Notes under the pieces: model-generated
Database searches by the model: none
What the model was told of the DNA's origin: nothing
The model's input: only the letters and a program-made list of their open reading frames with translations
Made by a program: the position numbers and the translations under genes
Shown: positions 1-43,254 of the stretch, piece after piece
How positions within the stretch are numbered: the first letter of the stretch is position 1
Layout of the letters: every line of letters begins with the position of its first letter
Origin: Candidatus Ryanbacteria bacterium RIFCSPLOWO2_12_FULL_44_26
GTDB lineage: Bacteria > Patescibacteriota > Minisyncoccia > Ryanbacterales > HO2-45-13
Direction of reading: 5' to 3'
Length of the DNA: 43,254 nucleotides
Assembly: GCA_001821765.1 (NCBI GenBank)
Contig: MHOA01000010.1
Location: 1 to 43,254, forward strand

Positions 1-58
1 GCTTCCGGGGTTGCCGAGTGAAGCCAGGCGGTGGCTGGGCATTCTCCGAGCGTACGAT

Positions 59-313
59 TTAGTTCCGAGCCACCATGTGCTCCGCGCGTGTGAAATGGGT
101 TCGCGCAAAGGTTAATATGTCAGCACCAACAGTTGACTTTCGGAAAATTGACCGACTTTTTCGTAGGCGGCGCAAAGCGCCGCCCATTGATTTTCCCCCG
201 ATGAATCCCCGCACGTTTTTAATCCCTGTAATAAATGTTGCGGCTGACGTAGGCTCAACCTCGGGAATTGAAGTGAGTAATTCAATCCGATGCGCGCCTG
301 CTGTTTGAAACAA
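59..313 (-). pseudogene. Possible IS110-family transposase remnant
   Basis: LLTSIPEVEPTSAATFITGIKNVRGF resembles the IS110/Transposase_20 motif LLxSIPGVGxxTAAxxxxEIxDxxRF. Similarity is lost downstream and the region is near the window edge. Confidence 0.35.
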
Positions 314-419
314 GCAGCTGCTTGCAAATTTTACAGGGTTATATAAGATAGTTGAAGTCGTTCATTCACAACAGTTTTGATGTAGGAACTACTTCATGGT
401 GGTGCCAAGGGGGTGTTCA

Positions 420-1709
420 ATGGCAAAAAAGAAGGTTCGCGTGTTTACAGCTCAACTTGAAAAAGAAGGTATCGCCCAATCGCTTGCGCAGACTCTTCAT
501 AAAGCGGGAATACGGGAAATCTCTGATTTTAAGCGAGTATGCGTTCATGATCTTGCCGCAATTGGGGTGGATAAGAAAGCCCTTGCTTCTATTAGAAATA
601 CTCTTAAAGCGCATGATCTGCGGATCATTGGCGACGAGAAGCGCCACAAAAAAAATGCTCATGCTGATGAGAGGCTTTGCACGGTTGATATAAAGAAACT
701 GCAAGAAGGGATGTCGTATGCCACCAGAGAAGAAAAAAGAAAAGCGCGCATCGCATTGTTAGCGCCATACGGTTTTCGTTTTTCTAACGACTTGCTGTGT
801 CTTCCTCATCCGACTCAAAAACAGCAAAACAATGCCCGCCGTATATTGGGGGAAGAGCAGTTTGTGCTGTTTCACGCATTGCGTTGCGGGACGCGCGAAG
901 AGCGCGAATGGGCGCGCAAAGAGCTTTTTAAGAAGCATTACGCACTGGTGTTCTTTGTATTGAGACGAGAGCGGTGGCTGCGAATCTCAAAAGGCACTGA
1001 CTCGACATCAAGCCCTGAAGATTCTCTTCAGGAAGGAAGTATCGGCCTTCTCCATGTGTTTGAGAAATATGATTATGCGCGCGGCATACGGTTTTCCACC
1101 TATGCGATCGGATGGATTCGTCTGTATATGCGGCGTGAAATAGAACGAGCTAACACAATACGGCTGCCCGCGGGTTTTCAGGCGCTGCTTACACAATGGA
1201 ACAAAGCGCGCAGAACGCTTATTGCATTGCACGGCAGAGCGCCTACAAGAGAAGAGATGAAGAAACAAACCAAGTTTTCAGACGCACAGGTGGATCGGTT
1301 TGAGGAAGTGTCATTATTTATTTTACAGCACCGGACAGCAATTTCTCTGCCGTCTCCCGGCATACATGAGAATCAGATGGATTTACTGCTCTATACTATT
1401 TCGCCGGCGTTGAAAGAAATGCTCCCTCACAGTAATTTTAGAGCGGAGTCGGCAGACCAGACATTTGAAAAGAAGGCGCTACAACTCACCATACTGCGGC
1501 TCATTGGAAATGCGAAGACATTAAATAGCAAGCAGAAGTATATTGTCATTAAACGTTTTGGGCTTGACGGAGAAGCGCCCAAAACCCTTGAAGAGATTGG
1601 TCAGGAGTTTAATGTCTCCAGAGAGCGGGTGCGCCAGCTTGAAAACCATGCGCTGGCAAAGTTGGCAAAACTGCAAAGTTGGCAAAACTGCTTGAAAGCA
1701 GTGATATAA
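420..1709 (+). CDS. Divergent sigma-70 family RNA polymerase sigma factor (regions 2, 3, 4) with an N-terminal alpha-CTD/HhH-like domain
   Basis: Region 2 DSLQEGSIGLLHVFEKYDYARGIRFSTYAIGWIR, region 3 TIRLP...GRAPTREE, region 4.2 KTLEEIGQEFNVSRERVRQLE. ATG 420 preferred over the ORF-track start at 396. Confidence 0.85.
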   Translation: MAKKKVRVFTAQLEKEGIAQSLAQTLHKAGIREISDFKRVCVHDLAAIGVDKKALASIRNTLKAHDLRIIGDEKRHKKNAHADERLCTVDIKKLQEGMSYATREEKRKARIALLAPYGFRFSNDLLCLPHPTQKQQNNARRILGEEQFVLFHALRCGTREEREWARKELFKKHYALVFFVLRRERWLRISKGTDSTSSPEDSLQEGSIGLLHVFEKYDYARGIRFSTYAIGWIRLYMRREIERANTIRLPAGFQALLTQWNKARRTLIALHGRAPTREEMKKQTKFSDAQVDRFEEVSLFILQHRTAISLPSPGIHENQMDLLLYTISPALKEMLPHSNFRAESADQTFEKKALQLTILRLIGNAKTLNSKQKYIVIKRFGLDGEAPKTLEEIGQEFNVSRERVRQLENHALAKLAKLQSWQNCLKAVI

Positions 1710-1737
1710 CAGCAGTTTAGGCCGCACCCAAATGACA

Positions 1738-1770
1738 GAAACCCGGAATTGCATTTCGGGTTTCTTCTTT
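1738..1770 (+). terminator. Intrinsic terminator after the sigma gene
   Basis: GAAACCCGGAAT/ATTTCGGGTTTC stem followed by a T-rich run. Confidence 0.7.
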
Positions 1771-1835
1771 TAATTTATCACTGCTGACTTTTTCATGGGC
1801 GGCGCACAGCGCCGCCATTGTTTAGCTGGCAAAAG

Positions 1836-1864
1836 TTGACAAGTGATAAAAAATTTGCTATGCT
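1836..1864 (+). promoter_or_regulatory. Sigma-70 promoter
   Basis: TTGACA-17 bp-TATGCT with extended -10 TG. Confidence 0.65.
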
Positions 1865-1883
1865 ACTTTTCAGTTGAACTTTT

Positions 1884-2186
1884 TTGGGGCAAGAGGTGAT
1901 AGATTTCAGAGCAGATTTGCCGAATTGGTGTTATAAACACCAAAAAGAAAAGGAAAAAGAAGACAATTTTTGTCCTGAATGCGGGATGGAGGAATTGCGG
2001 CAGTTGCGTTCCTTGGGCGATCGAAAGAAAAGCGGAAAGAAGCGGAAGCGCGAGCGCAAGGGAAAGTACGACATTGATTACAATGTCATAGCTCGCGCGC
2101 TCAAGACCGGCGTGATCAAGAACCGCAGAGTCACTTACAAGCAGCGCATCCTTTTCAAGAATCTCATCAAGGGTAAAGCCCGGTGA
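1884..2186 (+). CDS. Small basic hypothetical protein with possible zinc-binding residues (CxxH, CPEC)
   Basis: Open frame between a promoter (1836) and a 12-bp hairpin (2188-2215); Lys/Arg-rich. Start codon uncertain. Confidence 0.5.
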   Translation: MGQEVIDFRADLPNWCYKHQKEKEKEDNFCPECGMEELRQLRSLGDRKKSGKKRKRERKGKYDIDYNVIARALKTGVIKNRRVTYKQRILFKNLIKGKAR

Positions 2187-2273
2187 GTCAGGCGTTCTCC
2201 AAAGAGAACGCCTGAAACTTTATAAGAGCATTTTTGAATCGCAGGTTTTTATATGATACGATAACGGCGTCAT

Positions 2274-2346
2274 GGTGCCTATGGTGTATTGGTCAGCACA
2301 GGAACCTGTGGAGTTCCAAGAGAGGGTTCGAGTCCCTCTAGGCACC
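2274..2346 (+). tRNA. tRNA-His (GTG) with G-1 and C73
   Basis: Acceptor GTGCCTA/TAGGCAC, anticodon arm GGAAC-CTGTGGA-GTTCC, T arm GAGGG-TTCGAGT-CCCTC. CCA end not fully encoded. Confidence 0.95.
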
Positions 2347-2520
2347 CAATCTGCTGAAAAACTTCCGACTTTCGTCGGGAGTTTTTCATTTGCAGATTGG
2401 AGTGTGCTGGGAGAGAAGCGAGCAGTGCACCCAAGTTTCAGAATATTTTGAGAAATAGTAACTCTCTTTTTGGTGGAGACCTTATTACTTTTGCTACTCG
2501 AGTTGTGTTATAATGTGCGA

Positions 2521-3180
2521 ATGGAAGTATCGTCTATAAACTCAAAGTTTATATTTAAAGTGCTATCTATTGGGGCCATGCTTTTTATAAGCTATGCGGC
2601 CAGTCTTTTTGTTCAGTCTGTGGTAAATGACCGAATTTTATATCAAACAGAAGCATTAAAAACACAATTGGGAGACGCCTCAAAGGTTCTTATACATGGA
2701 AAACTTCCCGGGTTTGATGAAGAGAGAATCAGTATATACCGCCTCGTAGACAGAGTACTAAAATATGCAATTTTATTTATTTCACTCACGTTCATTGCCT
2801 TTTTTCTTACAGAGGTTATCTATCAGTTAAAACTTCATCCAATACAATACTTGCTTGTAGGACTGGGGCTTGCCGAGTTTTACCTCTTACTTCTTGCGTT
2901 TATGGAACATATCGGATTTCTGCGGGCGTATATTATTGCGGCAGTTATGATTATTTTACTCATCTCGCTTTATAGTAGTTTTATTTTAAAGAGCAAAAAG
3001 GGTGGTGCTTTGATAGCGATTTTGCTTACGGTTATTTACTCTTATCTTCTTGCCGTGCTTTATCTTGAGACTTATGCACTTTTGTCCGGCGCGCTTCTCC
3101 TTTTTGTTGTTCTTTCTGGGGTCATGTTTATTACCAGAAACCTCAATTGGTATGATGCTTTTAGTTATGTTAAAAAATAA
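2521..3180 (+). CDS. creD: CreD-family inner membrane protein, short form
   Basis: IYRLVDRVLKYAILFI...LHPIQYLLVGLGL..FYLLLLAFMEHIGF..AY...ALLSGALLLFVVL..VMFITRNLNWY match the CreD C-terminal membrane domain. Confidence 0.8.
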   Translation: MEVSSINSKFIFKVLSIGAMLFISYAASLFVQSVVNDRILYQTEALKTQLGDASKVLIHGKLPGFDEERISIYRLVDRVLKYAILFISLTFIAFFLTEVIYQLKLHPIQYLLVGLGLAEFYLLLLAFMEHIGFLRAYIIAAVMIILLISLYSSFILKSKKGGALIAILLTVIYSYLLAVLYLETYALLSGALLLFVVLSGVMFITRNLNWYDAFSYVKK

Positions 3181-3598
3181 CTTAGATTGGCAAAATCTTT
3201 TTCAATTCCAAGTTTATCCAAAGCGCTGAACGTGTCCAGTACACAACCCAGCAATAAAACAGCTTTCCCTTGTGGAGAATTATGTTATTGCGCAGATTTC
3301 TAGCTAAGAGGGGGGATCGAATGGGCATCTATGCTGTGTCAGCGGGATTTGCGATGGGCACATAGATTCACAACAACACCAAGTTATTGACACACCTTTG
3401 CAATATGTTATCCTTATAAATAATGTTTCAGCATAAGTCCCAGATGAATATTGGTCTTTATGCGCCTGTATGCGACAGGTTACTTTTTGCTGGGGCAATA
3501 TGTGCATCTCAATCTAGCTAATTCCTTTATCATATTGTGTTGTAGAAATTGCCTCGGCATCCCGCTGAGGCAATTTTGTTCCTTGAAAGGAGGAAGCG

Positions 3599-4183
3599 AT
3601 GTCAGGAGAAAGTGCGAAGCCAAGTTTCCTGATAGGTAAGAGTATAAATCTGCGACCGTTTTCTCGAGATGATATCCCAACACTTACTCGCTGGATCAAC
3701 GACCCCGAGGTGCGAGTTTTCTTAACAGCAACGTTGCCTCAAACAGAACAGCAAGAAGAAGAGTGGTTTAATAAATTAGGCAGCGACGACAAGAATATTG
3801 TTCTTGCCATTGAAACGAAAGAAGGAAAACTTATCGGCTCAATGGGCATCCACAGTATTAATTGGAGAGACAGAACTGCTACCACAGGAGCATTGATTGG
3901 TGAGAAAGAGTATTGGGGCAGAGGATACGGCACCGATGCAAAGATGGTTCTCCTTGACTATGCTTTCAATACTCTCAATCTTCATAAGATTTGCTCCGCA
4001 GTCATTGCTTACAATAGGCGAAGTTTACAATATAGCCTGCACTGTGGATACAAGGTTGAGGGTAGACGCAGAAAACACATCTTCAAGAAGGGGAAATACT
4101 GGGATCTTATCGAGCTCGGTCTTTTCCGGAAAGAATGGTTGCCGCTTTGGAGACGGTACCGCAGCACTTGCAAGATGCGCTGA
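3599..4183 (+). CDS. GNAT acetyltransferase, RimJ/RimL family
   Basis: LRPFSRDD, EYWGRGYGTDA, FNTLNLHKI, N..S.....GY..EG motifs; SD AAAGGAGG upstream. Confidence 0.9.
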   Translation: MSGESAKPSFLIGKSINLRPFSRDDIPTLTRWINDPEVRVFLTATLPQTEQQEEEWFNKLGSDDKNIVLAIETKEGKLIGSMGIHSINWRDRTATTGALIGEKEYWGRGYGTDAKMVLLDYAFNTLNLHKICSAVIAYNRRSLQYSLHCGYKVEGRRRKHIFKKGKYWDLIELGLFRKEWLPLWRRYRSTCKMR

Positions 4184-4192
4184 CTCCAAGAG

Positions 4193-4221
4193 GAAGCCCG
4201 CATAAAAACGGGCTTCTTTTT
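4193..4221 (+). terminator. Intrinsic terminator
   Basis: GAAGCCCG/CGGGCTTC followed by TTTTT. Confidence 0.75.
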
Positions 4222-4253
4222 GTGCATGAATATTCCTAAAATAAATCCCAATT

Positions 4254-4379
4254 CTTCACTGTGTTCAGGACGGGCATAATCCGCTAGCCCTCACAAGTTT
4301 ATACTGAACACCCGACTGCGCTCGGTATAAACTTCGTTGAAGCGCTTAAGACAGGCTGCCTCGACACGCTCAATACAAG
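4254..4379. repeat. Cluster of degenerate REP-like short repeats (approx. CTTCGAC-n-CGCTCAG(G/T)A(C/T)A(A/G))
   Basis: Copies near 4254, 4312, 4332 and 4359; hairpin AAGTTTATACTGA/TCGGTATAAACTT at 4295-4334; related copy at 40012. Confidence 0.55.
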
Positions 4380-4422
4380 TAATGGAATCGGACTTTTGTA
4401 CTTGCGTGAAATTAATCCATTG

Positions 4423-4439
4423 TATATACTGTGTATATA
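4423..4439. promoter_or_regulatory. Putative TA operator palindrome
   Basis: TATATAC-TGT-GTATATA immediately before the antitoxin ATG, as expected for RHH antitoxin autoregulation. Confidence 0.5.
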
Positions 4440-4711
4440 TGAAGACCATGTTAAATATTAAAACCGATAGAAAGCTCAAAGAAGAGGCCCAGAAAACAGC
4501 CAAGGCTTTGGGTTTGCCGTTGAGCCTCGTTATCAATCAGTACCTGAAAGAATTTATTCACGAACGGAGAGTGGAGTTTTCCGAGCCTTTAGCGCCAAAT
4601 GTGAAGACACAAAAACTCTTGGAAAAGATTAAGAAAGATATTCAAAAAAGAAAGAACCTTTCTCCTGTATTTTCCTCCGCTGATGAAGCAATAAAGCACT
4701 TGAACTCCTAA
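4439..4711 (+). CDS. RelB/DinJ-family antitoxin
   Basis: MLNIKTDRKLKEEAQKTAKALGLPLSLVINQYLKEFI RHH signature; overlaps the toxin start (TAATG). Confidence 0.88.
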   Translation: MKTMLNIKTDRKLKEEAQKTAKALGLPLSLVINQYLKEFIHERRVEFSEPLAPNVKTQKLLEKIKKDIQKRKNLSPVFSSADEAIKHLNS

Positions 4712-4968
4712 TGCGAATCATCTTCCACGCAAGTTTTAAGAAGAAGTATAAGAAACTACCAAGTGCAATTCGGAAAAAATACGACGAGAAACTTCATGTT
4801 TTTATAAAAAATCCACTTGATCCCGTATTAAACAACCACGCTCTTCATGGAAAATGGAAAGAATATCGCAGTATTAATGTGACAGGCGATTTTCGTGCCG
4901 TATTTGAGATTCTTGAGAACATTGTTTATTTTGTAGATATCAATACGCACAGCAATTTATATAAGTAG
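4711..4968 (+). CDS. RelE/YafQ-family mRNA interferase toxin
   Basis: F+KKYKKL, LNNHALHGKWKEYRSINVTGDFRAVF, C-terminal INTHSNLY. Confidence 0.9.
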   Translation: MRIIFHASFKKKYKKLPSAIRKKYDEKLHVFIKNPLDPVLNNHALHGKWKEYRSINVTGDFRAVFEILENIVYFVDINTHSNLYK

Positions 4969-4969
4969 A

Positions 4970-5191
4970 AGCGATGTTTCAATAACCAATAATGAAACAC
5001 TACAGTGGCATGATACCTCTAAAAAAGCAAAGCGCGGATTTTGCGGCAACTGCGGCTCGCGTTTATTTTACAAACCGAATGATAAAGACCACATGCTGAT
5101 ATCAGCCGGAATGATGGACGATTTAACGAAAACCCTTTCTAGAACACATGTTTTTACCAACGAAAAGAGAAGCCATTGCCGTTTGTCCTAG
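4970..5191 (+). pseudogene. 5'-truncated GFA/CENP-V family gene
   Basis: My translation (absent from the ORF track): ..LQWHDTSKKAKRGFCGNCGSRLFYKP...ISAGMMDD...HVFTNEK, the C-terminal half of GFA. No start codon and no N-terminal CxC/CxCxxC. Confidence 0.7.
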
Positions 5192-5333
5192 TTTGGAATT
5201 CAAGCATTGTTGACAATTGGAACGCATTTCTCTATAATATATACCTATAAAGAAGTTTCGGGTTGAATGAGCGGTAACGCCATTTTTCTCAGAAATCCAA
5301 AAGGTCATTTAGCAGTATAATTGAATATAGAAA

Positions 5334-5513
5334 ATGGCGTTTCAACAAGACGACAGCGGCTTTCGAAGACAGATGTTTCAGGGAGATTGGAAATGTTCAA
5401 AGTGCGGAGCGGATATAAAGGAGCTTCCTTTTAATCCTGATCCGGCTCGCATAGACCAGCTCCAGTGCAGAGATTGTCATCGAAAAAACCGCCCGCCTCA
5501 AAGAAGGTGGTAG
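5334..5513 (+). CDS. Small zinc-ribbon protein, CxxC-x17-CxxC-like (59 aa)
   Basis: MAFQQDDSGFRRQMFQGDWKCSKCGADIKELPFNPDPARIDQLQCRDCHRKNRPPQRRW; TATAAT upstream and terminator downstream; below the ORF-track cut-off. Confidence 0.85.
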   Translation: MAFQQDDSGFRRQMFQGDWKCSKCGADIKELPFNPDPARIDQLQCRDCHRKNRPPQRRW

Positions 5514-5517
5514 GATA

Positions 5518-5553
5518 AAAAACAGCCCCGCAGTGATGCGGGGCTGTTTTTTT
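5518..5553. terminator. Bidirectional intrinsic terminator
   Basis: AAAAACAGCCCCGCA/TGCGGGGCTGTTTTT. Confidence 0.8.
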
Positions 5554-5650
5554 AAGATCGTCAGGCGAGTTTTTCTCCATGCCCGACAAAACAGCTTGTT
5601 TTTTAATATACGAAAGCCAACATTGTCCAGTTCTTACTAACTGCCGGTTA

Positions 5651-5687
5651 ACACAGAAAGACCTTTCCAGTAAAGGTCTTTCTGTGT
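5651..5687. repeat. Perfect 16-bp inverted repeat upstream of the GH6 promoter
   Basis: ACACAGAAAGACCTTT-CCAGT-AAAGGTCTTTCTGTGT. Confidence 0.7.
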
Positions 5688-5703
5688 CTGAAGCATTTGA
5701 ACC

Positions 5704-5748
5704 TGTAACTTTTTTATGACGATGTTACATCTTACAGTTAAGAGCAAT
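5704..5748 (+). promoter_or_regulatory. Putative ECF-sigma promoter of the GH6 gene (TGTAAC-N17-ACATC)
   Basis: 33/45 ungapped identity to the sequence upstream of the ECF sigma gene (10871-10915, minus strand). Confidence 0.7.
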
Positions 5749-5823
5749 GCGTAACTTATACGCGTTGCCGGAGAAAAAGCCTTGGGTTTGCACATTAAAA
5801 GCTTTAAACGGGGACAAGACATT

Positions 5824-7053
5824 ATGAACAGGTTCTTTGTGAGATTAGCCATTATTCCTTTTTTGGGAATAATTACTGTATTTTTGGGGAATACGTCAGC
5901 CGCTGCAGAAATTCCCAAGGTGGATTGCAGTAAAATAAAAACCCTGTCGCCTTTTTACCATAACAACTCCATGCAGGCGGTGCGTGTTGAGCAGGAACTT
6001 CGCCAAAAAGGCGACATTGAAAGCGCGGATACGCTAGAGTATATATCATGCGTTCCTCAAGGAACGTGGTTTGTTGGCGGAGATAAAAGCGCCGTGAAAT
6101 CTCGGGCATCGGGAATTGTTCGGGATGCGGCGGCGGAGGGAAAAATTCCGGTGTTGGTGCTTTATAATGCTCCTGCCGGAAATCGCAACGCATGGTTAAG
6201 CGGTGTTGGAGACGCCGGTGCATATAAAGAATGGGTAAGGGCGATTGCAGAAGGAGTCGGTTCGAACGAGGCGTGGGTCATGCTTGAGCCGGATGCGATT
6301 GCGCTTGCCGGAAATCTTAGCGGTCAAGATCAGAATGAGAGATTTGGACAAATCAGCGATGCCATATCTATTCTTAAAACATATGCCCCCCATGTTCGCG
6401 TGTATATTGACGGGGGACATAGCTCATGGAAAAGTGAACAGGCGCAAGCTGATTTTCTCCTTCGCGCGGGAATTGAAAAGGCTGATGGGTTTTTTACCAA
6501 CGTGTCTCATTTTCGCAGCACTGCTGATGAAATTACCTATGGGAAATCGGTTTCCGGGCTTGTTGGAGGAAAACACTTTGTCATTGATACCAGCAGAAAC
6601 GGAAAGGGGTCGTTGAACTATGAATGGTGTAATCCGTCCGGAAGAGCAATTGGAGTGCGGCCGACGTTGAATACCGGCGATCCGTTTGTTGATGCATATT
6701 TATGGATCAAACTGCCCGGAGAATCTGACGGCACCTGCAATGGCGGCCCGTCTGCCGGTAAGTTTTGGCTTGAATATGCGCTCGGTCTTGTACATGAGGC
6801 GCTGACACTGTCGTTATTTGAGGAACCGCTCACCATGGGAACGGAAAGCTCTCAAGCCGCTCCAGAAACGGTTCAAGAGGACAACACGGCACCAACCCCG
6901 ATCACAGAATCAACCCCAATTCGAGAACAGTCCTTTGGTACAAATGAAAGCGAAACTCATTCGCTCTATAAAAATGAATCCTTCTTTAAGAGGAGAACAT
7001 CCTATATTTCCGTAACGGAGCAATTGAGGTCGAGGTTTAGGAGCGGCACTTAA
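5824..7053 (+). CDS. Secreted glycoside hydrolase family 6 (cellulase-like) protein
   Basis: Signal peptide; PVLVLYN, LEPDAI, VYIDGGHSSW, GFFTNVSHF, FVIDTSRNG, WCNP, DAYLWIKLPGESDGTC motifs; Thr/Glu/Pro-rich tail. Confidence 0.9.
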   Translation: MNRFFVRLAIIPFLGIITVFLGNTSAAAEIPKVDCSKIKTLSPFYHNNSMQAVRVEQELRQKGDIESADTLEYISCVPQGTWFVGGDKSAVKSRASGIVRDAAAEGKIPVLVLYNAPAGNRNAWLSGVGDAGAYKEWVRAIAEGVGSNEAWVMLEPDAIALAGNLSGQDQNERFGQISDAISILKTYAPHVRVYIDGGHSSWKSEQAQADFLLRAGIEKADGFFTNVSHFRSTADEITYGKSVSGLVGGKHFVIDTSRNGKGSLNYEWCNPSGRAIGVRPTLNTGDPFVDAYLWIKLPGESDGTCNGGPSAGKFWLEYALGLVHEALTLSLFEEPLTMGTESSQAAPETVQEDNTAPTPITESTPIREQSFGTNESETHSLYKNESFFKRRTSYISVTEQLRSRFRSGT

Positions 7054-7112
7054 GCCATTTACATTTTCTCTGCGCTCAATGGTTTTCGGGCCTTGTTATG
7101 CACCTTGCGCGC

Positions 7113-7142
7113 TTGACAAGCCGGGACGAAAAACTCTACCCT
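7113..7142 (+). promoter_or_regulatory. Promoter of the 6S-like RNA
   Basis: TTGACA-18 bp-TACCCT just upstream of the RNA stem. Confidence 0.55.
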
Positions 7143-7146
7143 AAAA

Positions 7147-7277
7147 GTAGGCAGCGTTCCGATAGGCATTCCGATTAATATTTCATACTACTGCGTCCGA
7201 ATCGCTTCGGCCTGCGGGCTGTAAGCTGAGGACCAAACAATGGAGTTTTGCGGACATACCTTAAGAGCGCTGCCTAC
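7147..7277 (+). ncRNA. ssrS: Compact 6S-like RNA
   Basis: Closing stem GTAGGCAGCGTTC/GAGCGCTGCCTAC, central bubble containing ATATTTCATAC (as in E. coli 6S), apical stem; own promoter and terminator; no ORF. Confidence 0.6.
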
Positions 7278-7283
7278 CCGTTG

Positions 7284-7316
7284 AAACAAAAATCCCCCGA
7301 GGGGGATTTTTGTTTT
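7284..7316. terminator. Intrinsic terminator of the ncRNA
   Basis: AAACAAAAATCCCCC/GGGGGATTTTTGTTT. Confidence 0.8.
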
Positions 7317-7382
7317 CTTATTTATAAGGGGACGGATAGTCTGTATTTCGCACTTTGAGAAAAATTGTTATAATCTTTAGGC

Positions 7383-7979
7383 ATGAAAAAAGAAAATATC
7401 AATAACATTGTCGATTTTCTTTTTGAGGTCGGGATGCTCGCGAAGACCCCGAGAAGCGGGTTTTTCTTTTTGGGAAGCGGCGAGCAAAGTGTTGCCGAGC
7501 ATGTAAACAGAACAGCGTACATCGGTTTTGTGCTGGCTTCCATCGCGAACGATATTGATGCTTCAAAAGTGCTTAAAATGTGTATTTTTCATGACCTCGC
7601 CGAGGCGCGGGTATCTGATTTAAATTATGTGCACCAAAAGTACACCGAAAGAAAAGAACACCAAGCCATAGAAGATTTAGCCAAGGCGCTGCCGTTTGGC
7701 GATGCCATTCGCAGCATTATCGGTGAATATGAACAAAGAGAAAGCAAAGAGGCAAAACTTGCTAAAGACGCGGACACCTTGGAATTTCTTTTGTCGCTTA
7801 AGGAGCAGGTTGATATCGGGAATGAACGGGCGAAAACATGGACACCGCCTTTGCTTAAACGGCTGTTGACCGATGAAGCAAAGGAACTTGCTAAAGTGAT
7901 TGTGGAAACGGACTCCGACCGATGGTGGTATGGCAATAAAAATGATGATTGGTGGGTGAGCCGGGGAAAAGAACGCTAG
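7383..7979 (+). CDS. HD-domain phosphohydrolase (YfbR/HDDC2-like 5'-deoxynucleotidase)
   Basis: PRSG, QSVAEH, IFHDLAEAR.SD, AKDADTLE motifs. Confidence 0.88.
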   Translation: MKKENINNIVDFLFEVGMLAKTPRSGFFFLGSGEQSVAEHVNRTAYIGFVLASIANDIDASKVLKMCIFHDLAEARVSDLNYVHQKYTERKEHQAIEDLAKALPFGDAIRSIIGEYEQRESKEAKLAKDADTLEFLLSLKEQVDIGNERAKTWTPPLLKRLLTDEAKELAKVIVETDSDRWWYGNKNDDWWVSRGKER

Positions 7980-8116
7980 CGTTCTTTTTGCGTGAAAGTT
8001 TTCTAGCGGCGGCAGCCCGTCCGATTTCTCGGCTGGAATATAGAAGTGATATACTACTATATAAATAATGTACTTTTCACATGAACTTCTGAACTTCAGA
8101 AAGGAGGCGATGGAGA

Positions 8117-8749
8117 GTGCGACTAAAGAGAACGCGAGAGATTCTTTTTAGAGAATTAAGTAATCGCGAGATCAGAATATTCCTTATTTTTATTGCGCGG
8201 GACTGCGGATTGCTATCTGTTCTTGAAAAATCCGTGCAGCAAAGAAAAGATCAGCGCGCTTTCCCTGCAATAAACGCGCATCGGCTTCTTTGCTGCATGT
8301 CCAGATTGTTGACCGGCATTCCCGTTCGTGAGGTCAGCGTTAAAGAGCGCAAGATGCTTGTTGCTTCCGTTGGATTCTTGAAAAGACGGTTAGAACGGTA
8401 TTATCGCGGACGCATTTGGTCAGGCGTGCAGGATATTCATATCCTTCACCCTGTCTATGGAAAGATGTACGCGACACCCCACGCGATTGATCGCTTTTTC
8501 GAATGCGTTTCCCTCGAACTCTTGGTTGCATTGGCGCGTGACAGGAACGTATCAAGAAATATCATAAGCTGTTTCTGTGAATCTTTGAAGCGTTCGCGGC
8601 AAAAGGCCTTTATGGAGGGACGCAGGGCCGAATGTTCCATCGGCAGCGCCCGTGATGCTGTAAAGCATCTTCACGACGTATGGCTTGATGTGTGGTTCGC
8701 CGTCACGGAAAAAGGAGAAACGGTTGTTGCCGTCGAGCGGCCGTACTAA
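8117..8749 (+). CDS. Hypothetical protein
   Basis: 210-aa frame with SD AAAGGAGG and a downstream hairpin; contains TPHAIDRF. Confidence 0.55.
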   Translation: MRLKRTREILFRELSNREIRIFLIFIARDCGLLSVLEKSVQQRKDQRAFPAINAHRLLCCMSRLLTGIPVREVSVKERKMLVASVGFLKRRLERYYRGRIWSGVQDIHILHPVYGKMYATPHAIDRFFECVSLELLVALARDRNVSRNIISCFCESLKRSRQKAFMEGRRAECSIGSARDAVKHLHDVWLDVWFAVTEKGETVVAVERPY

Positions 8750-8793
8750 GTGATACGGCCGCTTTTTATATGCCAGAAAAGCTCTCTTATAGT

Positions 8794-10329
8794 TTATTGT
8801 GTCGTAAATGACTGCTCGGTTGACGTTGCGGTATTCCCGGCAGCGTCTTTAGAGATAGCGATGTAGTAATATGTTGTGCTTGCAGTGAGGTTTGGGAAAT
8901 TGAGCAGATGGGAAGTAAGCAGGTTGATGTGTTCGTTGGCAAACAGCGTATTTGGCGCGGTGACGGGCGTTGACGTGCCCATAAGAACGTTTCCGGTTGC
9001 CTCTTCGTCGGTTAGCCAGCTAACGGCCGTTGAGCTCGCGGTGATATTGGATGCGGTGAGATTGCTTATGGCGGGAGCTGTGGTATCCGGCGTAGTTGTT
9101 GCGGTGCCGTTGTCATGATCACCGTCTTCATCCTCTTCGCAGCGGCCTATCGTGTCGCCGTGCCGAAGGTGTTTTGGCAGATCTCTTCGTTTGATTATTA
9201 TGGTTTCGCGCCCGTCTTCATCCTCGTGTTCGTCATTTTCACTTTCGTCTTCATCTCTGTCGTCATCATCCCCATCATTTATATGGCAGATAGTAATTTT
9301 GCCTCTCTCGTCTCTATCGTCTCTTCTGTCTTTTCCTTTGTTTTCGTTGTCGTTTGCAGCTTCGTCTTCGTCATCTTCATCTTCATTCTTGTTTTCTTTC
9401 TGTTTTTCCACGTCATTTTTGTGTTTGATTTTAAGGTCTAGCTTTATATCGCCATCCTTCATCTTTAACATTTCCAGATTTTTATTGTTCTTATATTTAA
9501 GATCTGTCTTTGCGTCGTCATCATCTTGATCTTCGTCTTGCCCTTGAAACTGAAACATTACTTCCAGTTTTTCGGCTGATGTCTCTACCTTGATTTTTAA
9601 CTTTTCATCGCTTGATGTGATTTTTACCGTTTTAAGGGTGAACAGATGTTTTTCAACAATAGAGCGCAACTCTTCTATAATTTCGTCTATAACGGCAGCT
9701 GCGAGCGCGTTGCCCCTGTTCAGTAAATCTGTTTTGTTGCGTTCTAAGTGTTCAAGCGCCGTTGTAAGCGCAAGCTCGGCGCGGTCAACATTTCCTTTTA
9801 TCTTCGGCGGTTTTTCGCCGTCGGTATGCGGCGTGGTAGTTGCGGTTGTGGTTGCGGTAGCATCCTCCAGCGGGGTTGATGTGGCAGTTGCGGTAAGATG
9901 ATCAAAATCATCACCTGCTGCGGTTTCGGTTAAAACAGCGGCCACAATAATTTTCGCCTCATCAAGCCGCTCTTTTGAAAACCGAATAATAAGCTCATCT
10001 TTTTTCTTATTCGATGCAAGCGCGAGCCGCACCCGTTCTGCCGCTATATCAATAGAGAAAAGCAAATCTCCGGGCTTTGCGTTATCGGCAAACGCAACGG
10101 TTGTTCCCGAAGAGATAAGAAATAATATAAGCGCAATCGCCGTTGCAGCAAATTTTATTCGCCGTTTCGCAAACAGCAACGGTTCAAATAAGAAATGATG
10201 CCAGCGTGCAGTTTGTTTTTCGTGGCGTGAAAGGCGTGTTTCAATATGCGACCAAAGCACCTGTTGCTCGACCGGTGATAGCGGTTTTGGTTTAGCCTTT
10301 TTTAGCAACTGTTCAATGTTTTGGCGCAT
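8794..10329 (-). CDS. Putative membrane-bound anti-sigma factor: TM, DUF5667-like domain, acidic linker, TICH..HGD..G.C metal-binding-like motif, C-terminal FN3-like domain
   Basis: Overlaps the ECF sigma stop; short cytoplasmic N-terminus; TM; AKPGDLLFSIDIAAERVRLAL (DUF5667-like); DTTAPAISNL..VSWLTDE...LTASTTYYY..SKDAAGN..TSTEQSFTT (FN3-like). Confidence 0.75.
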   Translation of the reverse strand: MRQNIEQLLKKAKPKPLSPVEQQVLWSHIETRLSRHEKQTARWHHFLFEPLLFAKRRIKFAATAIALILFLISSGTTVAFADNAKPGDLLFSIDIAAERVRLALASNKKKDELIIRFSKERLDEAKIIVAAVLTETAAGDDFDHLTATATSTPLEDATATTTATTTPHTDGEKPPKIKGNVDRAELALTTALEHLERNKTDLLNRGNALAAAVIDEIIEELRSIVEKHLFTLKTVKITSSDEKLKIKVETSAEKLEVMFQFQGQDEDQDDDDAKTDLKYKNNKNLEMLKMKDGDIKLDLKIKHKNDVEKQKENKNEDEDDEDEAANDNENKGKDRRDDRDERGKITICHINDGDDDDRDEDESENDEHEDEDGRETIIIKRRDLPKHLRHGDTIGRCEEDEDGDHDNGTATTTPDTTAPAISNLTASNITASSTAVSWLTDEEATGNVLMGTSTPVTAPNTLFANEHINLLTSHLLNFPNLTASTTYYYIAISKDAAGNTATSTEQSFTTQ

Positions 10330-10867
10330 ATCGTTCGTTATCCTCGTTGGCTATCTGTTGTAATTTCGAAAGCGCGCGGTGGTGGCGTACCTTCGCAGTA
10401 TTCTCACTTATTCCCATAACAGCGGCGATACCAGCGAACGAGAGGTCACTCCAGTAGCGCAGACGCAGCAACTCTCGATCCTGCTCCCCGAGATGTCCAA
10501 GCAGCCCCTCAATATATTGATAATCGGGATATAAGATGTCATAGGAATCTTTTATATGCTGTTCGTTGAACTCTACAACATCCGCTCTTTTTTTAAAATG
10601 TCGTGACAGTTTTCGTTTGAGGATTATATATACAAATCCGAGGAACTCCTCATCGCTTGAATACTCAAAACCGTCAAATGAGATCCATAAATCTATAAAA
10701 GTTTCTTGGAGGATGTCCAGCGCATCTTCGCGCTGTCGGGTGCGTGAGAGCGCGTACGCGAACAACCTGTCTTGTAACAGCGTTACAATTTCGTGAAAAG
10801 CCTCCGTTTCCCCATGTAGAGCCTTTTTGATCAATGGCTGCAGGTTATGCTGCGTACGCGTACTCAC
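10313..10867 (-). CDS. ECF-type RNA polymerase sigma factor
   Basis: AFHEIV..LQDRLFAYA...DALDILQETFIDLW (sigma2); LLRLRYWSDLSFAGIAAVMGISENTAKVRHHRALSKL (sigma4). Confidence 0.92.
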   Translation of the reverse strand: MSTRTQHNLQPLIKKALHGETEAFHEIVTLLQDRLFAYALSRTRQREDALDILQETFIDLWISFDGFEYSSDEEFLGFVYIILKRKLSRHFKKRADVVEFNEQHIKDSYDILYPDYQYIEGLLGHLGEQDRELLRLRYWSDLSFAGIAAVMGISENTAKVRHHRALSKLQQIANEDNERYAPKH

Positions 10868-10870
10868 TGT

Positions 10871-10915
10871 AATGCTCTTTACCGTAAAATGTCATCTTAC
10901 CGTAAAAAGGTTACA
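10871..10915 (-). promoter_or_regulatory. Putative autoregulatory ECF promoter (TGTAAC-N17-ACATT)
   Basis: AAC-type -35 directly upstream of the ECF start; near-copy at 5704. Confidence 0.7.
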
Positions 10916-11063
10916 TTTTGGAAGGAAGTTCGGCGTTTATAGAAACCGCGAAAAGTCTTCGTGCGGATCGCCGCAACATATTAACTTTTCCGATCAAGTA
11001 AGTTAACATTCTTACTGGCTGCTTCATTGAAAATTTTCATGTTTTTTGGGAGGAAGGGCGCCT

Positions 11064-11563
11064 ATGCCGAATGATGAGGAACAAGTCAGTCAAGAATTAC
11101 GCAGTTCCCTTGAAAAAGAATACGATGTAGTTGGAGCTGACTGGAGATTTCTGATAGGTACCAGATTCGCTATGCTGGCTTTTTCTATCACCTTAATTTC
11201 ATTTCTGCTCGGTGTGTATCGTTACATGATTACTGCCTTTACGGATGTTGACTTGTCTGGATTATCAGCCGATCAAGTGTTAGACCTGATCAAACTGCGA
11301 AACGAAGCTTTGAGAGTAATCCCGGTCATCGGCGCTGTAACAGCGGGGTTGCTTTTGCTTGTTGAGTGGAGAACAAGAAATTTGTATCACCAAGGATGCG
11401 CGCAGAGAGCTGAAAAAATTGAGGAAATGTTAGGAATTGAAAATGGCCATTTCAGGAAGTTCGCCGATTCCTCGATTCCTTTCGGTTTTGGCACCCACCC
11501 TTTGCAATTGTAAGCGTTTACGTGCTCATGATATTCATTTGGCCTATATTTATGGTCGAGTGA
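11064..11563 (+). pseudogene. 3-TM membrane protein (paralog of 16762-17283) with a frameshift before TM3
   Basis: Frame stops at 11513. The shifted frame continues FAIVSVYVLMIFIWPIFMVE* to 11563, matching the paralog's last helix. Confidence 0.6.
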
Positions 11564-11592
11564 ATATTTAGACGCACAAAGGAGGTAATGTG

Positions 11593-11727
11593 ATGCAGAA
11601 AAATGTTGAAGGTCACCACCCCGCAGTGCTCTGGTTCCACCGCAGGGTGATACCGGTTTTGTTCGGGGCTGTTTTTGTTGCATTCATGTATATTGCAGTG
11701 TTATACATAATGCGGCTCCTTGACTAG
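11593..11727 (+). CDS. Small single-pass membrane protein (44 aa)
   Basis: SD AAAGGAGGTAA; MQKNVEGHHPAVLWFHRRVIPVLFGAVFVAFMYIAVLYIMRLLD; terminator at 11754-11791. Confidence 0.6.
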   Translation: MQKNVEGHHPAVLWFHRRVIPVLFGAVFVAFMYIAVLYIMRLLD

Positions 11728-11907
11728 CGGCTCGTTAGCGAGCATCAAGATATGTCCTTGTGTGTCAGATATACACAAGGGCTTTCTTTTTCAGAAAAAA
11801 TGAGTCAGGAGGCGGCGGTGAAATGCACTTGCTCATCACGCTTTCCTGTTTACACGAAGCGGCCTTTCTGATTGAATGAATGTGGATTTGCGAACAAGGA
11901 GGTCTTT

Positions 11908-12186
11908 ATGACTGCCGATAAGATAAGAGAGGCGCTTTCAATCTATCAGGCAAAGTTTACCGCCGAAGAAATATCGAAATGGAGATTCCCAGACGACCAA
12001 AAAGCAGTGCCTTTCCTAAAGGCCACGCTTTCCCATGCGCACTGGATGATTGATGAGATATACGGTTTTCTTGCGGAGGGAAAGATTGAAAAGGCACACC
12101 GATGGCTCGGTTTCATACAGGGAGTTCTTTGGGCAACCGGGCAATATACCATAGAAGATTTGGCCGCACATAGCCGCTCTTTGTAA
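11908..12186 (+). CDS. Hypothetical protein with motif EKAHRWLGFIQGVLW
   Basis: SD AAGGAGG; plausible helical protein. Confidence 0.7.
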   Translation: MTADKIREALSIYQAKFTAEEISKWRFPDDQKAVPFLKATLSHAHWMIDEIYGFLAEGKIEKAHRWLGFIQGVLWATGQYTIEDLAAHSRSL

Positions 12187-12278
12187 AGGTTCTTTACGGA
12201 CAGTAAAAAACAGGCCCCTCGGATTTTGCATTTGATATAGGTGGGTAAAAAATAAACCTAAATGAAGGAGGCGAACCA

Positions 12279-12626
12279 ATGGCACAACTTTCCGAAATGT
12301 TAAGCGCGGTGAACCAGCATTGGAACATCAATGATCTAAAACGGGTGTATCCGCACCTTAGCAGGAAACCCAGGTCTCGGCATCAAGCAGAATGTGTCAA
12401 ACAGATCAGTCTTCATTTTGCCGAAGCCTGTGAAAGGCTTGCAGAGGCATGTGAGGAAGTTGGCCACGGGAATGTGCTTAACGTTCATAAGGTTCAGGAA
12501 GCGTTGCAACGTTTTCTTGTTAGTACGCTGCAGCTTGCCAACGTGTTGGGGTGCGGCGATCGCGACCTCGAGTTTCTGCTTAAGGAATGGGTAAAAAAAC
12601 GAGCAGTGTTGCCGGACGTGCGGTAA
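12279..12626 (+). CDS. Hypothetical protein, possibly a degenerate MazG-like helical fold
   Basis: SD GAAGGAGG; pattern LHFAEACERLAEACEE...QEALQRFLVSTLQLANVLG..DLE; terminator at 12670-12698. Confidence 0.55.
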   Translation: MAQLSEMLSAVNQHWNINDLKRVYPHLSRKPRSRHQAECVKQISLHFAEACERLAEACEEVGHGNVLNVHKVQEALQRFLVSTLQLANVLGCGDRDLEFLLKEWVKKRAVLPDVR

Positions 12627-12714
12627 TACGCCCGGAGCATTACTAGTTCCAGCGGAACTATCCAAAAGAACCGCCCGCAAGCGTGGGCGGTTTTTTTATA
12701 TAAAACTCGTGAAA

Positions 12715-13362
12715 CTAAACAATTTTAAGAAGATCTAGTATGGACCGTATAACGAAGTCGGCTCTGGAGAAATCATCATTTTTCGAGTAGTTGCTAGGTA
12801 ATACGGCACAACGCAGCCCAGCATTCTTTGCAGCTGAGAGACCTACAACCGTATCTTCCACAGCAAGAAGTTTTTTACTGGGAAGATTAAGTTGTTCAAT
12901 AGCACATAAATATGTTTCTGGATACGGTTTTCTATGTTTGACATTTTCACCGGTAATCACTACGGAAAACATCTTGTTAAGCCCGGATCTCTTAAAAAAC
13001 TTCTCAACAATTTCCAATCGATTAGTTGTAGCGATTGCCAATTTTTTCTTTTTAGAAGATAAACTTTGAATTATTTCTGGAATCTGTGACGGCACAACTG
13101 CCATTTTGTCCCATAGTTCATTATAATTTTTCTTGTTTTGTTCATATATTTTTTTTTGCTCCTTAGTGTCAATAATACTGCGTTTCTCCGCAAACAGAGG
13201 AATAAAGTCGACAGAAGATTTTCCCGGGATATAGGTTAATTCCGCAGCATCTAGGGGCTCACCTATATCTTCAAAAGTTTTTATGGCAGCTGATGTGTTG
13301 ACTTTTTCAGAGTCAACGAGTATACCATCGAAATCGAATATTATGCCTTTAATGTATCGCAT
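12715..13362 (-). CDS. HAD-superfamily phosphatase (beta-PGM/CbbY-like)
   Basis: IIFDFDGILVDS, IATTN, RKPYPE, AVEDTVVG motifs. Confidence 0.9.
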   Translation of the reverse strand: MRYIKGIIFDFDGILVDSEKVNTSAAIKTFEDIGEPLDAAELTYIPGKSSVDFIPLFAEKRSIIDTKEQKKIYEQNKKNYNELWDKMAVVPSQIPEIIQSLSSKKKKLAIATTNRLEIVEKFFKRSGLNKMFSVVITGENVKHRKPYPETYLCAIEQLNLPSKKLLAVEDTVVGLSAAKNAGLRCAVLPSNYSKNDDFSRADFVIRSILDLLKIV

Positions 13363-13592
13363 TCAATATTTATATAACTACCAATGAACATTGGGAAGAG
13401 CTTTACTTACAGCCCCGGATTTTTTATTTAGCAGAAGGGTCGTTTTGCAACATACCCAAAATGTTGCCTTCCGTACCTTTATAATACTTCAACTTACTGT
13501 TATCAATCCAGTTTTTTGAACTTAGACAAAAACAGGACCTCTCCTTAATTCCCAGGAAAGGTCCTTTTACTTGAGGAACAAATGAGGTAGTC

Positions 13593-13772
13593 CTATACCT
13601 CTACGAGTTCACCTCGCATAAGTTTTTTGTAGTCCTCTTTGGAAAGACCAACCCAGGAAGGATCTTCGTACCTGTAGGGATGTTTCGGGTCCAGTTCTCC
13701 GGGAAGGAATCTCTTTTTTGTGGAAGGGTTTTTCTTCCTTACTTTTACAGACTTGCGCTTCGGCCTACCCAT
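13593..13772 (-). CDS. Small basic hypothetical protein (59 aa)
   Basis: SD AAAGGAG; MGRPKRKSVKVRKKNPSTKKRFLPGELDPKHPYRYEDPSWVGLSKEDYKKLMRGELVEV; terminator AGGACCTTTCCT/AGGAGAGGTCCT-GTTTTT at about 13527-13566. Confidence 0.6.
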   Translation of the reverse strand: MGRPKRKSVKVRKKNPSTKKRFLPGELDPKHPYRYEDPSWVGLSKEDYKKLMRGELVEV

Positions 13773-13834
13773 GAGGGTCTCCTTTCATCTTTTATAAAGT
13801 TTAGCATTTTGATGTATGAACTTCAAGAAAACAA

Positions 13835-14587
13835 TTACCGCATCAATCGGGCGCCATTCAGGTGCAAAATCTGCCCAGCCATGTACTCACAAGCCCTTGA
13901 GGATAAGAACAAAACTAGGTTCACGTATTCTTCAACACGACCAATTCTTTGGAGCGGGATGCGGTCAACAATTGTTGGGTCCTGAGAAATAGTTTCGCGG
14001 CCCATTCCAATATCAATAACGTGCGGCGCAATTGCATTTGCAGTAATCCCGAAGTTAGAACCCAGTCGCACATAAGCTCGTGTTGCAGCCTCAACACCAG
14101 CCTTAGCACAAATGTACAGAAGTTCGCTGGCATTTCCCGTGTACACACCGGCAGTCGAAATATTGACAATACGACCTCCGCCAGCTTGCTTCATCACTGG
14201 AAACACTGCTCGCATCATGTACAACGTACTGCGGAGCGTTAGGCCCATAATGGCCTCAAAATCTTTATCAGTAATTTCATCCGGAGATTGTCGATATATT
14301 ACCGATGCATTATTCACCAATACGTCAATCCGACTAAACTCGCGTAAAGCTCTTACGCACAACTTACGACATGAAATAGCAGAAGAAACATCCAATTTAT
14401 AGATACGGATATCGTCTCTTCTATCGGAAGGAACAACGTCCAAAAACTCCTGAGCCGAAGCGTCGTCCCGAAGATATGTGGCCACAACTTTCGCCCCTTC
14501 TTGAAGAAATCCCAGTGATATCGCTCGTCCTAAGTTTCTCGTACCACCAGTAATGATGGCGCATTTTCCTTGTAACTCTAAATCCAT
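13835..14587 (-). CDS. SDR-family oxidoreductase (FabG-like)
   Basis: TGGTRNLG, DVLVNNA, GRIVNIST, YICAK, ANAIAP. SD GGAGG; promoter TTGACA-18-TACTTT at 14661-14632. Confidence 0.9.
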   Translation of the reverse strand: MDLELQGKCAIITGGTRNLGRAISLGFLQEGAKVVATYLRDDASAQEFLDVVPSDRRDDIRIYKLDVSSAISCRKLCVRALREFSRIDVLVNNASVIYRQSPDEITDKDFEAIMGLTLRSTLYMMRAVFPVMKQAGGGRIVNISTAGVYTGNASELLYICAKAGVEAATRAYVRLGSNFGITANAIAPHVIDIGMGRETISQDPTIVDRIPLQRIGRVEEYVNLVLFLSSRACEYMAGQILHLNGARLMR

Positions 14588-14909
14588 ACCCACCTCCAAT
14601 CCGAAATCATTATTTTCAATGAACCAAAACCAAAGTAGCAGATGCGATGCTATTTTGTCAAGAAAAAGCCCATCGCGCCTTCGAAGCCCCGCCTTTTTTG
14701 TAATTGAGAAGACATATTAATTATCATTTTAGGCTCTGAGATTCAACTTAATATTCTCTCCCACATTGTTACCATAAATGATATTTATTACGTAATAACC
14801 TAAATATAGGAAAATTTGTAATAAGACACGACAGATAAAAGAAGCCGTATAAACAGATCAGGCATCAGTGAGTTGATAGCCGCTACAAAATCGGATATTA
14901 TAAAGTGGC

Positions 14910-16367
14910 ATGAAAAAAGTGTTCATTATTGTCGCCGTTATTGTTGTGCTCGGTGTTGTGGGTTATGTTATGAGCCGATCCGGAGGGCCGGCTGATGAAG
15001 CCGCGCCGCAACATTTGCTGGGCGATGCGGTAACGATTTATGTGTACACTATAAATGGCGTAGCAACCGGCGGCGGCACGCTTTCAGTTCCGTTTATTGC
15101 TAACACAGACAAAGAGTGGTTTGTTAATGTGCTTGCCGATTTTAATAATGATGGAACATTCAATACTGACGAATGGGTTGCAAGAAATCAAGTCGCCCGG
15201 GTTTTTGAAAACTATAACAACAATTTTGTGCTTGACCTTTCGGATATTGCCCTAACAGAGGGGCAGCAAGTAAACACGCGCATGGTGTTAACCAATAACC
15301 GGCTTGAACAAACGTGGGACGGCGTTGCCCCGAAAAACAGCGCAGCACGAGACTCGCAGGCACTTGTTCAGACATATGAAATGGCGGATATCATCGGCAT
15401 TAATGTTCCCGGCGCTTCGGAAGATTTGAAGCGCGGGCCCCTTGCGGCGTTCTTTGCACCCATTCCACAAACTGCCTACGCGCAGGACAGCAATATAAAT
15501 ACATTCCGCCAACCGCCGATGCCCGACATCAGACAGGATGGAATGGAATGCACTCCGACCGCAACTGCCAATAACCTTATTTCCCTTGCGCAAGAGAAAG
15601 GGCGCCGAAACGATTTACCTCAAAACCCGCAGGACATTATCAATGAGCTTAAAAGGGACATGCAGTTTCATAACGGCGTGCTCTTAAGGAACATTATTTC
15701 AGGAAAGGAAGCGTTTGCACAAAGACACAATCTGCCGATTCTTACCGAACGGATTGACAATCCAACCGCTCAAGATATTGCCTCTGCTATTAACAGAGGG
15801 TGTGTGGTGGAGTTGAGTATGGCTTGGGTAAGGTCGCGCAGCGGCCACCCGAATACCGGTCACGTGGTGAGCGTTGCGGGCGTAAGCACCGCAAACGGCG
15901 TGAATCAAATTCAGGTCCACGATCCCGCAACTCCGAGCGGGGTTGATACATATGATCTGTCGTTTGAAGTGCAGGCAGGAGAGAGAAAATTTGAGGGCGT
16001 AAACTATCCCATGTGGGATGGGGTGGCGTTTATAGATGCGATTTTTGTGCAGTGTTGGACGGGCGTTGAGCATGCTACAACCGGAACCACACCGGATACC
16101 AGCCGCGTTGAGGCGCTTGTTATAAACGGCGGTTATTATCCCAAAAGCCAGTTTCACGCGGCGAGTCCCGACAGGTGCAATGCTTCCCACTGGCATGCCG
16201 GCGGTACGGTCTACGGACTTAAAACCAAAACATCAACGGATATTGTAAACGCCACTGATCCAAATCCGACCTCGTGCGGATTTGGAAAAATTGGCGAGGT
16301 GCCGGAGGAATTTATTGACATCACTTTTGAACAGTCAACGGAACTTATAAAAAACATTCCGTTATAG
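14910..16367 (+). CDS. Membrane-anchored/secreted protein with a GEVED-like segment and a C39/papain-like cysteine protease domain
   Basis: N-terminal TM; VLADFNNDGTFNTDEW; Q...CTPTATAN, GHVVSVAG, IQVHDP (Cys-His-Asp). Confidence 0.7.
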   Translation: MKKVFIIVAVIVVLGVVGYVMSRSGGPADEAAPQHLLGDAVTIYVYTINGVATGGGTLSVPFIANTDKEWFVNVLADFNNDGTFNTDEWVARNQVARVFENYNNNFVLDLSDIALTEGQQVNTRMVLTNNRLEQTWDGVAPKNSAARDSQALVQTYEMADIIGINVPGASEDLKRGPLAAFFAPIPQTAYAQDSNINTFRQPPMPDIRQDGMECTPTATANNLISLAQEKGRRNDLPQNPQDIINELKRDMQFHNGVLLRNIISGKEAFAQRHNLPILTERIDNPTAQDIASAINRGCVVELSMAWVRSRSGHPNTGHVVSVAGVSTANGVNQIQVHDPATPSGVDTYDLSFEVQAGERKFEGVNYPMWDGVAFIDAIFVQCWTGVEHATTGTTPDTSRVEALVINGGYYPKSQFHAASPDRCNASHWHAGGTVYGLKTKTSTDIVNATDPNPTSCGFGKIGEVPEEFIDITFEQSTELIKNIPL

Positions 16368-16385
16368 AATACTATATAAAAACGC

Positions 16386-16660
16386 ATAAAGCGGTTATTA
16401 TAAAGACCCGGATAGCAACGTGTTTGCCGGCATTTGCGGGGGCGGGCAATTATTTTGCCGTTGATCCGGTCATCATACAGGTACTTTGGCTTTTAGTCGT
16501 TGTTCTTGCAGGCGTTTTCCCCGGAGTGATCATTTGTCTTCTTTTCATGTTTGTTATTCCCGAGAAAACGGCGAAGCACAAAACCGGCGGGCAGGGTTAT
16601 CATATTCATGATACCGCGCCGCTTACGGCGCGATGGTTCATTACAGAATCGAAACAATAA
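16386..16660 (+). pseudogene. pspC: Frameshifted PspC-domain gene
   Basis: Segments across frames: KRL/YKDPDSNVFAGICGG/GNYFAVDPVIIQVLWLLVVVLAGVFPGVIICLLFMFVIPE. Confidence 0.7.
16550..16600 (+). repeat. 51-bp direct repeat, left copy
   Basis: TTTGTTATTCCCGAGAAAACGGCGAAGCACAAAACCGGCGGGCAGGGTTAT; one mismatch to 17566-17616. Confidence 0.95.
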
Positions 16661-16694
16661 AATCGGTTCAAGCCATTGAACCATAACGAAACCG

Positions 16695-16723
16695 TTGACA
16701 GGCTTCAGAGAGTGTGCTATGTT
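16695..16723 (+). promoter_or_regulatory. Sigma-70 promoter of the cassette
   Basis: TTGACA-17 bp-TATGTT with extended -10 TG. Confidence 0.65.
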
Positions 16724-16761
16724 GAGTGTAGTTTTCACCAGAGAAATGGGAGGAAACGCAG

Positions 16762-17283
16762 TTGAGCGAAGAATCAACGGAAACCGGCAGCAGTAACGAT
16801 GAAGATGAAAAACCGGCGCCTGAAGACATCCGCCTTGAATATCAAGAGTGCGCGACGCTGTCCAGATTCTTTGTGGGCATCCGCTTCAGTTTCTTTGCGT
16901 CATTTATCACGTTCTTTGTCATTTTAATAGGCGGGTATCATTATGTGTGGTCAGCGAGGAGAGCGGTATTCGGAGAACTCCAGCCATATTTGCTGTTCGT
17001 TGTCGCATTCTCCGGCCTCATTGTTGCAGTTGTTGGATGGCTTGTTGAGAAAAGAAACGTCTTCCTTTACCGGACGTGTGACGAGCGGCTGCAGGAACTG
17101 GAAGAGGAACTGCGTATTCCTATGGGAATATATCGCCGCTTAAGGTTTCCCACTGCGTTCTCAAGATTTCTTGGCATTCCCGCCCGGCACGTTGTTGCGA
17201 TATACACGATGTATACGGCGATTTCAATTGTGTGGATTATCCTCGTGGTATACAGCGGTTACCGGGTTTGGGAAGTTTGGTAA
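16762..17283 (+). CDS. 3-TM membrane protein of unknown function
   Basis: SD GGAGG with TTG start; EY..C....RFFVGIRF, TM1, TM2, LVEKRN..LY..C..R..ELEEEL, TM3. Confidence 0.75.
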   Translation: MSEESTETGSSNDEDEKPAPEDIRLEYQECATLSRFFVGIRFSFFASFITFFVILIGGYHYVWSARRAVFGELQPYLLFVVAFSGLIVAVVGWLVEKRNVFLYRTCDERLQELEEELRIPMGIYRRLRFPTAFSRFLGIPARHVVAIYTMYTAISIVWIILVVYSGYRVWEVW

Positions 17284-17302
17284 AAAACCAAAGGAGGTAA
17301 CA

Positions 17303-17470
17303 ATGAAAGACTACAAACCTTCTCCATGGGTGAAGGGTGAAGAGGATCCATGGGAGCGCTTTTTCACACGCGTGGCAGAAGTACTTTTTGCAATCGGTAT
17401 CCCGATAGCGATCATCGGTTTCATCATGTGGGCAATCGGGATTTTCAGCATCCCACTGCCAATCCATTAG
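17303..17470 (+). CDS. Small single-pass membrane protein (55 aa)
   Basis: SD AAAGGAGGTAA; MKDYKPSPWVKGEEDPWERFFTRVAEVLFAIGIPIAIIGFIMWAIGIFSIPLPIH; terminator CGGCACGAC/GTCGTGCCG-TTTTTTT at 17501-17529. Confidence 0.7.
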   Translation: MKDYKPSPWVKGEEDPWERFFTRVAEVLFAIGIPIAIIGFIMWAIGIFSIPLPIH

Positions 17471-17565
17471 CAAGGAGGCGACATTCCCGCCTTCGGAGCA
17501 CGGCACGACTTCGGTCGTGCCGTTTTTTTATTTTACTTTTTTATCCAAGCGTCCTTTTCTCCGCA

Positions 17566-17616
17566 TTTGTTATTCCCGAGAAAACGGCGAAGCGCAAAAC
17601 CGGCGGGCAGGGTTAT
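17566..17616 (+). repeat. 51-bp direct repeat, right copy
   Basis: 50/51 identical to 16550-16600. Confidence 0.95.
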
Positions 17617-17651
17617 AGACTAGCGCCATTCTTAGTTTCGCACAGCGTTTT

Positions 17652-19139
17652 TTATTCTTCAACGGCGGCTTGTTTTCTGGTGGTGAGGCGATCTAGGAGC
17701 ACTGCAATAAACGGGGAGAGGATAATCGGCAAAGCCCCGATGTATACAAGCGCCCATATCGGGTACCCTTCGTACGGCGTTACGAATTCGTTTTTGAGGT
17801 TTATGATGAGCAGAATGGTAAGAAAAATCGGTGTTATATATTTAATGGCAATATTCCAACTCACGCCCAGTTTGACGGTTGAAGTTTTATTTACAAACTC
17901 AAGCAGTTTGTTCCCTTTCCATGCCCATCCCACGATTACGGTTTCAAGAATGCCCATGATCACAAGCCCGTAATTTACAATGAAATGATCTGCGATATCC
18001 AAAAAATAAAGGCCGGCGTGCGTGGTAAACAGTAGCCCTCCGGCGATGCCGACCAGTGAAATAAGAAGGGCAATCTTTTTGGTTGGCGCGGCGGCGTATC
18101 TGTCTCTAAACGCCGCCGAGAACGCTTCAAGGAGCGAGAAAGCGCTGTCTATGGCAAGTGTCAGCAGCATGCCGAAAAACAGCACGGCAATAAGCGCATT
18201 GAAGGCAGGAAGAAGCGAAATCGCCAGAGGAAATATCATAAATACCAATGCAGGACCTCCGGTTACCGCCTCCGTTACCGGGACTCCCTGCTGCGTTGCC
18301 ATGTATCCTAAAGTTCCAAACACGACAAGTCCCGACATGAAGCTTACAAGAAAATTCCCGACCGCAACCCAAACTGCGCTCATGGTTATTTCTGTTTGTT
18401 TGGGGTTGAAACTTCCGTACGCAATCATAATTCCGAACGCCAGTGATAAACTGAAAAATACCTGTGAGAAAGCGGCAATCCAAAGATCGGGATTTGCCAG
18501 CGACGACCAATTTGGAACAAGAAACAGCGAAACCCCCTCTCCCGCACCTTCAAGCGTCAGCGCCCGCACGATGAGTATTGCAAGAATGACAAAGGGCAGT
18601 GTTGCAGTCCACACGACCACTTTGCTTACGCTTTGCACCCCTTTCCATACGGAAAAATATACCAACGCCCATGCAAACAGAAGTCCGGAGAGTACCGGCC
18701 ACGAAATACCGCCGATGTCGTTCACTCCCCCAGATAAATTTAATATGTCTCCCAAGAAAAAATTCACCGTATCATCTCCCCACGCAAGGGTAAAGGCAGA
18801 AGCAAAATAATTAACGCTCCAACTCATTACTGCCATATAATAAAACAACACCATCATCCCAAGCGTGATTGCAAGCCATCCAAGGTAGCGAAATCCTTTT
18901 CTTATTTTTCCCATCGCATCAGGCGCGGCGCGCTGCATCATTTGTCCCAGTCCAATCTCAAGAATAAGCAGCGGGATGCCTATGACGATGTTCGCGAGCA
19001 CAAGGACTAATATGAAAGCGGCGCCCCCATGTTCGTACGCAAGAAAAGGGAAGCGCCATAAATTTCCAAGGCCCGCAGCCGAGCCGATTGCCGCAAGTAT
19101 AAAAACCCAGCGGCTTGGCCAATGCTGTCTTTGGAGCAT
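17652..19139 (-). CDS. Sodium-dependent transporter, neurotransmitter:sodium symporter (NSS/SNF) family
   Basis: GSAAGLGNLWRFP, GGAAF, QVFFSLS, GPALVF motifs. Confidence 0.95.
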   Translation of the reverse strand: MLQRQHWPSRWVFILAAIGSAAGLGNLWRFPFLAYEHGGAAFILVLVLANIVIGIPLLILEIGLGQMMQRAAPDAMGKIRKGFRYLGWLAITLGMMVLFYYMAVMSWSVNYFASAFTLAWGDDTVNFFLGDILNLSGGVNDIGGISWPVLSGLLFAWALVYFSVWKGVQSVSKVVVWTATLPFVILAILIVRALTLEGAGEGVSLFLVPNWSSLANPDLWIAAFSQVFFSLSLAFGIMIAYGSFNPKQTEITMSAVWVAVGNFLVSFMSGLVVFGTLGYMATQQGVPVTEAVTGGPALVFMIFPLAISLLPAFNALIAVLFFGMLLTLAIDSAFSLLEAFSAAFRDRYAAAPTKKIALLISLVGIAGGLLFTTHAGLYFLDIADHFIVNYGLVIMGILETVIVGWAWKGNKLLEFVNKTSTVKLGVSWNIAIKYITPIFLTILLIINLKNEFVTPYEGYPIWALVYIGALPIILSPFIAVLLDRLTTRKQAAVEE

Positions 19140-19326
19140 AGTATGAGTAGTAAAAAATTGAGTATAAGCGACCTCGTTACTATTATATGCTTTTCGGGCG
19201 CTGGTTGCTAAATACAGAAAAGCGCTTTTTTACATGTGTTTTCAATCATACTGGACGACGCCCACTTTTCTTATTATACTGAAGGCAGTGTTGATTATTC
19301 GTTAAAATATTATATATCAGTACATC

Positions 19327-19713
19327 ATGGACCCTCTTTTAAGAGAAATCGTCTTTATAACAGGAAGGATTCTTTTTGGCGGATTTTTTCTTATGAGTGG
19401 CGCTAACCATTTCATGAAGTTATCAGCAATGACCCAGTATGCCCAATCCAAAGGCGTCCCAAGTCCAAAACTCGCTGTGATGGCAACCGGCCTTTTGCTG
19501 ATGCTCGGAGGCGTTGGATTTATTTTGTGGAGGTATCTGCTTATTGCATCACTGTTGCTTATTGTGTTTTTAGTGTTCGTATCATTTATCATGCATCGGT
19601 TTTGGAAAGAGGAAGACCCGGGAGCAAAGATGGTAGAGATGACAAATTTTATGAAAAACATGGCGCTTCTTGGCGTGGCGCTTATCTTTTTTGCGTTTGA
19701 GATGGGCGGATAA
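19327..19713 (+). CDS. DoxX-family membrane protein
   Basis: GRILFGGFFLMSGANHF, MHRFW, FMKNMALLG. Confidence 0.85.
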   Translation: MDPLLREIVFITGRILFGGFFLMSGANHFMKLSAMTQYAQSKGVPSPKLAVMATGLLLMLGGVGFILWRYLLIASLLLIVFLVFVSFIMHRFWKEEDPGAKMVEMTNFMKNMALLGVALIFFAFEMGG

Positions 19714-20076
19714 CTCATTACAAACTCCTTGTTTCAAACCCAAATCATCCACAGATAAAATAGCGCTGCACTTGATTGGACGCAGGTTGTCGGTTATTCT
19801 ATAATCAGAAGTTGATCATTGTTTCTTGCGTGGAGCGGTTCTCCATACTACTGCATAGAACGATTGAAATGCTTTCCACGAGAGTGGAAATCCCCTTTCA
19901 ATCGCTAGACACATCAGAAGGAGCGAGAACCGCCCCACGCAGCCAGTTTTCAAAGAAGGCCATCGGCCTTCTTTTTTTGTGTGCGGGAATTTGTGTGGGG
20001 GGTTTGGGCGTGATTGATTTCTTTTTTCTGTTGCTATAAAATGGTTATAGCCATACGGCTTTGCTGGAGGGATCAT

Positions 20077-20367
20077 ATGCTCAATTTTCGGTGGGCAGGA
20101 CTGCCCAAACAAACCGAACAGAGGATCTGCGCAGCGGCATATGAAAACCACAGAGCAGCTCTGTTTGCAATGAAAAAGGAGCAGGCAATATCGAGCGTGA
20201 GGACAGAGCTCGGAAAGTACGTTCTTACTCGTTGGCATTGCGGGAGGCGGATGGCGCAGGTAAAGGTTTTTGTGAGCCGTTCAGATCTCCTGACCCCCCC
20301 GTTGATTCAAGAGATCAGAGTTCCGGACAGATATGTATGTATACGGTGTTGGAAAGCCGAATGCTAG
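20077..20367 (+). CDS. Hypothetical protein with a possible zinc ribbon (HCG...CIRC)
   Basis: GGAGG SD before ATG 20077; hairpin downstream. Confidence 0.45.
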   Translation: MLNFRWAGLPKQTEQRICAAAYENHRAALFAMKKEQAISSVRTELGKYVLTRWHCGRRMAQVKVFVSRSDLLTPPLIQEIRVPDRYVCIRCWKAEC

Positions 20368-20450
20368 GAGGGTGGTAGTTTTATATGGGCTCTTCGTTTC
20401 GGAGAGCCCATTTGCTTTCCCGCAGGTGCTGTTGAGGTTATTATATAAGT

Positions 20451-20609
20451 ATGGTGCAATGTATAAAGAAAAATGACGGAGCGCATTTTGTATGCGAAGT
20501 ATGCGGTTTAAAGTATCAAAAAAAAGAATTGGCTGGGAAATGCGAAGCATGGTGTAGGGAGCATAAAAGCTGTAATCTTAAGATTATACAATACGCGATC
20601 AAGGAATAA
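20451..20609 (+). CDS. Small Cys/His zinc-binding protein (52 aa)
   Basis: MVQCIKKNDGAHFVCEVCGLKYQKKELAGKCEAWCREHKSCNLKIIQYAIKE; below the ORF-track cut-off. Confidence 0.7.
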   Translation: MVQCIKKNDGAHFVCEVCGLKYQKKELAGKCEAWCREHKSCNLKIIQYAIKE

Positions 20610-20679
20610 CGAGTTTTGTGTATAGAAGGTTGCCCTTTGCCAACAAACGCACAAACTGTTACAATGACATCACTTTTGT

Positions 20680-21498
20680 ATGACAAACGAACAACAAAAT
20701 AATACAGGGCGCGCCGAAGAAGAGTCCGGTGGGACTGTAGCCGACTCAAATTTTCACCAAAGCCCGTACATGATTCCTATATCCATAATCATTGCGGGGT
20801 TGTTCATTAGCGGCGCTATTATGTATTCTGGCGGCAGTTCACAGAAATCCCCCGCCAGCACAGCAGATGCCGTGGATTCCGAGGAAAAGTCCGACGGCGA
20901 TGATGCCGCGGGAGCCGCAAGAAGCGTGGACAATATACGGCCGGTTGGAGCGGGAGATCATATTCTTGGATCACCGGATGCGCCGGTAAAGATTGTGGAG
21001 TATTCAGACACCGAGTGCCCGTTCTGTAAGCGTTTTCATCTTACATTGAAACAAATTATTGATGCTGATGAATATGGAAGAGCAGGGAAAGTCGCTTGGG
21101 TGTATAGGCATTTTCCGCTCGCCGCGCTTCATAGAAAAGCCTTTAGCGAAGCACAAGCGACGGAGTGTGCTGCGGAACTTGGAGGAAACGAGCAGTTTTG
21201 GCTCTACTTGGACCGCCTTTTTGAGGTAACTCCGTCAAATGACGGTTTGGAGGAGGCGGAACTGCCCCGCATTGCTCAATATATTGGACTTGATCAGGAA
21301 GCTTTTGAGCGTTGTTTGACAAGCGGGAGGCATGAAAACATCGTGAATGATGACTATGATAATGCCGTTGCTTCTGGGGGCACCGGAACGCCGTTTAGTG
21401 TTGTTATAACAAATAACGGCGGGAAATATATCATTTCGGGAGCCCAGCCGTACGAGACCGTAAAAAGAGTTATAGATCAGGCGCTTTCGTCAAATTAG
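20680..21498 (+). CDS. Membrane-anchored DsbA-family thiol-disulfide oxidoreductase
   Basis: TM; DHILGSPDAPVKIVEYSDTECPFC, YRHFPL, GTP. Confidence 0.92.
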   Translation: MTNEQQNNTGRAEEESGGTVADSNFHQSPYMIPISIIIAGLFISGAIMYSGGSSQKSPASTADAVDSEEKSDGDDAAGAARSVDNIRPVGAGDHILGSPDAPVKIVEYSDTECPFCKRFHLTLKQIIDADEYGRAGKVAWVYRHFPLAALHRKAFSEAQATECAAELGGNEQFWLYLDRLFEVTPSNDGLEEAELPRIAQYIGLDQEAFERCLTSGRHENIVNDDYDNAVASGGTGTPFSVVITNNGGKYIISGAQPYETVKRVIDQALSSN

Positions 21499-21569
21499 CT
21501 TCGTTGCCGGTATACATTAGAACATACTCACGTTGAAGCTAGGGCGAACAAAGCCGACAAGTTAGAGTA

Positions 21570-21986
21570 ATGACTCCACACACGCTTCTTTTCACGCTTG
21601 CGGCCATTGGCATCAGTGAAACCGCATATTTGATTCGCAAACGCAGGGCGCTTGAGCAGCCTATTTGTCCTCTTGGCGAGGATTGTGTGAGCGTTTTACA
21701 CAGCAAATATAACCGGATTGCTGGAGTGTACAATGATGTTTTAGGGTTCGGCTTTTATGTTGTCCTGTCGTTTCTGGCCGCTTTTATTGTTTTGGGGCTC
21801 GAGCCATTTTCAACGCCGGTGTTTGCTACAAGATTGCTTCTTGTGTTTGGGACGATGCTCTCACTTCGGTTTATATATTTGCAATGGAGGGTTATTCAAT
21901 CCTGGTGTTTTTGGTGTCTTATGTCAGCTGTTACTATTTTTGGCATGACGGTCATTGCCTTTGTAAGCGACTTGGCAATGCCGTAA
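21570..21986 (+). CDS. Vitamin K epoxide reductase (VKOR) family protein
   Basis: CPLGEDCVSVLHSKY loop and CFWC active site. Confidence 0.9.
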   Translation: MTPHTLLFTLAAIGISETAYLIRKRRALEQPICPLGEDCVSVLHSKYNRIAGVYNDVLGFGFYVVLSFLAAFIVLGLEPFSTPVFATRLLLVFGTMLSLRFIYLQWRVIQSWCFWCLMSAVTIFGMTVIAFVSDLAMP

Positions 21987-21998
21987 GATAATAAATAT

Positions 21999-22394
21999 AT
22001 GAAAACTGCGGCATTTCATATCTTGCGTGTTGGTATAGCCATAACATTTATATGGATAGGGGTGTTGATACTTCGGGAGCCGGAAGTTTGGGGGCTGGGA
22101 TATATCCAGCCGTGGGCGCTTAATCTGATGCGTCTTCCGGTAAAGGATGCAATGATTTTTACCGCGATTCTTGATATTGTTGTCGGGTTTTTGCTGCTTG
22201 TGGACGTTGGAACGTGGGCAGCTTCGCTTGCGGCCTCCTTTCATCTTATGGTTGTCTTGGTTGTTTCTGGTATTAATGAAATCACCGTCCGTGACATTGG
22301 ACTTCTTGCCGCTGCGGTGTCACTTTTTGTCTGCACTGTTCCTTCAACGGTTGTTACCTTTGTCTTTCGAAAAAACCCTGAAACGCGACAGTGA
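21999..22394 (+). CDS. DoxX-like membrane protein
   Basis: LRVGIAITFIWIG, G.LLL, VRDIGLLAAA. Confidence 0.7.
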   Translation: MKTAAFHILRVGIAITFIWIGVLILREPEVWGLGYIQPWALNLMRLPVKDAMIFTAILDIVVGFLLLVDVGTWAASLAASFHLMVVLVVSGINEITVRDIGLLAAAVSLFVCTVPSTVVTFVFRKNPETRQ

Positions 22395-22470
22395 TCTATA
22401 TTGCGTGTTGGAGTAGTGAGCTGAATTTTTCGTATATGCGCTCTTATTTGATTACTTTCATAATGCGGGC

Positions 22471-23415
22471 ATGCTGACAATATTTTGGTTTGTAATTTTT
22501 GTACTTAGTTTTTTTGTGCTTATTCAGGCCTCGCGTTATTTCGTTGAATCGGCTGAGCGTTTGGGACTGAAACTCGGAATGCCTTCGTTTATGGTCGGCA
22601 TTACAATTGTTGCCGTTGGAACATCTTTTCCGGAGCTGGCCGTTTCAATCATTGCTGTTGTCAGCGGTGCAACAGAGATTGTTGTCGGAAATGTTATAGG
22701 ATCCAATGTCACCAATATTTTTCTTATTCTGGGCGTGACCGCCATTGCCGCCGGGAGGATTAAAATTACAAGGGAACTGTTAAGCGTTGACCTGTCTTTC
22801 CTTGTCGGATCCTCGTTTCTTTTGGTCGCAGCGCTTTTAGACAGGCAGTTTACAATTTCAGAGGCGCTTTTATTCATTGCCGGGTTTATCGTGTACGTTT
22901 TGTATGCGCTTACGATTGAAAAAGAGGGAAAGCATGGGAAAATGGTGGCCGGTCGCCTTGATCATAAAGGGATAGAAGGGTCGCTTATAATGATTTTGGT
23001 AGCAAGTCCCGTTGTTATGTACTTTGGGGCGGAATACACCATTAAAGCCGTCCTTAAACTCTCTGAATTTTTAAACGTCGGAGTCGAAATAATCGCCGCA
23101 AGCGCCATTGCTTTGGGAACGTCACTGCCTGAACTCGCCGTCAGCTTAAGCGCAGTGCGGAAAGGAAAGGCTGAAATGGCGATCGGGAATATTCTCGGTT
23201 CAAACATTTTTAATACATTTGCAGTGATGGGAATCCCGGCCCTTTTTGGGACGCTGTTTGTCCCGGAAAGCATGATTGTGTTTGGTCTTCCCATGTTGCT
23301 TATAGCAACATTTTTATATTTCTTTGCCATAAGGGATAATATGACAACAAAATGGGAAGGGTGGATGCTGGTCATTTTCTATTTCTTTTTTATCAGCGAG
23401 CTTTTCAGCGTTTGA
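22471..23415 (+). CDS. Ca2+/Na+ antiporter (YrbG/CaCA family)
   Basis: Two alpha repeats: GTSFPE/GNVIGSN and GTSLPE/GNILGSN. Confidence 0.95.
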   Translation: MLTIFWFVIFVLSFFVLIQASRYFVESAERLGLKLGMPSFMVGITIVAVGTSFPELAVSIIAVVSGATEIVVGNVIGSNVTNIFLILGVTAIAAGRIKITRELLSVDLSFLVGSSFLLVAALLDRQFTISEALLFIAGFIVYVLYALTIEKEGKHGKMVAGRLDHKGIEGSLIMILVASPVVMYFGAEYTIKAVLKLSEFLNVGVEIIAASAIALGTSLPELAVSLSAVRKGKAEMAIGNILGSNIFNTFAVMGIPALFGTLFVPESMIVFGLPMLLIATFLYFFAIRDNMTTKWEGWMLVIFYFFFISELFSV

Positions 23416-23492
23416 CGCGGTGTGCAGCCGCCCTATTTTGTTCTGCGTTGCTTTTTTGACAAACGTTGATCAGATGGCTTTCATAACTATCA

Positions 23493-26096
23493 ATGTGGTA
23501 TCAACTTTCGCTTGCCGAAATCGCTCGTAAGCTCGATACGAATCTCGAACAAGGCCTTTCTCATCAGGAAGCAGAAAAGAAACGGGCCGTTTTTGGTTTT
23601 AATGAGCTTCCGCAGGGAAAGAAACTGCGTTGGTGGCGGCTGATGCTTCGGCAGTTTAACAACCCAATGATTTATATCCTGCTCATTGCAGCGGCGATCA
23701 CGTTATGGCTTAAGGAGTTTATAGATTTTTATGTCATTACACTCGCCGTTATAGTAAACGTCGTTATAGGGTTTTGGCAGGAATTTCGATCAAGCAGAAT
23801 TTTTGAACAGCTTAGAAGTCTTGTGGCGATAAGAACCCTTGTGAAGAGGGATGGAAAGATTTTTGAGATTGACAGCAAAAATCTTGTCCCCGGGGACATT
23901 ATCATTCTTAAAGGAAGCGCGAAAGTTCCTGCTGATGGGCGGCTGATAAGCGCAAGGAAACTTACCGTTGATGAAGCGTTGCTTACCGGAGAATCCGCCG
24001 CTGTTGATAAGAAGGCAAAGGATATGTCCGGCACAGTCGCGATTGGCGATCGTGTAAATATGGTGCACACAGGAACGATTGTTGAAAAAGGGGAAGGTGT
24101 TGCGGTGGTGGTGGCGACCGGATTGAAAACGGAACTTGGGGAAATTGCGAGGTTAACGGCAAGCGTTGGGGAAGAAACAACGCCATTGCAAGAACGTCTC
24201 CGGTATCTTGGAAGGAAACTTGCGATCTACGTTACGATTATCTCGATCATTATTTTTGTTCTTGGGAGTCTGGAAGGCAAAGGGTTTGTTCAAATGTTTA
24301 CGGTGACGGTTGCGATTATCGTTGCTGCCATTCCAGAAGGACTGCCCGCCGCCTTAGCCGTTGTTTTAGCGGTATCAGTACAGCGGATCTTGCGGAGAAA
24401 CGGGTTAGTAAAAAAACTTATCGGAGCTGAAACGCTCGGTTCCGCTTCCATTATTGTAACCGATAAAACCGGCACTCTGACGGAGGGGAAAATGGAGGTA
24501 GAACAGCTCATCGGCGTTCGCGATACAAGACGAGCCGCCCTTGTCATGGCGCTGGCAAACGAAGCTATTGTTGAAGAAGGCGGCGAGAAGCAAATCAGAG
24601 GAGAGGAAACCGATCGCGCCAAAATACGGTTTTTTCTGGAAAGCGGCGGTGATATCCGTTCAGCGCTTCATGAATACAAACGCGAAGCGCTTCTGCCGTT
24701 TAATCAGATAAAAAAATATGTCGCATCGTTTCACACCGCGTCAGACGGGAACTCTTTCGTGTTTGTAACAGGCGCCCCCGAGATGTTGGTTTCCATTTCT
24801 AAAATTCCAAGAACTCAAAAGGAGAAAATTTTAAAAGATGTTGAGCAAAACGCGTCACGGGGTTTTCGGATGATAGGAATTGCCGAACGAACGCTGCCCC
24901 GTGAGCAAAAAGTGGACTGGGATGATGATGCAGCGCTGGATAACATGATATACGACCTTTCATTTGTCGGTCTTGCCGTTATTCGGGATCCGATTCGGGA
25001 CGATGTGAAAGAATCAGTGTTTATGACGAGAAAAGCCGGCATACAAATTGTCATGGCGACGGGCGATCATCGGCTTACTGCTCTTACAATAGGAAAGGAA
25101 TTGGGGTTTTCCGGCAAGCCGGACTCGGTTGTAAGCGGTGAAGAGCTTGAACGGATGTCTGATGAAGAGTTTTTAAAGAGAATCGGGGAAATTGAGATTT
25201 ATTCGCGCGTCAGCCCTTCCCATAAGATGAGAATAGTAAACGCACTTCGTGAAAAAGGAGAAGTTGTTGCCATGACGGGAGACGGCGTTAATGACGCACC
25301 AGCGCTGAAAGCGGCCGATATAGGAATTTCTCTTGCCTCGGGAACAGATGTGACCAAGGAGACTGCGGATTTGGTTCTTTTAGATAACAGTTTTTCTGTT
25401 ATCACAGAAGCTATCCGTCAAGGCCGTATTGCTTTTGATAATATTCGCAAGGTTACTGTGTTTTTGTTTACAAACTCTTTTACGGAGATTATTCTTGTGC
25501 TTTCCGCACTCTTATTTAGGATCCCATTACCGGTATCAGCTGTACAAATTTTGTGGGCGAACTTTGTAGAAGACGGTTTTCCAAACTTCGCGCTTGCATT
25601 TGAACCTGGCGAAAAAGATATCATGAGACGTAAACCCTTGCGCCGCAACGAGCCGATTCTCAATAAGCAAAGCCTTATTATCATTTTTATTGTTGGTATC
25701 ATTTCGGATTTATTGATGGTTGCTATATATTTGTATCTTTACTATTACACCGATTTCTCATTCCAATATATAAGAACCATCATGTTTTCTATGCTCGCCA
25801 CCGATGCATTAGTATATGTGTTTTCCATTAAATCGCTGGGCCGCTCCATACTTCGTACCAATGTATTGGATAATGTTTATCTGTTGTTTGCGGTGTTTTT
25901 TGGATTTTTGGTGATGGCGGCTTCTATTTATGTTCCAACCCTGCAGCGGCTTTTAAGCACTGTTTCTCTTAGTTTGCCCGCAATACTTTTTGTTCTTGGC
26001 AAGGGTCTCTTGTTGGTGACGCTTATTGAGTTGGTGAAGTGGTTTTTTTATAGAAAAAACACTTTCCAATTGGCAGCAGACAAACAGATGTGTTAA
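23493..26096 (+). CDS. P-type (II) cation-transporting ATPase, Ca2+-ATPase-like
   Basis: TGES, IPEGLP, DKTGT, TGDGVNDAPALK, QILWAN motifs. Confidence 0.95.
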   Translation: MWYQLSLAEIARKLDTNLEQGLSHQEAEKKRAVFGFNELPQGKKLRWWRLMLRQFNNPMIYILLIAAAITLWLKEFIDFYVITLAVIVNVVIGFWQEFRSSRIFEQLRSLVAIRTLVKRDGKIFEIDSKNLVPGDIIILKGSAKVPADGRLISARKLTVDEALLTGESAAVDKKAKDMSGTVAIGDRVNMVHTGTIVEKGEGVAVVVATGLKTELGEIARLTASVGEETTPLQERLRYLGRKLAIYVTIISIIIFVLGSLEGKGFVQMFTVTVAIIVAAIPEGLPAALAVVLAVSVQRILRRNGLVKKLIGAETLGSASIIVTDKTGTLTEGKMEVEQLIGVRDTRRAALVMALANEAIVEEGGEKQIRGEETDRAKIRFFLESGGDIRSALHEYKREALLPFNQIKKYVASFHTASDGNSFVFVTGAPEMLVSISKIPRTQKEKILKDVEQNASRGFRMIGIAERTLPREQKVDWDDDAALDNMIYDLSFVGLAVIRDPIRDDVKESVFMTRKAGIQIVMATGDHRLTALTIGKELGFSGKPDSVVSGEELERMSDEEFLKRIGEIEIYSRVSPSHKMRIVNALREKGEVVAMTGDGVNDAPALKAADIGISLASGTDVTKETADLVLLDNSFSVITEAIRQGRIAFDNIRKVTVFLFTNSFTEIILVLSALLFRIPLPVSAVQILWANFVEDGFPNFALAFEPGEKDIMRRKPLRRNEPILNKQSLIIIFIVGIISDLLMVAIYLYLYYYTDFSFQYIRTIMFSMLATDALVYVFSIKSLGRSILRTNVLDNVYLLFAVFFGFLVMAASIYVPTLQRLLSTVSLSLPAILFVLGKGLLLVTLIELVKWFFYRKNTFQLAADKQMC

Positions 26097-26151
26097 AATG
26101 GGAAAGTCGGCTTCGCCGGCCGATATTATTGGTTTAATTATCATTTTTCGT

Positions 26152-26379
26152 ATGGGTTTATTTGATTTCTTAAAAGGGAAAAAAGGAGAAAAAAACACTT
26201 CCGTAACAGGGGAGCTGCAAGAAGAAGCATTTACGTGTGCGAAATGCGGAAAGGTGAAAAAGGAGATTGAAGGGAACTATGTGCTGGAGGGGAGCGCTTT
26301 TTGCTGCAAGGAATGCTGCGGTGATCCCGCGAAAGGGGAACACAAGCAAAAAACCGATAAAGTCTGCGAGTTTTGTTGA
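26152..26379 (+). CDS. Small Cys-rich metal-binding protein
   Basis: MGLFDFLKGKK...CAKC...FCCKECC...VCEFC. Confidence 0.65.
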   Translation: MGLFDFLKGKKGEKNTSVTGELQEEAFTCAKCGKVKKEIEGNYVLEGSAFCCKECCGDPAKGEHKQKTDKVCEFC

Positions 26380-26441
26380 GTATGTTGCATAGCAAAATCA
26401 TTCATATACGAATCAATCAAATATCCGAATAACTTTTGGTA

Positions 26442-27005
26442 TCAACTCGTATATTCGTGGTTACTCCTTAGTTTTTTGAGGACTTCATATGCCCCCCGTG
26501 CGCCATTGATGGCACGGTGCGGGCTGGGCTCTACTGCCAGGTGAAGATGCGTTCTTATACATGAAAGCGATATTTTTTCTAGGTCAACTCCCTTTAGCAG
26601 TTCCGCGGCAGCGGTCCAGATGTCGTAGCGGTGGTAATCAAAAGGATCTTTCGTGCCCGTTTTTTTAAAACCTTCCTCAAGAAATGCCCAGTCTGTGGTG
26701 TTATTCCACGCGGCGAATACCGCATCGGAGTTTCCCAGAAATGACACATACATTTCAAGCGCTTCTTTTAATGGCGGAGCCTCTTTCCACAGGTCTGGTT
26801 CGTAGCCGGCTATTCTTAGTGAAACCGGATCGCCGGTTTCAACATGCGCGGGTGTTACCTTACTCTCAAATATTTTTATAATATCCATGCTTTCCTGATG
26901 CACAAGGAGCGCTGCGATTTCAATTATTTCGTGTTTTCGAACATCAAGCCCTGTAAGCTCAAGATCGGTGATCGCTAAATATTTTTTTATAAAAGGAGTT
27001 GCCAT
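26442..27005 (-). CDS. DEDDh-family 3'-5' exonuclease
   Basis: ITDLELTGL, EIIEIA, WNNTTDWAFL, HRAING. Confidence 0.85.
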   Translation of the reverse strand: MATPFIKKYLAITDLELTGLDVRKHEIIEIAALLVHQESMDIIKIFESKVTPAHVETGDPVSLRIAGYEPDLWKEAPPLKEALEMYVSFLGNSDAVFAAWNNTTDWAFLEEGFKKTGTKDPFDYHRYDIWTAAAELLKGVDLEKISLSCIRTHLHLAVEPSPHRAINGARGAYEVLKKLRSNHEYTS

Positions 27006-27033
27006 AGTGAAAGTTTATTATAATATGGTGAGC

Positions 27034-27068
27034 AGTCTATAGTCCATGGTCTGTAGTTTATAGTTTGT
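27034..27068 (+). repeat. Degenerate heptamer tandem repeat, 5 copies
   Basis: AGTCTAT AGTCCAT GGTCTGT AGTTTAT AGTTTGT. Confidence 0.7.
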
Positions 27069-27086
27069 GGCGCGGGGCAGTGTTTT

Positions 27087-27151
27087 CGGATTATAGTATA
27101 GTAGCAGTACACATGGATAGCCTCGACGGGATATGGGATGGCGGTAATCCG
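27087..27151 (+). pseudogene. tRNA-Pro-like remnant
   Basis: Acceptor stem CGGATTA/TAATCCG and D arm TAGTATAGTAGCAGTAC intact; 23/30 identical to the 5' end of the neighbouring tRNA-Pro; no anticodon loop or TTCRA. Confidence 0.55.
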
Positions 27152-27182
27152 CACACACTTTCCCCGTTAGAAACCTTACCAA

Positions 27183-27253
27183 CGGGCCGTAGTATAGTGG
27201 CAGTACGCAAGGCTGGGGGTCTTGTAGCGGGAGTTCAATTCTCCCCGGCCCGA
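27183..27253 (+). tRNA. tRNA-Pro (GGG)
   Basis: Acceptor CGGGCCG/CGGCCCG, anticodon arm CAAGG-CTGGGGG-TCTTG, T arm GGGAG-TTCAATT-CTCCC; no encoded CCA. Confidence 0.95.
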
Positions 27254-27309
27254 TAAAGCAGATTTTTAACGCGAGGGCGTTTTTTAATTCTCCTAAGAAC
27301 AGAAGGTTT

Positions 27310-28815
27310 TTATTTCTCCGTTGAAGGAGTCGCAAGGTGTCTTGCAAGCGCCGTGAAGAGTCTTACCCCTGTTCCTTTGGCGCCCTTCGCAAGCTTATCC
27401 GAGTCAATTGCTGTCATGGTTGGAGCCATGTCAATATGCACCCACGGATAAGAAACGAATTGGCTAAGAAACATTGCGGCGGTGATGGAGCCACCATAGG
27501 CTTCTGTCTTGCCTACATTGGCAACATCGCCGAACGTTCCCTTGATGTCTTCTTCATATTCATCCCAAAGCGGCATTGGCCAAAGGTAATCACCCGAAGA
27601 TTCTCCAAGGGAGCGAAAAAGTTCCTCTAATTTTTCATCTTTTGTAAAGAGCGCCGAAACCCGTTGGCCGAGCGCAACCATCGCGGCCCCGGTAAGCGTT
27701 GCAATGTCAACAACGAGACGAGGGTTATATCGTTTTGCATATCCAAGCGCATCGGCCAGAATGATCCGCCCTTCGGCGTCGGTGTTGAGCACTTCAATAG
27801 TCCGCCCGGTAATTGAACGGAGAATATCTCCGGGGTGGTAGCTGGAGCCGGAAGGCATGTTTTCCACTGCCGGTATCAACCCGACGACGTGAATGGGTAT
27901 GTTAAGGCGGCTTATGGCGGCAACGCCATGTATGACAGCGGCGCCCCCGGACATATCCATATGCATTTCATGGATGGCTTTGTCCGGTTTTAAGTTTAAG
28001 CCGCCCGTGTCAAAGGTTACACCCTTTCCCACAAGCACCAGCGGAGCTTGTTTGTAATCAGGATGCTTATATTCCATTATGATAAATCGCGGTTTTTCGC
28101 TACTGCCGCGTGACACCCCGATTACTCCGCCCATGCCGAGTTTTTTAATTTGCTTTTCGTCTAAAATTGTTACCTTTACTTTCGTTTGCTTTCCCGCTTC
28201 CTCGGCAGCGGCGGCAAGTTTTTGGGGGGTCATGTCGCCGCCGGGCATGTTTGAAAGCCGGCGCGTGTGGTTGGTTTCCTCTCCGATAATAACTCCATTT
28301 GCAACGGCTTCCAGGAGCCGGCGTTTTTCGTCTGCAGAGTAATCGGTTGCCAGTTGCATTTTGTGTATCGTCGGCCATCCCTCTTTTGGTGTTTCTTTAT
28401 ATTCATTGTGCGCATAATCTGCGATGACAAGCTCGGCGGCCGTATTTTCAAGCAATTTCGCCTTTTCGGCCAGAGTGGCGGTTTGAGCAACGGATTCCAT
28501 AATAAGTGTTCCTTCTTTGAGATTGGCTGTTTTCATACTCTGTACGATCCTTCGTACAAGGATGCGTGCTTTTCGGTGATTCCAGTTTTTTTTGTTTCCT
28601 TTGCCGAGTATCAGTATTCTTTTCGCGTTGCCGGGAAGCAGAAGAGATTTTACATTTTCTCCGCGCACTTTATCTCTTTTCAGATAGAGACGCAGGAAAT
28701 CTCTGTCTTTTCTTGAGAGCTGCCTACGGGCAGATTCGGGGATTTCCTCTTTTTCAAAAAGCGGAACAACGAGGTCCCCCGTTTTTCTTGTTTTTGTCAC
28801 GAGTTGGATATTCAT
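27310..28815 (-). CDS. pepA: Leucyl aminopeptidase (M17)
   Basis: VGKGVTFDTGG, MHMDMSG, NTDAEGR, DIATLTG. Confidence 0.95.
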   Translation of the reverse strand: MNIQLVTKTRKTGDLVVPLFEKEEIPESARRQLSRKDRDFLRLYLKRDKVRGENVKSLLLPGNAKRILILGKGNKKNWNHRKARILVRRIVQSMKTANLKEGTLIMESVAQTATLAEKAKLLENTAAELVIADYAHNEYKETPKEGWPTIHKMQLATDYSADEKRRLLEAVANGVIIGEETNHTRRLSNMPGGDMTPQKLAAAAEEAGKQTKVKVTILDEKQIKKLGMGGVIGVSRGSSEKPRFIIMEYKHPDYKQAPLVLVGKGVTFDTGGLNLKPDKAIHEMHMDMSGGAAVIHGVAAISRLNIPIHVVGLIPAVENMPSGSSYHPGDILRSITGRTIEVLNTDAEGRIILADALGYAKRYNPRLVVDIATLTGAAMVALGQRVSALFTKDEKLEELFRSLGESSGDYLWPMPLWDEYEEDIKGTFGDVANVGKTEAYGGSITAAMFLSQFVSYPWVHIDMAPTMTAIDSDKLAKGAKGTGVRLFTALARHLATPSTEK

Positions 28816-28901
28816 AGTATTCGCGAATATACGAATTTATGTAATGTGCAAATTCACGCGGTCATGTATTCGTATATTTGTATTTGGTTGGTGTTTTGGT
28901 A

Positions 28902-29087
28902 TTACCCCAAATGTTTGTTCGCTTTTAGACATCTTGTGCAGATTTTTATTCGTTTTCCAGAAGGGATGTTCGCCCATTGCAAGTTCGGATAGCGTATCCG
29001 TTTTCCCGTTGGATTGTACTTTCCGCGTAATTTCTTTCGCTTGCCGCCGAATTGCGGTCCTTTATTACAAATTGCACACGTTTTCAT
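28902..29087 (-). CDS. rpmB: 50S ribosomal protein bL28
   Basis: CAICNKG...RGKYNPTGKRIRYPNLQW...KICTRCLK. Confidence 0.88.
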   Translation of the reverse strand: MKTCAICNKGPQFGGKRKKLRGKYNPTGKRIRYPNLQWANIPSGKRIKICTRCLKANKHLG

Positions 29088-29181
29088 TACAAGAAGTATA
29101 CTTAGGAAACGAGTGAACGTCAATTGCCGATGAGTTTTTGTCGTTTAAGGACAGATTTGATACAATGTGATGTATTGTTTT

Positions 29182-29850
29182 ATGGAAATAGCAACGTTTA
29201 TATTTCTCATCGCAATTCTCATCATGTCTGTTGTGGTGCATGAAGTTTCTCATGGTTTCATTGCGCTTGCGCTCGGAGATTTTACTGCAAAGTATGCGGG
29301 GAGATTAACGCTTAATCCGTTAAAACATCTTGATCCGGTTGGTTCGTTTCTCTTCCCGGCATTGTTGGTGATGCTCGGGGTGCCGCCTTTTGGCTGGGCT
29401 CGTCCCGTTCCTTACAACCCTTATAATTTAAGGGATCAAAAATGGGGTCCGGCATTGGTTGCTGTAGCCGGTCCGCTGTCAAACATCCTCGTCGCTTTTG
29501 TTTTCGGTATGATGTTTAGGTTTGCGGCAATCAGCGAGGTTGCAGCGTCTACAGCATTTCTGACCTTATTGGTTGTTGTTATTTATATTAATATTTTACT
29601 GGCGGTGTTTAATCTCATACCGATTCCCCCACTTGATGGATCAAAGATTCTTTTTGCAGTATTACCCCATCGTTATCTTGCAATTCAAAGATTATTGGAG
29701 GCCTATGGATTTTTTATACTTTTAATTCTTATATTTATTGGCCGGGGCATTTTAGGACTCGTTATTCTCCCTCCAACATTTCTTCTCGCACAGTTACTAA
29801 CCGGATTGTCTCCCCAGGAGTTGCTGGGCGCCTTGGCGGCGTTTTTCTAA
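29182..29850 (+). CDS. Site-2 protease (M50 family)
   Basis: HEVSH, GRLTLNPLKHLD, AGPLSN, FNLIPIPPLDG. Confidence 0.93.
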   Translation: MEIATFIFLIAILIMSVVVHEVSHGFIALALGDFTAKYAGRLTLNPLKHLDPVGSFLFPALLVMLGVPPFGWARPVPYNPYNLRDQKWGPALVAVAGPLSNILVAFVFGMMFRFAAISEVAASTAFLTLLVVVIYINILLAVFNLIPIPPLDGSKILFAVLPHRYLAIQRLLEAYGFFILLILIFIGRGILGLVILPPTFLLAQLLTGLSPQELLGALAAFF

Positions 29851-29917
29851 ATATGTTCATTGACAGGTTCTTACTGGCGTGATATCTTTTTGATGTTTAA
29901 CAGATTGTCTTTGCTTT

Positions 29918-30334
29918 ATGCCCACGATCCAGCAGTTAGTGCGAAAATCGCGAAAGCGTTATACAAAGAAACCGAAAGCGCCGGCGCTTCGGTATGGTTT
30001 CAATTTGAAAAAAAACAGGCCAGTACAGTATTCTTCTCCCTTTAAACGCGGTGTGTGCATTCAGGTAAAAACCATGACACCAAAAAAACCAAACTCCGCT
30101 TTAAGAAAAGTGGCGAGGGTTCGGCTGACGAATGGCGCAGAAATTACCGCATATATTCCCGGTGTCGGGCACACTCTTCAGGAACATTCCGTTGTGCTGG
30201 TAAGAGGTGGGCGGGTAAAAGATCTGCCGGGCGTTCGATACCACGTTGTGCGCGGTGTTCTTGACGCCCCGGGAGTAGAGGGAAGAAAGCAGGGGCGATC
30301 GAAGTACGGAGCGAAGCGCCCGAAAGAATCATAA
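29918..30334 (+). CDS. rpsL: 30S ribosomal protein uS12
   Basis: [32 protein letters not shown]. Confidence 0.99.
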
Positions 30335-30342
30335 ATGCAACC

Positions 30343-30813
30343 ATGCGGAGAAAGAAGAAATTCAAACGGGCTGTAAGACCGGATTTCAAGTACAACAATG
30401 AACTTGTGGCGTTGTTTATTAATCATTTGATGTGGGGTGGAAAGAAATCTATTGCGCGAAGCATTATGTATAAGGCGCTTGAGGATATAAAACAAGAAGA
30501 GAAAGGAAAAGACCCCATCGCTATTTTTAACACCGCCGTGAGCAATGTTGCTCCGATGCTGGAGGTAAAATCGCGGAGAGTCGGTGGAGCAACGTATCAG
30601 ATTCCTTGTGAAGTGAGAGGAGACCGCCGCAACACGCTTGCTATGCGCTGGATTATTGGAGCGGCACGTGCAAAGAGAGGTCGTCCGATGCCAAAGAAAC
30701 TTGCAGAAGAAATTCTTCTTGCTTCAAAGAATCAGGGTGACGCGGTGAAAAAAAGGGAAAACACCCACAAAATGGCTGAAGCAAACAAAGCGTTTGCGCA
30801 TTTTGCGTGGTAG
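30343..30813 (+). CDS. rpsG: 30S ribosomal protein uS7
   Basis: GKKSIA, SRRVGGATYQ, HKMAEANKAFAHF. Confidence 0.99.
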   Translation: MRRKKKFKRAVRPDFKYNNELVALFINHLMWGGKKSIARSIMYKALEDIKQEEKGKDPIAIFNTAVSNVAPMLEVKSRRVGGATYQIPCEVRGDRRNTLAMRWIIGAARAKRGRPMPKKLAEEILLASKNQGDAVKKRENTHKMAEANKAFAHFAW

Positions 30814-30956
30814 GTCTCTCGCGACTGTCCGGTCAAGATCAACATTCAAAGTGCAAAAATTAAAACCAAAGAACAACAGTCAAATATTATCAACTCCAAT
30901 TCTCTTTTAATTTTACTGCGTCGTTTCGGGGTTTGATTTTTTGTTTTTACATTTTT

Positions 30957-33026
30957 ATGCGCGAATACCCTATAGAAAAAACACGGGACATCGGCATTAT
31001 CGCCCACATTGACGCCGGGAAAACGACTGTTACCGAGCGAATTTTGTTTTATACTGGTGTTTCTCATAAAATAGGCGAGGTGCATAAAGGAGAAGCAATC
31101 ATGGATTGGATGGAACAGGAACAGGAGCGAGGAATTACCATTACATCTGCGGCGACGACCTGCTTTTGGCGCGATCATCGTATAAATATCATTGATACTC
31201 CGGGCCATGTCGATTTTACCGCCGAAGTAGAGCGCTCACTTCGTGTCCTTGACGGCGGGGTGGTTGTTTTTGACAGTGTTGCCGGTGTTGAGCCGCAGTC
31301 GGAAACCGTTTGGCGGCAGGCTGATAAATATGTTGTTCCTCGCATTTGCTTCATTAATAAACTTGATAGGATGGGCGCGAGCTTTGAAAAAAGCTTTCAA
31401 TCCATTCGTGAACGCTTAACACCCAATGCCATTCCCGTAACGATTCCTGTTGGAACCGAATCCTCTTTTGAGGGCATTATTGATCTTTTTTCAATGAAGG
31501 CATTGTATTTTGAAGGCGCGCACGGAGAAACAGTCGTAATAAAAGATATCCCGGATTCCTTAAAGAAATCAGCCAGTACGTATAGAGAAGCGATGGTTGA
31601 AAGAATTGCTGAAACGGACGACGCACTTGCTGAAAAGTATTTAGAAGGGAAACCCATTGAAACAGATGAGATGAAAAGAGCCTTACGGAAAGCATGCATT
31701 GCATATCGTCTTGTCCCTGTTTTTTGCGGATCAGCTCTAAAAAATAAGGGAGTGCAGACGCTTCTCGACGGCGTTGTTGATTATCTGCCGAGCCCGTCCG
31801 ATCTTCCCCCTGTAGAGGGTATGAATCTGGCTACGAATCAGGCAGAACAGAGAAACGCGGATGACGCCGCTCCATTTTCGGCGTTGGTTTTTAAACTGCA
31901 AACGGATCCGTATGTCGGGCAGCTTTCTTATTTTCGTGTGTATTCGGGGATGCTTCGCGCGGGTTCTTATGTTTTGAATGTAACAAAAGATAATAAAGAG
32001 CGTATAGGAAGAATTTTGCGCATGCATGCGAATCATCGGGAAGAAGTAAAAGAAATTTATACGGGGGAGATTGGCGCTGTTGTTGGTCTTAAGAGATCTT
32101 CGACGGGGGATACCATTACAGATCCGGATCATCCGATTCTGTTGGAGAGGATAGAGTTTCCGGAGCCCGTGGTTTCCATGAAGATTGAACCAAAAACAAA
32201 ACAAGATCAGGAAAAGATGGGTATTGCGCTGCACCGTCTTTCTGAAGAAGACCCGACGTTTCGTATAAGTACGGATCAGGAAACCGGAGAAACTATTGTG
32301 TCCGGAATGGGAGAGTTGCATCTTGAAATTATTGTTGACCGCATGCGCCGCGAATTTAAAGTTGAAGCGAATGTTGGGCGCCCCCAGGTAGCATATAAAG
32401 AAACTGTTACGCGGGAAGCGGAAGCTGAAGGACAATATATTCGCCAATCCGGTGGACGAGGACAATATGGAGATGTAAAAATTCGAGTTGCGCCAAGAAA
32501 GAGAGGCGAGGGGTTTGAGTTTCTTAATAAAATCAGAGGAGGAATCATTCCGCAGGAATTTATTCCTGCGGTTGAAAAAGGCGTCAGGGAAGCTATAGAC
32601 AAGGGAGTGCTTGCAGGGTACCCCGTTGTTGATATTTCGGTTGTGCTCTACGATGGTTCTTACCACGAAGTAGATTCATCGGAGGCCGCGTTTAAGATTG
32701 CGGGCTCCATAGCATTTCAGGAGGCTGCAAAGCGCGCAGGGCTGGTGATTTTAGAGCCGATTATGAATGTGGAAGTTGTTGTTCCTGAAGCGTTTCTCGG
32801 TGATGTCACCGGGGACTTAAGTTCAAAACGCGGAAGAATAAACAGCATGGAAGAACGCATGAATGTACGGGTTGTAAATGCCCTTGTGCCGCTCGCTGAA
32901 ATGTTTGGATATGTCACTCATCTGCGTTCCATGTCGCAAGGGAGAGGATCATATACTATGGAATTTGATCATTACGAGGAGGTGCCACGGAACGTAGCGG
33001 AGTTAATCAAAGAGGGTAAAAAGTAA
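30957..33026 (+). CDS. fusA: Elongation factor G
   Basis: [39 protein letters not shown]. Confidence 0.99.
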
Positions 33027-33048
33027 AGCACATTGAGCAGATGCTTCT

Positions 33049-33080
33049 TACCAGGCACATAACATATTATGTGCCTGGTA
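33049..33080. terminator. 14-bp hairpin between convergent fusA and pth
   Basis: TACCAGGCACATAA-CATA-TTATGTGCCTGGTA. Confidence 0.65.
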
Positions 33081-33127
33081 GTTCATGGTTTTTAGGCGTA
33101 GGACGCAGGATGTGGGATGTTGGCAGC

Positions 33128-33679
33128 TTATGTATTAAACTTTGACATTGCTTTTTCAGGGCCTTCTTGTAGAAATGAAAGAATGGCTTTATGGGTTTTT
33201 AAAAAAACTTGCTCCAGTTCTTTTTGCTCTTTAGATGAAAGCTTCATGAGCACGAGTTTTTCTGCCGGAATGCGTTTTTTCTTTTGAACGCCGATACGAA
33301 GCCGCCAGACATCGCGGGTTTTAAACGCTCTGAGCGCCGATTCGACTCCTTTATGACCGGCAGCCCGCTTCCCGAATGAGAACTTTATGCGTCCTAGTGG
33401 CAGATCGGCATCATCATGAACCAGCAGTGCCTCTGCCGGCTTTATGTTGAGCGCTTTTATTGCTGTTCCCGATTTATTCATAAATGTTTGCGGCAGGACC
33501 AATATTATGCTGGTTTTCCCAATAACTCCTTTTAACATCAAAGACAAACCGTCGGAACTTTCCTCCCAGTTCTTCAGTTTTTCTTTTTTGGCAAACGTGA
33601 AAGCGGCATTCCGACCGGCATTATGGCGGGTGTTTCCGTATTTTTCTTGCGGATTGCCCAGTCCGATTATTGTTTTCAT
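33128..33679 (-). CDS. pth: Peptidyl-tRNA hydrolase
   Basis: IGLGNP, TRHNAG, PQTFMNKSG, VHDDADL, GHKG, RLRIGV. Confidence 0.95.
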   Translation of the reverse strand: MKTIIGLGNPQEKYGNTRHNAGRNAAFTFAKKEKLKNWEESSDGLSLMLKGVIGKTSIILVLPQTFMNKSGTAIKALNIKPAEALLVHDDADLPLGRIKFSFGKRAAGHKGVESALRAFKTRDVWRLRIGVQKKKRIPAEKLVLMKLSSKEQKELEQVFLKTHKAILSFLQEGPEKAMSKFNT

Positions 33680-33761
33680 ATGGTTAGTGTAAGTAACATA
33701 GCCCCTGTTTTCAAACAGCAGTTATTGCAAGGTCGAGGGAAAAAGCGTATAATCTTTACAC

Positions 33762-34337
33762 ATGGAGGAAAAAGAGGCTGCGGGCACTGAAAAGGAAGAG
33801 AAAGCAAACAGCTGGCTGAGGGAATTGTGGGGCTTTGTTAAGATTATTATTGTCTCTCTTGTTATTGTGCTTCCAATCCGGGCGTATATTGTGCAGCCAT
33901 TTATTGTTCGTGGGGACTCAATGAAGCCCACCTACTATCAAGGCGAATACCTTGTGATAGATGAGTTTTCATATCATATCCGTGGACCGCGGCGGGGAGA
34001 AATTGTCGTGTTTCGCTACCCTCAAAACCCTTCTCAGTATTTTATTAAGCGCATTGTTGGTCTTCCCCGGGAGCGCGTGGAGGTAAGAAACGGCGAGGTA
34101 TATATAGTAAATGAGGAATATCCGGACGGTATAGTGCTTGATGAGCCGTATCTGCAGGAAGGGGTGTTTTCCAGTCCGGACACAATACTCATGCTGGATG
34201 AAAAGGAATATTTTGTCATGGGTGATAACCGCTATCAAAGTTCAGATTCACGGTTTTGGGGCGCGCTGGACAGCCGTTTTATTGTTGGAAGGGCGTGGCT
34301 TAGGCTTTGGCCGATAGCCCGCGCATCGGTATTATGA
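33762..34337 (+). CDS. lepB: Signal peptidase I
   Basis: GDSMKPT, FIKRIVGLP, GDNR..SSDSRFWG. Confidence 0.95.
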   Translation: MEEKEAAGTEKEEKANSWLRELWGFVKIIIVSLVIVLPIRAYIVQPFIVRGDSMKPTYYQGEYLVIDEFSYHIRGPRRGEIVVFRYPQNPSQYFIKRIVGLPRERVEVRNGEVYIVNEEYPDGIVLDEPYLQEGVFSSPDTILMLDEKEYFVMGDNRYQSSDSRFWGALDSRFIVGRAWLRLWPIARASVL

Positions 34338-35719
34338 TCAAACGAGCAAAAAAAGAGCCTTTAAAAACGTTAAAGGGGATGCACGATATCCTGCCGGATT
34401 CGGTACCCTATTATGATAGGGTGATCAGGGAAACACGCAAAGTCGCTGAATATTACGGATTTCAGACAATCAGGACTCCGCATATTGAACGCCTCGAGCT
34501 TTTTACCGCATCGCTTGGTAACACCAGTGATGTGGTTCAGAAGCAGATGTATACGTTCCGCGTCCGCGGTGGTACTCCTATTGTATTGCGCCCCGAAGGG
34601 ACGGCCCCATTGGTAAGGGCATATTTTGAACATGGCATGCAAAGCTGGCCGCAACCGGTGCAGTTGTTCTACAATGGGTCATTCTTCCGCCATGAAAACC
34701 CTCAAGCAGGCAGAACTCGGGAATTTCAGCAGTGCGGCCTGGAGGTGATTGGGGAAATGGATTCAATCCACGACGCCCTTGTTGTCAGAGTGTTATATTC
34801 AGCCCTTGAAGCGCTGCACTTACGTGATGTTATTGTGCACATCAATAGTATTGGGGATAAAAACTGCAGACCCCAATATCGTAAAGAAATTAGCGCATAT
34901 TTCCGCCGCAGACAACAATCCTTATGCCGTGATTGCAAGAAAAGACTTCGGGAAAATCCTTTACGGATCCTTGATTGTAAAAACGAGGATTGTGTTGCGA
35001 TAAAGGAAGGCGTGCCGCAGATGATTGATTTTTTATGTGAGTTTTGTAAAGCTCACTTCAAGTCAGTGCTGGAGTATTTAGACGAAATTGCTGTTCCCTA
35101 CAGCCTTGACCCGTACCTGGTGCGCGGCTTTGACTACTATACGAAAACCGTTTTTGAGTTCTTTATGACGGACGTTTCCAAAAGCGAAGTCTCGGGAAAA
35201 AGCGATGGTGAAGACGAACATACCAAGAAAGAAAAAGATACTGTTCCAGCAAACCAGGAAAAAGAGAATAAAAGACCTGCTGCTATTGCAATTGGATCAG
35301 GCGGCCGGTACGATGACCTCGCTAATATGTTTTATGGGAGAGCTGTTCCGGGAGTTGGTGGGGCGTTAGGTGTCGATCGTGTGGTTGCTGAGATGAAAGC
35401 AAGAAATTTGAAGGTACGGCCGGAGATATCTCCAAAAGTTTTTTTGATACAGCTCGGTGGGCATGCAAAGAAAAAAAGCTTTCTTATCACCGAGGAATTG
35501 AGAAAGGGCGGCATCTCGTTTACTCATCAGTTGAGCAAAGATTCTCTTCGGGGGCAGCTCAAAGCCGCTTCCCGCCTTGATGTGCCTTATGTATTGATCA
35601 TTGGCCAAAAAGAGGCAGTTGATGGGAAAGCGATACTTCGTGAGATGACAACAGGTACGCAGGAGATTATACCGTTTGCAAAAATCGTAAGCGTGTTGAA
35701 ATTAAGATTAAAGCAATAA
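34334..35719 (+). CDS. hisS: Histidine--tRNA ligase
   Basis: KGMHD, LRPEGTA, FRHENPQAGRTREFQQ, LVRGFDYYT, GGRYD. Confidence 0.97.
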   Translation: MIKRAKKEPLKTLKGMHDILPDSVPYYDRVIRETRKVAEYYGFQTIRTPHIERLELFTASLGNTSDVVQKQMYTFRVRGGTPIVLRPEGTAPLVRAYFEHGMQSWPQPVQLFYNGSFFRHENPQAGRTREFQQCGLEVIGEMDSIHDALVVRVLYSALEALHLRDVIVHINSIGDKNCRPQYRKEISAYFRRRQQSLCRDCKKRLRENPLRILDCKNEDCVAIKEGVPQMIDFLCEFCKAHFKSVLEYLDEIAVPYSLDPYLVRGFDYYTKTVFEFFMTDVSKSEVSGKSDGEDEHTKKEKDTVPANQEKENKRPAAIAIGSGGRYDDLANMFYGRAVPGVGGALGVDRVVAEMKARNLKVRPEISPKVFLIQLGGHAKKKSFLITEELRKGGISFTHQLSKDSLRGQLKAASRLDVPYVLIIGQKEAVDGKAILREMTTGTQEIIPFAKIVSVLKLRLKQ

Positions 35720-35848
35720 TAGATGTAAAATGAAGTATGCACACCACAGTTGATATGTTCGGAAAAGAGACGGATACATTTATTCTTTTTTCTGCTGCCA
35801 AATTTGGAATTTATTGGTATAATTCGGTTACTATTTAATTATTTTGTT

Positions 35849-36070
35849 ATGGTGGAAGTTCGAAGAAGGGATAAAGAATCGTCAGGTGCGCTGGCGCGGC
35901 GATTTTCGAGAAAGGTACAGTATAGTAGCTTGTTAATCACCGCAAGATCGCTGCAATTCCGCGCCCGGAAAAAGTCCAAGGCACGCAAAAAGAAACAGGC
36001 GCTTCATAGGGAAATGAGAAAAAAAGAGTTTGAGCACCTCAAGAAGCTGGGAAAATCAGACAATGTATGA
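35849..36070 (+). CDS. rpsU: 30S ribosomal protein bS21 (CPR-type)
   Basis: VEVRRRDKES...LARRFSRKVQ; Lys/Arg-rich; directly upstream of yqeY. Confidence 0.8.
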   Translation: MVEVRRRDKESSGALARRFSRKVQYSSLLITARSLQFRARKKSKARKKKQALHREMRKKEFEHLKKLGKSDNV

Positions 36071-36531
36071 ATCTCTTGAACGTTCTTAGGGAAGATTTAA
36101 AAAAAGCGCAATTGGGGAAAAAAGAAAGTGTCAGCACAACGCTTCGAATGCTCCTTTCCGAAATTCACAATCTTGAGATTAAAGAGCGCAAGAAAGAAAC
36201 CGGCTTAACAAACGAAGAGATTATCGGAGTAGTTCGGAAAGAAATGAAGAAAAGGAATGACGCGATAGAGGAGTATCAGAAGGCCAAAAGGGAAGATCTT
36301 GTTGCGATTGAAAAAGAGGAAATTACCATACTTGAGCAATATGTACCGCCGCAGCTGCAGGATGAAAATATTCAACGGGTCGTTGAGGACAGCATACGGG
36401 AGGTAAACGCGTCAGGCATGCAAGACTTCGGCAAGGTGATGAAGGTCGCGATGGCTTCACTGAAGGGAAAGGCTGCCGGCGAGCGTATCGGGGAAATTGT
36501 AAAGAAAATGCTGGGTAACTCCGCTTCTTAG
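36067..36531 (+). CDS. yqeY: GatB/YqeY domain protein
   Basis: TLRMLLSEI, KKRNDAIEEY..AKREDL...E..E...L..YVP, DFGKVMK. Confidence 0.9.
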   Translation: MNLLNVLREDLKKAQLGKKESVSTTLRMLLSEIHNLEIKERKKETGLTNEEIIGVVRKEMKKRNDAIEEYQKAKREDLVAIEKEEITILEQYVPPQLQDENIQRVVEDSIREVNASGMQDFGKVMKVAMASLKGKAAGERIGEIVKKMLGNSAS

Positions 36532-36543
36532 TCAGGGCGAAAC

Positions 36544-37761
36544 ATGGCTAGGGCAGATTACATTGCTGGATTGGATATCGGATCTGAAAGCACCCGATTT
36601 GCATTGGTTGAACGAAAGGCCGGAGGCGCTTTTCATGTGCTTGGTGTTTCTGAAATTCCCACGGAAGGTGTTAGGAGAGGAGCCGTTTTAAAGCCGGAAC
36701 AGACCGCCTTGTCTATTCGTGAGGCGAAGGAAGAACTGAAGAAAATGACAGGCGTTGATCCGCGCGATGCGTATGTTGGGATAGGGGATTTTCGTGTCGC
36801 AATGTACCTTTCAAAAGGAGTAGTCGCGGTTTCCCGCGCAGATGGACAGGTTACCGCAGAAGACTCAAAAAGGGTGATGTTTGCCGCGGAGGACGCGCTT
36901 CCTCGGCTTCAAAACCGGCAAGTCATACATCAATTTCCAAAGTATTACCGGGTGGATGGTGATACACCAGTGCAGGATCCGGTTGGGATGACCGGAGTGA
37001 AACTCGAGACTGAAGCGGTGTTCGTGACAGTCTTTCTTCCTCATTATAAAAATCTTATGGAGGCTCTTGATATAGCCCGCGTATCAGCTGATGATATTGT
37101 GGTTTCTCAACTGGCCTTATCTGATCTTTTGCTTTCAAGGAAACAAAAAGAGATCGGAGTTTTATCGCTCAACCTCGGTGCTCAAACAACAGAAGTATGC
37201 GTGTGGGAAGAAGGAACACTGCTCTCTTTAGAGGTGTTTCCTATTGGTTCTGCGCACATCACGCATGATATAGGGCTGGGCTTCCGTGTCGGTGTCGACG
37301 TTGCGGAAAAATTGAAACGGTCCTACGCTTCAGTTATTGAGGGGGGAAAAAGGGAAATTAAGTTTTCAGGTTTTGATAAAGATCTTGAGGCGGTGTTTTC
37401 ACCAAGAAAACTCAAAGAGATTGTGGATGCACGCTTGGGAGATATTTTTGAGTTAACGCAAAAGCATTTAAAAAGAATTGGACGTTCAGGCTTGTTGCCG
37501 GCCGGAGCAGTGATAAGTGGAGGGGGAATGCAGCTGCCCGGCATTGTTGATGTGGCGAAAAACGAGCTTTCCCTTCCGGTGGAGTTAGCCCGTATATCGG
37601 GGTTTACAGGAAAAAGAGAATTATCAGATACGCCAGAATGGATGACAGTGCTGGCGCTGTGCTATTGGGGAGCTGAGAGCGAGAAGAGTGAATTCCCTGT
37701 GTTTCTTGGCAAATCTGTGCCCAAGAAAATCAAGCGGTTTTTAAGGTCGCTTATCCCTTAA
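36544..37761 (+). CDS. ftsA: Cell division protein FtsA
   Basis: GLDIGS, GVRRG, DPVGMTG.KLE, ITHDI, AEKLK, SGGG; upstream of ftsZ. Confidence 0.93.
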   Translation: MARADYIAGLDIGSESTRFALVERKAGGAFHVLGVSEIPTEGVRRGAVLKPEQTALSIREAKEELKKMTGVDPRDAYVGIGDFRVAMYLSKGVVAVSRADGQVTAEDSKRVMFAAEDALPRLQNRQVIHQFPKYYRVDGDTPVQDPVGMTGVKLETEAVFVTVFLPHYKNLMEALDIARVSADDIVVSQLALSDLLLSRKQKEIGVLSLNLGAQTTEVCVWEEGTLLSLEVFPIGSAHITHDIGLGFRVGVDVAEKLKRSYASVIEGGKREIKFSGFDKDLEAVFSPRKLKEIVDARLGDIFELTQKHLKRIGRSGLLPAGAVISGGGMQLPGIVDVAKNELSLPVELARISGFTGKRELSDTPEWMTVLALCYWGAESEKSEFPVFLGKSVPKKIKRFLRSLIP

Positions 37762-37940
37762 CATCTCATTGACGGGAACCGTCCGGCAAGCTAGTATATG
37801 GTATATTTTCTCATGGCGCAGTTTTAATGATGTTGCTTCTTGAAATGTAAAGGAGCGAACTACGCCATTGAAACGCTTTTAATGCTATAGTTTTCTCTTG
37901 ATAGTGTTTTCTTTTATTTTATTAAGTTTCACCGCAGCAT

Positions 37941-39065
37941 ATGCCACATATTAAACCAGACATTGAATCCTTTGCCCGTATTAAGGTAGTTGGGGTTGGC
38001 GGGTCTGGCACAAATACCGTCGATCACATGATCCGGTCTAAAGTGCGCGGCGTGGAGTTTATTGCGGTGAATACAGATGCGCAAGACTTACATAACGCGC
38101 TTGCAAAAAGAAAAGTATTTATAGGAAAAAATATCACAAAAGGGCTTGGTTCAGGCATGAACCCGGAGCTCGGTCGCGAGGCAGCAGAAGAATCTCGGGC
38201 AGAACTTACGGAATCGTTAAAAGGCGCTGATATGGTTTTCATTGCATGCGGATTTGGAGGAGGGACAGGAACGGGTGCCGCTCCCATCATCGCCAATATT
38301 GTAAAAGAGACGGGCGCTCTTGCGGTGGCCGTCGTCACCAAACCGTTTTCTTTTGAAGGTTCAGAACGCGCGAGAATTGCGGAGGAGGGGTTGATGCAGC
38401 TGGTTGGAGCAGTTGACGCAATGATTGTTATTCCGAATGACCGGTTGTTCGAAATTATTGAAAAGCAGACGCTGTTCCTTGAGGCCTTCGCTATGTGCAA
38501 TGAAGTTTTGAGGCAGGCTGTGGAAGGCATATCTGATCTTATCACTGTGCCGGGCATTATCAACGTTGATTTTGCGGATGTTAGAGCTATTATGCAGAAC
38601 GCTGGCTCGGCTTTGATGGGCATTGGATCGGCGAGTGGCGAACGGCGTGCAGTTGAAGCAGCTGAACGCGCGATTCGTTCTCCGCTGCTCGATATGTCGA
38701 TTAACGGCGCCCAAGGAGTACTTTTTTCTATAGCTGGGGGCCCTGATCTTACAATGTGGGAGATCAATGAGGCAGCGCGCATTATTACCGGGCCTGTCTC
38801 GAAAGATGCCAAAGTGATTTTTGGCGCCATGCGTGATGAAAAATTAAGAAAAGGGGAGATAAAAGTAACTGTCATTGCGACAGGTTTTTCCGGTGTAACC
38901 TCTGAATCTGCCGTGGCAGGCTCTTCCATAAACCTTTTTTCAGGAAGCACCCTACCCACACCAAAAACATATACCACAAAGCAAATGAATCACGAGAAAA
39001 CTGACGAAAAGAGAGAAGAAGGAGAATGGGACGCAGTCCCTGCTTTCTTAAGGAGAAAAAAATAG
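37941..39065 (+). CDS. ftsZ: Cell division protein FtsZ
   Basis: IKVVGVGGSG, NTDAQ, GGGTGTG, INVDFADV, VPAFLRR. Confidence 0.99.
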   Translation: MPHIKPDIESFARIKVVGVGGSGTNTVDHMIRSKVRGVEFIAVNTDAQDLHNALAKRKVFIGKNITKGLGSGMNPELGREAAEESRAELTESLKGADMVFIACGFGGGTGTGAAPIIANIVKETGALAVAVVTKPFSFEGSERARIAEEGLMQLVGAVDAMIVIPNDRLFEIIEKQTLFLEAFAMCNEVLRQAVEGISDLITVPGIINVDFADVRAIMQNAGSALMGIGSASGERRAVEAAERAIRSPLLDMSINGAQGVLFSIAGGPDLTMWEINEAARIITGPVSKDAKVIFGAMRDEKLRKGEIKVTVIATGFSGVTSESAVAGSSINLFSGSTLPTPKTYTTKQMNHEKTDEKREEGEWDAVPAFLRRKK

Positions 39066-39355
39066 AGTAGTTTACATTTCGGGCGTTTTATTTGTATGTT
39101 TTGACTCCGGCAGTGGAGCTGCAAGTGGGTCCTTTTGGGCAACAGTACGGTGGGGCTGATCGCTGTTTGCTGTGCCCAGCAATGTTTGTTGCGTGTTTTG
39201 TTTTTTAAAGCGTTTCAGGATTTGTTTTCCACACATGCAGCTTCATTTCATATTGAATTTTTTGTTCATATGTATATAATAAGAAGCAAGGCCGAAGAAC
39301 GTAAAACATATTCGGCCAACAGGACATAGATCATATTACATACTGGAGATAAGGG

Positions 39356-39398
39356 CATAAAATCTCGGTAACCAACCGAGATTTTATGTTTTTTTTTG
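39356..39398 (+). terminator. Strong intrinsic terminator
   Basis: CATAAAATCTCGGT/ACCGAGATTTTATG followed by a T9 run. Confidence 0.75.
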
Positions 39399-39608
39399 GA
39401 AATTATAGTCCAAGCCACTGAGGTTTTGAGGCAAGCGGGTGCGTTTTAAGCAATCCTGTTATAATGTCGTTTTTCGTTTTTCGTTTTTGCTTTCCCAGTT
39501 ACAAAGTGAACACACCGGCACTGTTTTGTATTCTTAATTTCAGGAAAGCTATTAGTTTTAGCTTGTTGTGTATTTCTTTAAAGCCAATATAAACGTTTAT
39601 TGCTTTTT

Positions 39609-39638
39609 TTGACGCTCTTGATTTTCTGTAACTATTAT
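39609..39638 (+). promoter_or_regulatory. Promoter of rnpB
   Basis: TTGACG-18 bp-TATTAT about 12 nt upstream of P1. Confidence 0.55.
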
Positions 39639-39650
39639 GGTAATCTATTT

Positions 39651-40525
39651 TTGGAATGTATCGTGTAATCGCCCCCTCACCTAAAAAGCGTTATTTTTTT
39701 GATTGCTCCTTGGGACGCCTTCACCATTGATATGCTTTTCAGCGGTAAGGTCAACAATGGTTTTAGGAATCACAACATATGTTTAAAGCTTTTTAGGTGA
39801 GGGGGAGGAAAGTCCGGGCACCGCCGTGTGTACTTCGCACACAACTAATAATAAATAACTCATAGCAAATAGCTTTTGTCGATCGCTGTTATTAGTTGCG
39901 GGCGGGGTGTGCACGGGAGAGGTAGTGGCTAACGGCCACCCGTCCCAGCAACAATAATAAAAAATTTATTGTAGCCGGGATACGAGAAAGTACCACAGAA
40001 ACTATACCGCCCTTCGATACGCTCAGGACAAGCCGCTTTTTGAAGGAGGCCTCTAGTTCTGAGTCCGCCAGATGGCGGATCGAAGAGTAAGGGTGAAAAG
40101 TGTGGTGTAAGAGACCACGGCACAATATGGCGACATGTTGTGATGGAAAACACTTATCACATATTTTATCAAAGATGTGTGATCCTGCGTTTTGCAGGAC
40201 CCGGTGCAACCCTGTGCGCATCTCACTACCGTTCGATGCAGAGTTATGAATAACGAATTATGAATTTAGGGTTTACATTGATTTTCTAATTCTTTATTCC
40301 AGTTTCTTATATCGAGCTGTGGCGAGGTGCGAAGGGGCTTGAGTCCGGAAGCAATCTCGGACCTAGACAGATGATTACGCCAATTTTGTCTGGCGGAGTC
40401 GAAAACAACATTGAGCGTTCTGCTATGAGCGGGGGCAACCCCGCAATCCCGCGGGATCCTCAATGTCGCGGCTTTATCGCTTAGGTGAAATTGGAACAGA
40501 ACCCGGCTTATAGATACGTTCTCAA
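39651..40525 (+). ncRNA. rnpB: RNase P RNA, greatly expanded (~875 nt)
   Basis: GAGGAAAGTCC (39805), P8 GTGGCTAACGGCCAC, AGTACCACAGAAA, GGGTGAAA, GCTTGAG, CTAGACAGATGA, ACAGAACCCGGCTTA (40496). P1 TTGGAATGTATC/GATACGTTCTCAA, P2 GTGTAATC/GATTACGC, P5 GCACCG/CGGTGC. Confidence 0.93.
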
Positions 40526-40570
40526 TACAACAAAAACCCCGCTTTAGCGGGGTTTTTGTTGTATTGAGAA
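40519..40570. terminator. 25-bp perfect inverted repeat, bidirectional terminator
   Basis: TTCTCAATACAACAAAAACCCCGCT-TT-AGCGGGGTTTTTGTTGTATTGAGAA. Confidence 0.85.
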
Positions 40571-40602
40571 AAGCAATAAAACCGACTCGGTGCTATGCTT
40601 TG

Positions 40603-40833
40603 TTATTCTCCTTTCTCTTCTATTAGGGCAACCTCTATTTTTCTTGGTATATCCCTTCTTCTCTCGAGTCTTTCTAAAATTTCCTCTATCTGATTTTTTT
40701 TATAAAGACGGTAGTTATTAAAGGGGTGTCTGTAAGGAATAAGTTTGCCCTGTTTATCCCAGTTACGAAGTGTCAATGTGGTAACGCCCAACAAAGAAGC
40801 GGCAGATTTTATTGTGTAGTATTCGTTTTCCAT
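40603..40833 (-). CDS. Stand-alone MerR/BldC-type HTH DNA-binding protein
   Basis: YTIKSAASLLGVTTLTLRNWDKQGKL..YRHPFNNYRLY. Confidence 0.85.
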   Translation of the reverse strand: MENEYYTIKSAASLLGVTTLTLRNWDKQGKLIPYRHPFNNYRLYKKNQIEEILERLERRRDIPRKIEVALIEEKGE

Positions 40834-40836
40834 ATG

Positions 40837-40882
40837 GTTTATTAATGTTTTATACAGATGTTTATTAATGTTTTGTATAAAT
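40837..40882. repeat. 23-bp tandem direct repeat upstream of the MerR-HTH start
   Basis: GTTTATTAATGTTTTATACAGAT / GTTTATTAATGTTTTGTATAAAT (20/23 identical). Confidence 0.65.
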
Positions 40883-41184
40883 CTTTAACTTTTGTTGGTA
40901 TACAAAGTGCTCACTGGTTCCTGTGTGTTTTAAAATGAAATCTTTTTTCATTCCTGCTTTTTTTATAATTTTTATGATAGTTCATGCATGTGCTTAGTAA
41001 AATTTTTTTTATGTAAACTTTTGCCTGAATTTTTTTTTGCTCATTTCTAGCCGTTTTATTTTTCCACAGGAATGCGTTTTATGGAGCGAGTTTTATCTTA
41101 TTTCCTTATATTCATTGTTCTATAATGAATATAGGTTCTATCCGATATTATATCGGATAATGATATTTTTATCTAACGACTTCT

Positions 41185-43254
41185 GTGGAAAAAAAACGCA
41201 AGGACAAGTATATTCCAATATCAAAACTGGCGGATGAAACCCCTTACAGTGCGGAGTATTTAAGCTTGCTCGCGAGACTAAAAAAGTTAGAAGCAAAAAA
41301 GCTTGGACGTAATTGGTATAGCACTCAAGCCGCTATTAAAAAATACCTTGCAAGACAGGCTGAAAGAAAAACCGTTCACGGAAACTTATTAAAAAATTAT
41401 GCCGGCATTGAGGAACCAAAACACGAAGTTCATGCCGCTGTCGCTCCTTTTTTGGACGCCGATGCAGGCAGTAGCGAAATTTTTAAAAACCAAAAGGATA
41501 CGAAAACTCAAGGAAGGCCTGTTTTTACCAGCGGACAATTTAGTGAAATAAATAACAACAGTGAACAAAAAAATAAAGGCGATGCGTTGTTTGAACGGTT
41601 TATAGAACGGTTCATCAAATTTTTGGATCTCTCTATTGAATCGCATTTTGGAATATTCCACAAGGTTTGGCGAACATTTAAAAGAGAGGTTAAAAGAATA
41701 GCAAAAAATCCTGCTAAAACCCTTATAGCCCTCATTTTAATTATTTTACTTACGCTTTTCCCTGCGAGTAAAGTGTTTAGCGATTTTAATGATGTTGTGT
41801 TTTATGCATATCAAAAAATAAGAGATGCAGAAACGTTAATGGGTCATCGCGCAGGAACGAGTCCCGGGGATGTGTTGCTTATTGATAAGTTTGGAAATAT
41901 TTCTATAAGAGGTCATATTGAGACAGAGGGGCAATTGCGCTCCTTTATAAAAGATGGCGTAGCGCCCATAGTTGTTGACTCTCTAACGAAAGTTGAAAAT
42001 TTAAACGTTGATTATTTGGATAATTTGTCTTCGGAAGATTTTACGCTGGCGTTTGTTACAAAAAACGGAAACATTACGTACGAAGATGTGTTTTTGGAGG
42101 GAAATGTAGAAGTTGGGAAAAAATTGCTTGTGAGAGGAGCGACAGAGCTGATGCAGGAGTTGACGGCACATGGGAAGTTATATGCGCTTGATGAAGCATT
42201 CTTTTCTAAAAACATTACGGTGAAGGGCGCCGCTGGCGTGCGCGATCTCTTGGCTGAAGGTTTTATTGTCGGCAAAGCTATACAAGGGGAAACCATATTT
42301 GCAGAAAAGGAAATCGCAGCGCCGGTGGTTACCGGCACAACTCGTGTTGAAGGAAAGTTTATAAGGGCCGGGAATCTTACTGTTGACGGGCAAAGCGTCT
42401 TTGGAGGAATGACCATGCATAACGGGGGGCTTTGGGCTACGCATGGTTCATTTAGAGATTCGCTGGAAACGGGCGGGAATTTTAGCGCATTTGGCGATGA
42501 TATAAACTTAGGAAAAGCGGCAAAGAGTAAAATTGTCGTATATGGACAGAGTTTTACGTTTAATGGAAGCACTGTTTGCACCAAATCTTCATGTCCATCT
42601 GCAAACGACAGCGGCTGGACCGACGACGGAACAATAGTTCGGCTTACTGCCAACACCGACATTGTTGGAATTGGCACGACATCCCCGTGGGATAGCGCCG
42701 CTTTGGCAATAGAGCAAAACGGCTCCGCGCCGTCATTTGTTGTTGGTGATGACGGCACCTCCACGCCCCTTTTTTATATTGATCCAAAAGGAAATATCGG
42801 TATCGGCACCACATCCCCAGCGCGGGATTTTGCTGTGTTAGGAGCAACATACCAAACCGGCACATCAACAGTTGGAAATCTTATAAAAACCCTTGGCACG
42901 GGAACATCTACCATTGCCGGCCGACTGGAGGTTACCGGAAGAATACTTGCCGATGGCGGAGGCAGGGTTTGTACGTCAGCGAATGGGGTGTGTTCTGCCT
43001 CCGCCGCAGGCGGCTGGACCGATGACGGCACGGTGGTGCGGCTCACGACCGCCACCGACCAGGTCGGGATCAACACGACCACCCCGTGGGGGCAATTCTC
43101 CGTTGACCAGCTGGATGATCAGGGACGGCGCAAACCCATCTTTGTTGTCGGCGATAACGGCACCTCCACTCCGCTGCTGTTTGTCACACAGAAAGGCATC
43201 GTCGCGCTGGGGTCCACCACTCCCGGAGCCAATCTGCTCAAAGGAAGTCTGGTG
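41185..43254 (+). CDS. Giant surface protein, partial (runs off window): N-terminal HTH, TM, tail-fibre-like GIGTTSP repeats
   Basis: Frame +1 from GTG 41185 with no stop seen (absent from the track). YIPISKLADETPYSAEYLSLLARLKKLEAKKLGRNWYST; TM LIALILIILLTLF; APIVVDSLTKVENLNVDYLD; two GWTDDGT.VRLT..TD.VGI.TT.PW units. Confidence 0.85.
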   Translation, partial: MEKKRKDKYIPISKLADETPYSAEYLSLLARLKKLEAKKLGRNWYSTQAAIKKYLARQAERKTVHGNLLKNYAGIEEPKHEVHAAVAPFLDADAGSSEIFKNQKDTKTQGRPVFTSGQFSEINNNSEQKNKGDALFERFIERFIKFLDLSIESHFGIFHKVWRTFKREVKRIAKNPAKTLIALILIILLTLFPASKVFSDFNDVVFYAYQKIRDAETLMGHRAGTSPGDVLLIDKFGNISIRGHIETEGQLRSFIKDGVAPIVVDSLTKVENLNVDYLDNLSSEDFTLAFVTKNGNITYEDVFLEGNVEVGKKLLVRGATELMQELTAHGKLYALDEAFFSKNITVKGAAGVRDLLAEGFIVGKAIQGETIFAEKEIAAPVVTGTTRVEGKFIRAGNLTVDGQSVFGGMTMHNGGLWATHGSFRDSLETGGNFSAFGDDINLGKAAKSKIVVYGQSFTFNGSTVCTKSSCPSANDSGWTDDGTIVRLTANTDIVGIGTTSPWDSAALAIEQNGSAPSFVVGDDGTSTPLFYIDPKGNIGIGTTSPARDFAVLGATYQTGTSTVGNLIKTLGTGTSTIAGRLEVTGRILADGGGRVCTSANGVCSASAAGGWTDDGTVVRLTTATDQVGINTTTPWGQFSVDQLDDQGRRKPIFVVGDNGTSTPLLFVTQKGIVALGSTTPGANLLKGSLV

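Follow-up and report, generated by a model that had tools for sequence, protein, structure and literature searches.

Two copies of a 45-nt block were found in the genome of Candidatus Ryanbacteria bacterium RIFCSPLOWO2_12_FULL_44_26, one in front of a gene for a GH6 family protein and the other, 5 kb away on the opposite strand, in front of the gene of an ECF sigma factor. On balance, these blocks are probably the cognate promoters of that sigma factor, each with a conserved start-of-transcript segment, the sigma operon being autoregulated and the GH6 gene driven separately. A two-promoter ECF regulon, in other words a small conventional sigma-factor switch of a known kind, is a plausible description of the arrangement. 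The features of the locus are listed below; positions are those of the window, the whole stretch of DNA that was analysed (43,254 nt, contig MHOA01000010.1).

4337-4968: RelB/RelE-type toxin-antitoxin pair
5517..5687: two perfect 16-bp hairpins (5517-5552 and 5651-5687), which separate the GH6 unit from the upstream genes
5704..5748, plus strand: GH6-proximal block, 76-120 nt upstream of the GH6 ATG
5704-5732, plus strand: proposed parts of this copy, -35 TGTAAC (5704-5709), T-run (5710-5715), spacer (5717-5726) and -10 ACATCT (5727-5732)
After the proposed -10 to 5748, plus strand: conserved downstream segment of the GH6 copy
5747..5827, plus strand: putative upstream reading frame of 26 codons in the GH6 leader
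5824..7053, plus strand: GH6 family protein, 409 aa (PF01341)
7283..7316, plus strand: terminator-like hairpin and T-run after GH6
7347-7374: sigma-70-type promoter of the HD-domain gene, the next gene after the terminator-like hairpin
8794..10329, minus strand: predicted anti-sigma factor, 511 aa, whose gene shares 17 nt with the sigma gene
10313..10867, minus strand: ECF (group 4) sigma gene, 184 aa, GTG start (Sigma70_r2, Sigma70_r4_2, TIGR02937)
10871..10915, minus strand: ECF-proximal block, a quasi-palindrome
10915-10887, minus strand: proposed parts of this copy, -35 TGTAAC (10915-10910) and -10 ACATTT (10892-10887)
AAGAG in the ECF copy, minus strand: 7 nt ahead of the sigma start codon (GTG, 10867)

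The paired block and its uniqueness

An ungapped match of 33/45 between positions 5704-5748 of the plus strand and 10915-10871 of the minus strand had been noticed in a sequence-only reading of the window; both strings were present at these coordinates, and a repeat search returned the pair as the longest inverted repeat within 5400-11300 (43 nt, 74%). The copies differ at block positions 7, 14, 16, 17, 18, 20, 21, 23, 28, 33, 36 and 44, in agreement with the pattern given in that reading (identity in TGTAAC, ACATYTTAC and AAGAGCA, with a variable spacer). The mismatches are clustered and not spread, which makes the conservation bipartite: seven of the twelve fall in the 10-nt spacer part at positions 14-23 (hypergeometric P 0.0014, for a window picked post hoc), and conservation extends to 14 of the 16 positions 3' of the proposed -10. 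Each copy lies between genes and points into one, GH6 in one case and the ECF sigma gene in the other.

The organism is a groundwater CPR bacterium with a tiny genome (890 kb) and little non-coding DNA. When the block was compared with all 890,527 bases on both strands (about 1.78 million positions), the best non-self match of each 45-mer was its partner with 33/45, and the unrelated runner-up reached 27/45, at five positions for the GH6 copy and at two for the ECF copy. No third copy was present in the genome; the 33 shared positions co-occurred only at the two places, with a runner-up of 22/33. The window contains the motif TGTAAC-N15-19-ACATY twice, where 0.13 occurrences are expected, and two or more occurrences were seen in one of 100 shuffles. 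A genome scan with this motif, similar to the one suggested in the sequence-only reading, yielded three further loose matches, all within long open frames, and the second GH6 gene of the genome, on contig C7, lacked the motif. The 15 hits of the motif in a collection of genome contigs came from unrelated taxa without exception, a result expected by chance.

Promoter-like elements of the block

Read as a promoter, the block would consist of a -35 element TGTAAC(Y) with a T-run, a 17-nt spacer of which the last 10 nt are free, and a -10 element ACAT(Y)T, with transcription starting some 7 nt beyond it. On this reading both mRNAs would begin with TTACRGTWAAGAGCA, which would include the AAGAG ribosome-binding-like element of the sigma gene. 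One block would drive the sigma/anti-sigma operon, giving positive autoregulation, and the other the separately terminated gene of the secreted GH6 glucanase-like protein.

The genome holds four sigma-70-family genes, two of them ECF. Upstream of the second ECF gene (C1:227479-227979) there is a motif consisting of TGTAACC, then TTT, and CGTTAT after a 17-nt spacer (TGTAAC-N17-CGTTAT); the -35 element and the spacing are identical to those of the block, but the -10 is different, as the blocks have ACATTT or ACATCT at this position and not a CGT-type sequence. Among relatives, GT[AC]AC-N15-17-CGTTAT was found 29-32 nt before the start of five of 18 ECF homologues and in 16 of 2000 control windows, the pattern having been defined post hoc and three of the five carriers coming from one genus. 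A simple sigma-70 scan detected no sigma-70-type site from the upstream hairpins to the GH6 ATG; the same scan found a site scoring 10/12, with an extended -10, ahead of the HD-domain gene. The ECF copy can also be read as a weak sigma-70-type site (ATGACA-18-TACAGT, 9/12), and it offers a second possible register, RTKACA-N15-CAWTRC.

Of the ECF-type promoter that the sequence-only reading had assigned to both genes, the -35 box, the T-run and the variable spacer with its length all fitted an autoregulated regulon, and so did the direction in which the copies point, their uniqueness in the genome and the failure to find a sigma-70-type promoter at GH6. Two points did not fit: the -10 does not resemble CGT, and conservation covers more sequence than a promoter calls for. 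In silico, a shared ECF-type promoter at the two genes is supported; the occurrence of only two sites, in one genome, counts against it, and so do the CGTTAT elements at other ECF genes, the second GH6 gene without the motif and the alternative readings of the ECF copy.

The sigma factor and its predicted anti-sigma partner

The assignment of the 184 aa protein to the ECF sigma factors was borne out by the presence of sigma regions 2 and 4 and by a TIGR02937 score of 77.3 bits (cut-off 42.9), and Pfam found no match to sigma region 3. None of the NCBIfam ECF subfamily models exceeded its cut-off; among the 79 NCBIfam families matched, the best 25 were all ECF-type models. No orthologue of the sigma factor exceeding about 34% identity was detected among 60 relatives or in the genome contig and metagenome contig collections.

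The product of the overlapping gene had been described as a DUF5667/FN3 protein, and one membrane helix, a DUF5667-like stretch and an FN3 domain were indeed found. It is organized into a cytoplasmic segment (residues 1-56), the helix (57-82), the DUF5667-like stretch (85-135), an Asp/Glu-rich low-complexity region (236-402) and the FN3 domain (403-511). Its Pfam scores are below the cut-offs (DUF5667, 25.5 bits versus 27; Pur_ac_phosph_N, 25.7 versus 30), and no anti-sigma Pfam domain was found in residues 1-56. The FN3 fold was assigned from a model with a pLDDT of 90 and from Foldseek matches to FN3 domains in the PDB; the domain is of the plain type common to many large CPR surface proteins.

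In a predicted complex of residues 1-58 of the partner with the sigma factor, the score was 0.75 (best of three controls, 0.01), the contacts spanned sigma regions 2 and 4, the runs shared at least 72% of the contacts and the pLDDT of the partner was at least 65. Of 78 solved complexes 51 reached the mark applied to this score, and of 108 mismatched pairs two; a pass may reflect likeness to sigma/anti-sigma complexes that have already been solved. The model predicts that the first 58 residues of the membrane partner clamp the sigma factor. Weak matches to residues 34-135 of the anti-sigma factor (E 1.5e-7, 3.9e-4 and 4.4e-4) were detected in three relatives (G043, G060 and G007), where they sit immediately 3' of ECF homologues. 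In G043 a GH6 gene occurs along with an ECF/DUF5667-type pair, and the box repeated upstream of its ECF gene is absent at its GH6 gene.

The GH6 protein

The GH6 assignment was supported (PF01341, 170.5 bits versus a cut-off of 27, E 1e-49), and the best solved relatives were Mycobacterium tuberculosis Cel6/CelA1 (1up0, E 4.9e-61) and Thermobifida fusca endoglucanase E2 (1tml, E 2.7e-59). In GH6 enzymes conserved acidic residues of the active site have catalytic roles. The motifs EPD, DTSRNG and GESDG are present; the Asp of the RDC motif of the M. tuberculosis enzyme aligns with Asn120, a column occupied by Thr in five other CPR GH6 proteins (alignment of six). These five proteins also lack the C-terminal tail of about 85 aa. 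By hydropathy, residues 1-28 form a signal-peptide-like hydrophobic N-terminal segment. The protein is predicted to be secreted and glucanase-like or cellulase-like.

Other explanations of the shared block

The block, or its 3' two-thirds ACATYTTACRGTWAAGAGCA, could serve as an operator for another DNA-binding regulator that co-regulates both units, or as a shared RNA-acting 5'-leader element. We consider this rather unlikely, although the conservation runs 16 nt past the proposed -10 and a promoter alone does not require conservation 3' of its -10. In the ECF copy, located in a divergent intergenic region of about 200 nt, TTTACGGTAA is repeated at a distance of 18 nt; this copy agrees with its own reverse complement at 30/45 positions and folds into a hairpin with z = -3.98. 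This symmetry is not common to both copies: the GH6 copy is centred on a different dyad, has only a weak internal repeat (best 11/26, offset 19) and forms no stable fold (z = 0.30), which indicates that the conserved feature is not the palindrome. Moreover, no transcription-factor gene adjoins either site, the RelB/RelE-type pair at 4337-4968 excepted, and no Rfam family matched. The GH6 leader folded no better than shuffles (z = -0.42); the ATG of its short reading frame lies 2 nt after AAGAGCA, and the TGA overlaps the GH6 ATG (ATGA).

That the blocks are remnants of an old local duplication, without regulatory function today at one site or at both, would agree with there being two copies only, 5 kb apart in one genome, with the lack of detectable conservation in other lineages, and with a start codon within a few nucleotides of each block (the short frame at 5747 and the sigma GTG at 10867). 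We think it improbable: by local alignment no similarity above shuffles extends beyond the block edges (511 of 2000 shuffles attained the downstream score of 16, and 1178 of 2000 the upstream score of 15), the mismatches are clustered, both copies have kept orientation and intergenic position despite the scarcity of non-coding DNA, and GH6 would be left without a recognisable promoter. A local duplication, named in the sequence-only reading as something that would overturn its proposal, is not a full explanation, the similarity being limited to the 45-nt block. Similarly, there is little probability that promoters in the blocks are read by another sigma factor, either the second ECF or one of housekeeping type. 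The extended -35 TGTAACC is identical to the motif upstream of the second ECF gene, and the 9/12 sigma-70-type site overlaps the ECF copy; yet the -10 departs from CGTTAT at positions that in ECF promoters are normally decisive, and the GH6 copy has no sigma-70-type site. Where an ECF-type promoter sits immediately before an ECF gene, precedent suggests that it is as a rule read by that sigma factor itself.

The proposed switch and its signal

If the blocks are the cognate promoters of the ECF sigma factor, the membrane anti-sigma factor would, in the resting state, hold the sigma factor through its first ~40 residues. An extracytoplasmic event acting on the ectodomain (DUF5667-like, acidic and FN3) would free the sigma factor and switch both units on. 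We infer the sigma-site pairing, the transcript starts and everything that concerns the signal. The ectodomain consists of a generic FN3 domain and an acidic disordered stretch, with no known carbohydrate-binding module. "Surface sensing" and release by a site-2 protease, as put forward in the sequence-only reading, are speculation. The M50 protease of the window is small and matches the last third of the family profile only, which makes it a weak candidate for the releasing protease. A full-length M50 protease is encoded elsewhere in the genome, on C1; like RseP it has PDZ hits, which fall just short of the Pfam cut-offs.

A more far-reaching version, to which we would give only a slim chance, is that an episymbiotic CPR cell uses the module as a contact-sensing switch for attack or feeding: the ectodomain would register the host envelope or a cellulose-like glycan, the RseP-like protease on C1 would free the sigma factor, the sole effector would be the secreted GH6 protein cutting that glycan, and the non-CGT -10 would insulate the circuit from the second ECF sigma factor. 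If true, a circuit would for the first time have been defined from signal to effector in a CPR bacterium.

Comparison with known systems

To our knowledge, gene regulation in CPR/Patescibacteria is almost unexplored, and a literature search turned up no study of ECF regulons or anti-sigma factors for CPR/Patescibacteria/Parcubacteria. In a genome with four sigma-70-family genes, a sigma factor whose output is itself and one secreted glucanase-like enzyme would constitute a very simple circuit. ECF sigma factors and their promoters usually work as pairs in Escherichia coli, so the predicted circuit is directly testable without cultivation.

A promoter of the SigX/ECF16 type (TGTAAC-N16/17-CGWC or CGAA) was considered and rejected: -35 and spacer fit, and the -10 position holds ACAT. 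According to the excerpts available, the -35 of Bacillus subtilis SigX is TGTAAC (PMC12153292), and ECF16 promoters, as in Brucella BcrS-AbcS and Bradyrhizobium EcfF-OsrA, are (T/C)GTAAC-N17-CGAA (PMC8315932, PMC3420878). As far as these excerpts go, the likeness comprises a two-domain sigma factor with a co-transcribed membrane partner, TGTAAC followed by C/T, a 16-17-nt spacer, one promoter type before both the sigma operon and the target unit, and a very small regulon. The present case differs in its -10 (ACATYT instead of CGWC or CGAA), in an unrelated ectodomain (DUF5667-like, acidic, FN3), in the CPR organism and in being predicted only. For Acinetobacter baumannii SigAb, the portion of the source available describes -35 GTCAAC and -10 CGTT elements, validated by mutagenesis and ChIP-seq, and a T-run in the 17-bp spacer that contributes to promoter activity (PMC12153292). 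On this partial account the two systems share an ECF-type sigma factor, a very small direct regulon, the 17-bp spacer and the T-run after the -35, whereas the -35/-10 sequences differ and our sites are predicted from sequence.

The control of a glucanase by SigG/FecR in Tannerella forsythia was reportedly described by Honma et al. 2022 in J Bacteriol. In the extract at hand, SigG/FecR controls the beta-glucanase GlcA in response to Fusobacterium nucleatum (PMC13352502). Within the limits of that extract, both cases involve an ECF sigma/anti-sigma pair near a gene for a secreted glucan hydrolase, in an organism in contact with partner bacteria. The T. forsythia enzyme is a GH16 protein in a SusC/SusD utilisation locus with a FecR-type anti-sigma factor, whereas here a stand-alone GH6 gene lies 5 kb off on the opposite strand without transporter genes, and the regulation is predicted.

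The SigI/RsgI pairs of Clostridium thermocellum, which the sequence-only reading had invoked, sense polysaccharides (PMC10328401, PMC12203970, PMC4711584, PMC6582324; partial texts). As described there, a membrane anti-sigma factor with an extracellular sensor stands over glycoside hydrolase genes, and release proceeds via intramembrane cleavage by RseP, a protease with a counterpart in this genome; the sensors are CBM3, PA14 or GH domains, whereas here there is a plain FN3. The FN3 model did match the RsgI4 sensor domain 7cg8 (rank 3, E 1.1e-3, TM 0.55), among many generic FN3 matches. Membership in the SigI/RsgI family was rejected: the sigma factor is ECF-type by its best 25 of 79 NCBIfam matches, the C-terminal domain of the partner is FN3, and Pfam detected no RsgI N-terminal or autoproteolytic domain in the partner. 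The comparison is an analogy, not one within the same family, and the type of circuit, an autoregulated ECF sigma factor whose small regulon takes in a glycoside hydrolase, is textbook.

A two-copy element upstream of the GH6 and ECF sigma genes

The genome comprises 890,527 bases in 14 contigs, and the window is one complete contig (C10). The sequence-only reading had described two similar 45-nt blocks, one upstream of a GH6 gene and one upstream of an ECF sigma gene. Both were found at the positions claimed, with an ungapped identity of 33/45, and the pair is the longest inverted repeat within 5400-11300. The features concerned are the following.

5704-5748, plus strand: block, GH6 copy
5824-7053, plus strand: GH6 gene (PF01341, E 1e-49)
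8794-10329, minus strand: partner gene, 511 aa, overlapping the sigma gene by 17 nt
10313-10867, minus strand: sigma gene, ECF-type by profile matches
10915-10871, minus strand: block, ECF copy

When each 45-mer was slid along the entire genome on both strands, the partner scored 33, and the highest unrelated score was 27/45, reached at five places by the GH6 copy and at two by the ECF copy, which in addition matched its own reverse complement at 30/45. No further occurrence of the 33 shared positions was found genome-wide, the runner-up place reaching 22/33. In the window TGTAAC-N15-19-ACATY was observed twice against an expectation of 0.13. Scanning the genome with this pattern, a wider form of the TGTAAC-N17-ACATY that had been proposed for defining the regulon, gave three additional matches, all of them loose and within long open frames. 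Similarity of the flanks was at shuffle level (the observed score was reached by 511/2000 shuffles downstream and 1178/2000 upstream). Taking into account the uniqueness of the block in the genome, these observations show a genuine two-copy element with sharp edges; a segmental duplication including flanks was ruled out, because no similarity extends beyond the block edges. When contigs from four DNA runs were compared over 5400-11200, both blocks were without differences, and the sole differences, at 7424-7466, came from HD genes of other organisms. DNA identical to 5400-11200 is contained in groundwater and soil metagenome runs. Of the runs listed, thirteen share at least half of the words sampled from the stretch, and none is an RNA run. 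Base composition around 5-11 kb gave no sign of an island.

Conservation within the block is bipartite. TGTAACYTTTTTA is identical between the copies at 12/13 positions and ACATYTTACRGTWAAGAGCAWT at 18/22, with only 3/10 identical in the 10 nt between them; these ten positions hold 7 of the 12 mismatches (P 0.0014, for a window picked post hoc). The conserved downstream part includes TTACRGTWAAGAGCA. The ECF copy is a quasi-palindrome with a hairpin fold (z = -3.98), whereas the GH6 copy shows no such fold (z = 0.30) and has its dyad centre elsewhere, from which it follows that symmetry is not the conserved feature.

Promoter reading and its rivals

The reading that we favour, with modest confidence, is that the blocks constitute a two-promoter regulon of the ECF sigma encoded in the window. 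TGTAAC followed by a 17-nt spacer would place ACATYT at -10, and a transcript starting about 7 nt past the -10 would give the sigma mRNA a leader of 12-14 nt; the predicted starts are at about 10880-10878 for the sigma operon and about 5739-5741 for GH6. AAGAG lies 7 nt 5' of the sigma GTG, and with such a distance from -10 to start it would fit the GTG start behind a short leader. TGTAAC is the -35 of Bacillus subtilis SigX (PMC12153292), and it also occurs as -35 in ECF16 promoters, for which starts were mapped in Brucella and Bradyrhizobium (PMC8315932, PMC3420878). A T-run in the 17-bp spacer contributes to the strength of SigAb promoters (PMC12153292).

The genome has four sigma-70-family genes. 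Its only other ECF gene (C1:227479-227979) is preceded by TGTAACC, TTT and, with a 17-nt spacer, CGTTAT:

C1:228125-228099, minus strand: TGTAAC-N17-CGTTAT motif, about 90 nt before the start of the second ECF gene

One further match to GTAAC-N16-CGTTAT, at C4:17625 (minus strand), is within a long open frame. The interpretation of the blocks as ECF promoters is supported by the -35, the 17-nt spacing and the bipartite conservation; against it stands the -10, which at both blocks is not CGT-like, unlike that of the other ECF gene. Two ECF promoters with the same extended -35 and spacing and different -10 would be expected if the two sigmas must avoid cross-talk. Among relatives, GT[AC]AC-N15-17-CGTTAT was present 29-32 nt before the start at 5/18 ECF homologues versus 16/2000 control windows, the pattern having been set post hoc and three of the five carriers belonging to one genus; 11 of the 30 loci, which had no tblastn match, were left out of this survey.

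Conservation reaches 16 nt beyond the proposed -10, which is more than a promoter alone needs. This would suit an operator, or else a leader element, belonging to a different regulator, an explanation that we consider rather unlikely, as dyad or direct-repeat symmetry differs between the copies; for the same reason a shared symmetric operator was rejected and kept as a lesser rival. A conserved RNA structure or known RNA family was also rejected, with no Rfam match near gathering score and only the ECF copy folding. It is still less probable that the blocks are promoters read by another sigma, in spite of the same extended -35 at the second ECF gene, and we give equally little weight to a duplication relic without function. 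The short frame before GH6 had been considered as a relic of a duplicated sigma 5' end on account of the resemblance between KALNGD and KALHGE; at the DNA level the similarity was not above that of shuffles, and the idea was dropped. The ECF copy can also be read as RTKACA-N15-CAWTRC or as a sigma-70-type site (9/12). Both registers were ranked below the TGTAAC register, since the start would fall inside the annotated sigma frame and the conserved part would be spacer.

The GH6 gene and its transcription unit

The best solved relatives of the GH6 protein are Mycobacterium tuberculosis Cel6/CelA1 and Thermobifida fusca endoglucanase E2, and its N-terminus is signal-peptide-like. Two perfect 16-bp hairpins lie 5' of the GH6 unit and a terminator-like hairpin 3' of it; the following HD-domain gene has its own sigma-70-type promoter (10/12, extended -10). 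The search for sigma-70-type sites from the upstream hairpins to the GH6 ATG gave none. The conserved segment leads into a short frame of 26 codons, the stop of which overlaps this ATG, and the leader fold is unremarkable.

In the alignment with the M. tuberculosis enzyme, Asn120 stands opposite the RDC-motif Asp; in the other five of six aligned CPR GH6 proteins (L002-L006) the column of Asn120 is Thr. Those five have a membrane anchor and a Pro-rich linker; in place of these the protein encoded in the window has a short signal peptide, and it is the only one of the six with a C-terminal tail of about 85 aa. GH6 was detected in 5/61 genomes searched, this one counted, and the motif was absent at the second GH6 of this genome (contig C7). 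The proposed wiring of ECF to GH6 is not general.

The sigma factor and its predicted anti-sigma partner

The partner consists of a 56-residue cytoplasmic head, a single membrane helix, a DUF5667-like stretch, an acidic stretch of 167 residues, of which 35% are Asp or Glu, and, at the C-terminus, an FN3 domain whose fold is indicated by a model with pLDDT 90 and by FN3 structure matches. Relatives have the same FN3 type in numerous large open frames. Complex prediction of partner residues 1-58 with the sigma gave 0.75 (best of three controls 0.01), a mark attained by 51/78 solved complexes and 2/108 mismatched pairs. Contacts were predicted on sigma regions 2 and 4, with an agreement between runs of at least 72% and a partner pLDDT of at least 65. 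The model supports binding of residues 1-58 to these regions; as comparable sigma/anti-sigma complexes are already solved, the score measures likeness and is not proof.

At 9199-9401 (minus strand) the acidic stretch is coded by tandem repeats that are short and degenerate and, when read on the plus strand, rich in GTC/TTC/ATC; in the read comparison low-complexity contigs of other organisms pile up there.

Conservation in other genomes

The best sigma matches in 60 relatives had 29-31% identity; identities were 24-34% among the 80 loci kept from genome_contigs and 25-34% among the 80 kept from metagenome_contigs, so that the matches listed for the three collections include no orthologue above about 34%. 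Even genomes of the same family are far removed: the sigma-70-like protein encoded at 396-1709 has 37-38% identity there, and a search for the HD gene found none. Scanning genome_contigs (genomes of 185,579 species) with TGTAACNTTTTTA-N9-13-ACATNTTAC gave 15 matches, none in CPR taxa by record title, which were judged to be probably due to chance.

Anti-sigma residues 34-135 had weak matches in three relatives, G043, G060 and G007 (E 1.5e-7, 3.9e-4 and 4.4e-4, respectively), each directly 3' of an ECF homologue, which suggests that the ECF/anti-sigma pairing may recur across CPR genomes. For G043, a distant relative that carries both GH6 and a pair of the ECF/DUF5667 type, similar wiring was ruled out, as the box 5' of its ECF gene is not at its GH6. 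In the G043 genome two tandem copies of TGTTACACCT, spaced by 21 nt, lie about 100-150 nt 5' of the ECF gene of that pair (locus L033, G043:C31), and the sequence is present nowhere else.

Other genes and promoters

Further features of the window are listed here.

396-1709, plus strand: sigma-70-family protein, 437 aa, weak N-terminal HhH match
2470-3180, plus strand: CreD-like frame, 236 aa, profile positions 287-428 of 428, E 1.6e-52
4337-4968, plus strand: RelB-like antitoxin and RelE/YafQ-family toxin, 1-nt overlap
7347-7385, 33730-33764, 14880-14912 and others: TATAAT-like hexamer sites
29167-29850: M50 protease, small, covering only profile positions 152-221

Several genes lack a ribosome-binding site and have a TATAAT-like hexamer that ends 5-9 nt 5' of their ATG, which suggests that leaderless mRNAs may be frequent in this organism; these are the HD gene and the genes for the Na/Ca exchanger, signal peptidase and a 485-aa unknown. 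At relatives' ECF genes CGTTAT stands 5-8 nt before the ATG. The toxin scored 49.7 bits with TIGR02385 (cut-off 27.9), the antitoxin's Pfam matches being sub-threshold. The CreD-like frame may be a truncated or split membrane protein gene. A second long sigma (C8:12758-12976) scored 83 bits for region 2 versus 41 for the window's 396-1709, and the genome may have two long sigma-70-type factors.

Signal, protease and comparison with known systems

The anti-sigma might sense a host surface or a glycan, as had been envisaged, but this is speculative. The ectodomain is a generic FN3 with an acidic disordered stretch, and in a Foldseek search with the FN3 model one match, at rank 3 (E 1.1e-3), was a sensor domain of RsgI4, amid dozens of ordinary FN3. 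In B. subtilis RsgI a disordered region senses cell-wall gaps (PMC9732909), a precedent that would make a signal from the cell's own envelope as plausible as one from a host. The site-2 protease proposed for release was the window's M50; the full-length, RseP-like M50 protease of contig C1, with PDZ matches just below Pfam cut-offs, appears the more natural candidate.

Searches of the literature gave no paper on DUF5667 or on ECF regulons of CPR bacteria, and nothing relevant on GH6 in Patescibacteria, where one match concerned GH65. The SigI/RsgI parallel drawn in the sequence-only reading is an analogy only, as the defining features of that system were looked for in this locus and were not found. 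In Tannerella forsythia an ECF sigma/anti-sigma pair, SigG/FecR, controls the glucanase GlcA (PMC13352502), and in Clostridium thermocellum cellulases are under sigma/anti-sigma control. Control of a glucanase by such a pair is an already documented type; the interest of the present case lies in the CPR organism, the minimal predicted regulon and a non-CGT -10 combined with a -35 common to the genome's only other ECF sigma.

Follow-up and report, generated by a model that had tools for sequence, protein, structure and literature searches.

Bacterial RNase P RNA is the textbook example of a compact ribozyme. The type A RNase P RNA of E. coli, M1 RNA, has 377 nt, and type B RNase P RNAs (RF00011) carry a P5.1 hairpin between P5 and P7. 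In Candida glabrata, the insertions of the RNase P RNA reportedly stay in the mature RNA. For prokaryotic RNase P RNAs, the text of PMC7191817 gives a range of 250 to 550 nt and a mean of 374 nt for the A-type, and the nuclear RNase P RNA of C. glabrata, at 1149 nt, was the largest described at that time (Kachouri et al. 2005, as related in the text of PMC3001073). In a set of CPR RNase P RNAs (Lui et al. 2021, PMC8172020), 10 of 35 were missed by default cmsearch thresholds and the CCA-binding motif was missing in 23 of 35; the text speaks of "large extensions of helices", with one RNA having an extended P15. In these qualitative terms, extended helices had already been described for CPR RNase P RNAs, and supplementary figures S5-S7 of the same paper may show comparable extended structures. 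Our search of the literature pairing RNase P RNA with Patescibacteria found nothing, that with Saccharibacteria yielded only PMC8172020 as relevant, and that for unusually large RNase P RNAs with insertions returned nothing relevant.

The gene described here is an 870-nt, type-A-derived rnpB at positions 39653-40522 (plus strand) of the window, the whole 43,254-nt stretch of DNA that was analysed. It resembles type A RNase P RNA (RF00010) in the order of CR-I to CR-V, in having P1-P5, P7-P14 and a P18 with a GNRA loop, in its P4 pseudoknot with a bulged U, and in its RnpA partner. It differs from type A in its length, its seven arms, the lack of the L15 GGU and of separate P6, P16 and P17 elements, hairpin insertions in each of the two strands of the P5/P7 junction, and a score below Rfam gathering. 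Like type B RNAs, it has a hairpin between P5 and P7, at the site of P5.1; unlike them, it gives no RF00011 match and contains P13 and P14, and P10.1 and P15.1 appeared absent on informal inspection.

With the CPR set, as the text of PMC8172020 describes it, the gene shares the same phylum-level group, the miss at default thresholds, the extensions and the lack of a CCA-binding motif. In contrast to that set, its extensions occur at seven sites at once, add up to ~640 nt and are linked with a family of palindromic repeats, and P12, P13, P14 and P18 are kept; the text of PMC8172020 gives no lengths. As in C. glabrata, a conserved core is inflated by large insertions, but the C. glabrata RNA is eukaryotic and has many protein subunits, and its insertions differ from those of rnpB in number, sites and origin.

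Identification of rnpB and its genomic context

RF00010 matched the locus with an E value of 1.9e-22 and 74.5 bits (72 bits in the genome-wide search). The initial annotation as an RNase P RNA was borne out, with a score below the gathering score of 100 bits, and RF00011 (type B) gave 0 matches in the same genome at E values up to 1. At the gathering threshold, Rfam reported only two tRNAs in the window and missed rnpB. Because of the inserts, the RF00010 model places the 5' end wrongly at 39871 and misplaces P1-P3. The annotated length of ~875 nt stands as a giant size, with the exact figure corrected to 870 nt. Since standard Rfam thresholds miss the gene, annotation and completeness checks would call RNase P RNA absent in such genomes.

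The genome comprises 890 kb in 14 contigs and is 100% complete. A genome-wide search found a single RF00010 locus, that at 39653-40522, and the RF00010 and RF00011 searches returned no second rnpB. The proposal of an oversized rnpB in a reduced genome is supported: the gene is real and single-copy, at over twice the usual length. RnpA is encoded as a canonical protein of 122 aa (PF00825, 72.9 and 73.5 bits, profile positions 1-108 of 109) that carries an RNAVKRKTRE stretch; its gene adjoins a YidC-like gene. The genome was also searched for a PIN_5/HARP protein, with no match. The suggestion that the expansions offset an altered RnpA is not supported, this protein being canonical. CCA is encoded in 25 of the 44 tRNA genes of the genome. 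The neighbors of rnpB are ftsA, ftsZ, a MerR-like gene and a gene for an uncharacterised 690-aa protein. An antisense 109-aa ORF (39895-40221, minus strand) was rejected as a gene because it has no Pfam match and overlaps the conserved core.

We consider it probable (roughly 0.6) that the genome's one functional RNase P RNA is this 870-nt type-A-derived ribozyme, with arms that would mostly be retained. Together with the canonical RnpA, the ribozyme would cut 5' leaders off pre-tRNAs, and most of the arms would persist in the mature RNA as expansion segments that are tolerated, for which eukaryotic rRNA and the 1149-nt C. glabrata RNase P RNA may serve as parallels. Read in this way, the gene shows the peripheral RNA load that a bacterial core can carry, and does so in a minimal-genome organism. 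Against this reading stand the RF00010 score under the gathering score, the missing L15 GGU in a genome where 25 of 44 tRNA genes do encode CCA, the lack of separate P6, P16 and P17, the hairpins at the P7/P5 hinge that no examined relative has, the finding that none of the listed runs on record as RNA contains rnpB, and an encoded RNase III that could cleave the long duplexes of several arms.

Conserved core

The core was assigned with cmscan, with A1, an alignment of rnpB with six relatives, and by inspection. The results agree with the earlier claim that all universally conserved motifs are present in order: CR-I to CR-V form invariant or near-invariant blocks in A1, and P8, CR-II, CR-III, P13, P14, P18, CR-IV and CR-V were aligned by cmscan with high posterior probability. 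P1, P2, P4, P8, P13, P14 and P18 are intact. The catalytic core (P1-P5, P15, P18, CR-I, CR-IV and CR-V) and the specificity domain (P7-P14, CR-II and CR-III) are both of ordinary size and sequence.

All core elements lie on the plus strand. P1 pairs 39653-39662 with 40513-40522 (10 bp by inspection, recovered in the unconstrained fold) and P2 pairs 39663-39670 with 40373-40380 (8 bp by inspection), a layout that is the same in the two family relatives, G001 and G002. CR-I, AGGAAAGUCCGGGC, is an invariant block of A1 at 39807-39820. The 5' strand of P4, AAG-U-CCGG (39810-39817), pairs with 40503-40509 and has the usual bulged U at U39813, and the 5' strand of P5 (39819-39823) pairs with 40202-40206, both assigned by inspection. 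Positions 39917-39940 hold the 5' strand of P7, in an uncertain register, and P8 (GUGGC-UAACG-GCCAC, 39925-39939), as given by cmscan at high posterior probability and by A1. The 5' strands of P10 and P11 together with CR-II, CCACAGAAACUAUACCGCC, occupy 39985-40010 (CR-II at 39991-40010) and are near-invariant in A1. CR-III, AAGGGUGAAAAG (40089-40100, invariant in A1), is followed by P13 with a GUAAGAG loop (40102-40118) and P14 with a GCGA loop (40121-40142); all three were placed by cmscan with high posterior probability, the two helices also by A1. GGAAAAC and then the 3' strand of P7 run up to 40155 (cmscan and A1 blocks).

The 3' strand of P5, CCGGUG, and J5/15, GCAAC, lie at 40200-40210 within the invariant CGGUGCAA block of A1. 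P18, whose GCAA loop is a GNRA cap (40343-40362), and CR-IV, AGACAGAUG (40365-40373), were located by the cmscan alignment and A1. The segment 40496-40522, invariant in A1 and assigned by inspection, contains CR-V, ACAGAACCCGGCUUA (40496-40510), with the 3' strand of P4 and then that of P1. The GGU motif of L15, which pairs with tRNA CCA, is absent from the P15 arm by inspection and folding. P6, P16 and P17 were not found as separate elements, the P6 pseudoknot with P16/P17 being absent, and the J5/7 position is taken up by a hairpin, not by P6. A CR-II 19-mer was dismissed as a lineage-specific mark, as it matches RNase P genes of many phyla, and was used only as a cross-phylum length sample.

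Expansion arms

About 640 nt of rnpB lie in seven hairpin arms, namely P3, the hairpin after P5, P9, P12, the pair of hairpins between the P7 and P5 3' strands, P15/16 and P19; of the gene's length, ~470-520 nt in these peripheral arms is extra. The insert coordinates and long paired stems described earlier were checked against the sequence and by folding, and they hold. Every arm folded alone was more stable than its shuffles (0 of 200 as stable, z scores of -4.0 to -6.4), and an unconstrained fold of the whole 870 nt recovered P1 and all arms (z -9.2, 20 shuffles). No intron families were found among Rfam matches up to an E value of 10 in 39500-40700, although that library did pick up the group I intron of the 16S gene from the same genome.

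The P3 arm (39671-39806, plus strand, as are all the arms) has 136 nt and 18 contiguous closing pairs (-53.6 kcal/mol, z -6.2). At this site the same-order relatives have ~17-21 nt, the arm being an insertion relative to G004, G018 and G005 in A1, and G001 and G002 have P3 arms of ~100 nt that are unrelated in sequence. The 93-nt hairpin between P5 and P7 (39824-39916, z -5.6) corresponds to a 16- to 24-nt hairpin in five of the six A1 relatives; four compensatory pairs distinguish G001 from G002 in this hairpin. P9 (39941-39984, z -5.8) is modestly extended and A/U-rich, with an 8-nt A/U loop that has no GNRA cap, and the P9 arms of G001 and G002 reach ~100-130 nt, with compensatory changes. 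P12 (40011-40088, 78 nt, z -4.0) is branched, with one long hairpin and a second one of CCGCC/GGCGG; its site takes up 18-48 nt in relatives. Two extra hairpins (40156-40183 and 40184-40199, z -6.4) separate the P7 3' strand from the P5 3' strand. They had no counterpart in the six A1 relatives nor, by eye, in G048, G086, G122 and G134. These hairpins sit at the hinge of the two domains, where they are assumed to be harmless.

The P15/16 arm (40210-40337, folded as 40207-40337; -48.7 kcal/mol, z -6.1) comprises P15, CCCU/AGGG, and an internal loop with GUG in its 5' strand and A in its 3' strand, beyond which it is one long, almost continuous hairpin without P17 or P6. The corresponding site has 14-30 nt in relatives, and same-order relatives have a plain P15 hairpin. 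The P19 arm (40381-40494, folded as 40381-40493; -48 kcal/mol, z -5.1) consists of an outer stem, CAAUUUU.../...AAAUUG, and an inner stem, ACAUUGAG/CUCAAUGU. Its annotated size of ~113 nt proved right; as to the annotated branching, the minimum-energy fold is a long interrupted stem that is not clearly branched. The motif at the base of P19, CCAAUUUUGU, is common to six loci, this rnpB and those of G015, G017, G086, G122 and G101.

Several arms contain 13-18 contiguous pairs inside longer near-duplexes. Their stems hold 34 G-U pairs versus 4 A-C 1x1 mismatches, and in six of the seven arms the sense strand folds more stably than its antisense counterpart. Between G001 and G002, 17 compensatory pairs were counted, several of them within the arms of these relatives, and the two-sequence consensus fold favors pairs that fit both. 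By these measures the arms are RNA structures, and their pairing appears to be kept on the RNA strand.

Length and arms of rnpB in relatives

In the family relatives, rnpB has 611 nt (G002) and 723 nt (G001), with arms at partly the same sites; in same-order relatives it has 352-571 nt. Within the class, lengths of ~830 nt (G122), ~760 nt (G086) and 909 nt (G048) were found, and of the 151 class genomes sampled, at least 7 have an rnpB of 700 nt or more, the longest one named being that of 909 nt. A strict eight-anchor chain worked at only 41 of 290 loci and was left out of the statistics. It had been asked whether such lengths are routine in the lineage. They are to the extent that 600-900 nt recurs in family and class, but genes of this size are still a minority by the count given above. 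Though extreme, the 870-nt rnpB is not without parallel; it stands at the rare far end of a trend that had been noted before in this group of tiny bacteria. The natural series of 352, 611, 723 and 870 nt within one order provides a test of which peripheral contacts are needed.

BLAST of the 870 nt against 401 class genomes and the collected rnpB loci turned up no close relative that shares these arms. Even members of the family have arms of unrelated sequence, and the size per site varies from 0 to >130 nt among relatives. Both observations argue against arms with functions of their own, such as binding extra proteins, tethering the enzyme to ribosomes or the membrane, or taking over the stabilisation of the fold from the P6/P16/P17 and L9 contacts that were lost. 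Such roles would fit the pairing kept at the RNA level, the fact that several families conserve the base of P19 as well as the hairpin that follows P5, and a molecule in which P6, P16 and P17 are missing and P9 has no GNRA cap. However, one arm looks like a selfish palindrome, and there is no candidate partner gene among the neighbors (ftsA, ftsZ, the MerR-like gene and the gene for the 690-aa protein). We judge functional arms to be quite improbable and favor their being tolerated segments of an otherwise ordinary ribozyme.

Origin of the arms

The distal core of the P15/16 arm (40235-40312, plus strand) resembles a dispersed palindrome of TTATGAA-type heptad repeats. It gave BLAST matches of 74-79% identity outside rnpB in G122, G147, G333 and G396. 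Counts of the heptad motif against a backwards control were 36 versus 1 in G147, 28 versus 1 in G396, 20 versus 3 in G122 and 5 versus 0 in G333; in the genome under study they were 1 versus 0, the sole copy being the P15/16 arm itself. The match of this insert to a class-wide family of dispersed heptad-repeat palindromes suggests how the arms arise. In the genome itself, BLAST found no second copy of any arm, with chance words of 18 nt or less only, and therefore the arms are not a repeat family there.

The arms grow from the ends of P3, P9, P12, P15/16 and P19 or from the P5/P7 junction. A probable course of events is that palindromic DNA was inserted at loop-coding positions and then drifted. 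Selection would keep the arms base-paired on the RNA strand and spare the core fold. For the arms other than P15/16, we infer the same origin, by insertion of palindromes. The rnpB gene of G048 contains one 145-nt element twice, at 90% identity. A GIY-YIG ORF lies inside rnpB helices in relatives. The dispersed-repeat-like arm, together with the duplicated element and the GIY-YIG ORF of relatives, suggests a route by which expansion segments in essential RNAs may be born.

Independent support for the sequence

Of the 20 public runs listed (12 studies in all), 14 contain half or more of the words that were sampled. Contigs of runs X10, X12 and X14 showed 0 differences over 39500-39841, 39849-40008 and 40017-40700, as well as over further pieces. 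Since contigs of other runs reproduce the sequence, misassembly is unlikely, and the concern that the gene might be such an artefact was not borne out. No variant letters were reported in X10, X12 and X14, and no population-level covariation was obtained. Apparent contig joints (e.g., 39821 to 40493) are not deletions but stem from compact rnpB genes of other organisms.

An rnpB that is silent or in decay, or else a chimera of the assembly, with tRNA 5' processing done by something else, would account for an Rfam score under the gathering score and for the finding that, among the listed runs, none on record as RNA holds rnpB. It is contradicted by the exact contigs of several runs, by conserved regions that are all intact and in order, by stems that keep G-U pairs rather than random mismatches, by the retained RnpA, and by the absence of a second rnpB, a type B RNA or a PIN_5 protein from the 100%-complete genome. 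We regard this explanation, already disfavored, as very improbable.

Fate of the arms

Other structured RNAs of the same genome were compared. The 16S gene, which contains a group I intron, spans 2224 nt versus a 1533-position model, and that for 23S rRNA spans 4358 nt versus 2925; ORFs in these rRNA inserts gave no Pfam match. The tmRNA is of normal size, with 361-363 nt. Like CPR rRNA insertions and the intervening sequences (IVS) that RNase III excises from 23S rRNA, the arms of rnpB enlarge the peripheral helices of a structured RNA that is essential. Unlike either of these, they are simple hairpins of 16-136 nt, without an intron signature or ORF.

We favor an intact ribozyme, and its main rival is fragmentation by RNase III. 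The arms would then be intervening sequences, some of which RNase III or another nuclease cuts out without religation, and the ribozyme would consist of two or more pieces held by the remaining stems and tertiary contacts, like 23S rRNA after IVS removal. The genome does encode RNase III (PF14622, 134 bits; C1:223352-223744), the arms are long near-perfect duplexes in place of terminal loops, and both the 16S and 23S genes carry large insertions. RNase P RNA, moreover, reassembles from pieces in vitro. For CPR rRNA insertions, the text of a review (PMC9698310) states that their removal is backed by metatranscriptomics. On the other hand, no arm gave a match to an intron family, and cutting at up to seven sites would produce numerous small pieces that then have to assemble. 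To our knowledge, no naturally fragmented bacterial RNase P RNA has been described.

A further, weak point against fragmentation comes from a 190-nt contig of run X19, which is labelled metatranscriptomic and was rated "probably DNA". The contig is identical to 40336-40525 and spans the entire P19 arm, joining it with P18 and CR-V; if X19 is RNA, that arm at least is not removed. X19 covers no other part of this organism's rnpB, its other contigs matching just the conserved core of other organisms, and this gap in coverage was counted neither for nor against retention. On balance we find fragmentation unlikely. Less likely again is a broader version, in which the mature enzyme is a multi-piece RNase P with pieces held by hairpin stumps and the arms were seeded by mobile palindromic repeats that colonise structured-RNA loops in Saccharimonadia. 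Should the arms prove to be excised, no earlier case of an RNase P RNA fragmented in nature would be known.

Flanking elements and transcription unit

Directly after P1 lies a perfect palindrome of ~23 bp (40520-40569, both strands), seen by inspection and as a self-match at 40519-40570, with a CCCCGC-UUUA-GCGGGG core followed by U5. From its sequence, it reads as a bidirectional intrinsic-terminator-like hairpin, which would also serve the MerR-like gene that converges on it (40603-40833, minus strand). On both strands, the palindrome gave weak matches to Rfam leaders that bear terminators. A simple terminator scan gave 0 sites at rnpB despite the visible palindrome and U-run, probably because the U-run is measured after the full stem.

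Upstream of the gene, a promoter-like region (39609-39646, plus strand) comprises TTGACG (39609-39614), an 18-nt spacer and TATTAT (39633-39638). An extended -10-like element, TGGTAATCT, lies at 39638-39646 and ends 6 nt before P1. The promoter consensus scan, weak when taken alone, found 1 site against a shuffle mean of 2.1. By eye, TGGTATAAA was located 7 nt before the 5' end of P1 in both G001 and G002; the -10-like element thus keeps its position in all three family members.

Identification and boundaries of the RNase P RNA gene

At gathering thresholds, a search of the whole window with Rfam returned two tRNAs only and no RNase P RNA. In E-value mode over positions 39500 to 40700, RF00010 (bacterial RNase P class A) matched with an E value of 1.9e-22 and 74.5 bits, under its 100-bit cut-off. 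The alignment placed P8, CR-II, P12, CR-III, P13, P14, P18, CR-IV, and CR-V correctly (P, helix; CR, conserved region) and wrongly forced P1 to P3 onto 39871 and onward. We set the true ends of rnpB by reading the sequence for pairing, not by the covariance model span. P1 pairing yields an RNA of 870 nt, which confirms the giant RNase P RNA claimed in the initial annotation, there put at ~875 nt. By sequence inspection, P1 (10 bp) is formed by 39653-39662 with 40513-40522, P2 (8 bp) by 39663-39670 with 40373-40380, and P4 by 39810-17 with 40503-09, including the usual bulged U; CR-I (AGGAAAGUCCGGGC) lies at 39807-39820 and CR-V (ACAGAACCCGGCUUA) at 40496-40510. P6, P16, and P17 are not present as separate elements.

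L15 carries GUG/A in place of the GGU motif, which pairs with tRNA CCA. According to Lui et al. (PMC8172020), the same motif is missing from 23 of 35 CPR RNase P RNAs. Across the whole genome, ARAGORN found 3'-CCA to be encoded by 25 of 44 tRNA genes. Given the absence of GGU, 3'-end recognition of substrates may differ between CCA-encoding and other tRNAs.

Upstream of rnpB lie ftsA and ftsZ, followed by a promoter-like TTGACG-18-TATTAT at 39609-39638; a consensus scan alone performed no better than on shuffles. The TGGTAATCT element has its 3' end 6 nt upstream of P1, and TGGTATAAA ends 7 nt upstream of P1 in the same-family relatives G001 and G002 alike. Directly after P1, a perfect palindrome with a U-run occupies 40520-40569. 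A 76-aa MerR-type helix-turn-helix protein (40603-40833, minus strand) is convergent with rnpB and has this palindromic terminator in common with it. Farther downstream, a plus-strand reading frame (41185-43254) is still open at the edge of the window after >690 aa; Pfam gave no match to it at E values up to 0.01.

Expansion arms

Seven segments contain 639 of the 870 nt. Each was folded alone and compared with 200 shuffles; all seven are long hairpins, and none of the shuffles equaled any of them. They comprise the P3 arm (39671-39806; 18 contiguous closing pairs; z = -6.2), a hairpin between P5 and P7 (39824-39916; z = -5.6), the P9 arm (39941-39984; z = -5.8), a branched P12 arm (40011-40088; z = -4.0), two hairpins between the 3' strands of P7 and P5 (40156-40199; z = -6.4), the P15/16 arm (40207-40337; z = -6.1), and the P19 arm (40381-40493; z = -5.1). 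A free fold of the full 870 nt recovered P1 and all arms (z = -9.2, 20 shuffles). Aligned with RNAs of 352 to 402 nt from the same order, the arms are clean insertions between invariant core blocks, with a net excess of ~470 to 520 nt.

The arm stems hold 34 G-U pairs versus 4 A-C 1x1 mismatches, and the sense strand is more stable than the antisense strand in six of seven arms, P9 being the exception. Both are predicted by selection on the transcribed strand and would not be given by a mere DNA palindrome. Between G001 and G002, 17 pairs are compensatory, 119 unchanged, and 9 one-sided in a two-sequence consensus fold, which is biased towards compensatory pairs; several of these fall inside arms.

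We consider it reasonably probable (about 60%) that the gene encodes an 870-nt ribozyme that is wholly or largely intact and acts with RnpA in the type A mode. The arms would be tolerated peripheral expansion segments, their maintained pairing keeping them clear of the core. They are sited at helix ends or junctions, sites that are probably variable or helix-bearing in other RNase P RNAs as well. The initial interpretation, a functional ribozyme of about twice the normal size, is as a whole partly supported.

Evidence for a working gene

The genome (890,527 bases in 14 contigs, rated 100% complete) has this rnpB as its sole RF00010 locus and no match to RF00011 (type B), which argues against a second, normal rnpB. 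For RnpA, a 122-aa ORF adjoining a YidC-like gene matches PF00825 at 73.5 bits and contains the stretch RNAVKRKTRE. The search with PF08745 (PIN_5), which we take to be the family covering protein-only HARP enzymes, gave no match. The proposed check for rnpA or HARP thus found the former, and the earlier suggestion that the arms compensate for an altered RnpA is not supported.

The public runs listed, groundwater and soil metagenomes, numbered 20 from 12 studies; 14 contained 50% or more of the sampled words, and nine runs were flagged as possible sources. Contig comparison was limited to four runs without this flag. Three contigs of run X10 cover 39500-39841, 39849-40008, and 40017-40700 with no differences, and runs X12 and X14 supplied additional exactly matching pieces. 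No single contig crosses the full gene, depth is 3 to 6, and the X10 gaps measure 7 and 8 nt. Each of the P3, P12, junction-hairpin, P15/16, and P19 arms is bridged. Misassembly, foreseen as a possible refutation, is therefore unlikely, and we give very little credence to a dead gene or an artefact.

Size of the RNA within the lineage

By P1 pairing, the RNAs of G001 and G002 measure 723 and 611 nt, with arms located in P3, P9, after P9, P15/16, and P19. Covariance model spans, which can under-measure length, range from 352 to 571 nt in the other families of the order (22 genomes). In a class sample of 151 genomes, 142 had an RF00010 match and 104 were over the gathering cut-off; in a phylum sample of 151, the counts were 144 and 119. 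No match was obtained at E values up to 0.001 for nine class and seven phylum genomes, most of them >90% complete. Many genomes of the group are missed or under-scored by RF00010.

Hand measurement of class relatives gave 909 nt (G048), ~830 nt (G122), and ~760 nt (G086), and spans of 749 and 704 nt were recorded for G134 and G116. The window RNA is the second longest measured in the class sample, exceeded only by that of G048. The initial annotation had asked whether such lengths are routine in the lineage: long RNAs do recur in the family and class, but 700 nt is reached in a minority, at least 7 of 151 class genomes (own genome and G001 included), a lower bound given the nine genomes without a match and several with partial matches. 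In the phylum sample, the largest span was 647 nt, and three genomes reached 600 nt or more. Over a haphazard cross-phylum sample, the distance from CR-I to CR-V, measurable in 188 of 235 pattern matches, had a median of 301.5 and a maximum of 583 (G001's own record) and is 689 in the window.

The P Finder article gives 250 to 550 nt for RNase P RNAs, with an A-type mean of 374 nt (n = 2203; PMC7191817), so the window RNA greatly exceeds the sizes described for complete genomes. One review names the 1149-nt Candida glabrata RNA as the largest described (PMC3001073), and Lui et al. noted "large extensions of helices" qualitatively (PMC8172020). The window RNA is one member of a recurrent trend, an extreme variant and not a new kind.

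Other structured RNAs and possible processing

A group I intron (RF00028, 63.2 bits) lies within the 16S gene (C1:210620-212843), which is 2224 nt long versus a 1533-position model. The 23S gene (C1:248217-252574) measures 4358 nt versus 2925 positions, ~1430 nt over its model. The two genes are ~35 kb apart and hence not in one operon; none of the ORFs in either has a Pfam match. The tmRNA is normal-sized (361 to 363 nt). According to a review, insertions occur in 31% of CPR 16S genes, their removal being supported by metatranscriptomics (PMC9698310).

RNase III, whose gene is present in the genome, might cut out some of the arms and leave a split ribozyme, an outcome we judge improbable though worth keeping in mind. 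A single 190-nt contig of run X19 (labelled metatranscriptomic, rated "probably DNA") offers the sole direct hint about the RNA: identical to 40336-40525, it runs from P18 through the entire P19 arm into CR-V and the 3' strand of P1.

Origin of the arms

No second copy of any arm was found in the own genome. BLAST against 401 class genomes matched core segments only, with one exception: the distal P15/16 arm (RNA positions 583-660, window 40235-40312) has 74 to 79% identity to sites outside rnpB in G122, G147, G333, and G396. These sites are palindromes of TTATGAA-type heptads. Matches to a 17-nt motif, allowing at most 2 mismatches, were counted against a backwards control and numbered 36 versus 1 in G147, 28 versus 1 in G396, 20 versus 3 in G122, 5 versus 0 in G333, and 1 (the rnpB copy) versus 0 in the own genome. 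A family of heptad hairpins of this type is dispersed across several class genomes (e.g., G147:C24:47759-47824).

The 909-nt rnpB of G048 (L038:928-1836) carries two copies of a 145-nt AT-rich palindromic element, 90% identical to each other, one situated after P5 (L038:1015-1159) and the other in P12 (L038:1335-1479). Within the P15/16 arm of the G134 rnpB lies an ORF of 126 aa (L039:1072-1452, plus strand) whose product has a GIY-YIG domain (PF01541, 45.4 bits); it resembles a gene of the homing-endonuclease kind inserted into an rnpB helix. That the arms have a function of their own seems to us a long shot, below RNase III excision in likelihood.

The P19 base, beginning CCAAUUUUGU, is common to six loci from several families (own genome, G015, G017, G086, G122, and G101), and a short hairpin after P5 occurs in five of six aligned relatives. 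The arms thus appear to be of two sorts, long-standing features that grew in length and insertions.
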